Shown: positions 1 through 51,298, counted from the first letter of the whole stretch. The stretch is DNA of 51,298 nucleotides, filler included, from Bipalium vagum (GCA_037834085.1; 3 parts of 3 records of this genome joined end to end with filler, not necessarily neighbours in it), one strand, 5' to 3'. Made by a program: numbers and translations. Notes: generated from the sequence alone by a model not told the origin.

Positions 1-759
1 AAACATAAAAATAAAATTTAAGAAGAAAAGTTCATCTGATGGTGATAAAGATATTTGTATGGTTTTTATAACCTTCTCAGTTCCTAATATTATACAACGA
101 GATTTGAGTCCAGGCTATCTATCTCAAGCAAACCATTTCCTCAATGATTTACATACGAATTTTCTGGAATTTTGAAATCGTCTCCACCAGAGGTCCTTTC
201 TGAGGAAATATTTAATATTTCGTCTTTTCAATTTAATTTGCTTTATTTTGAGGAGTATGTGTTCCACTGTCTGCGTTTGTTTTGATATTCCTTTGAAGAT
301 GTCTTTCATTTATCTTTTACATCTCTCATCAAAGAAATTTAATTTTAATATAATTAAAATATTATATATCCACGAAAAGGGCTTTGTAGATATTTTGATT
401 TGTTTCAGCTTTCAATAATTTCGAAATGCAAAGTCAGTCAACCGTGTCTTGAACACTTTCTTTTCGAAGACACTGCTTTCAGAAACAGACTTTAGAAAAT
501 AGGCGTTTTTTTAATAAAATCTATTGCAAACAAATTTCATTAGTGAATGAGAAACGTCTGAAAACAAAGCTTGAACCTTTTTAGTATGGATTAATTATTA
601 TAATTAATAAAATAAATTATTTAATGTTAATTAATTAATTAATAATAATAATTATTAATTACCATTAATTAATCTTTATTTCATTTTTATTATTATTTCT
701 TTCATCAATATATTCAATATATATATAAATAAGTTCTTATCTTAGCCGGCTAAAAGTAG

Positions 760-1396
760 AGCCACTTTTCCACAGAATACTGATATCCGATGAAAAGTGG
801 GTAATTTTTTCTAATTCAAAGAGAATACACGATTGGTTATTTCCCTTATCATAAGTTCAAAGGCTAGACTATTCAAAAAAGGCTGTTAAAGTGTGTTTGA
901 TAGACTTGTGAAGGAATCATTCACCATCAGTTCTTAAAATCAAAAGAAACAATAACCACTGACATCTATTGCGCTTAATAAGAAAAATTTAATAAAAAAT
1001 TGTTAGAAAAACAATGGTAGTTAATGAACAGAAAGAAGGATCTATTTCTTGAAGACAATGCTCGGCCCCTTGTGGCAAAATGTTTTAGACAAGATAACGC
1101 AATGTAGTTTGGAGATCATGTGCCATCCACCATCTTCCCCTGACCTCTCGTCAACAGATTTTCACTTATTTCTTCATCTTAGTAATCATTTGTGGAAAAC
1201 AAATTTCACAAATGAAATGGATCTAAAAATGGAAGTGTTCAATTTCTTCCTCAGTTAGAAAAAGGTTTTTTGAAAATGGAATTACCAAGTTGCGAAACCG
1301 TTGGAAGCATATTTTAATGAACAAATATATCTAAAATTAAAAATCTTGATTTACTTTTTAAAAAAAATCGGTGAGAACTTATTTGTACACGTAATA
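760..1396 (+). mobile_element. Degenerate mariner (DD34D) remnant, catalytic half and probable 3' end
   Basis: Disrupted translation gives RILISDEKW (cf. RIVTGDEKW), IIHHQFLKSKETITTDIYC, FLEDNARP and HPPSSPDLSSTDFHLF (cf. HPPYSPDLAPSDxHLF). It contains stops and frameshifts and ends in a TIR-like ...GTACACGTAATA. Confidence 0.85.
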
Positions 1397-1800
1397 CTTT
1401 CATAGGAGATAATATGAAAACTTTCCAATGGGAAACCATTATCATTGGTTGAACCCTTTCTCAAACCCATGGCCAAACAATCCATGTCAGCGGAGTATTT
1501 TTCGATTTGAAATCCTTCATCACTAGTGATATTTTAAATTTAATTAAAGAATGTTTTTTGTTTGAATTAATCAAAATCGATAGGAAAATTGTTTGACTAA
1601 ATAAAAATTGTAACCAGACAAATTTGTTTTAATTTAAAAAATTCCCAAAAATAATTTTTAATTAATTATTTTAAATATTTGACAATTTGAGCAAAATTGT
1701 TCCGAAATTTTACCACAGAATTAATTAGTGAAATGAAAGAAATATTTTCGGAACTCAACGTTTTATTTATTTTTTATTTTTAAAATGATTTTTCTTTCAG

Positions 1801-4800
1801 AGCCAACAGTTGAAAAAGCAGATTAACGAGGATGGAGAAGAATCGGAAAAGTTGAGACTTACCATTAAGCACATCGAAGAGGAATGGTCAAAGGAAGATA
1901 AGAATCTGTCCTCAACGATTGAATTATTGAAAAAGGAAATTAGGGAAATGGAAAGCGAAGAGAATCGCAGACAGCAGCATTTGACGGAAATGGAGCCAAA
2001 ACTGAAAGAGTTGCAGACATTTTACGACACGAGCATGGCAAACTACGAGAAGCTGAAGAAGGATTTCATTGGTATTTTCTGATGTTAATTATTTATTTAT
2101 TTCGAACATGGAACGATGATTGGAAAATTTGTTATATTTTTCCCTCTCATAAGAATCCTTTGAAGAATATGAAAACGCTCATGAAGTACAGGGGGTATCT
2201 TTAATTATATCGTTAATTTAAGTTTTCCTCACTTTATATATTTTGAAATAAAAATTCGAGGTCTTTGAGGCAAAGGTGTCATCAACATATTCAAATTTAT
2301 TCTTTGTCACCCTTCGTCATCTTTCAAGGAAAAAGGGGTTGTATTTCTTGATAAAACAGACATTAACTTTTTTGAAATTCAGTAGATGTAATCAATAAAA
2401 AGTTCTCATTGACTCAAGCAAATAGTAGTACGATTGAGCGATACACTTGACTATACAGGTTCCAAGATTTCCCAACGTGGGACTTCATCGTGAGGTAATT
2501 TGACCGAGAGCTAATCATAGTGGGTGAGTGAAGGTTTTTGATATGTAATTGATGTCTTTATAAATCTGTATTACCAGTTTCAAAGGATTCAAAGTCCATA
2601 GTAGAACATAATCCATATTGTGTCAGATATTATTAATACATAACAAGATCTTTCTACAGTGTGCATTGTATTATGGTGCTTAATCTTGATTTTTTCAATG
2701 ATTTTCCTCTTAGATCTTCACAATAAATTGATTTCTTTTTACAAGTAACTTTTTGCACAACCAAAGTTATGTCTGAAAATGAAAGACCCAATAGTTCTAA
2801 AACATTTTCTTATTGCACTTCAACTGAAATCGTGAGGATCAATTTTCCTGGCTTTAGAATTTTTCTTAATCAATTTATTAAAGGTCTTGAACTATGATTA
2901 TTAAGAGATTATTGTAATTATTAAGAGTTTTCGCTTAACCATCTGTGCAAATCACAGTTTTAACTTTTTTGGTTCATTTATTTTCCTTTTGTTATTCAAG
3001 TTAAAGAAGTTTCAACGATAAATGTTTCTAAAAGCATTTCATTCAGCTCATGTTTCTCGTTCTCTAGTATGAAGTAAACTTATCAGGTTGGAAAGAAAGT
3101 CTTTACGAAATTTTGATATACACATTTAATCGAATCATTTTGTGATTTTTTAAATTTGTTTATGTATTTTTAAAAAATGTTATTTAATGGAAAATTTAAA
3201 TATTTGGTTAAATTTTTGGGTAAATTATTTTGTTTATATAATTAAACCACGTCAACAGATGATACTAACATACGATATTGTATATTATATGAATTTAGAA
3301 GCTGTTCCAGGGCCAAGGAAGCTTACGAGAAAATTATATAACAATCATAAAATGTATTTTTAATCGATTTACTTTTTCACGACTTCGTAAAATGAGAACT
3401 TAAATATAAATACTTTAAATTGATATAACTGCCATTAGATATCAAGATAGATTTGGTGTACCAAAAAATATGAGGATTTTTTCAATTTTGATCAACTTTA
3501 TTCGGTTTGCTGAAAGACCAGAATTAGTACGACTCCAAACATTAAAATGATCTCCGTAATTAACAATAATTTATTTTTTTTAATTTTGTAGGTCTGAAAA
3601 GTCGTAAAATTGGACTGGAAGATGCAATTAAGCGAGCCAGAAGTAACCTTGAAAAGGAAACTGCGACCTTTGTAAGTATATGATCAAACAAAGTTTTCAT
3701 ATTTCTTCCTTAAACATTTCATTTGCCAATTGTACAAGAAAAAAGAATACTTCGAAAGTAGGTTCCTTTCACTAATTAAAATTATTTAAAATAAATTTAT
3801 TAACATCAAAACTTCTAACAAGGTTTCCTTTGAATAAAGTTTCCTTTAATAATACTGATTTGTGAAAACATTTTGGAAATGTTTTGGTGATATATCGAAC
3901 TATTTTCAGAATAATATGAATAGTTTTCAAAAATTTTGCAAAAAACATTGTGAGTATTTCGTAATCTAAATATAATGTAAAAATATTTGAATAAATTACA
4001 AATGTGCGTTTTAATGATTAAAATGTATTATTGATTAAACCATAAAAACCGGTCATTTTAAATTTTATTATGTATATTTGTTTCATTTATAACATTTTGC
4101 CAATATCATCTTTCATTTCATTGATTTTTAGTGGAAAATAAGTTTAGAAATATGGATGACGAAATATAAAACATTCGCATTTGTGTGTGTGTTATAGTTC
4201 CAAACAAGATTCATACTAAATAATATGCGATGATTTTGGTGATATTGTTATTAGTAATTCATGAAATGCAGAATATAGTTTCAATAATTTAAACATGAAA
4301 ATGTAGATCTGAAATGTAGATCAGCGTGGACGGTAACTTCAAACGGTAGATGAAAAATGACTTCAACGAAGTACTTGATAATTACACAATTAGTACATTT
4401 GAAACACATTTTTATTCGTATTATATTTTGATAATACTTCAGCAAAGGTTAGAAGAAGAAAAGAAAATCAAGGAGGTGGATCTGGATGAGCAACTGCAAA
4501 TGGAAGCTAAAGACCGGAGTGAGATTGAAAAGAAAATATACGTCAATGGGTGTAAAATATCAACAGTAAAAGAGGAAATATTACGTTTGAAGCAGGTAAA
4601 GGCTTGAAATAATGGGGTCGAGTTCAACATACGTTATTTTAGGAAATTGATAAAATGGATAGAAAATCAAGACTCTTAAGGGATGATTGGGAGAGAGCCA
4701 TGGTTATTTCTGGAAAACTGAAACAGGAAATCACAGGACAAAAAAGTTTTTTTCAATATTATTTTTTAAAAATAATAGCAGTAATAATAATGATAACAAT

Positions 4801-6331
4801 AATAAGATGAATAATATAGTGTTAACAACTGATATCTTCTCAATTATTTTTGTGGTAGAGGTCACCACAAAATATCAAATTTATTCAACTTATAGAAAAA
4901 ATAGTGTCATAATTAATTGATGTTTTTGTTTTAACAAAACAGAATATTTATAAATATTTTTTACATTCTCAAAAGGTGGCTAATTTTAGTTCTGCTAAGG
5001 TTGATAACTAATGTCCTAGTTTTTCTTTTTACTACAAATGCTCTTTGTTTCCTCCTTTTAAGGACCTGGGGTGTCGAGAAAAAATTTATAGTAATAAATG
5101 TTACTATTTTTATTTACCAGTTTTTATAAGTAACGCTTATAATTTTTCAGTGTTTAAGTAACAAAAGTAGCTATTTCTAGTTTCGAATTTGTATAACTCG
5201 GTATTGATTTTTATAATTCTAAAACTGACTTTCTTTGAAAAATCGCCAATGTATTCCAATCCAGAGAACACATCATTAGTTAGATCATAAAAATTCCTTG
5301 ACACAAGTTCAAAAGACAGGACTATTCGATAGAAGCTTTTACTGTGTGTTTAGTGGATTTGTGAAGGAATGATTCATCACAGGTTTCTAAAAGTGAAAGA
5401 AATCATTACCACCCCGACATCTAGTACACTTAATTAGAAAGGACTCATGAAAAATTGTTGGAAATAATCTATCAGTTAACAGAAAGAAGATTCTCTTTCT
5501 TCTAGATAATGCACGGCCGCACCTGGAAAAACAAACTATGATACAAAATAACACAAATTGGTTGGGAAATCATGCGCCTGTCGTTTAAGAGAATAATTAA
5601 AGAATTACCCCGATATTTTCTCTGATTTCAATGAAAACCTTTTCTCTTTTGACATTGATAAGTGTAAAATGGTTTTAACTAATTAATCAATAATATTAAT
5701 AAAAATAAATAATAATATTTTAATAAACAATCCTATTTATGAAAATCGCAAAATCAATCGCTAAACAACAACAATCTTTGTGAGACCTCATGCAAATTAG
5801 TATGTTTTATGGCTATACCAGACTCTTGACATTTATGTTTTTTTAGGTTTTCCTTTTAAAACTAAATTCAGAATTATTCCCTATTCTTTTTCATAATTTC
5901 TGCACAATGATATTGAAATTAGATTATTTTTGTCTTAGCAACAGTTTACCTTTCTTACTCTAAATTTTTCTCTAAAGGTATCTTAAAGGATGGCTGGAGA
6001 AATGATCAACAGTTGGAAAATGTGTTCAAAAATGATGAAATGGAAACCATAGAAAAATTGAAGGAAATTCTGAAGAGTACTGAAAAACGTCAAATGTTGA
6101 TTTCAAGTATTTCCGATAATCTGTCTGGCGAAATTCACCAGTTCGACCAATTTCTCCTTAACATCGGTTCGATCTCGACAGCGAAACAGATCTCCGACTG
6201 TGGTACGTTCTTCTGTGATCGCAATCTCATGTCATGATTGTTTAGGTGATGGCGGTGACAGAAGAATGATTGATGAGACCATTGAAAGAATTTCAAAATT
6301 GAACAGCCAGATTAGCTTGATTGAAAACTGA
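1801..6331 (+). CDS. Coiled-coil protein of unidentified family, 5'-partial (last 6 exons)
   Basis: Phase-consistent GT-AG exons: 1801-2071, 3592-3671 (GLKSRKIGLEDAIKRARSNLEKETATF), 4443-4595, 4643-4702 or -4745, 5989 or 5978-6202, and 6246-6331 (TGA). Two introns are short (47 and 43 nt). The protein is E/K/L-rich with heptad character, and AATAAA follows at ~6363. No start exon was found. Confidence 0.75.
2189..2560 (-). mobile_element. Highly decayed Tc1/mariner-superfamily remnant (3' end)
   Basis: TA|CAGGGGGTATC TIR-like terminus. The minus-strand translation weakly resembles the WPPRSPDL...WGYLK region. Confidence 0.3.
3081..3340 (+). mobile_element. Mariner 5' end fragment (TIR and transposase N-terminus)
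   Basis: TATCAGGTTGGAAAGAAAGTC is a mariner-type TIR. It is followed by IRYCILYEFRSCSRAKEAYEKI, matching the mariner N-terminal HTH start (IRxxxLYEFxxG). Confidence 0.7.
5240..5580 (+). mobile_element. Mariner internal remnant, same family as 760-1396
   Basis: Direct nucleotide similarity to 880-1130 (TTGTGAAGGAAT.ATTCA.CA; AACAGAAAGAAGA..CT.TTTCTT) and the motif LLDNARPH. Confidence 0.75.
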
Positions 6332-6654
6332 ACAAAAATATCAATTGAAAATGATTAATAATAATAAAAAAACATTTATTCATTTATTATTTTGTTTGAA
6401 TGAATTATTATTGATTTATTAACATTGGAATTAAATTAAATATGAAGAATAATTTTTATATTTTTCTTTTTTTTATTAATTTTTTTTAAGCTATATATTT
6501 TTTTAATATTAAATTTTAAATATAATTTTTTATATATTTATTTAAATATATTATNNNNNNNNNNNNNNNNNNNNNNNNNNNNNNNNNNNNNNNNNNNNNN
6601 NNNNNNNNNNNNNNNNNNNNNNNNNNNNNNNNNNNNNNNNNNNNNNNNNNNNNN

Positions 6655-6745
6655 TTATTTAAAAATATTTATTTAAAAATATTTATTTAAAAATATTTAT
6701 TTAAAAATATTTATTTAAAAATATTTATTTAAAAATATTTATTTA
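6655..6745. repeat. 14-bp tandem repeat (TTATTTAAAAATAT) x ~6, abutting a gap
   Basis: Directly visible next to the 100-N gap at 6555-6654. Confidence 0.85.
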
Positions 6746-7307
6746 TATAAATATTTATATATTCTGTTTTATGTCTTATGAGTTGAAATATAAAAAAGGT
6801 ATAATAATAAATTATAAGTAAAAATTATTTATTTTCTCTTAATTTCATTGTTTTAATTTGGAAATTAATAGTTTTAAATAATAGAAAAGATTTTAATCAA
6901 TAATTAATTGTCTTGGAATTACAAAATCATGTTTTGTAAGTTTTCTTGAAAATCTGAAGTGCTCAAATAAAAATAGTAATTCTCTTCAATTTTTATTTAA
7001 CAAATAATTCCAAAACAATTGAATTAAAATATTGAACAGAAATGGGGCATTAGAACTGTCCCTTTTCTATTTTTTTGTTTTCGTATCATTTATGAAGTCG
7101 TAACTTCCAGTAAGAAGAATCTTTGAAATAAGGAATGAAAAATCCGCAATCAATCTTTTTAATTATTCTTATAGGAATTTTACGAATAAATCATGTTTAA
7201 CCTCTAGTGATTGATTAAAAAAATTAGGGATATAATATGTGAGAGTTGCAAGGGAATATCAATAGTTCGAAAGAATATCACGAATATATATATATATATA
7301 TATTATA

Positions 7308-7866
7308 CAGGGTCTTCCAAAAGATCTTTACTACTTTAAGTCGTTATTTCTCCGTACATAAAATTTAATCAGCCAAGTAATTTTATTTATACCTTTATTT
7401 AAACACAGATATTACAAAATTTTATATTTTAAATATGACGTCATTAAAATGACCGCCTCTGACAGCCTTACAAGTTGAGGCTATTTTTATGGAATTTTGA
7501 ATAACTTTTTGGCATAAGTCAATTGAGATCATAGCGATTTGTTCCGAATTGTTGTCTTTGAGTTGTGTATTAGTTTTAGGTTGATTAATATAAACTTTAT
7601 CTTTTAGATATCCCAAAGAGAAATAGTCGGGAGATCTGGGAGACCAATCAACAAATTTTGCATTTAATTTTTAAACGGTTACTGAAATTGAACTACCGCT
7701 TTGATCAAATTTTTTGACAATTTCTGCCAGTTATTGCATATTATAACGACCCATATTTAATTTTCAAATGATTAGCTGGAATAATGTTAAATATTAATTT
7801 ATTTAAACAAAAACTACTTAGTATTTAATATGTTAAAAGTAGTAAAGCTTCTTTTGGAAGATCCTG
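7308..7866 (-). mobile_element. Internally deleted Tc1/mariner-superfamily element with both TIRs (non-autonomous)
   Basis: The left end CAGGGTCTTCCAAAAGATCTTTACTACTTT matches the right-end reverse complement CAGGATCTTCCAAAAGAAGCTTTACTACTTT, and both ends are flanked by TA. The minus strand keeps the transposase C-terminus WSPRSPD..GYLKDKVYINQPKT...GGHFNDVIFKI. Confidence 0.9.
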
Positions 7867-9049
7867 TATAATATTATAATTTGGTAAAAATTATTTAGTA
7901 AAGTTAGAAGTCCAAACTGTAGAATTTAAAACAAAAAATGTGACGATCAAATAATATTTTATAATTATTGTTTTTAATGAAAAATTGTTTGGGCGTTTGT
8001 TAATATTAACCAAATGTGTTCAACCTGACTCCAAAATCTTTAATTAAGGTTAGGTTCAAATAGTAATACCACGAGCAAGAAGAATGTATGAGAACGATAA
8101 GGTGAATTGAACAAAAAATGCCGTTCCTTAGCACTATAATGTCCCACGTATTTTATTCACAGCTTTCATTGCGTTTCTCAGAACTGACATAATAATCAAT
8201 CATTCCAAAATATAAAAAATAAATAACAATGTTCGCACAAAATAGAATTGGCTTCGCTCTTAGACCTATCACGGATTCCTTGTGGGTAAGTCGCTGTTAA
8301 TCAAGCTCGACAGAAAAACTATAGAAAATAACACCTCGTTCAATTTTTCGTCGAGTAGTTTGATCATTTTAAATTGTGGTCGCAATATGTCATATCGAAA
8401 TGAATTTTCAAGATGTCGAAAAATTCGATTGAAAATACCTATTCAAAATTTTGTAAAATGTCATCTCAACCAGTTTCTAAAAAATATTTATAACTTATTG
8501 TGGCAAGTAAGAGAGCTCGCAGAACGTAATACACCAATCGCTAAGCAGCTGCTACTGTTGCTTCTTCAAACCGGATATCTCAGACAGGGAAACCTATACC
8601 TTGCCTGAAATCAAAGCAAATCTAATCTGCCAGTAACGATAAACCCATTTGTGCTAAAATAATAAATCAAGAGAAATTAATTTATAAGGAAATATGAATA
8701 AGAAGGCTAATCAGACCCGAGGAATTTTTAAATTATTTCTTGTATAATTTAAAAATTTATTTTTGTAAATTAAGTATGTAATAAATAATATTTTTAAATA
8801 TTTACAAAATATCTGTATGTATGAAATTTTAAAAGTAAACTTTTTTTTAAAATTAAAAAAAAGAATCTCCAGGTCTGAGAATATTTGCTTGTTTTATCAA
8901 TTAATAAATTTATTCGAGTATGAACTCTAGTTTTGACAGTAATAGTCTATTGATATTAACAATGTGTTAATCAATATTTTACTATTAGTATATAATTTAT
9001 TATTATTATGTAAACCAAAAACTTTAATCTAAGTATTTATATTAAAAAG

Positions 9050-9310
9050 AAACCACTCGATTGGAAGGTTCTTTAAACTCTACTTATTTTCCGGACCTTC
9101 AGCAAATAGATTTTGAACTGTTCAGGTCGTTGTCTAACCACACGAGCGGTATTACTTTTGAGAATGAGAAGGGACATAAAAAGTGGTTGACAATTTTCAT
9201 TCTGAAAAGATCTATTATAGTAATAGTATTTCTTGTAAAAAGGTTTCAAAAATCTGATAGAAAAACGAGAAGGCATTCTAAATAATAATTGGAAATTACA
9301 TCATCGATTG
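9050..9310 (+). mobile_element. Mariner C-terminal remnant
   Basis: TYFPDLQQIDFELFRSLSNH (cf. PYSPDLAPSDYHLFRSLSN). Confidence 0.7.
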
Positions 9311-9559
9311 ATTTTTTATTATTATTTATAAATAAAATATGCTTATAGCTTATAAATATATATTATTCAAAATATGGAAATTTTCTAAATCACAATAAAT
9401 CGATAATAGAATTATTCTACCACTGAAAAATGTCTAGAAATTTTGGTGAAAAACTATACAAAATATTTATAATATTTTTATATAGAACCGAATTAAACCA
9501 CATTCAGAGAGTTCTACAGATCCGTGTGGACGGTGAATTCATCATTACATCATAACCAA

Positions 9560-9860
9560 ACTCTTTCAATCTTTTACAAGAACTTCAAAGTTATGCTTGA
9601 TCTGGCAATTTTCATAGAAGAACGCAATTGTCTTGACGTCTGTCAAATTTGGCCTTGTTTTATCAATCGCTTGCTTTTACCTTGTTAATTGATTACAATA
9701 CATATCACAGTCAATCCCTTTATTTCTTAATAAATGATTTCCTTGCAATTTCACCAGATACTTCCTTTGCTCGAATATGGATCATGATCTAGTTCAAAAC
9801 CTTTTGCACGGTAAATTATTTTTCGTCACCTGTGATCAGCTGTTTCAATAATGATTTACT
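9560..9860 (-). mobile_element. Mariner internal remnant
   Basis: Minus strand reads SLLKQLITGDEK and a decayed RP...VxFxxDNAR region. Confidence 0.65.
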
Positions 9861-10759
9861 TTGATTTATGAAATTATTATTTTTCAAGACAAAAGTCTGA
9901 ATATTAAAAAATGTACTTTGGGCGGTAATATATTATTATTATTATTATTAAACTTTATAAAATTTCCAAAAAATAATTAAGTCACCAAAAATAATGATTT
10001 CAACTTTCAAATTCTAACTAGTATAAATACTGATATGTATATTATAATAGTCAATTCTCGTTTTATTTCCCAGAAGACTTCCCCTTTCTGTTGCAAGGCC
10101 TGCAGAGTTTGTTAATGAAAAATCAATTATTAACACTCATTAATCAATAAAACAAATTTTTATTTACGATTTGGCTTGGAAAAGCTGTCAATCTTGTTGT
10201 TTAATTTTTAAATGGTTTTGTATTGCGATAGCTCTTGCCAATTACTCCAGTCCAAATAACTCAGCCCAGCCAGCCGATTTTACAGTGTTCATAAACACAT
10301 TTATTATTGTTTTACTATATTTCCCAAATTAATGGCTGAGATAGAATTATGCTACATTTCCCCAGTCTCCCTCCGCTCGCAATGCCAGGGGAGCGATAAT
10401 CCCACATCCGCAATCCAAAACTCCATCCACAGTACATTAATGGGAGAACTTATCTGTCATTAAACTGAAAGTTTTTCCCAATATTTATTATTTATTCAGA
10501 CATGAATATTTTAATTTTCAACATTAAACATATTTTCTGAGGAAATTTGAAAGTTAGATACCATGTATTTATAATATTTGATAATAATTTTTATATTCAA
10601 CAAATATTATTTATATTTAATAAATATTATTTATTTGTTTACGAACTTCATCTTATTTTAATTAATTTTGATTTATAACTAATCATATTTATTTATTTTA
10701 TTTAGCCATTTAAAAGATTAATAATATTTTTTCTATTTAAGATTAAATTATTTTTTAAA

Positions 10760-11470
10760 TTTAAAGCGGTGTGCCGTTTGTAAATGCTGACTCTGATTGG
10801 CGGTTTGCGGTAATATTCTGACTAATATTTTCGTTGGACATTTCTGACACTTTTCGTCCATTCATACCCCGCCGTAACTTTTGAGCGTTTTTGGATGCCA
10901 TAATTCCATACTAGTTTTATGTAACACCAGGGTTTTATATATAGATGAGTGAGGTACACTGTATTTCATAGAGATATTATAATGAAAGGCTATTTTCCAT
11001 GTTCATAATAAAACTGATTTTTCTCATTAGAGATCAAAACTGAAATGGATCTCACGGGTTGGCATTATATCCTGATCCTTTGATCAAGTTGAATTACATT
11101 GTCGGAAGCTCACACTTCCTAATGTGTTTTGTTAGTTCTCTATTTGTGATAAGTTAACCAGTAAACTCTCGAATCTGAGAGAGCTCCAATTGGCTGCCAC
11201 ATATAAGGGCCTTCCAGAGTTGAGAAGCAGAATAGAAGTGGGTTGAATTAAATTTAATCAGATTGAGAAAGTAGTATACCAGAAAAATGCATTAATAAAA
11301 TTGAGACTAATTGTGGAACTTATTGGCGTCAATAAAAGTCATGGCAAAAGTAGCGCGTAATCCACAGTTATTTCATGTCTAGTCCTCTAGACAACCGGGC
11401 CCTATGGAGCTCGACCGACCACGAATAAACAAATAATAGAACTGTTGGTTTTTTGTTATTTATTATTTTT
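10760..11470 (+). mobile_element. LTR-like / retroelement-terminus module (unclassified)
   Basis: GC-elevated island with an inverted CCAAT (10796-10800), TATATATAG (10936-10944), hairpins at 11376-11413, AATAAA (11424-11429) and a T-rich tail. The classification is inferred from this architecture only. Confidence 0.35.
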
Positions 11471-12321
11471 TGTTTGTTTGTATTGTTTTAATTGACTTCT
11501 CATTTATTCATACCTTATCATTAAATATAATATTTAGCTCTTTGCAATAATCAATAGGAAATATTACTCTAATAAATAAAGCACCTACGATACTCCTTAT
11601 TAACCACAGTCAATAATTTTTCAGCTTCTTAGATTTGACTAAATCAAAGGAAGCCTTTTTCAAGTTCCAGAAGAAGAAGAAAAGGATTACAAAGATTATG
11701 TGATACGAAATTGAATTAAATAATAATTTGTTTTGTCAAATCAATCGTAGCAACGATTGGTAACTAAAGATTTAAAATTATTTTACTTAGAGTAAAAAAT
11801 AAAACTGGCTTATCGAAGGTATCAAGATCAATATATTTTTATTGTTTTCTTTTTTCTGTTGGTTCTTGGGCTTAGTAGTATAGCTGAGAACGGTTTTCTC
11901 TGAAGAGTTGTCCAGTGTACAGCTCTCTATCTTATTCCTTTCTTGGAGTTTCCCAGGGGTTCTTGTATTTCAGCCATTTCTATAATTTTAGTTCACTTGC
12001 CTTATTGTCTTGATCTCTCACATAGGTAATGTACCAACATGAATGGTCCTTTTCTTGTGTTAAGTTTCTCAACTTGTGAATGTTAACATTCCAATAAAAT
12101 ATATTTTAAAGTATCAAAAACGAACCGCTTGTTTATGGAAAATTTGAAGTCGAAAAAACAGAAAAATAATATTGATCGATTTTTCAATGAAAATGCCTCT
12201 GAAACGTTAATCAGTAAAATGAAGTATTATAAAAGTTCTGAAGCAGATAAAATGAAAAAGTACGTTCTGAGGCCGATTAATTTAAATATAAAAATAAAAT
12301 CAATCCCAAATCAGAGCCCTT

Positions 12322-15300
12322 TCAACCCTGTGAAGTCGGGTCGGGGTCAGGATGACAATAGTGGCGAATACAATATGATTGGATTCTTTGACAAGACTCT
12401 CTCATCAAGTCTTGGGGAGGCGTCAAGGTGATTCGCAAATAGTTCGGTATCCCAAACATCTTAATTGAATGGGATTAAAAAACAAATGGCTTTGGTAATG
12501 GGCAAAAATTACTTCACTTGGCAAGCAAAATACGGACTCTTCCTTGACCATATTGATGACGAAGTCTTCCGTCTTTTTGAATTCTTTGAATCTATCCAAT
12601 TCCACTTTGATCAAAGCAAACATTCCTCCACTGGGCTTAATCAATCTCAGGCCCGGAGTTTGAGAAATGACTGATTCGACGATTTTGCAGTTTTCCTTCA
12701 TAATCATAAATATTCGTATGTATTTGTACGCGTTTAATAATAATCGGTTATGTTATTCAATAACAATTTGCAACCGTTTTAGAATACAACTTTCCAAAGG
12801 TTGTGCTATTCATTTTCACATGTAACAAAATCCGCTTTAAAGTCCTCTGCCACGGTCAACGAATTCAGTCAGACAATGTTAACACATAAAATATGGTGGA
12901 AAATAAAAATAGCCAATTAAAATCACCTCCCCCTAAAGAGTCCCCGTCCAGTCATTTTAAACATGTTATTGATTTCATTATTGTGAGATAAATTGAAAAT
13001 GAGTCGGGGGATGCAGCTCAGCTGTCAATAAAGGGGGAACACACCAAAATTGGGACACTTTCAAACTGTCATATATTTAAAGGATAATTTTAAAAAGAAC
13101 TTAAATTTCATTTCCATTTTCTTCAAGTAGCGGATAAATAATGTACTTTATTTCTATTCTCCTCAGAAGCCAAAAAAACAAACAGCTTTGTGGAATTCAA
13201 CTTGGTGGTACATTTTACAGAAAGTGCCGTTACATTTATTCCAGCTTTCGGAATATTTTTGGAACTCGATTTCTTGTATATCCTTCAAAGCAATAAGCGA
13301 TTTCTCTTTAGTGGTTTGAATTGAAGGAAAATTATATCCATACAATGCATCGGAAATAGAGAAAAATTACGTTGAGCCATATCTGGTCAAATAATAATAT
13401 TTAATAACTGTAGTAATATTTATTAACTGTTTGTCCAGTTGGTAGAAATTCTTTGTGGACAATGGCATGGCAATTGAAAAATACAGTTAACATGACTTAT
13501 TTTCGATCGATCTTGACATGCTCTTTTGGGTAATGGTTCATTTTTGAAACGATATTCATTTGATTGTTGCGTGGTTTCTGAGTCATAAGTATAGATCCAT
13601 GTTTCATCCCCCATACTTATGGATTTCAGATATTTTGCATCCTATGAAAGCATCTCCTTGGAAACTTCAACAAATTGTTTTTCATGAAACTTAAATTTTT
13701 TAGGGACAAGACCAGAAGAAACATGAATCATCACTAAATAATTTCCTTTTGATATTCCAGTAATCACCACCGGATCTCTCTGATTTATTCATCAATTGGG
13801 TAGTACGTTCTTTGACTTCCTGAACGATGTTCATCTTCAACTGATTTCCTGTCATCTTTGAATAACTTGTACGGCTTGTAAATATTTTTGGGACATTGTT
13901 TCATCACTGAAAGACTTTTGCATCATTTTCAAAACAGACGCGCCAGAATTCCGAATACTTTTAAAAAATGAACTCGCTTTACCTTTTGTTCACACAAGTA
14001 TATAGTATTGTTTTATGTGTAACATGGATTGTAATTCTATTCCTGTACGAGTGTGAGAACTTTTTATCAGCACTACGTATATTTTAGGGAAGTGAAATTG
14101 AAACGAAGAATAAAATTTTGGGGAAAAACATTAAAATGATTCAAAAGTATTCTAAACGATTGGAAATATAATTAGTAAAGCTATATAAAGATTTAAGAGT
14201 TTTTCCAGAAAAAAATTAAAATAAAAGACAATAATAGTAAAAGAATTAAAAATAAAATAGTATTGGAGCAACAACAANNNNNNNNNNNNNNNNNNNNNNN
14301 NNNNNNNNNNNNNNNNNNNNNNNNNNNNNNNNNNNNNNNNNNNNNNNNNNNNNNNNNNNNNNNNNNNNNNNNNNNNNNNNNNNNNNNNNNNNNNNNNNNN
14401 NNNNNNNNNNNNNNNNNNNNNNNNNNNNNNNNNNNNNNNNNNNNNNNNNNNNNNNNNNNNNNNNNNNNNNNNNNNNNNNNNNNNNNNNNNNNNNNNNNNN
14501 NNNNNNNNNNNNNNNNNNNNNNNNNNNNNNNNNNNNNNNNNNNNNNNNNNNNNNNNNNNNNNNNNNNNNNNNNNNNNNNNAATACTATTAAATGATTTTG
14601 ATCTTTAGAAATGGAAAATATATTTCATTTTTGACTATTATAAATAAAAGCTGGTAAAATATAACGAAGGCTGGGGATAATTGTGGTGCCATTTGTTAAA
14701 GTACGTCAAATTGTTTCAATTAACATTAATTAATAATTGTTTTGAATCCATTGATTAACCTTTTACCTATTTCTTATCAAGCGAAATTTTATTGTTAGAG
14801 AACGGAAACCATTTTTAAGATAAATACTGAAAATGAAGAGCGCGAGCTTTCTAAACAACGAAATCATATCCGAAATGTTAAATGGCATCATTTAAGTCAT
14901 ATTAGTACGCAGTGACAATCTTTGATGATCGATGCCGTGTAAAAATAAATAAATAAAATCTCTCACTCAAACTAACCTTAGTAAATATCAATATTTTCTG
15001 TTTGATCTCTCGATAAAAACGAGCAAAAAAAATAATTAAAAATCTTCTTTTTTCAATGTTTGAAAAACAAATTTGAAAATTGCCAAAATATAATTGAGAA
15101 AAATCATTAATTAATTAAATAAACAAGAAAAATAACAATGAAATATAAATTAAATGGAAATTTTCGTTCACAAAAATCATTCAGATTTTCAGTTTCCTCC
15201 CTCCCCTACCCTGACAGAATAATTTTATGGAAAAAATATGCCAGCCATTTCTTCTATCAATTTTTTGAAAACATCAACAAAATTAAAAGTGACATCATTA

Positions 15301-16688
15301 AATGACGTTAATTCAATTTAACTGGTGACCAGAAAAGATAAAAGTGAAAACAAAGAATGAAAGTAAAACGTAATTTTGGATGTTTAACCTTACAATTGAA
15401 GTATGACGAACTTGGTGACATGTGATTCGAATCGTTGTATACCAAGCAGTGAATGTCATCATCTACGGTTGCACTAATCAATGGCCATATTATTATAAAT
15501 ATCAGCCCATGTAGGATGTGTAATAAGTACGTATCAGATTGTCAAACAAAGCAACGCATTTTAAAACAAATGTTTGGCAACCAATTTTATTTTATGTAAA
15601 AATAGGAACTGAGAAATTTTATGTAAGTGTTTAATTGTTTTAATAAGTTGTTAAAATGCTGTCAATTGAAGAGCGAATCGAAATCGTTTAACTGATGACT
15701 CAGATGTATTCAGCAACATCAATAAGACGACATTTGAGAAAGTTGGACTGGAAAAAATACCATGATTGAGAATCATAACTCAGATCGATTTTAAGAAAAC
15801 TGGTAGTGTATGCAATATTTACAAAGCTTGAAAGACCATCAATCGATGATAAAAATTGACAAAAATAGAAGACGGTCCAATGAATTCTGTACGAAATAGA
15901 TTCAGTTTAAAACAGTACATAATGTATTCAAATCTAATTTTCAACTGGAAATGATTTAAGCTTGATGAAGTCTTACAAGTACAACTTTGTTGGTCAAAAA
16001 GATTAAAATTAAATTTTCTATTAGTGCTCAGTACTCCCTTGAACTTAGAAAATTTTGAACTGCACATTTCACTTAGAGTGGATTGGGAGGGCAGGACCAT
16101 CCGATTGACTTGCGAGATTGCCAGATCTTTCTCGAATAGACTTCTTTCTTTAAAGATATCTAAAGAAGCTAAAAGATTTGCCAGATGAATCGAAGAAGAG
16201 GTAGCTAAAATACCATCACAAATGTGTAGGAATAATATGAATTCTTTTACTTGTGGATTACAGGACTGTAAATGGATGTGCTGTTGAGAAATATTAATTT
16301 TTAATAAATATGTTTCATTCTGTCAAGAATAAACCGCGGTATTTTAATCATATTTGACAATATTACACTTTAACATCCTATACGTATTTTTAAAACACTC
16401 TGTACATTAAAACAGTAATATTTTCAATTCTAACCTGTATCAATTTAATCATTGTTTGAAAATGTTCCTCGCCCACTTGGAATAATATTTTCGGTAATGC
16501 ACCTTGGATAATGGTATTTGCTCCCAGTGTTCTTGTGGATAGATCCGCAAGACCTTGTCTTACCTGATTAAGGATTTTAATGCATAATTTTATACACAAT
16601 AATTTAATAAAATTAACTGACGTTTTTGAATCGATTGAACTTGTCATATATTGCGACCCATCCCAATCTCCATCCTGGGCAGAGAAAC
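12322..16688 (-). CDS. TAT: Tyrosine aminotransferase (class I PLP-dependent), 3' half only
   Basis: Exons: 16688-16622 (FLCPGWRLGWVAIYD), 16563-16435 (VRQGLADLSTRTLGANTIIQGALPKIL), 12695-12513 (PGLRLIKPSGGMF...EESVFCLP) and 12459-12322 (MFGIPNYLRITLT...ESCQRIQSYCIRHY...TGA). All junctions are GT-AG and phase-consistent, and the order is collinear with the TAT C-terminal half. The 5' exons are absent, cut by the join at 17145. Confidence 0.9.
13150..14079 (-). mobile_element. Degenerate mariner (irritans-like GDETW type) in TAT intron
   Basis: GDETWIYTYDSETTQQSNEYRFKNEPLPKRACQDRSK, followed by a C-terminal KSLIALKDIQEIEFQK..ESW. A TIR-like TACGTAGTGCTGATAAAAAGTTCTCAC lies at 14079-14053. Confidence 0.85.
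15512..16380 (+). mobile_element. Decayed Tc1/mariner-superfamily element in TAT intron
   Basis: MLSIEERIEIV N-terminus and WIGRAGPSD*LARLPDLSRIDFFL*RYLK (cf. WIGRGGPxxWPARSPDLTPLDFFLWGYLK). The imperfect inverted ends share TAGGATGT...ATTGTCAAA. Confidence 0.8.
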
Positions 16689-17144
16689 CTAAACAACAAA
16701 GTTTAACAATTCTTGTTTTGTCCCAAAGTTTAATATTTCACTGTTCCGGGATATTGATTTTTTTAACCCTATAAGAAATTGAAAACTTCTATATTACCTT
16801 ATATTGCCAGCTTCAAAAAAATTCTTTAATTTTCTAGTTTCTTTACAAGTTTCAAATTACAATTCCCATCTTCCCATTAAAACAATTTAACATTTAAGAT
16901 CACACTCTCAACATTAAGCTCAGCCATTGAAGATTAAAAGAAAAAAGAAACGATTTAGTTTTACAAGTTACAATTAAGATAATGTGAAATTATTGAAAAT
17001 AACATAAAATAATATATTTTTTTAATTTAAAAATTAAGAAAAAATTAGAGTGATAAATTAAAAAAAATGTTATAATGAAAATTTTTAAAATGTCTTAAAT
17101 TATGTATTTTTAATATTTAATAAAAATAAAATTTATATTTCAAA

Positions 17145-17244
17145 NNNNNNNNNNNNNNNNNNNNNNNNNNNNNNNNNNNNNNNNNNNNTTAATTAATTAA
17201 NNNNNNNNNNNNNNNNNNNNNNNNNNNNNNNNNNNNNNNNNNNN
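17145..17244. other. Artificial assembly spacer (44 N + TTAATTAATTAA + 44 N)
   Basis: The 12-mer has stop codons in all six frames, and an identical spacer occurs at 34107-34206. Confidence 0.95.

Positions 17245-17315
<71 letters not shown>
17245..17315. repeat. (AAT)n microsatellite
   Basis: Directly visible at the contig end. Confidence 0.95.
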
Positions 17316-17750
17316 TTCTTATTAGTGATTCATAAGTGATTGAAGTTGATTTTTTGAAAATAATATTAAATCAAATCAATTTTTCAAAGTTCGTTTATAT
17401 TCTTATTTAAAGTAACATGATGACTGACTGATATATTGATAATTTTCTTAAATTTTTTTAGAATGATTTGGAATTCTTAAAAAAAATTTTATATATCAAT
17501 ATTGGGATTAATTAGTTTTAATTCTGATTTTTGTTTCTAATTTTAAAAAAATCTTAATATTACATTGTGACAAAAATATGTTTAGAATTTTCTATTCTTT
17601 TGATGAAATTTCTTTTTTACTGTACAATACTTTTAAGTATAAAATCCATTAGGAAAAGTGTATCAGAAAATGGCAATTTTAATTTTAAAATCATATTTAT
17701 GTTTTAATGAGTGGCTTTATTGATATTATAATATTTAGAATAATAATTAA

Positions 17751-18190
17751 AGGGTGTTTAAAAATCGCGTTTTTTATTAAGTCTTAAGAAGTGAAAAAAT
17801 CAAAAATATTTATGCAAACAAGTTCTTAAATATACTTTCCACTGTATTCAATTACTTCTTGCTGGTGCTTTTTGGATTTTATCCAACTCTATAGACAGAT
17901 TGGATTTTGTCATTTTAATTTCCATGAAAATTTTCACATATTCTGAAGGGTTACTAATATTCCTAAACTGCATTTTTCTCCTATCAAATTCCATATATCT
18001 CAATACAAAACTATCCAATAAGTTCAAATCTGGCGATTAAAGGGATTGTTGTCTTATAAGTTTAATTTCATATGATTTACAAAAGTCTTGTCTCATTAAA
18101 GGCATATGAGGACGAACATTATTACGTATTAGGTGCAAACCTCTTCTTGGTCCGATATCTAAAATCGTCTACAAAAAAAAAAAAACATAG
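17751..18190 (-). mobile_element. Tc1/mariner-superfamily 3' remnant
   Basis: Minus strand reads SPDLNLLDSFVLRYM (cf. SPDLNPLDxxxWGY), with an AGGGTG TIR-like end near 17752. Confidence 0.55.
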
Positions 18191-18329
18191 CGTTCAACAT
18201 TATTGGACTGATTACACTATAAAACTTGAAAAAAAAAATATTTTATGTAGTTGTGTTCATCTTTATATTTAAAGGTTTTGTGATGATATTAATATTTAAA
18301 CAAAGCTGTATCAATTGATTTTTATAATA

Positions 18330-18530
18330 TAGTAGAACCTCGCTATAACGAATACGGATATAAAGCTACACAGTAAGTAAGTAAAAAAGTAAGATAAAAT
18401 AAATAAATAAATATTAATAAAATAAATAATAAAATGTATAAGAAAACGTGGTGTTTTTTGAAAAGCGCTATATTTAAAATTTAATTATAAGCACTGTATT
18501 TTCAATGCTACGTTATAATATGGATTGTAA
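18330..18530. mobile_element. Tigger/pogo-like MITE remnant
   Basis: The terminus (T)AGTAGAACCTCGCTATAACG resembles pogo/Tigger TIRs. A decayed inverse CGTTATAATATGGATTGTA lies near 18510-18529. Confidence 0.45.
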
Positions 18531-19475
18531 AATTTAAATAATCGAATTTAATGATTTTTGATTTAAATATATTATTTAAATTTTTAATGACAGGATTCCC
18601 ACAGCTTGTCAAAATTTGTTTGAATATTCAGGTTTTTGATGAAAAAAATAAATTAACAAAATACCGAAGACCTTTTGAATATAAACCGATAAACATTACC
18701 TTAAAATCTTTTAATAACCTTGAACGAAAGGAATATTTATTTAATACTTATTTCCAGTAATTAATTTGATTAGTTTTGTTTTATTATCGTCATTAATTAA
18801 AACGAATGTGTATTGTATCATAAATGATATTAAATTTGAAGTTTAATCAAGACCTGATTTTATCTTTTGGTTACAGTCCTTTTGACCTTTATAATATAAT
18901 AATAATAATATTATCATTATGTAATTATGATTCTTTTACATTGCAATTTTTTTAAAGGTTAATAATTTTATTAATAGATAATTAGATCAATATTACACTA
19001 TTAAATATTTTTAATCAAAATTCTCATTGATTTTTTAATGCTTCCATTTTTCTGTAAATTTACTTCTACAATTTTATTAAAAATAAAGTATTTTTCAAAG
19101 AGGAAAGTCTGAAATACAAATGGATTTTTATTTGTACCTGAAATTTTGGAACTGGAAACTGTTACATTTAATAAAAAATAATTTTTCATTTTTAACAAAG
19201 CGTTTCATTTTTATTATACTAATAATAACAGGTTCATTTTCCTAAATTCTCGGGTAAGAATGTAAAACATTGATATATTACAAATAAATTCATGACATTT
19301 CATACATAATGAGACTTTCCAAACAAAAAGTATTATTCTCCATTTTCAATATTAAAATCTTTCTCAAACTTTCATTGATTAGAAATTTTTTTTCAAATAG
19401 TTTAAATCAACTTTTTATAAAAATAATTAATCGATTTAATAATGGAATAAAAAGTGTGATTTTATTTACTATATA

Positions 19476-19900
19476 TTAGGTTTATGCATTGAAAGTGAGA
19501 CTTTTACAATTTTGTATCTTTGTTTAATAAGTAATATAAATATTAAATAACAAGAAAACGAAAATGATAATTTATTCAAAATATTTTCCATCGTTAATAA
19601 TTAATTTCTCCCATTTTCCAGGAAGCTCATAAATTCCTCTATACAAGAAATCGGCATTTTTTGTGGCTGTTCAATCAGTAGTCCATTTTTCAGCTTCCTC
19701 GAAGGATTGGAAGCACTTCTCAGAAAGTGAGTATGCCATCGACTGTAACAGATGGTAACCAGAAGAGACGCAGTCTGGTGAATAAGTTCCATCGGGTAGC
19801 ATTTCACATCGAAGCAACTCTAATAGTACCTGGACTCGTTTGTTGACCTGTCACCGGGCGTTGTCATGCAGGAAAATTACTTTATGCTGCCTTTTCTCAT
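19476..19900 (-). mobile_element. Mos1-like (mauritiana-type) mariner 3' half with TIR
   Basis: Minus strand reads EKRQHKVIFLHDNAR...TYSPDCVSSGYHLLQSMAYSLSEKCF...FLYRGIYELPGKWEK, closely following Mos1 motifs. The end is TA|TTAGGTT. Confidence 0.88.
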
Positions 19901-19903
19901 ATA

Positions 19904-19934
<31 letters not shown>

Positions 19935-19969
19935 TAACAGTGATAATGATAATAATACTACTACTACTA

Positions 19970-20042
<73 letters not shown>
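19901..20042. repeat. (AAT)n microsatellite with GAT/ACT variants
   Basis: Directly visible. It produces the spurious poly-N/poly-I ORF at 19840-20052. Confidence 0.95.
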
Positions 20043-20132
20043 TAATAATTAATTAATGTTCAAAACCATAATGATATTCTAATCAAATTTATCAGATAAT
20101 TAATGAAATTTTAATGATTATTAATGACTTAG

Positions 20133-23100
20133 CATTGGGAATTTAATGATGGGTCACCTCCACCGGCAGATATTTTGGAGAAATGGTTTCAGCTTCTCAA
20201 AGACCGATTCAATAGTCCCAATCATTCAAGTCGACCAATAGCCGTACATTGTATAGCTGGATTTGGTAGGTAAGCTGTAATAAAAAATTGGTTCACATTT
20301 TTCATTGATTTTCAATCCTAATCTTAATCTTCTCATAATTACCCTGTCTTATCCATTGATACATTTAAGCTGTCTTGTAATCCATCTGATCGGAAAAAGA
20401 TCGAATTAAAAATTTTCAATTATTATAATTATTAATTTCTTTTCTTATTATTATTTTAATAAATTATCATAATGATAATAATAATTTTTTTCATCTTTTA
20501 ATGTTTATTGGGAAATTTCTTTAAAAGAAAATTTCTTAAATAACATTCAAAATTATTATAACTTGATTATTTTTTAATTCTCTTCCAAATTCTAGTGTTT
20601 TTAATAAGAAGTTTGGATCTACAATTCAAATCGATTAAAAATTAAAATTTCATAAAATCATTACAGAAGAAATCGATTTTGTTATAATATTATTATTCTA
20701 TTGATCAGTTTTTGTTTCTAATTTCAACAATCGATAATATCTAACCAGTTAACCGACTGCTATTTCTTGTTTCATTTAGGGTGCTAATAAAATAAAATGA
20801 AAACGAAATAGAATTTCTTTATCCGGTTCTCTAATCTTATGAGTGATTGTTCCGTTTTACGCTTATTGTCTTTTGTAATATATAAAGAATGTTGCGACTT
20901 AGTTTTCTGATAAGAAGTCTCTTTTGATGTCGACGGTTTATTAACTTGTGAAAAAATATTTCGAACTCAAATTAGAATCTTATTGATAAGAATTGAAGTA
21001 TTTCTAAAATGTACTTTTGGCTCCAGCATTTCTTGATATTTTTCCAAGATATTATACAAAGGAAGCGGACTTTTTATCACTCCCTCTAATGTTTATTTTT
21101 TACTAATGACAACGCAATTATTTTATTATTTATTTAACGTTTTGCATACCCACGTCTCTAGTTTTCTTTATGTTCATTTATTTATTTTTGACATTTATCA
21201 ACATTGTGTTTGTTTATACTAATTGAAGGGTTTTCATGGAGTTTTGAACGATATAGTTGTACACGATATTGATAAAATTAAACTACATTGCAATTTTATG
21301 TCATTATTTCCAAAACCAAGTAAATTTTGTAATCGGGGTATGTAAAGGGGACTGTAAAAGTAATCTGAATTTTTTTCAAGAGAATTTAAAATATCTTTTT
21401 AAAATTTTTTTTATTATTTTCCTCTTTGAAAGAAAACTTATTTTTTAGACCAGTGATCTGAAATTTTGTAATATTAAATTAAATTTCACAATAATCAGAT
21501 TGACAATAAAACAAATTTTCTGGTGCACTATCCGTTTATTTTAATATAAATCAACTAGAGCCTCGAATTTCTGTGAACACTCACTTCAAAAATCAACCTA
21601 TTTAAGACAATTCTAAGAGTGTCTATGTTCACTAGAGATTATTTTATTTTCGACCATGTTGATTAATTTCTTTAATAATATATAATATACAATCGATAAA
21701 TGAATTTTTGTTTTTGATCGGGTCTCGGTGTTTAATAATCTTTAGTGGCAACACTAAATAATTTTTATTATTGCAGATATGGTCAAGGCGAAATTGATCA
21801 GACTCTAAGAAGTTACTGTGAAATGTGACATTTCACTTTTATTCTTTTGGAAATCATCATTCTCTCTTGTTTGTAGTAACTACATTGATTGGAGAATTAG
21901 CAGAGTCGAGTAAATTGCAAATAAAGTTATCTCTCTTTTAAAGAAATTAAAATTCATCTGGTCTTAACAGTCATTCATCTATCCTTTCAGTTTGCGAGTA
22001 TCAAAATCAAATTCTTTCCTTTAAAATATTTGAACTCGGAATTGAATCAGTAAAAATAAAATTATAGAATCTTAAGATATCATTCCATTATTATGTCTTA
22101 GTTTCTGGGCAAGAAAGGGGGATAATATATTAAAGAAAATTTTTTATAACAAGCGAACAAATTTAGACATAAATTGATTAGAAAAACTGATAGGAATAGT
22201 TCTGAGAGAAAGTCTTCCCGATAACCAGTGATTTAATGTCATCAATTTTATTTACAAAATTTAGTACATCCATTTCTTGACATTATTATTGCTATTATAC
22301 ATGTATATAATGCAATTATACAGTGAATGTTATTTTATTGATCAAACTTGCAAAATCTTTCTAATCCCAGTAATAAATGTGAATTACTTAGAGATTTGGA
22401 AGTGGCATTGAAACAAGTTTTCAATCCCAACTTTTGTATACTTAGATTAAGTGAAATTTTATTAAAACGAGAAATTTTTTGTGATTTATCAGTGATACTT
22501 GAAAGCACTAAACCAAAATACAAGTCCATTTTGTGATTATGCTGTCATTGATGTCAGATTATTTAGAAAAGCTACTTTGAAAATGTGATTTGATTTTTAA
22601 ACTGTTATTTATTTAATCTCTGACGACTTGCTTAGTTTTTATCGGAATCTCAATATTTTTAATGGTTTTTCGCTTATGGTAAACGTTAATTATTATTTAA
22701 TAGTTTCAAGTGGTAAGGAGAAATGCTGGGTTTTAAAAATTTCCAAGATTGCAGAGCGTAAAAAGAGAAATTTAGAATTAATCCCGTTTCATCTGTATTA
22801 AAAATATCTTTGTTACCATAACCTTTCCTAATTTCCGGCCATTCATTTTTAAGCCACGACGCCACCAATTCATTATTTACATCACCAGATTCTCCAGAAA
22901 TCGATCCGAAAACAAGAGAATGGCGAGTTTTAAAACGTTTAAAGAGAACTTTTACATTGAAAATTTTGGGAAAATGCCATTTTTGAACCAAAAAGTTCTG
23001 TTTACCCGATTTTGTTCTCTTTAAGCAAGTTCTCTATAAGCGAAATCTACTGTAATAATGAAATCTCAAGAGTAATAATTAATTAATTATCGGGTTGACC

Positions 23101-26100
23101 GACATGAAATGACGGGTTTTAATTTTATGTCAAAGATTTGGGAATCAATACATTTTTATGATAATAAATGTTTTAATATATCAAACTGAGGCACCAATTT
23201 CCCTTTTTCATATAATTGAAAGTAAGCAGTTCAATTTAAAATTACATGTTATCTTTTGCATCTTCTAGGACATGGTTGAACAACACATTCGAATTTGTAC
23301 TCTTTATGAAATCAAGCTTTATCACAGTACATCAGAGACACTAGAAATTTAATTTTTGATGGTATAATGATTCTATAAGCGAAGGATCACACAGAGATAT
23401 TTTTAGAAATTTAAGAGGTAACATGCTACTGTCGTAAGTAACAATTGGTTGAAAGCAACACGAAAAAACCGGTTGGAGAACTAACTGAAGAATTGAGTTT
23501 CAATAAGTCAACCATTTCCCGGAATTTTCAAAAGCTCGATAAATGGATACTACACCAAATAAATGATAAGTGAGAAAATAGACATTATCCATTCTTGTCT
23601 AGAATTGTAACCTATGACGAGAAGTTGGTCTTATTAAACAATAGTTATGATCAATACAATGGTTGGATGCTGATGAAAAACTGAAACATGTGCCTAAGCA
23701 AAGCCTTCGCCCAAAGAAGACTATGATCACTGTTTGGTTGTCTGCATCTGGATTAATTCACTATAACTTTCTAACATCTGGTGAATCTATCACAGCTCAG
23801 TCATACTTCAAAGAAATTGAAGTAGTGCACCAAACATTGATTGGAAATAAACTGGAACTTTTTATTAGAATTGCACCGATTTTATTCCAAAAAATGGAAA
23901 ACCATGTGATTCTAGATTAGAGGCACAAAAGTTTGAAGTACGAAGTTTTACCTCAGCCAGCTTATTCACCAGAATTCTATCCATCAGATTATGTTATGTT
24001 CAAACATATATGGTTACATCTCTGAACAATAGTATGTTTCGGAACCAGGGTAATATTAAAAATGTTATTCTTGAGTTTTTTGAAATCAGAAATTTTGATT
24101 TCTGTAAAAAGAGGATTTATGATTTGTCTCGATGACCGAAGTGTATTGAAATCAATGGAAGATATTCTATTGAATTAAATGTTTAATAGCGCTTTGATTA
24201 ATTTAAGTTACATTTTAAAAATCCTCATTTCATGTGGAGCAACCGGGTAATTAATTATAAATATTTGGACTGTTGGACGATCCCGCCAAACATGGATCTA
24301 ATTTTATTTTCTTTTTTTAATTGTTCCAACTGTTGCTTTATTAATCATTAATTTTTTTGTAATAGACGATGGTATCTACCCTTTTTTGATGGAATTTGGA
24401 ATATTAATCTGTTCTTCATTGAAAATCAGCTGAAGAAACTTTCTGCATGCAGAAAATGAATAACAGCCCTTTGTTTTTCTTTGGTGCAATTTTTTAAAAC
24501 AGGCTCTATGTTTTTATTCTAAAATTGATATAAAAATATTCCTTTAATCAATATTTCGTATTTTATTGTAGCAAACAAGTTAATACGTATTATGATTTTG
24601 CTGCTTATCTATGATAAAAATCAAAAGCTTTGTATCTTTACTTTTTGATTCATCCACGTAAATTAAAATAAGATTCATTCGATTCAACAAATTTTTAGCA
24701 ACAATAGAATAGTTTTTTATGACATTAAAGTAAAATTCTGTTGTTATGGAGGCGATGAAATCATTAAAGGTATTTTAGGCGTCATCTGGGTTGCTAAATT
24801 ATTTATTTCTTAAGAAATCTTCACACTTATTTCTTACTTTTCATATTACCTTCCAAAAATAATAACCATGTAATCTAAAATTAAGTAATGGTGAAATACT
24901 CACAAAAACATATTGGAAATCAAACACTTTAAAATGATATAGGATATAAATTAAAATAATATCAAGGTTAAGTCAAAATAACGTAAAATAAATAATATTT
25001 CTAGAAACCGACATTAATTGTCCACAGCATACTATATTGTTACATTAGAAAAGTTCCTTCTACATTTTACCCTTTGTATTTTTATATTTAAATAAAAATC
25101 ATGTAAAAATATATTAATTCAAAAAACATTAAGCAAATATTTACCTTCAATTCAAAATAATCCACAATTTCCCACGAGTTTTTTTTATATTTCTTTGATT
25201 CTCTCTTTGAAAAGTCTTGATTTTACTTAAAAGAGGTTGCCTCTAAGAATAAATTACCTCTAAAAATACTGCCTTTTTATAATTCTTTATTTATTATTCA
25301 TCATCTTTTAAAATGATTAAATATAATACTTTTATGGTTCAAAAACAGCTTATCATTCAAAAGATTCAATTATCGATTAGACAAAAGTCAGAGTTGAATT
25401 ACAATATTCACAATTAAATATTAAGCATATGTGTAGCTGAAAGGCAGAATTTTAATTTACTAGAATAATAATTATAATTGTAAAATCGATTGATAAGTGT
25501 TTTTTACATAGTTAAAACGGTAAAGTGCTGATTATATATCTGAAGTTATTTTGTGAAGGGCTTGTAAGGATTGAATGTATAACATTAATCTGTTTGTTTC
25601 AAAATAGTAAAGATCGCCAAAAATGTGTTTGAAAGTCAAACAATGTAATTACAATTGATTTAAATTAAAATTTAACCTGTATAGGTGTAGATGGAATTGG
25701 AGAATTTTTAATAAAAGAAGGGATCATGAATGTCCTGAGGTTTGTTAAAATACTCCAAGATAATTTTTAAAAAGTTTGGAGAAATTATGAATTGAAAAAC
25801 TTTATTTGTTTCAACAGGATAATGATTTGAAGCTTATTGATAAAAAAATCAAGGAGTTTTTGTTATATAAGGCCAGAAAAATTGTGGTCTTTTTAGGAAA
25901 GAAAATTTGCCAAAAGAGATTTTCATCTCGAAAAGAGCTAATTGAGGGTTTGATGAAATCATGGTCAGCAATAACATTTGAAACTACAAAATCTTTAGTG
26001 GAATCAATGCCTAGAAGACTTCAGCCCATAATTAATAATAATGGATTGCACACAAAGTAGGTTTCAAAAATGTCTCTTTCTTTTCAAAAGTTAAATGTGT

Positions 26101-29100
26101 ACGAATGCTTTTTTCCAAATGGAATTTATAGTTTTACAATTTTTTATGGAAACTATTTGAAATAAATAAAAATTTTGTATTTCTTATTTATTTTCGTTGC
26201 TTTTCTATTGGTTTGTGCGAAAACCTAAAAAATTCAGATAATAAAACAAGTTTTGGCTTACAAAGTGAAGTGTACGAATACCTTTTTCATCACTATATTT
26301 ACCAAATACTTTTAGTGTATTGGTGTTTATAAAAAGTGAAATGTCTCTTTGGTGGACAGGGAATTAAGGAAAATGTGTGAGTGCCAAGACGCACCACTAT
26401 ATTACGAAGATCCTCGAAGGAAGAAATTTCATTAAGGTAACTCTGATATAAGACATTCAAGAAGCTTTGAAGTACATAAAGAGACGAATAAGCCTACTGA
26501 TGCATGAAGAAGATGCATGAGTTAGTGAATAAAATACTTACACACACTGAGGAGAAAATAAATAAGAAAAGCAAATTATGAACAAGTAATAATAATGTTA
26601 GAGAAGTGGACAACTGAAATGGAGTTCATAGTTACAGAGAGAATTACTGAGTAAGAAGGATCCAAAATTTACTGACAAGGTCACTCATGTTTTTGTTTTT
26701 ACTTCTCGTTTTCTTCCCAGACTAACTTAAAGCTAATCGATTATTAATCATATTTTTAAATTTTCCTATAACATTTTCTTAACGAATCTATGAATCATTA
26801 GTCAAATATCTTCAGGGCACCAGTCTTAGTGGCCGTGGCTCTCATGGAGCTGGGAATGCATTGTGAAGATGCAATTGAACTGATACGCAGGTAATTAATT
26901 TTTTTCCGTAATATTAAAAATTTCTTACAAAGCTCAAATTCTTTTTTTGCATTGATTTTTCACAAAATATTTATACTGAATTTAAAAAGCTTAAATTTTA
27001 TTTTAAATGATTATCTGACATAAATTATAATTTTTACTTTTACCAATATTTTTTTTGGAAAGTTAAATACTTACTTACATTGCATTATTAAATTTTATTC
27101 AATATTATTTTTCGATTCAGTATTCAACTTTAATTCAAATTAATTTTTTTGGTTCGCCAAAGGCACGACTCTGATGGACCGCAGTAAAGGCTGAACGATA
27201 AAATAATAATAATTATAATAATAATATAATATTAATAATTATAAAAGAACTTCTTAATTAATAATACTAATTTTATAATAATAGAATTAATTATAGAAAA
27301 ATAATCAAATTTTAACGTCTATTATTAATGGGTTCCTATAGTTTTTTAGTGTGTTTCCCGCGCATAAACATTAGTGGTCGTTGCCCAATATATATAAGAC
27401 TAAGTCCTCGACGAACTGAGGCAAAAAAGAGAATTATCTTTGAAAAATTATTTGTTGAAGAATCTCTAAGTTTTGTCAAGTTCATTTTAGTCTGAAGTAT
27501 TTCCAGGTGTTTGTCAAATGCTTATTTCCAATATTAGATATGATTACATAACTGGTCCGTTCGAGCTCAGGAATATGTGTGAGGTATTTGTTTTTGGAGT
27601 TTGATTGTTGAGTGATTGTGAAAATTGTTGACATAATTTAAGGGTGTACCTTCAGATATTATTCAATAAAAGTATTAGTTTTGTTTTATTTTGTGAGCTC
27701 AGGAATGAGACTTAACCCAAGGTAACTTCATTTAGTTTAGGTGTGTTAAGGGTTTGGTTGGCCTACTGGAGATCTGATTGAATACTCCATTTATCTTGAA
27801 GATGAGGTTTTGTAAAATAACGCCATTTAATTATCCATTTCAGTAACGAGTCTCATTTTCTCCAGGTAATTGATGCATTGCTCGCATTTATTTATAAAAT
27901 TTTAAAATGAATAATTAAGAGAATGGTTGCTAGTATGATGATAAAATCAAAGACAGGACAATGGTTGATTGGTAAAATTCTATCAGGTATTATAACATCA
28001 GTAGATGTTTGATTGTGAAAAATGATTAATCTTAAACACAATTTTTGATAAAATAATAATTGTTTTATTTCCATTTTAGCATATTTCCAATTAATAACAA
28101 ATCAAATTCTTCAACAAAAATGGAAATTATCAGACCAAGTATTCCACCGGCAACAATTACCCTACCGGCATTCGTACTAATGGACGAAAAGGAGATCCTA
28201 AGAATTAAAGAAAAGGCGGAGCTGAATTTACCATTACTTTGTATGGTAAACATCAGCGAAGCCGAAGAAAAGGATATCAAGGCAAAGTTGGATTACACCA
28301 ACCAATTGAAGATGGGGATCAAATATTTCCAAGGAGTTACCGTAATCACCAATAAATTAAAACATGCCAGGATAGAGGATATAGGCACCTGATATGTGCT
28401 AGGAAAGGAATCTTAGGATTGAGCCTAACCGAGTTAGCTCAATATTGTAGGTCCGCAGTGAAATTACAGATTACCTGCATGGACCAGGCCCAAATAATTG
28501 AGAAAGGAGCAGGTATCACTGCTGGACTAATGGTTCCAGGGAGCAGTTATGCAAAAGTCATTCTGCCCGGATCTCTTATCCCAGAAGTAATTATCGTAGC
28601 AGCTGGAAACCTGCTAATCGATATAATAAGGGAGTCCGATGAAGATTGGGAACTGAGGGAACATCCAAACCATAATTGGCCCATAATCTCATTAGGAGCA
28701 AAAGTCATTCTACCCGGATCTCTTATCCCAGAAGTAATTATCGTAGCAGCTGGAAACCTGCTAATCGATATAATAAGGGAGTCTGATGAAGATTGGGAAC
28801 TGAGGGAACATCCAAACCCTAATTGGCCCATAATTCCATTAAGAGCCTGGTAGAAGAAAGAGGCTTATGTGGATCCGAGTCTCTCCCAACTTGAACAAGA
28901 AAAGAAAGTTTTAATTTTGGATATTAGAACTTGAATCACCAGGTTCTCCAATCGAAAGGCACCTTTGGTGGCGACAATAGTTACGCCAGAAGGTAGCCTA
29001 ATCCATCAAGCTATAATTACTCCCAGAGCTCTAGTGTCGATGAGCACGAAATGGATGAGAACAAAGTTTTTGGCCAATTGGACGAGTACCAGAATAGAAC

Positions 29101-31406
29101 TCTCGTCCAAAACTACATAGAAGGAAAAATAGTAGTTGAGTACGACATACCATATATGCTGGATGCCGTCGCCATACATCGATCATGAATCAGAGATGTC
29201 CGCAATCTGGCAACGATTCCCTTGGCCAGGTTATATAAACGGATCAACTCCAGAAGTAATGGGACATTTCCACTGTCTGCCATAGCACAAGAGTATGGTC
29301 AATACAAAATGGCAAGACAAAGAGGGAAATTTATCCCAACAGCAGACGCATATATTATTAAAAGAATATGGGTCTACGTCAGGGACAGATGGTATGAGTA
29401 AGAAGAAAAGGAAGAAAGAAAAAGACCAAAACCAGAAGAACCCAAGGAAAAGACTCCATCAAAAACAATATTACAGGAAGAAGAAATAGCTACAGGATGT
29501 TCAAATTTGACAAGAATAATTGTTAACACCCTGCACAAGAGTGTAACGGAAAAGGAAGAAAAGGCAAAGGAGCCAGAAAGGAATTCGTTAAGAATGCCCA
29601 GTCTTACAGTAGTACTACCGACGGACATCGACGCTACATCCAGTCGACAAAGGAACCACGGTAGTGAAAACCAGAGAACACTGGAATTGGGATGCAAGTA
29701 GCACGGGTGGCATTACGGAGGAGGACAAACCAAGAAGGAAGGTTCATGGTGAAAGAGTCACAGTGATAATACCATAACGGACATCAAGATTAGGGTCAAT
29801 GAAAAGACCAAGGAAATCCGAAACACCAGTAGAAGTGAGGGAAACCGAAGTAAGCAGAAACCCCACGGATAAACCTAGAAGAACGTATCAAGACACTGGT
29901 CAATAAGGCAATCGATGATAACATCGAAAATATCAAACTCAGATGAAAAGAAGATTACTAAATGAAGAACAAAAAACAGCAACAGAACCAAACTGGGACC
30001 AAGAGCTTGGATATCGGGATAAAATATCATTAATGGAAGAAGAAGATGTCCCAAGCCAGATCAAGTTCAGCTGCAGGACAAAAAAGTCAAAAATATAGAG
30101 ATCTTTAGTTCACTAGAAGAACTAACTGATCTCTTGAAAAAAATTGAATGGGAATATATCCGGGTAAAGAGAAGCGGCAAGCGGTATAATTTAATCAATG
30201 GCAATCTACCAAACCGAGAGAAGAAACATACCAACCCAACTACAACCAATGCAGAGACAACGGCAACCAATCCAATGCCGCCGACGACGGATGAGCCGAA
30301 GAAGACGAAGAAGAAGCAACCGGAACTCATAATTTTGGACTACTGACATTCTATTCTTTTGTGATCCATTTTGACAATCATATTCTTGACATCTTATTAA
30401 CATCTAATTGATATCTTTGTTGTTATTGTTGTTTATTTTTATTAACTAATAAATTTTAGTAAATGTATTTTTTAGGAATGTTGTTTATCACCGGATTATG
30501 ATAATTTTATTTTTGCTGACCAAGTTTTCCCCTGGCAGTATAGGTAGCAGTATAGTAGATTTATTTTGTTGAACATAGTAAAATTTGTATAATAATCCAC
30601 CGACATATTAATAAGGTGACATAATAACGAGATTTGACTGTATTAGAAAGTCAATAACATTTACTAACTTGTACACTAATTACTAAAAAAACTAATAATT
30701 TTTTGAAATTTCCGAATTTTAATTTTAAAAATTTATTTAATATCGATTTTTTGTATAGCGATAATAAGTAAAAATAAAAATTGAATTTACGAGTTTTAAA
30801 ATTGGTGTAATGTAAGTTTTTGACTTTGGTAATGCACCCTAGAAGCAGAATTATAGAAAGAATGCATCATGAAATACTTCGTATGGACAGCAATAGAATC
30901 TCATCAAGTTCTTTTGGATTCGTGCCTTTAAATTCATTTAATTATAATCAGTAATTTTTTGATCCAAACATGAACCCACCTACCAATGCTTAGTTATCCT
31001 TTGGGACCATTTAATGGAACATCCCACTGGAAACTAAAATTTTTTAAATTGAACCGACTTGGTTACACTTACACAGATCTTCTCGTTTAGAAATCTTTTT
31101 AATAATTTCTTGTCATATTCATGAACCGATAGATAAACATAACTAATTTATGTATCAACTTAATTGGGATTTTGAAAAGATAATTTTTAAACAAAATTAT
31201 TGCAACAAAGACACGATTGAAATATATAACGAAACAAAAAATTATGGAAAAACTATAAAATTATTAAAGAATTTATTTTATGCAAATAAATGTTATTTTT
31301 TTTCAGCAAACGCAAGGGATCATTCAATGAACGTCAGATATCTTACCTCACTCACTATCGACCAAAATCGCGACTAAAGCAGTCGAAAAAATGCTTAATA
31401 ATATAA
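20133..31406 (+). CDS. PTP4A: Phosphatase of regenerating liver (PRL/PTP4A), 5'-partial (last 3 exons)
   Basis: Exons: 20133-20269 (HWEFNDGSPPP...IAVHCIAGFGR), 26816-26890 (APVLVAVALMELGMHCEDAIELIR) and 31307-31406 (KRKGSFNERQISYLTHYRPKSRLKQSKKCLII*). Junctions are GT-AG and phase-consistent. The P-loop CX5R-A, polybasic region and CaaX box are PRL hallmarks. The N-terminal exons are not in this piece. Confidence 0.93.
22770..23052 (-). mobile_element. pogo/Tigger (CENP-B-like) transposon remnant
   Basis: FKRFKTRHSLVFGSISGESGDV...W...YGNKDIFNTDETGL, with a TA|CAGTAGATTTCGCTTATAGAG TIR at 23052. Confidence 0.85.
23090..24247 (+). mobile_element. Near full-length degenerate mariner (cecropia/Hsmar1-like) with both TIRs
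   Basis: TIRs TCGGGTTGACCGACATGAAATGACGG and (reverse complement) CCCGGTTGCTCCACATGAAATGAGG are both TA-flanked. Translation gives RIVTYDEK, WLDADEKLKHVPKQSLRPKKTMITVWLSASGLIHYNFLTSGESITAQSY and AYSPEFYPSDY, with many disablements. Confidence 0.92.
25680..26298 (+). mobile_element. Tc1-like remnant, 3' half with IR/DR-type end
   Basis: FQQDND...SMPRRLQPIINNNGLHTK*. The motif GTGTACGAAT.C.TTTTT occurs at ~26097 and ~26270, the latter ending CACTATA. Confidence 0.8.
28120..30346 (+). pseudogene. Disabled ~740-codon ORF with a DEDDh (REX4/ISG20-like) exonuclease-fold domain and K/E/T/P-rich tail
   Basis: Joining frames across stops and frameshifts gives KKVLILDIRT...LVATIVTPEGSLIHQAIITP...VQNYIEGKIVVEYDIPYMLDAVAIH...IRDVRNLAT...FPLSAIAQEY...FIPTADAYIIKRIW (28900-29370). 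These blocks are collinear with ExoI/II/III of REX4-like nucleases. Confidence 0.6.
28551..28844 (+). repeat. 147-bp in-frame tandem duplication (2 copies)
   Basis: Copies start at 28551 and 28698 and differ at about 6 positions. Confidence 0.97.
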
Positions 31407-33169
31407 GAGTATTGTTTTTAAAAAATGTCCTAAAGTCTTTTGCTGTCTCCTTGGCATTATAATAATTATTGCATAACAGAGACAAATCTTGTTCACGAGG
31501 GCTTGCAGATATAAATATATATACAAAGAAAAAATATTTACATTGATTGATCATTAATGAACCGTTAAATATGATAGCTTAATACGTGACATATGATGTC
31601 ATAAAAAATTTTCAAAGCATGTAAAAATTTGTAAGAAAGTCCCGAGAAATTTCTAACAAAAATATCGATAAATTTTTAATTAAAAATAAAATTTATATTC
31701 TTTTTATGATTTGTGACAAGAAATTTCGACGGTATTGTTTTGAAAAACAACTTTATATTATATATTGATTTTTATAACGATATTTTTTCAATATTATTTT
31801 TAAAAATTGATTGTTCTGTTAATACGTATTGATTTTTAAATTTTAATTTTTTGTCATCAATGTTTTAATGAATTTTTTGATTTAAAATGCCAGTGAAACA
31901 GTCCAATGGACGAAAGATAGATCAATTTATTTTGATCTCGGTATATTTATATAATATATCATTATAAATATATGTGAAAAAATTATCTGTTTTTGTATTT
32001 CAATTATCTGATCTATAAGTATTTTTAATATATTCGACGAAATCAACTTCTATTATGTAATTGATTTTATTTTTTTAGTATTTTATAAAAGAAAAACAGA
32101 TTATATCTGAAAATTTTCACATTATGAGGAAAATGTCATTATAATATAATTAAAAGACCATAATTTGAGTTAAAGTTGATCGTAATAATCAAACCCTGGC
32201 CTAACTCGTTATTTGTATTGGTTATATGATTAGTATGAAAAATAAGATTTATTTATTTATTTAAGGCATATTTATCAATAATAAAACGAACTAAAGTTAT
32301 ACAACACATCAAATATCATTTCAAAATTAGGTACCCTTCTTAGAAAGGTCTTGATCAATTGTCATAAGAATAATATTTTTAATTATAGAAATATTCCTAA
32401 AAACAGAATAAAGTATAATAATTATCATGGAGAAATAAGACAAAATAAACCTTGTCTTAATAAAATTTTTTTAAGCTTAAATAGATATTTGAAAAAATGA
32501 AGATATAATAAGCATCTGGATGGAAAAATTTAATTTTCATTAGATTTTTCATTAATTTTAATGAATTTAATTTTGTGATGGATTAAATTGAAAAAATTAA
32601 AGATATTTTTTTGATTTTAATCATAAAATTCAAATTTTAAAATTTAATTTTATTAAATAAAAAATGTTTTAATTGGAAAAATTAAGATCTTTATGAGTAC
32701 AAGAAAGTTTTTCAAAAATAAATAAGATTGATTATTGCCAATATATTTTTCAAGAAATTAAAACTAAATAATTTATTATGAATATGAAATAAAATCAGAA
32801 AATTTTAATATTTATATAAAATGGTTAAAATATTCAAACATTGTTGATTTTATTATTCTTTTATTTTATTTAAATTTAATTTATATCTATAAATTTTTCA
32901 TAAAACATGATGTAGATTGGCCACAAAAATTTAAAATCTATTTTAATTTGCACATTTATTTTATTATACATGTAGTTATAAACATGTTTTTAAAGGCCGT
33001 AAACCATATGTTTGATTTAAATTTTGATAATTTATAATTTTAAAAATTTTACTTAATATGCTTAACTTTTACTTACTTTCATTTAAGCTTCTGAAGAAAA
33101 TTCTAAATATTCTGCTTCTACATCAAAATCAGTAATTTTATTCCTTTTGAAAAAGAATGGCTAGTGAAG

Positions 33170-33910
33170 ACAAAACTCAACCATAAATTTTATGCACCAT
33201 AATAAACAAATAATAAATTTGTTACTATTATACTAAAACGTAGCAAACGTGTGTTCGTCTGCTCGTGACTCCTCACTTTTTATAACTCGTGTTCTTAGTT
33301 CCTCTCAACCTTTTGGAATTTAAAACACCCTCCAAAATACTGTATCCGCACCCTTAAGAACCAATTCAAAATACTTAAAATAAAACTTTATTTGCAACAA
33401 TTACAACTTCTAAATCAAAACCAGAACGTTACCAATAAAATAAAAATCAAGCTTAACGTTAATACTAAAAAAAACGATCAAAGTAAAAATTAATAATAAT
33501 AACTTAAACGAGAAATAAATAAAAGTATTGATCTCACCAAGAGCGACAAGGGGTCCCCGGGTCACCCTCTAGGCCCTTCTCAGGCAGTCTAGGGGTTCCC
33601 AAGCTCGCTGGATCCCCTTGTAAAAAAACCCGCTGCATCATCAACAGAGAAATAAAATGATTACTGGGTTCGTCTTCGTTTAGTTGCTTTTCGGCTTTTT
33701 CTAGCCATTACCGGGAATAGCCGTCTTCTTTTATATTCTTAGAGATTGGTCTACGATCACCAATCCCTACGCTCAGAGAAGTCTATTTTCCCTAATAGCC
33801 ACTCACTATCTCTACGCCGAGATAGTCTCTTGTCGAGGCTAATGGATTCCTGTCAGGAAATCCATTTGCCTGATCTCATGAAAAATCCTCAAGGCAGGAT
33901 TTTGCCATTA
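33170..33910 (-). mobile_element. LTR-like module with hairpin array (unclassified)
   Basis: On the minus strand, in order: hairpin array, CCAAT, TATAAAAG (~33735-33728), GC-rich stem-loop, then AATAAA (33392-33387) and a T-rich tract. The inverted repeats are directly visible; the element class is inferred. Confidence 0.45.
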
Positions 33911-34106
33911 AAAATTTATAAAAAATATTTTCTTTAAAGAAAAATTTTATTATCATTATTATTAATTAAAATCATTCTTCCAAAATCATTATTATTAGTA
34001 TTATTATTCAATGATTATTGTTATTATTCTTAAGTCTCTTAAAATTGGAGCTAAAACTAAGAGCTTAACGGGTAGAAGGTTATTTTTATGCGTGAACGAA
34101 ATATGA

Positions 34107-34206
34107 NNNNNNNNNNNNNNNNNNNNNNNNNNNNNNNNNNNNNNNNNNNNTTAATTAATTAANNNNNNNNNNNNNNNNNNNNNNNNNNNNNNNNNNNNNN
34201 NNNNNN
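34107..34206. other. Artificial assembly spacer (44 N + TTAATTAATTAA + 44 N)
   Basis: Identical to 17145-17244. Confidence 0.95.
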
Positions 34207-35111
34207 TTTAAAGTAGATAAACTATACAAATAAATCTTTAAATGTGAATGTTGTTTAATGTTAGGTAAATCTTCCTAATTTGAACAGAAGGCAAAACTCA
34301 GCAAGAAAAAAATCTTTTGTGAAAAAAATCTTTCAAAGTTCCTTCCTATATGAATTTCAATAGAGGTGGTAAAGAAGTGATTTAGTGTCATAGTATCAAC
34401 TAATGTGATTCAGTACTTCAGTTATCATATTGGTCGTTTTCCTTCTCTATAAACTTTCTAATGAATAGTTACTTATGGGGTCACCAGGTTTTGTCATGAA
34501 CACTCTATATCAAGGTGAATGTCAGCCTTGAAGAAAGTTCGAAATCTCGAACCGAGTATCTAGACCTGAAGTCACTGGTTTTACAGACATTGTCCTTTGG
34601 TGGGATAATGATTGTTATGGGCTTACAATTTAATAAGACAAAATCCAATTTGGGTAAATCTTCAGATACATTTAAATAAATTAATTTTATAATTTTTTTA
34701 AGACTGTTGGTTTAATTAAAAAATGTTTTAGTAATATGATTTTTATTTTTGTTACAGCTAATTATTAATCTGAAACATTTTATTTTACATGTATATCAAC
34801 TTCCAAAAGATTTTTATTGTATTATAATTTTACTATATTTTATGAGCTTAACGAAATATTAATATATTTAATAAAATGGTTAATTTATTTAGATTAACAA
34901 TCAAACTTAAACTTTCTGCTAAAAATTAAAATTAACAATAAATTATAAAGGAAATAATTTCTAGAGTATCATAATTTTAACTATTAGTTTTGATTACTTT
35001 CTAAACACTTTGATTTATAAAGATTAGTTAATAATGCTTGTTTTTATATTTCGTTTTAATAAAAAATAAGTTGTAAATAAGAATTTTGAATTATTCAAAA
35101 TATTTTTGAAA

Positions 35112-38100
35112 ATGTCAAGCAAATTGTTATATGGAAAAGATTTGAGCACTTATGCCGATGAAGATATAGATGATCTTTTAAGTAAACTAACTGCAGAAGA
35201 AATTGAAGAGTTAAATAATGACATTGATCCTGATAATCATCTTCTACCTGCTTCTCAAAGATGCCGAGATCAGACAACCAAAGCTCCAACAGGAGCTTTT
35301 AATAGAGAAGATCTCATTAAATTTCTTGAGGAAAAAAGTAAGCAGGAAAAAGATTGGGATAAGAATATTCCGTTTGAAAAGAAAATACGAGGAAAAGTAT
35401 TTAAAGCTAAAATAGAGGAATCAGAAATATCAAAAAAAGATTTGCAAGAAATGGGATTTGACATGGAATTCGACACAGAATTTGATGAAGTATGTTAATT
35501 TATATATTATAGTTTTGGGTTTTGAATTTGGAATCAAATTATTATAGTTCTATAAAATCCTGAAGATTTTCAAAAGAAATTTAATCAAGGAATTTACTAA
35601 ATTTTGGATCTTAAAAAAATAGTGGAATTCTCATATTTAAGTGAATTTTTTATGAATGCTTTCGAAACCCTTGTGACCGTTTGGTTCAAATAAGCTTAAA
35701 AATAACTTGATAAATATTTTAAAAAATGACTAAAACACTTGAAAAATCGCATTTGTTTTATTGTTAAAGGTTATCTAATTGAAAAGCTATCTTGTGTCAC
35801 TAATTATATGTAACCAATCAAATTAAAAACATGTTTTGAAAAAAAAATTAATTGCTCACACGTATCAGGCCTTGAGAAATGCAACTGAAGAAGAGCTTGT
35901 CGACTTGGCTGCAGTTCTTGGTTTCAACGGAATGTTAAATCAAACGCAATACCATGCTAGCGTGGAAAATAAAGAGCAAATCTGTGGTGGATTCCAAGGT
36001 GTAGCTAAATGTGAAATCAGTAAACCAATTCCAGACGAACCTGACAATGATACGGATATTGAGGATGTTATTAAAAAATTAGCATCCAAAGATGCCTCAT
36101 TGGTTGAGGTAATAAACTGTATTCTTAACAATGAAATATTCATGATTTTCCAGGTTAATTTGAATAATCTAAGAGATATTACAGACGATATGATTAAACG
36201 CTTATGCGAAGCTGCTACAGATAATAAACATTTACTGAAACTCAGCTGCGCTAACATTCAACTCAATAACGCTTCATGTGATTATTTTCTGAACTTACTG
36301 GCAGCTAATGACCACCTACAGGTTCTCAATTTGGAATCGAATTATTTAAATGGTGAATTTTGTTATTCATAAAATTCCGAAGTTACTTAAAATTCATATT
36401 TATTACATCATTATTTAAAATTTTATTTTTTCATATCTTATCTACCAAAATTCAATGACTTTATTTTATGGTTCTCTGTTAACATATTATTTCTGATAAT
36501 TCATTGGATTTTTCTTATCCATTTTTTTGATATTTTCCCTTATACTTGGTTATGATTTATTTAAAAAATCGATTGAGATTTTTCAAAGTTTTTAATATTA
36601 AGAGGCCAATATAAATTTTTTATTTGGAAAAGTAAGGGGAATGCATTTGTTTGTTATTGAATTGTATGTATGAGGAGAGATAAAAATCTATTGATTTTTG
36701 GAATTTTATGTGATTTCATAGTTTCTCTTTTTGAGATGAAAATGCTTACTTCAGATTTAAGTTAGTGTTTTTTTAGTTAGCATTCGTTATTCAGGAACAA
36801 AGTGTTTCTCAGTTACTGATATTGGTGGTTTTATTATTTCTTGACAATGGTGTTTAATTTGTTGATTTGTAAAAAATTTTTGTTTTATTTACAATTTTAT
36901 TAGAAAAAAATATTTGACTAAATATGTCGGCTACAATTTGATCATCCCACAGAAATATTAAATTTTTCGTAATATAAATATTTATTGTAAAATATTATCT
37001 AATCATTATTGATTTATTTTTCACTGCGAGTGAAATTTTTTCAATGAATTGTCAGAATTTTTACAATATGTGAATAGATTGCAATTTATCCTTCATTCAA
37101 AATTGTTATTTACTGTTTATGAACTAAATAATTATTTGTTTTTGACAAAATAAACAGTATATATTTTACCGTTAGGTGATAAGTGCAAGCTGCTTAATGA
37201 AAAATATTATCTATTAATTTGATTAAATCTAGATTGCCTGTCTGGATTAAATATTGTAAAAATCGGATGTGTTCAGGGAAAAAAATAATAATTAATATAT
37301 TATTATTCTAGCTACAAAGTCAGATAGGTACCGAATTATGAACAGTAATTTTCATTTCAACAGAATTGTGTTAAAATTGAGAAATGGCTAATTTTTTATT
37401 ATAAAATTGTGAATGTGTAATATTTGTTATGAAATTTGTTTTCAGGTTCTCGTTTCTCCTTGCAAATAGAGATTATGTGTTCTTTTATTTTGAGTTTAGT
37501 ATATTAAATCGATAGTGATAATATTTGAAAAAAATTGTGAAATGAGAATTAAAATTTTTGATTTAATTGATTAAGAATTTTATTTTATTGTGTGCTCATT
37601 TTGACGTCCTTTCACTATTGTGTTTACTGAAACTTTACATGGCTTGGATTTATTAATACTAAGAAATGTTAATAAAGCGCCTTTAGAAAATGAACATTTG
37701 GTCTGTTTTTCTCTGCCAGTGAAAGGAATTCAATGTATTTATTGTTAAACGATATTGATCATGAAAATAATCAATAACTGTGTTTAATAAAATAACTTCC
37801 ATTTTGATTGGCTGTTCAAGAACTGCACTCTATCGCTCGAAATATCATCACCCAGTGAAAATGATGATTATTTTATTACCAGACTTATCTTACACTTATG
37901 TGAGGCATAGAGAGAACTTACTGTCAATTTAATCAGGCTCATATTTTCATTATGAGCTTTTATGAAATGTGCGATGCATTTTGTCATTTCTGTGATTACC
38001 GTTTGCTGATTGATTTTTGTACTTGTTTAGTTCATCCGGTATTTCTTTTTTTGTGCCAAACTGATTGTTCAATAGTTGACATAATCAATTTTTTATCGCT

Positions 38101-39255
38101 TTAAGAATTTTGTAAATAAATTTTTTCTGTTATTTATTAATAATATATAATAGTAATATTTGTCTTGCTGAAAAAACTTATATTAATTATGAATCTTCAT
38201 TACACCTCTTTCGTTTTCTTTAAAATATGTAATTAAAAATGTGCACTTAACCGAAAAAGGAAATCAATTTTCATAAAAGTTCAAGTTTGTCCTATCTGCT
38301 ATTTGTATTTACGTTCTTTGAATATTAACCAAATATCGTAATAAAAAACATGAAACAGTCATTTTTATATAAAATCGACTAGTTTATATTTAAACCGTGA
38401 ACTAAAATCTTTGAGTACCTCTTTCGTTGACCTTTGTTGCCACTTACTAAAGAAAGACTTATTTTAGTGATTTTCTTCTAATTTTTAAGAAAAATTTGCT
38501 GATCTTAATTGGTCAGAATTGTGGGTTTTTTCAAGATTTTTTGTGCGATCACGTTTATATTTTTTTCAATTATGAGATCAATCAACTGGAAAATAAATAT
38601 TTTGTTGAGTCAAGTGTAATTATTATCTCATTAATGATTTATATAATTTAATATATTAGTTAAGAAAATTTAATGATTTCTTTATCTACTGATCATTTTT
38701 ATAATTGATAATTGATCTATTAAAAAATTATTTATTTTTTCTACTTTATTCAATTTAATTACAAAACGTAAGGTCGATTTTATGATTATTATTAAATTAT
38801 CGAGTAACTTTCAAATAAATGTTCTTTTATTGTTTGCTTTTTTAATGCTTAATAGAATCATTTCTGTTTTCTAAAAAATTATTTATAAATATAATCAATA
38901 ATCAGTTAGAAAAATTGAATTATTATGATATACGAAGAAATTTTTTATAATCAATAATATGATCAATGAAACTTAACGGGAAGTTACTCATACAGGAGAA
39001 AGTATTGTCAAGCTGATTAAGGCAGTGAGCCGAGAGAAAAGTGGAATCTTAGAACTTCGGGTTGTCAATCAACAACAGAAAGTTTTGGGAGTCCGTGTTG
39101 AACAGGAAATCATTGAAATTCTTAAGGATAATAAAACTCTCCAAGTGCTGGGAATCGATCTGGATACTGCCGAGGCACGAATTCGAGTGCGAGACCATCT
39201 GGCCAGTAACGTCGACAAACAGACTCGACTGAACAGACTGGTCAATAAAAACTGA
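35112..39255 (+). CDS. TMOD: Tropomodulin (actin pointed-end capping protein), complete, ~358 aa
   Basis: Exons 35112-35489, 35869-36108, 36154-36352 and 38996-39255 (1077 nt). Motifs DIDDLLSKLTAEEIEEL..DIDPD..LLPASQRCRDQTTKAPTG.FNRE.L, ALRNATEEELVDLAAVLG, LRR repeats (EVNLNN, LNLESNY), ELRV.NQ..VLG.RVE. Confidence 0.95.
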
Positions 39256-40454
39256 GGAGAGGCAAGCTCAGAATTTATAACTTCTAAATAATAATAATGA
39301 TATTAATTCTTATTATTTTTTTATTATCGTAGTGATTGTGTGCCAACTATTGATTATTATATATTCTTTCACTTATTTCTAGTTGTTTTCTATTGATATT
39401 TATCTTTTTCATTTTATTCAGTGTTGTCTTAGTGTAGCTAGTGGAACGCTTTTTGGTGTTAATGTTGTTGTTTCCATTATGTTTGTTGACTGACTGAGTG
39501 GAATGAGGCACTTTCCACTATAAATCGAGAATCGATAGTGTTTATGCACAATTTCGACCTTTTCATTTGTTTTGATAAAATAGCAATTAGAGACAAACAA
39601 CTGCCATTGGAAAAATCAATATCCAATGTTTTGTTTAGATTATTAGATTGTCATCATTATCCAAATCCGTTTTGTTGTTTTTTCAAATATATACGCAGAA
39701 ATTTTTGTTTTATGATCTAAATCAATGTTGTCACGTTGGTGTCTTTGTTAATAATAATTTTGATTCATTATGGTTCCTTTTAGAAATCCGTATTCGGCTT
39801 TCGTGTTATCTCCGGAAATATGTTGATTTAGAAAATATTTATTCTTCAAATTGATTACTTCAAATTTGTTACTGATGTTATTATTGGGTGATTCGTATAA
39901 TTTTGTTCTCTTAAAAATAATTTTTTGATTTTGCTCACATTTATCATTGAAATTTTGTTTATTTATGAAAATCGTTATGCTTGTGCTAGAAAATTGCATT
40001 GATTTTCATTTTACAATGTTTCCTTTTATGCAATTCATTAACGTCAAGCGTATTTCGATGTGGATGGCTTGTAGCTTATTCAAATGTTTTAAGTTAAGCA
40101 AAGATGGAAAATAAATAAAAAATATTTTTTATAGGATGGTAAAACTATAATGTAAGAATAGTGAATTTTAGACGCATGTTTTAAAATGGTATTTTTATAT
40201 TTAGTCAGATATTTAAAGTGTTACATAAATTATTAAAAATTTAAAAAACTTAAAAATAACTCTAAATTTAAATTTAAATTTTCATAGGTTCTTAAAAGAA
40301 ATAAATTAACTGTGAGTTATAAATTTAAGAAAACTAGAAATTTCCTAAAAGTAAAACTAGCGAAAATTATAATCAATCGTTTAATTTTTTAAAAAAATTT
40401 TGGAACGACGTGCATAAAGTATTAATTAATTTTATTACCATTTTAATTAAATAA

Positions 40455-42821
<2,367 letters not shown>

Positions 42822-43169
42822 TTATCAGTTAAATAAATTTTCGTCTTAGTCTTAATGATATTATTTTATTTAATGGTGATGAGAATAAAATTAGTGTTCT
42901 GGGTCTGTAATAAACATAACAGAAATTTTAATAGTGATGGGTAACAAAATAGAAATCCATTTCACAATTTTTTGGAAAACTATTTCATGTTCATTTCAGA
43001 TCAGCAGTGGGTGAATGCATTAACAAATGCAATAATATTTTAAAATTCTGCGATCCATGAAATTTTGGAAGGACGCTAATCTAGTTACACACTACGTACC
43101 TATTTAATGAACAAAATAAATATTAAAAATTTGAAAAATAACTTGCTGTTTTATTTTAACTTAATTTTA

Positions 43170-44128
43170 AAACTCAATCTCTAAGAATGGTAGATAAATA
43201 AGCAAGATGGAAACTCTTTGGACCGGGTTCAGTTGTCCACTTAAATGAATTATTATTACATATGGTAACACTGAGAAATAACATGATGAAATTGTTCATT
43301 AAGCACAATCTATTACACAATACTGATAAGTTACATCATAAAATAACAAAAGTAAAGTGGTATTAGATTGCTTTAGAACAACGTAATATTGATGTTCTGC
43401 TCAGCGTTCATCAAGTGAACGAAGAATCTTGAATACCCTTAGCCTAACATGAAAATTTTGAGATCTGAAAGTATTTTCTGCTCTTTGTTGTGTGACTTCA
43501 CTCTAGTTTATTGTTTATTTTGATTTTAGCTCTTGTCGTTAATGCGATCTCTCATTTTACACCATCATTGACCCAAAATCGACAATTCTGTGTGTTCACA
43601 AATCCGTCTAACTCAAAATATGCTTCGTTGCTAAAGATCACTTTTTAAAGAAAATGTTTTTATTTTCATACATTATTTTAATGATTTATTTACTGAATTT
43701 ACGGTGTAATTCAAAGTCTGCCGACTTTATTTGTTGAGTTATTTGAATCTTGAACTTGAATGAAGATCTTCATGCAAAATTCTGAATAACGTCGTTCTTG
43801 AAATGGATAGCTGTTGTGAACGACCACTTTTATGATATTCTCGGCTTAGTTCATATTTTATCGAACAACTTTCTATAAATTGTTTGATAACTTGAATTTT
43901 CACATGTGATGAACAACATATTCAAACCTAAATTTTCTGCCCTTTCGGCATTACTTTCCCCGTATTAAAAATATTTTTTTTACCATAAACATTCGTTTAA
44001 TAGAATAACGATTCATTTTAAAAACTGCCGAATTACTATTGGTTATTCCACAACTATTGATTTAATAAAACAAAACGGAAATAAATGAAATGAAATTTAA
44101 AATGTAACCTTAAATTGGAGCATCCAGT
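43170..44128 (-). mobile_element. Decayed Tc1/mariner-superfamily element
   Basis: Minus strand reads KVIFSNEAYFELDGFVNTQNCRFW (cf. IFSDEAHFxLxGxVNxQNCRxW), with a TA|CTGGATGCTCCAATTTAAGG TIR-like end. Confidence 0.8.
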
Positions 44129-45130
44129 ATAAAAAAAATCAAAAACTTTGGAAATGAAAATTAAAAAATTTTCTGGAAATGATTAAGAAATTTGCAAATG
44201 AAAACAGTAACGTAATAAAAAAACAGACAGAATTCGAATGAATTTGTTTAAATTGGCCAGTTCATACCAGAACAAAAATACCTGTTCTTTTCGACAGGAA
44301 GAAAAAGCTAGACATCAAATAACGGATAGGTATCAAAAACTATATCCTAGACTCCATTATGAACATTTAAATCATCAATGATAACAACTGTCAATTCTTG
44401 ATAAGAAAGTATGATCAGGAATTTCCCAGGTTCATAAAAGAAAATTCAACAAATAATCAAATAAATTTTTCTGATATTAAGCCGTTATGAAAAAAAGTAT
44501 TATCAAGAGGTTTGCCATGAGACTAAAAGGTTGATGGTGATGATATCTGTTTTAAAAGATTTGCGCAGATACATGCTATTGAAAAATTCACCTGACAATC
44601 AAATAACATTTGTGATTTGGGGTCATATTCTATGTCAAATTTTTGAAAATTTCGAAAAACTCATTGAAAATAATGAATAGAAGGTATAGGCAGACCCCTG
44701 CCTAATTTTTTATATATGCTTCAATCACTTAAGTCATCTCCTATTGACAAGATATTTGAATAAATAAAAGTAATTGTATATGATCATTGTCAACATTTCA
44801 TGATCAATATTCACTATGTCACAAAATGATGCTGTTCAGATCAGTTCAATTTACGAGTCATCTTGTAGTTTTTATGATCTTCCAAAAACGGTTCTAGGAA
44901 AATTTTTACTTAGTACACTGACGTGAATGTTTTAATTCCGTTTTTGGAGTCCAAATTCCGGAATATAAAATAGTCAATCAGATTCATGTTATGAGAGTGA
45001 ATTGGTTGGGAAATACACTTGATTATGTTTCCATGAATTCGAAATTCACAAAGTGTAATGTAATTATATAAAAAAATAAGAATAAAACAAAATTATTACC
45101 TTTAAAGAAAAGAACCGCTATTATGTACAA

Positions 45131-45230
45131 TAATGTTTTTCAATGTTTTCTATAAAGCGGAACCCTGTAAAAATAGGTACCTTGCTCGTGAAACCTTTGG
45201 GTTCTGATGAACCCCGTTTGAAAATCACTG
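45131..45230. mobile_element. ~100-bp hAT (Buster/Charlie-like) MITE
   Basis: Ends are TAATGTTTTTCAA and (reverse complement) CAGTGATTTTCAA. An internal GGGTTC-TGAT-GAACCC palindrome is present. The flanks ATGTACAA and ATATACAT resemble a decayed 8-bp NNNTANNN target-site duplication. Confidence 0.65.
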
Positions 45231-45299
45231 ATATACATATCATATTTCGGCAATAGTTTTTGTTCGTTCACTTTGAAGCAAAGAACGTCCTGCAAAATT

Positions 45300-45430
45300 T
45301 TCCTACTTCTCAAGATTAACAAACTGCTCAAAATTTGTTCTATTGATCTAATAAAGCAAAATCTGAGGGTGACTTGTGTGAACTATAAGGAGGATGAGGT
45401 AAAAGTTCAATCCCACAGAATGTAGTAAAT
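45300..45430 (-). mobile_element. Mariner fragment
   Basis: Minus strand reads GIELLPHPPYSSHKSPSDF. Confidence 0.7.
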
Positions 45431-45999
45431 ATATCTTGCATCAAACATCAAATTCATAAAGCTACCGCTTTCTATTGATTAAATTTGGATATTTTTATTT
45501 CAAATTTTCATTGGCTCTGTCAATATGTTTATAATAAAGTTCGACATTCACATGTAGACTATGTACACAAACTAGACCTTCATAATTCCATGAAACAGTG
45601 ATCATTACCTTTTCTCCAAATCGATTCTTTTAGACACTTGTTGCAGGAATGGATAAGTTTTTCACATTATACGAGTATATATTTTATTAATAATTAATAG
45701 GTTTTTTTTGCCTCAAGTAATAATTTTGATCTTTTATTTTTACTTTTATACTAATGGCTTTCATAAGAAGTCATCTAAGTATACTATTAAAAAATTCATT
45801 TAAATATCTTTCACAACCTTTCCTATATTCTGATTTATGAAGTATTTTAGATTCTAAAAATAAAATGTCCACTATTAGAACAAGCTTGCTAGAATAAAAG
45901 CAGAAATTTGAAAAATTAGTAAATAAAAAATTCACATTTTTAAGACAATAAAAGTATAATCAAGAAGCCTATTTAATCAACATTACATTACAAAAACCT

Positions 46000-47118
46000 T
46001 CAAACCAAAGGATAAAGAGAATAATTTGCCATATTACAAGAGTTAATATTTCTTTGCAGACGGAAGTATCCATTTTCTCCCCAGTTTGAACCCCAGCTAT
46101 TTTTGACTATCCAATATGGTATTCCACTTGACTTATCAGTGCCATAACCAACAAGAAGAACACCGTGGTTTAATGGGCGCTTCGCACATTTGACGTCATG
46201 ATAAATTCCACTTTCGTAGTTCTGAAGAGAAGATGTTGCAGAAATTGCTATTGAAATTGGTCCAACCGTGGCTAAAGCTTCTTTTAACTTCTCTTCATCT
46301 CCTGAAGGTAAGTGAACAAATCCCGTATCTGTTGTGATAACATGATCTTTCTTGAAATAACACTTTGGATTGGGTTCATTTGTTGATCCAGAAACATAGG
46401 GATAGTCTTTTTCACTTTCAATTCCTCCTTCGTCCTTTATATATTTGAAAACATTTGCCATAAAACCTCCATCACAACCATAATCTTTGTTATCACAGTC
46501 AACTATTTGCTGTTCTGATAAACTGATAAGTTTTCCCGTTTTCCTCCATAGCTGTCCTTCTAATGATCCTGTACTTGAAAATGCGTAACAAGAACCACAA
46601 TTCATTTGACTTTTGACTTCAGTAACAGCCCCACGTTCTCGCCAGTCCAATGATTCTGGTAAATCAACTTTTACCATAGGTGACAAATATAACGATGATC
46701 CAGTTGATGATGAATTAATTACTTTTAACTTATTCAGTCTATCAAAATCTTCAGAGCTCTGGTGTAAAAAAGCATTAAAACAAATATATAAATATATAAA
46801 AATATATCATACCCAATCAGTCATATGATTGATTCCCATTTTGAACATCTTTTGATTTCTCTCATAAAGATCGTTGTGTTCTTGGATTTTTATCAGTGAT
46901 AAAACGAAATTGGAAAATCCCCTATTCTCCTCCTCAGATGTCTTGTAAATCTTATTATGGGTTCTCTTGAAGAAGTCAAATTCCGACTTTAAGACATTCA
47001 TCAGACCAGTCATTCCACCATTGACATTTTCGTGGAAATAATCATGACCATATAATGATTTTGCGTTCAATGACAAAGTCAGAGAACATGTAATGAAAAG
47101 TATAAGTGACAAAACCAT
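46000..47118 (-). CDS. CTSL: Cathepsin L-like papain-family (C1A) cysteine protease, complete, ~354 aa
   Basis: Exons 47118-46813 and 46758-46000 (54-nt GT-AG intron). It has a signal peptide, an I29 propeptide, and a mature domain LPESLDWR...QMNCGSCYAFS, LSEQQIVDC, GCDGG, LNHGVL, WIVKNSWG with the Cys/His/Asn triad intact. Confidence 0.93.
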
Positions 47119-49229
47119 TTGCAAATGTTAAAATTGTTTGAAAACGACGGTTTTATATTAAGTTACAATATCCATGTGATACATTATGTCATATCTGAAG
47201 ACATTGGTTACATGACGTATGGATGTTAATACATCTCGAAAATCATGTTGAGGATAGCGTTGACTTATCGTTCAAAAGTTTTTTTATTTATCAGTTATGT
47301 AACAATTTATTTTTTTAATATTAAAAAAATATTTTGTTTGAATATTGATGACATTTTAAGAAGTCAAACTTCATTGATTATCTTTGAGTAATCTGGATTA
47401 TCTTCTTGGAGGCCAGGAAGGTTGCATTTGACATAAGTAAAACTAATCGTAATTACTGTAATAAAATAATGCTTACCTAATTAATACAATATTTTTTAAA
47501 AATAAAATAATATTAATTAATTAATATTATAAAATAATAATGTGAAATATAAAAATATAATTATACAAAAATTATAAATTATCTTATTTATCATTTTTAT
47601 GAAATCTCAAGTTGTTTAGAGAACTCATTACATTTATAAACTTTATTTAAAAATTGTTTCTATTCATAATTTTAATTATGGAAAACTTTTGTTTTATTAT
47701 TTTACTTATTTATTAATTTTAACAGTATTTCTGATTATGAAAAGACGTTACGAATGATAAATTACCAAAGGGTATTTAATTAAAACCAGCTTATCTTAAT
47801 GATAATTTTACAAGTAGATATTTACATGTTGATTAGAGTTATTTTTTTTAATAAAACATAATATTAACATCGACAATGTATTTGTTTTTAATAATATTAT
47901 TTTTAATAGTTATTTATAATATAAATAAAAAAAATATTTTTAAAATATTTATATACGATATATATTTTATTTTATTTAATAATAATATTTATTTTGTCTT
48001 TTTAGGATTTATTAATTTTATTAAATATTTTATAGAATTATAAATCACAAGCTCATTATAAACGTAAAAATATTGAAATGAGTAATAAATATTTTTTCTT
48101 CTTATTTATTTTTTTCAAAATAATAAAAAAAACAAGAAGTAAAACAAAAGTATATCCTTGAGGTAGTGGCACAATTTAGGAAGTCCTAAAATGTTTACAT
48201 CTTATAATTCTCGAATTGATATTCATGATTAACATGTCATAAAAATCTAGAATTTTTTGTGATAAAAATACGAGAAGCTTTTTTGGAAAGGTGTATGACC
48301 AAAGTGAAATGCATTGCATTCTAAGAAAATTCAGAAAAAGTTGAATTAATTATTTGAGAAATTAATTTATTTCCCTTTTGAATTTCTCCGACTTTTACAA
48401 AGTCAGTTCGGGAGTCAAGATAGCGAAGAGATAGATAATAAGGTTATCGTAACATGCATTGTGAGCCGGTATTATTTAGTTTTGATAATATATAATGTAA
48501 TAATTCATACTTTGGGGTTGTCGGATCACAGATAATAATTTCAAATCAAAAGAGGATCATATTTGGTCTATCAATTCACTGTAAAATGATTTTATTTAAT
48601 AATTCTGGTTATTTAGAGTCGAATTTTAGAGGAAAAATATTAACAAACGTCGAAATATTAAAAATCTTATTATAAAGTGATAATAATTTGATTATTAATA
48701 TTTTATTCAACAAATTCCAATGGACCTGCTTTGTTTTCTTCATAAATATAAAACAAAATTTTCAACAGTTTTTAGTGAGTTCATAAATAAAGGTAATTAA
48801 ATTGTAAGGAAACAGCAAGAAATATGATGCTGTAATTGTAACATGGAAACTTAATTCTAAAATATTTCTATTTGATGAATTTATAATTTTATTAAAAAAT
48901 AAATTGAAATGAATTAGTTTAATATAACTTATTTATATAATTAATTAATTCACTGCGATAAATTCATTTCAAAACACAAAGGAATTTAAAAGATTTTTAT
49001 CCAATCATTTCGACCAAATTACGCATTAATTTTAAAATCTTTAAAAGTCAATTTCCAAAATTTTAATTAAATATTATTATAGCTATAATTTTTGAAGATT
49101 TCTTTAATTTAATATTCTCATAATAAAATTCTTAATAAAAATATTATTAATTTTTTTTAAGTAGTTACAGGATTTTGGTATCATTCATGTATATAATTGA
49201 GCACTTCAACTCAAAATCATTAAAATACG

Positions 49230-50127
49230 GATTCCAAAAGTTCCACCATGAGTTGAGATCGTTTCCTATTCACAGTAACTGATTTACCTGAAGAATTTAA
49301 AAATAAGTTTATTGCATCTATTGTTCATATTTAGTACTATACAATTCCTCTGGATGGATATAATTATAATAATTATTATTTCTGAAAACTACGAGAATTT
49401 CCCGTTAATAAAATTCGTTCATTTTCATTTAAAATAATTTCGACATTATCAGGATCGGTATTCGGATCAACATGTACTCTAAATAGGATTTTCTGATCAA
49501 CAACGTTAGGCCAATATACTCTTCCTTATCTTGTTCCAGCGGTCATTACAGGTAACTCCTTGTCCGTTGGACGCATCAAATTTTCTTTTTTGACCACTGA
49601 CAATTGAGTTGCATTTTTCGAAGAAGGGGTTATGATTACTTTTTCTGATTTCTTATCTATTGAATTCTTTGACTGCTCTGCTGACTCCACTAGATCGGCT
49701 TATTGAGCACATCAAAGTAGAAACATGAAAGTTCCACTTTGTTAAAACAACGTACTTACCTTGGCAAAAATCTGCTTAGATACTTTTTTTATTCTCTTTC
49801 AATTATCAAGAGAAGCTGCTATATATTCGTCACACAGCAAGGGGTACAGGGAAAGTATTAGGTCATTGAAAGAGTAATTCCCTTAAAGGAATAAATTGAT
49901 AAAATAAAATGGACTATATAAATTGTTTATTTTAAAATAAAAGTATGATATCAAGGTACACATTTACATTAGTCAATATATTTATCTTCTGCTTCAACAC
50001 ATCTCTGTCAGCTTTCTTTCCAAGATGTGAAGGCATTCTCGTAAAAATGGAGATGCTCGGAGATGCCTTTATCAAAAAACTCAGGTTTCAAAGATTTGTA
50101 CAGTGCTGGATCCACTACGGAACTCAT
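49230..50127 (-). pseudogene. Possible decayed multi-exon gene of unknown product
   Basis: Exon-like blocks with GT-AG borders (e.g. 49881-49760 ending AAG|GTAAGT) translate to protein-like text interrupted by in-frame TGA/TAA and frameshifts. Confidence 0.3.
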
Positions 50128-50335
50128 ATTCCATTACATGCGATTTTTCGATTTTTCCATGGTCCGTAAACTAGTATGTAAATACAAATTAATGTTTTAC
50201 TTCATTATTTAAAAGTATGTATGCATGAAAAAATATTAAAACAAGAATTATTATTTTACATTAAAACTTCTCAGAGATATTAAAGTGTAAAATTGTCGTA
50301 TTAAATCTATGCATTTCATACTTTATGACCTAATA

Positions 50336-51298
50336 CAGTGCGCGTAAAAAGTCTGTTCACCCCCTATAAAAATACTAATTTTAATTGAAAAGAATATTTT
50401 AAACAACGAAATTTATTAAATGAACAAGTCTTAATATTGAATTGGATATCCCTTTGATTTCTTGACCAATTGTAATCTTTTGGGCATTTAGTTCACAATT
50501 TTCTGCACGTGTTACGAGAAAGGTTGTATCATTTGTTTTGGATCTCATTCCATAAATCTTCAGCAGAATTATGTTTTATTGGACTTAGTTGACGTTTAAG
50601 GATACCCTAGATATTTTCTATGGGAATCAGATCAGCAGAATTACCTGGCCAAGGTAAGAATTCAATATTTTTATATTTTAGGAAAGCCTGGATACTTTTG
50701 GCCTTATGAGGAAGAGCCAAATCTTGTTGAAAAACGAATGCTGCTTTTAGAAAGACTAAGCATTTGCCAACTATATCTAAATCATGAAGTATGTCTTTTT
50801 GATATCTCTCGGCATTCATATTTCCATTGATTTTTTTAGAAGTCCAACTCCATTACTGCTGAAGCAACTCCAGATATGAATGGATGGGCCATGTCCCATA
50901 ACTGGATGGGTAAAGGCAGGGTTATACTTTTCCAATGCAGTTCTTCGAATCAATAACCTATTTGATGACGAATAGGATTGAAAGAAATACTCATCGCTGA
51001 ATACCACATCTCCCCATTTATCTGCATCCTAAGCATTGTAAGTCTTAACCCAGGAAAGTCTTTTGAGTCGTTGACGCATTTTCAAATACGGCTTCTTAAT
51101 TGATGTATAACTTCGAAAACCACTTTTTTTCAGAATTTTCTGGACAGTACTGACAGATACATTTCGGACATAACTTGAATTGTACCTATTGGTGATATAA
51201 GGAACAGATGCAAAGCGGCTTGCTTTGCAAATGCGTCTTATAGCTCGTGAAGCTTGTGGTGAAACAATAGTTGGTCTGCCTTTTCTCATCCTATCACT
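50336..51298 (-). mobile_element. Tc1-like DD34E transposon, disabled, 5' end beyond window
   Basis: GRP..., KKPYL, VVFSDE, and FQQDLALPHKAK...WPGNSADLIPIENI with exactly 34 residues between D and E. It carries premature stops and a frameshift, and a TA|CAGTGCGCGTAAAAAG TIR at 50336. Confidence 0.93.

Follow-up and report, generated by a model that had tools for sequence, protein, structure and literature searches.

A decayed, foreign-looking gene with a possible REX4-like domain in the last intron of a Bipalium vagum PRL gene

In Bipalium vagum (GCA_037834085.1), the last intron of a PRL gene harbors a block for which the data support a real, dead and self-contained gene with foreign codon use. 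Our tentative reading, to which we give less than an even chance, is that this foreign-looking gene likely belonged, as an accessory gene, to a non-autonomous DNA-type element and likely encoded an inactive REX4-like protein that bound nucleic acids. Coordinates refer to the window, i.e., the whole 51,298-nucleotide stretch of DNA that was analyzed, filler included, in which the relevant features are:

26816-26890, plus strand: host PRL second-last exon, spliced in frame with 20148-20269 and 31307-31406
27145-27330, plus strand: 53-bp GC-rich island (GC 0.51), then an (AAT)n-like tract, from composition by zone
27161-27171, plus strand: candidate left inverted end, preceded by CCAA and not TTAA
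27385-27398, plus strand: TATA-like run with abutting CCAAT, a putative core promoter, no more frequent than by chance
27421-28079, plus strand: G+T-rich leader, predicted to be a likely multi-intron 5' leader from donor excess and strand bias
28120-28900, plus strand: N-terminal region of unknown fold, with coding signal (0 of 60 shuffles)
28551-28846, plus strand: in-frame 147-bp tandem duplication of 49 codons, 96% identical (6 differences)
28911-29371, plus strand: predicted REX4-like DEDDh-fold domain, likely a pseudonuclease, from profile and shuffle tests
29372-30346, plus strand: charged, A-rich low-complexity tail of ~320 codons, with coding signal (0 of 60 shuffles)
30347-30460, plus strand: T-rich 3' UTR (T 0.53) with AATAAA at 30448, from composition
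30917-30931, plus strand: candidate right member of the inverted pair (30917-30927), followed directly by TTAA (30928-30931), not significant alone
31307-31406, plus strand: host PRL last coding exon, with the CAAX-type C-terminus CLII

Because the three PRL exons splice to an open C-terminus with CLII as the final residues, the block is placed within the last PRL intron, 26891-31306, as the initial annotation had proposed; the PRL product is presumably a PTP4A-type phosphatase. The window's highest GC is found at the block, where the elevation attributed earlier to ~3.3 kb holds for the 2.2-kb coding part (0.41) but not for the leader (0.30) or the 3' UTR (0.21), and no terminal structure tested marks the boundaries then assigned, 27140 and 30460. 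The window contains no second copy of the block.

An unguided frame-path search connects the ATG at 28120 with the stop at 30346 over 739 codons, interrupted by five internal stops (28851, 28932, 29186, 29399 and 29775) and six frameshifts (near 28387, 29034, 29633, 29853, 29941 and 30054). This path scores 22.6, whereas shuffles average -64 (sd 13) and none of 40 came up to it, and in each third of the path the coding signal was better than in all 60 shuffles, which bears out the earlier suggestion of one ancestral frame of ~740 codons. The peptides quoted at that time are all present in the sequence, and the acceptor (28079), ATG, stop (30344-30346) and AATAAA (30448) are where they were reported. 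The ancestral frame is now broken 11 times, with ~5-7% substitution, and GC3 in its six segments is 0.36-0.48, as compared to 0.20-0.31 in four host segments.

The N-terminal region contains one frameshift, near 28387, and the stop at 28851. Because it includes the 147-bp tandem duplication, which had been missed, the N-domain comprises ~210 aa and the frame ~690 codons without the repeat; the size of ~240 aa given earlier includes it. It found no match in Pfam, NCBIfam, PDB, Atlas, homolog or viral searches. A dUTPase-like N-domain, suggested by motif spacing, was rejected: with a profile built from 116 viral dUTPases it scored -1.7 bits, and 168 of 3000 shuffles reached 0 bits. This second resemblance noted by eye thus failed the kind of test that was applied to the REX4-like domain. 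An SGNH/GDSL-like N-domain, also considered, found no support in Pfam. At the other end of the protein, the tail is characterized by basic clusters, two stops, four frameshifts and a terminal ELIILDY, and is without a family match in Pfam or NCBIfam.

The REX4-like domain, broken by the stops at 28932 and 29186 and by one frameshift at ~29000-29050, was compared with a profile built from 55 of 117 metagenome loci, i.e., the intron-free ones with a full domain. It ranks first among 1020 six-frame chunks (12.2 bits; next unrelated chunk 3.0), a 120-aa piece scores 10.3 bits, as high as none of 5000 shuffles, and two disjoint half-profiles yield 12.8 and 8.2 bits. The frameshift-aware alignment of the full domain is the window's best, with z 5.1 and a fitted p of ~8e-4 in a comparison with 1500 codon shuffles, none of which equaled it; nor did any of 300 column-shuffled models, and the best of 616 natural non-REX4 decoys scored 5.6 bits against the profile. 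Six blocks follow the REX4 order and spacing, and the two Asp residues that remain are in register in an alignment that had not been given the register, and the alignment ends at 29371 for the two half-profiles and a phage DnaQ profile alike. The absolute score of the full-domain alignment is negative (-14 bits), the ExoI half does not reach significance by itself (23 of 300), and true REX4 members score ~130 bits on the same stretch, compared with ~10 bits for the domain. The family was picked by eye and the match would fail a blind all-family scan; the E-value of 2.3e-5 for one comparison becomes ~0.6 after multiplication by Pfam's 24,736 families. The DnaQ profile (7 of 67 ORFs after a motif filter) gave 0.9 bits, reached by 5 of 400 shuffles and outside the window's top four, and hhalign with four sequences gave 0.4% and 0.2%. 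The DEDDh call of the initial annotation is thus kept as a weak, sequence-level resemblance to the REX4 type in the register then proposed, at 10-12 bits and with no structural or database match. A decayed duplicate of an ordinary host REXO gene, named earlier as a possible refutation, is rejected, as the block is too far from REX4: 27 held-out REX4 genes at 13% random decay retained at least 50.9 bits, compared with 12.8 bits here, and scores as low as the block's required 30-40% decay.

Both catalytic positions that had been considered intact, D28920 and D29345, are aligned with the ExoI and ExoIII Asp residues, respectively. In place of the ExoI D-x-E motif, R (28926) is found at the Glu position, within the weaker half of the alignment; in place of the ExoIII H-x4-D motif, F (29330) is found at the His position; and the position aligned with the ExoII Asp is M (29156), where an Asp two residues beyond, at 29162, could be the true ExoII residue. 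The codons at the ExoI-E, ExoII-D and ExoIII-H positions are 2, 3 and 2 bases, respectively, from any catalytic codon, and two hits would fall within one codon with a probability of 0.01 if decay is 6%, or 0.05 if it is 13%. Because the ExoI Glu and ExoIII His codons are two bases off at ~6% decay, the ancestor was probably a pseudonuclease already before the decay, i.e., the codons favor one side of a choice that the initial annotation had left open.

Relatives of the block were sought widely. Pfam yielded no match for 11 pieces, including none to RT, integrase, transposase or gag, consistent with the earlier statement that the first three are absent; nor did NCBIfam (6 pieces), PDB sequences, viral contigs (three scans), metagenome or prokaryote genomes. 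No relative was found among 5.8 billion proteins (longer proteins only) or 1.84 billion protein representatives, two pieces scored at best 0.81 in the Atlas, which is under the recognition level, and phages gave five chance matches only (E 6). Among sequencing runs, X1 was the one match listed, sharing a fraction of 0.54 of the words, and no RNA run was listed.

The leader contains donor-like AG/GTA sites at 27584, 27722 and 27866, as reported earlier, and a fourth at 27987, together with acceptors at 27655, 27843 and 28079. AGGTA is found four times where 0.6 is expected (3 of 1000 dinucleotide shuffles) and once on the minus strand, and a 12-mer occurs twice, at 27563 and 27695 (32 of 500 shuffles). 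The CCAAT/TATA placed previously at 27386-27398 is present in the sequence, but CCAAT (27385) joins the TATA run (27389) directly and is not an upstream box, and in this region about one copy of each motif would be expected in 820 nt (2.5 for AATAAA). The AATAAA at 30448 is not followed by a poly(A) tail, the longest A run up to 30700 being 7.

The description of the leader as LTR-like is not supported, as there are no paired direct repeats between the two flanks (89 of 100 shuffles equaled the best direct match); neither flank contains a long frame. The best inverted match between the flanks is the 10/11 pair 27161-27171 and 30917-30927, with a score reached by 13 of 100 shuffles, and TTAA, the expected target duplication, is seen on the right side only, the left flank being CCAA. 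With TTAA next to it, the inverted end is reminiscent of Kolobok-like elements, but the match is not significant. The segment 27145-27330, in which a tandem array occupies 27198-27289 of the (AAT)n-like tract, may be the element's left end or else the truncated tail of an unrelated LINE. A hammerhead-like reading of 27145-27197 found no support in Rfam, which over 26500-34200 gave one chance match and no hammerhead, and an end shared with the (AAT)n tracts at 19901 and 33930-34050 was dismissed as low-complexity likeness only. The hallmarks of an LTR retrotransposon (paired long terminal repeats, gag/pol remnants in the Pfam pieces), of a Penelope-like element or Terminon (hammerhead ribozyme in the Rfam range, Athena-type RT in the Pfam pieces) and of a LINE-processed retrocopy (A-tail after AATAAA, loss of introns, where here the donor-rich leader is retained) were not found. 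The missing poly(A) tail and the apparently retained leader introns suggest movement at the DNA level.

In the preferred reading, Pol II would transcribe the gene from the TATA at 27389, the multi-intron leader would be spliced to 28080, and the 3' end of the mRNA would be formed at AATAAA 30448. Judging from the retained leader introns and the lack of a poly(A) tail and paired LTRs, the copy would have moved as DNA with a transposase from another copy, the best candidate ends spanning 27161-30927. Instead of cutting the RNA or DNA ends of the element, the protein may have bound them via its dead exonuclease cleft and basic tail. Working models for such RNA binding are Maelstrom, Exuperantia and EXD1, described in the available parts of the sources as RNA-binding proteins with DEDD-fold domains without catalytic residues (PMC8097288, PMC7968707). 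These proteins are, however, encoded by host genes that are conserved, the ECHC zinc site of Maelstrom is lacking in the domain here, and Pfam gave no match to the three families for 11 pieces. The most likely role would be to protect transcripts or intermediates of the element against 3' trimming or silencing by the host.

REX4 is the sole profile type that recognizes the domain, which shares its block order, spacing, ExoI-D and ExoIII-D, but not ExoI-E, ExoIII-H and probably ExoII-D. In human REXO4 the N-terminus is disordered and the domain near-terminal (PMC11741406, available part); in the block, it is the C-terminus that carries the long charged part. Exonuclease cargo is already known from mobile elements as DEDDy or TREX/ERI1-like DEDDh proteins, with catalytic residues kept where the accessible texts state it. 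KolobokD DNA transposons of molluscs, arthropods and cnidarians carry an accessory DEDDh nuclease, and Kolobok ends are RR..YY with TTAA duplications, which the candidate right end fits (PMC9587614, available sections). In contrast, no transposase is seen here, the left flank reads CCAA, the match between the ends does not reach significance, and KolobokD nucleases, compared by description only, resemble TREX, Exuperantia and ERI1 rather than REX4; the four supplements of PMC9587614 contain no match to KolobokD or DEDD text. In the sections available, cargo of unproven function is also described for bdelloid Vesta/Juno ORF3 and Terminons (PMC5408684, PMC6431247) and, as a DEDDy nuclease, for Dada DNA transposons (PMC3706591). 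The bdelloid nucleases, mentioned earlier as DEDD accessory genes, are DEDDy with intact catalytic residues and not DEDDh (PMC5408684); the Vesta/Juno, Terminon and Dada nucleases are DEDDy, keep these residues and lie by RT or within transposase, none of which is seen here. The arenavirus nucleoprotein, another earlier analogy, which is not supported, has a DEDDh domain behind an N-terminal domain as proposed for the block, but its exonuclease is active, zinc-binding (PMC7968707, in part) and C-terminal, whereas the domain here has no Cys, and thus no ECHC zinc site, a 320-codon tail and a predicted spliced-type leader.

It is unlikely that the block is instead what remains of an LTR or Penelope-like retroelement, namely its spliced accessory ORF after loss of the rest, comparable to the DEDDy ORF3s of Vesta/Juno and Terminons. 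Penelope-like elements retain introns, and the frame strand is strongly A-rich (AT skew 0.40 at 29001-30000), both in favor of such an origin. The accessory nuclease ORFs shared among retroelements in the available texts (PMC5408684, PMC6431247) also favor it, but those described are DEDDy with intact catalysis (PMC5408684), the match here is of the REX4-type DEDDh, and there are no paired direct repeats, no hammerhead or other Rfam match beyond a chance one in 26500-34200, and no RT, gag or integrase match in Pfam. Just as unlikely is a real and mobile gene encoding a protein of another kind, in which the likeness to DEDD proteins would be coincidental and due to a generic alpha/beta pattern. 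Consistent with this, the 10-12 bits are not significant after correction for family number, three of five defining residues are absent, the DnaQ match is weak, and such scores arise by chance, because 1 of 3000 shuffles reached 14 bits against the dUTPase profile. Structure prediction on the reconstructed peptide, proposed earlier as a check, was uninformative: single-sequence models of the domain's two halves were too poor to judge (pLDDT 40 and 32), and Foldseek with them found no match. The ordered and spaced blocks, the unguided register of both Asp residues and the common alignment end at 29371 argue against coincidence.

Less probable still is a pseudogene of a lineage-specific host family, e.g., a fast-evolving REX-derived pseudonuclease of the germline RNA machinery, that arose by ordinary duplication. 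The gene-like anatomy throughout, the host-style splice sites and the lack of significant element ends would fit, and the lack of relatives may reflect sampling, because the host's own cdc-48 protein is likewise missing from the protein collection; however, GC3 is about twice that of the host and an ordinary REXO4 copy is excluded by the decay comparison. The least probable origin is an endogenous virus, for which the foreign codon use and REX4-like enzymes on giant-virus contigs (5 of 31 loci; 1144 proteins, hosts not shown) speak, but the cellular REX4 profile fits better than a giant-virus one (10.3 vs 2.4 bits on the same piece) and three scans of viral contigs found no match. A spliceosomal-type leader is, moreover, unusual for RNA-virus or giant-virus genes. 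The zinc site of the arenaviral domain (PMC7968707, in part) is also at odds with the lack of Cys here.

The preferred reading has a bolder form, which we consider improbable though not to the degree of a viral origin: an undescribed family of ~3.8 kb inverted-end Kolobok-like DNA elements, the sole gene of which would be an intron-led, REX4-derived pseudonuclease that binds RNA against silencing, a Maelstrom/EXD1-type mimic. No REX4-like pseudonuclease in a transposon was found in the literature searched, which did not extend to most subscription journals or Repbase. With a single dead copy, ends that are not defined and a fold that is weakly assigned, the block matters mainly as a search seed. 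If true, a REX4-derived cargo that had already lost catalysis while under selection would suggest recruitment of nuclease folds by elements as shields that bind RNA, and the block would be a testable anti-silencing candidate.

A real, decayed orphan gene resides in the last intron of the host PRL phosphatase gene, within a block that the initial annotation had described as an intronic cassette. Splicing of three PRL exons yields an open C-terminal coding end, and this places the block within the last intron (26891−31306, 4416 bp), on the same strand as PRL. The fragmentary open reading frames had been joined into one ancestral frame of about 740 codons, and a frame-path search, for which the only input was general amino-acid frequencies, bears this out. 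The path spans 739 codons from the ATG at 28120 to the stop at 30346, is interrupted by 5 internal stops as well as 6 frameshifts, and is identical under three penalty settings. Its score (22.6) is far above that of 40 shuffles (−64, sd 13) and of the reverse strand (−37.5), each third of the path beats 60 of 60 shuffles, and tandem duplication accounts for 49 of the 739 codons. From the five stops, substitution since the death of the frame is estimated at ~5−7% (range 2−16%). The GC3 value is 0.36−0.48 in six segments of the block, but 0.20−0.31 in four host segments, i.e., the gene was not shaped by the usual codon bias of the host and evolved outside it.

The animal DNA in the remainder of the window is rich in AT (GC 0.16−0.37), and the genes near the block are presumably those of tropomodulin, cdc-48 (without introns) and a cathepsin. 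The cdc-48/p97 gene (40509−42818) is a single exon of 770 codons, while other genes of this genome have long introns; an exact search for its protein in the protein collection returned no match. The gaps at 17145−17244 and 34107−34206 are identical (44 N, a 12-base palindrome and 44 N) and were read as likely assembly scaffolding marks. If the second-last PRL exon (end at 26890) were spliced to the acceptor of the block at 28079 (ORF side 28080), translation would read on in the frame of the dead ORF, and the CAAX end of PRL would be swapped out, a one-in-three coincidence. Other repeats and element remnants in the window are the following:

844−1124: presumably a decayed Tc1/mariner- or pogo-like remnant, 71% identical to 5296−5578
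5296−5578: presumably a remnant of the same kind
22689−23033: presumably a remnant of the same kind
~23560−24150: presumably a remnant of the same kind
19620−20049, minus strand: by eye, what we take to be a mariner-like transposase remnant, which ends at a ~150-bp (AAT)n tract directly upstream of a PRL exon
33200−34050, minus strand: a second GC-richer island that adjoins an (AAT)n-like tract; it contains CCAAT, TATA-like motifs and a T-rich segment, has no long frame, does not align with the block, and may be a solo repeat or the end of another element

The leader of the gene had been described as LTR-like and apparently spliced, with promoter and poly(A) signals. In a repeat comparison of the flanks, the right end of the block lacked a second copy, and nothing supports the LTR-like character. 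Splicing fared better: there are four AG|GTA sites in the leader where 0.6 would be expected (as many in 3 of 1000 shuffles), with a single one on the opposite strand, and this donor excess and strand bias favor real leader introns. The TATA, CCAAT (overlapping the TATA run) and AATAAA signals, on the other hand, were all found, but DNA of this kind would contain every one of them by chance. With the simplest three-intron model, 4 of 13 upstream ATGs would be kept in the mature leader, and the one at 27705 shares the reading frame of the ORF provided that its exon is spliced to 28080. Just beyond the poly(A) signal, two direct copies of a 9-bp sequence, 3 bp apart (30535−30555), could be an excision footprint.

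The assignment of the encoded domain to the REX4-type DEDDh exonucleases is moderately supported. Blind searches (Pfam, NCBIfam, PDB, Atlas, Foldseek and sets of 5.8 billion and 1.84 billion proteins) returned nothing, and the E value of 2.3e-5 obtained with a REX4 profile becomes ~0.6 when multiplied by 24,736 Pfam families. However, with this profile, composed of 55 of 117 metagenome loci (62 intron-split or partial loci were left out), the block is at the top of 1020 six-frame chunks at 12.2 bits, the next unrelated chunk being at 3.0. The 120-aa ExoII−III piece scores 10.3 bits, reached by 0 of 5000 shuffles, and two disjoint REX4 half-profiles yield 12.8 and 8.2 bits. Among natural decoy windows, 11 of 627 score above the block, those listed being later exons of REX4 genes, and the top score of the remaining 616 is 5.6 bits. 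An unguided, frameshift-aware full-domain alignment, with a penalty added against N-gaps that otherwise scored as artefacts, regained the register proposed initially; its score is negative in absolute terms, but higher than that of all 1500 codon shuffles (fitted p ~8e-4). Of 300 shuffles, 23 matched the score of the ExoI half alone. A REX4 profile from giant viruses yields 2.4 bits and a phage DnaQ profile (seven sequences) 0.9 bits, the latter in full-domain mode at 5 of 400 shuffles and with the same end point as REX4. A dUTPase-like N-domain, considered by eye, failed the same kind of profile test, i.e., the method is able to reject. On the basis of these profile data a DEDDh fold is a fairly probable assignment. 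Intact REX4-like exonucleases also occur in viruses, on five contigs of up to 466 kb, of which one is a giant-virus bin; the relatives number 1144 at E values of 0.001 or less.

In the REX4 alignment register, R, M and F stand where the catalytic ExoI Glu, ExoII Asp and ExoIII His would be, respectively, and 2, 3 and 2 base changes separate their codons from the nearest catalytic codon. A double hit in one codon has a probability of 0.01 if decay is 6%, and of 0.05 if it is 13%; for Glu and His jointly the probability is 1e-4 to 2e-3, also in the case that the true ExoII residue is the nearby Asp at 29162. Because these codons are too far from catalytic ones for the observed decay, the working ancestor was probably already non-catalytic, if the homology is right. 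Pseudonucleases of this kind in animals bind RNA (PMC8097288, PMC7968707). The block is not a decayed duplicate of an ordinary host REXO4 gene: 27 held-out REX4 genes at 13% random mutation keep at least 50.9 bits, compared to 12.8 for the block.

A mobile origin of the orphan gene is probable. Retention of the putative leader introns and the lack of a poly(A) tail after the AATAAA of the block are evidence against LINE-type retroposition. Neither an LTR pair nor RT nor a hammerhead was found (flank repeats, Pfam on coding pieces, and Rfam on 26500−34200), which argues against a retroelement body and agrees with the initial annotation as regards RT. The domain contains no Cys and is followed by a long tail, which argues against the analogy with arenavirus nucleoprotein. 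Movement at the DNA level would then be the remaining option. The inverted match that scores best between left and right flank (27161−27171 and 30917−30927, 10/11) was equalled in 13 of 100 shuffles; its left arm is found in an island where composition changes, with CCAA as flank, and its right arm adjoins TTAA. This left island and its (AAT)n tract could, by their resemblance, equally be a separate LINE tail. Kolobok elements have TTAA beside their ends, like the right arm of the block, but unlike its CCAA left flank, so with 13 of 100 shuffles as good, the likeness is a lead rather than membership. KolobokD elements bear a DEDDh gene (PMC9587614). The block fits no tested family; the published Dada (Fig. 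S1) and Kolobok alignments may bear on its placement. Exonuclease cargo in mobile elements is already known (PMC5408684, PMC6431247, PMC3706591), and the block would add the case of a REX4-like, probably inactive, DEDDh domain.
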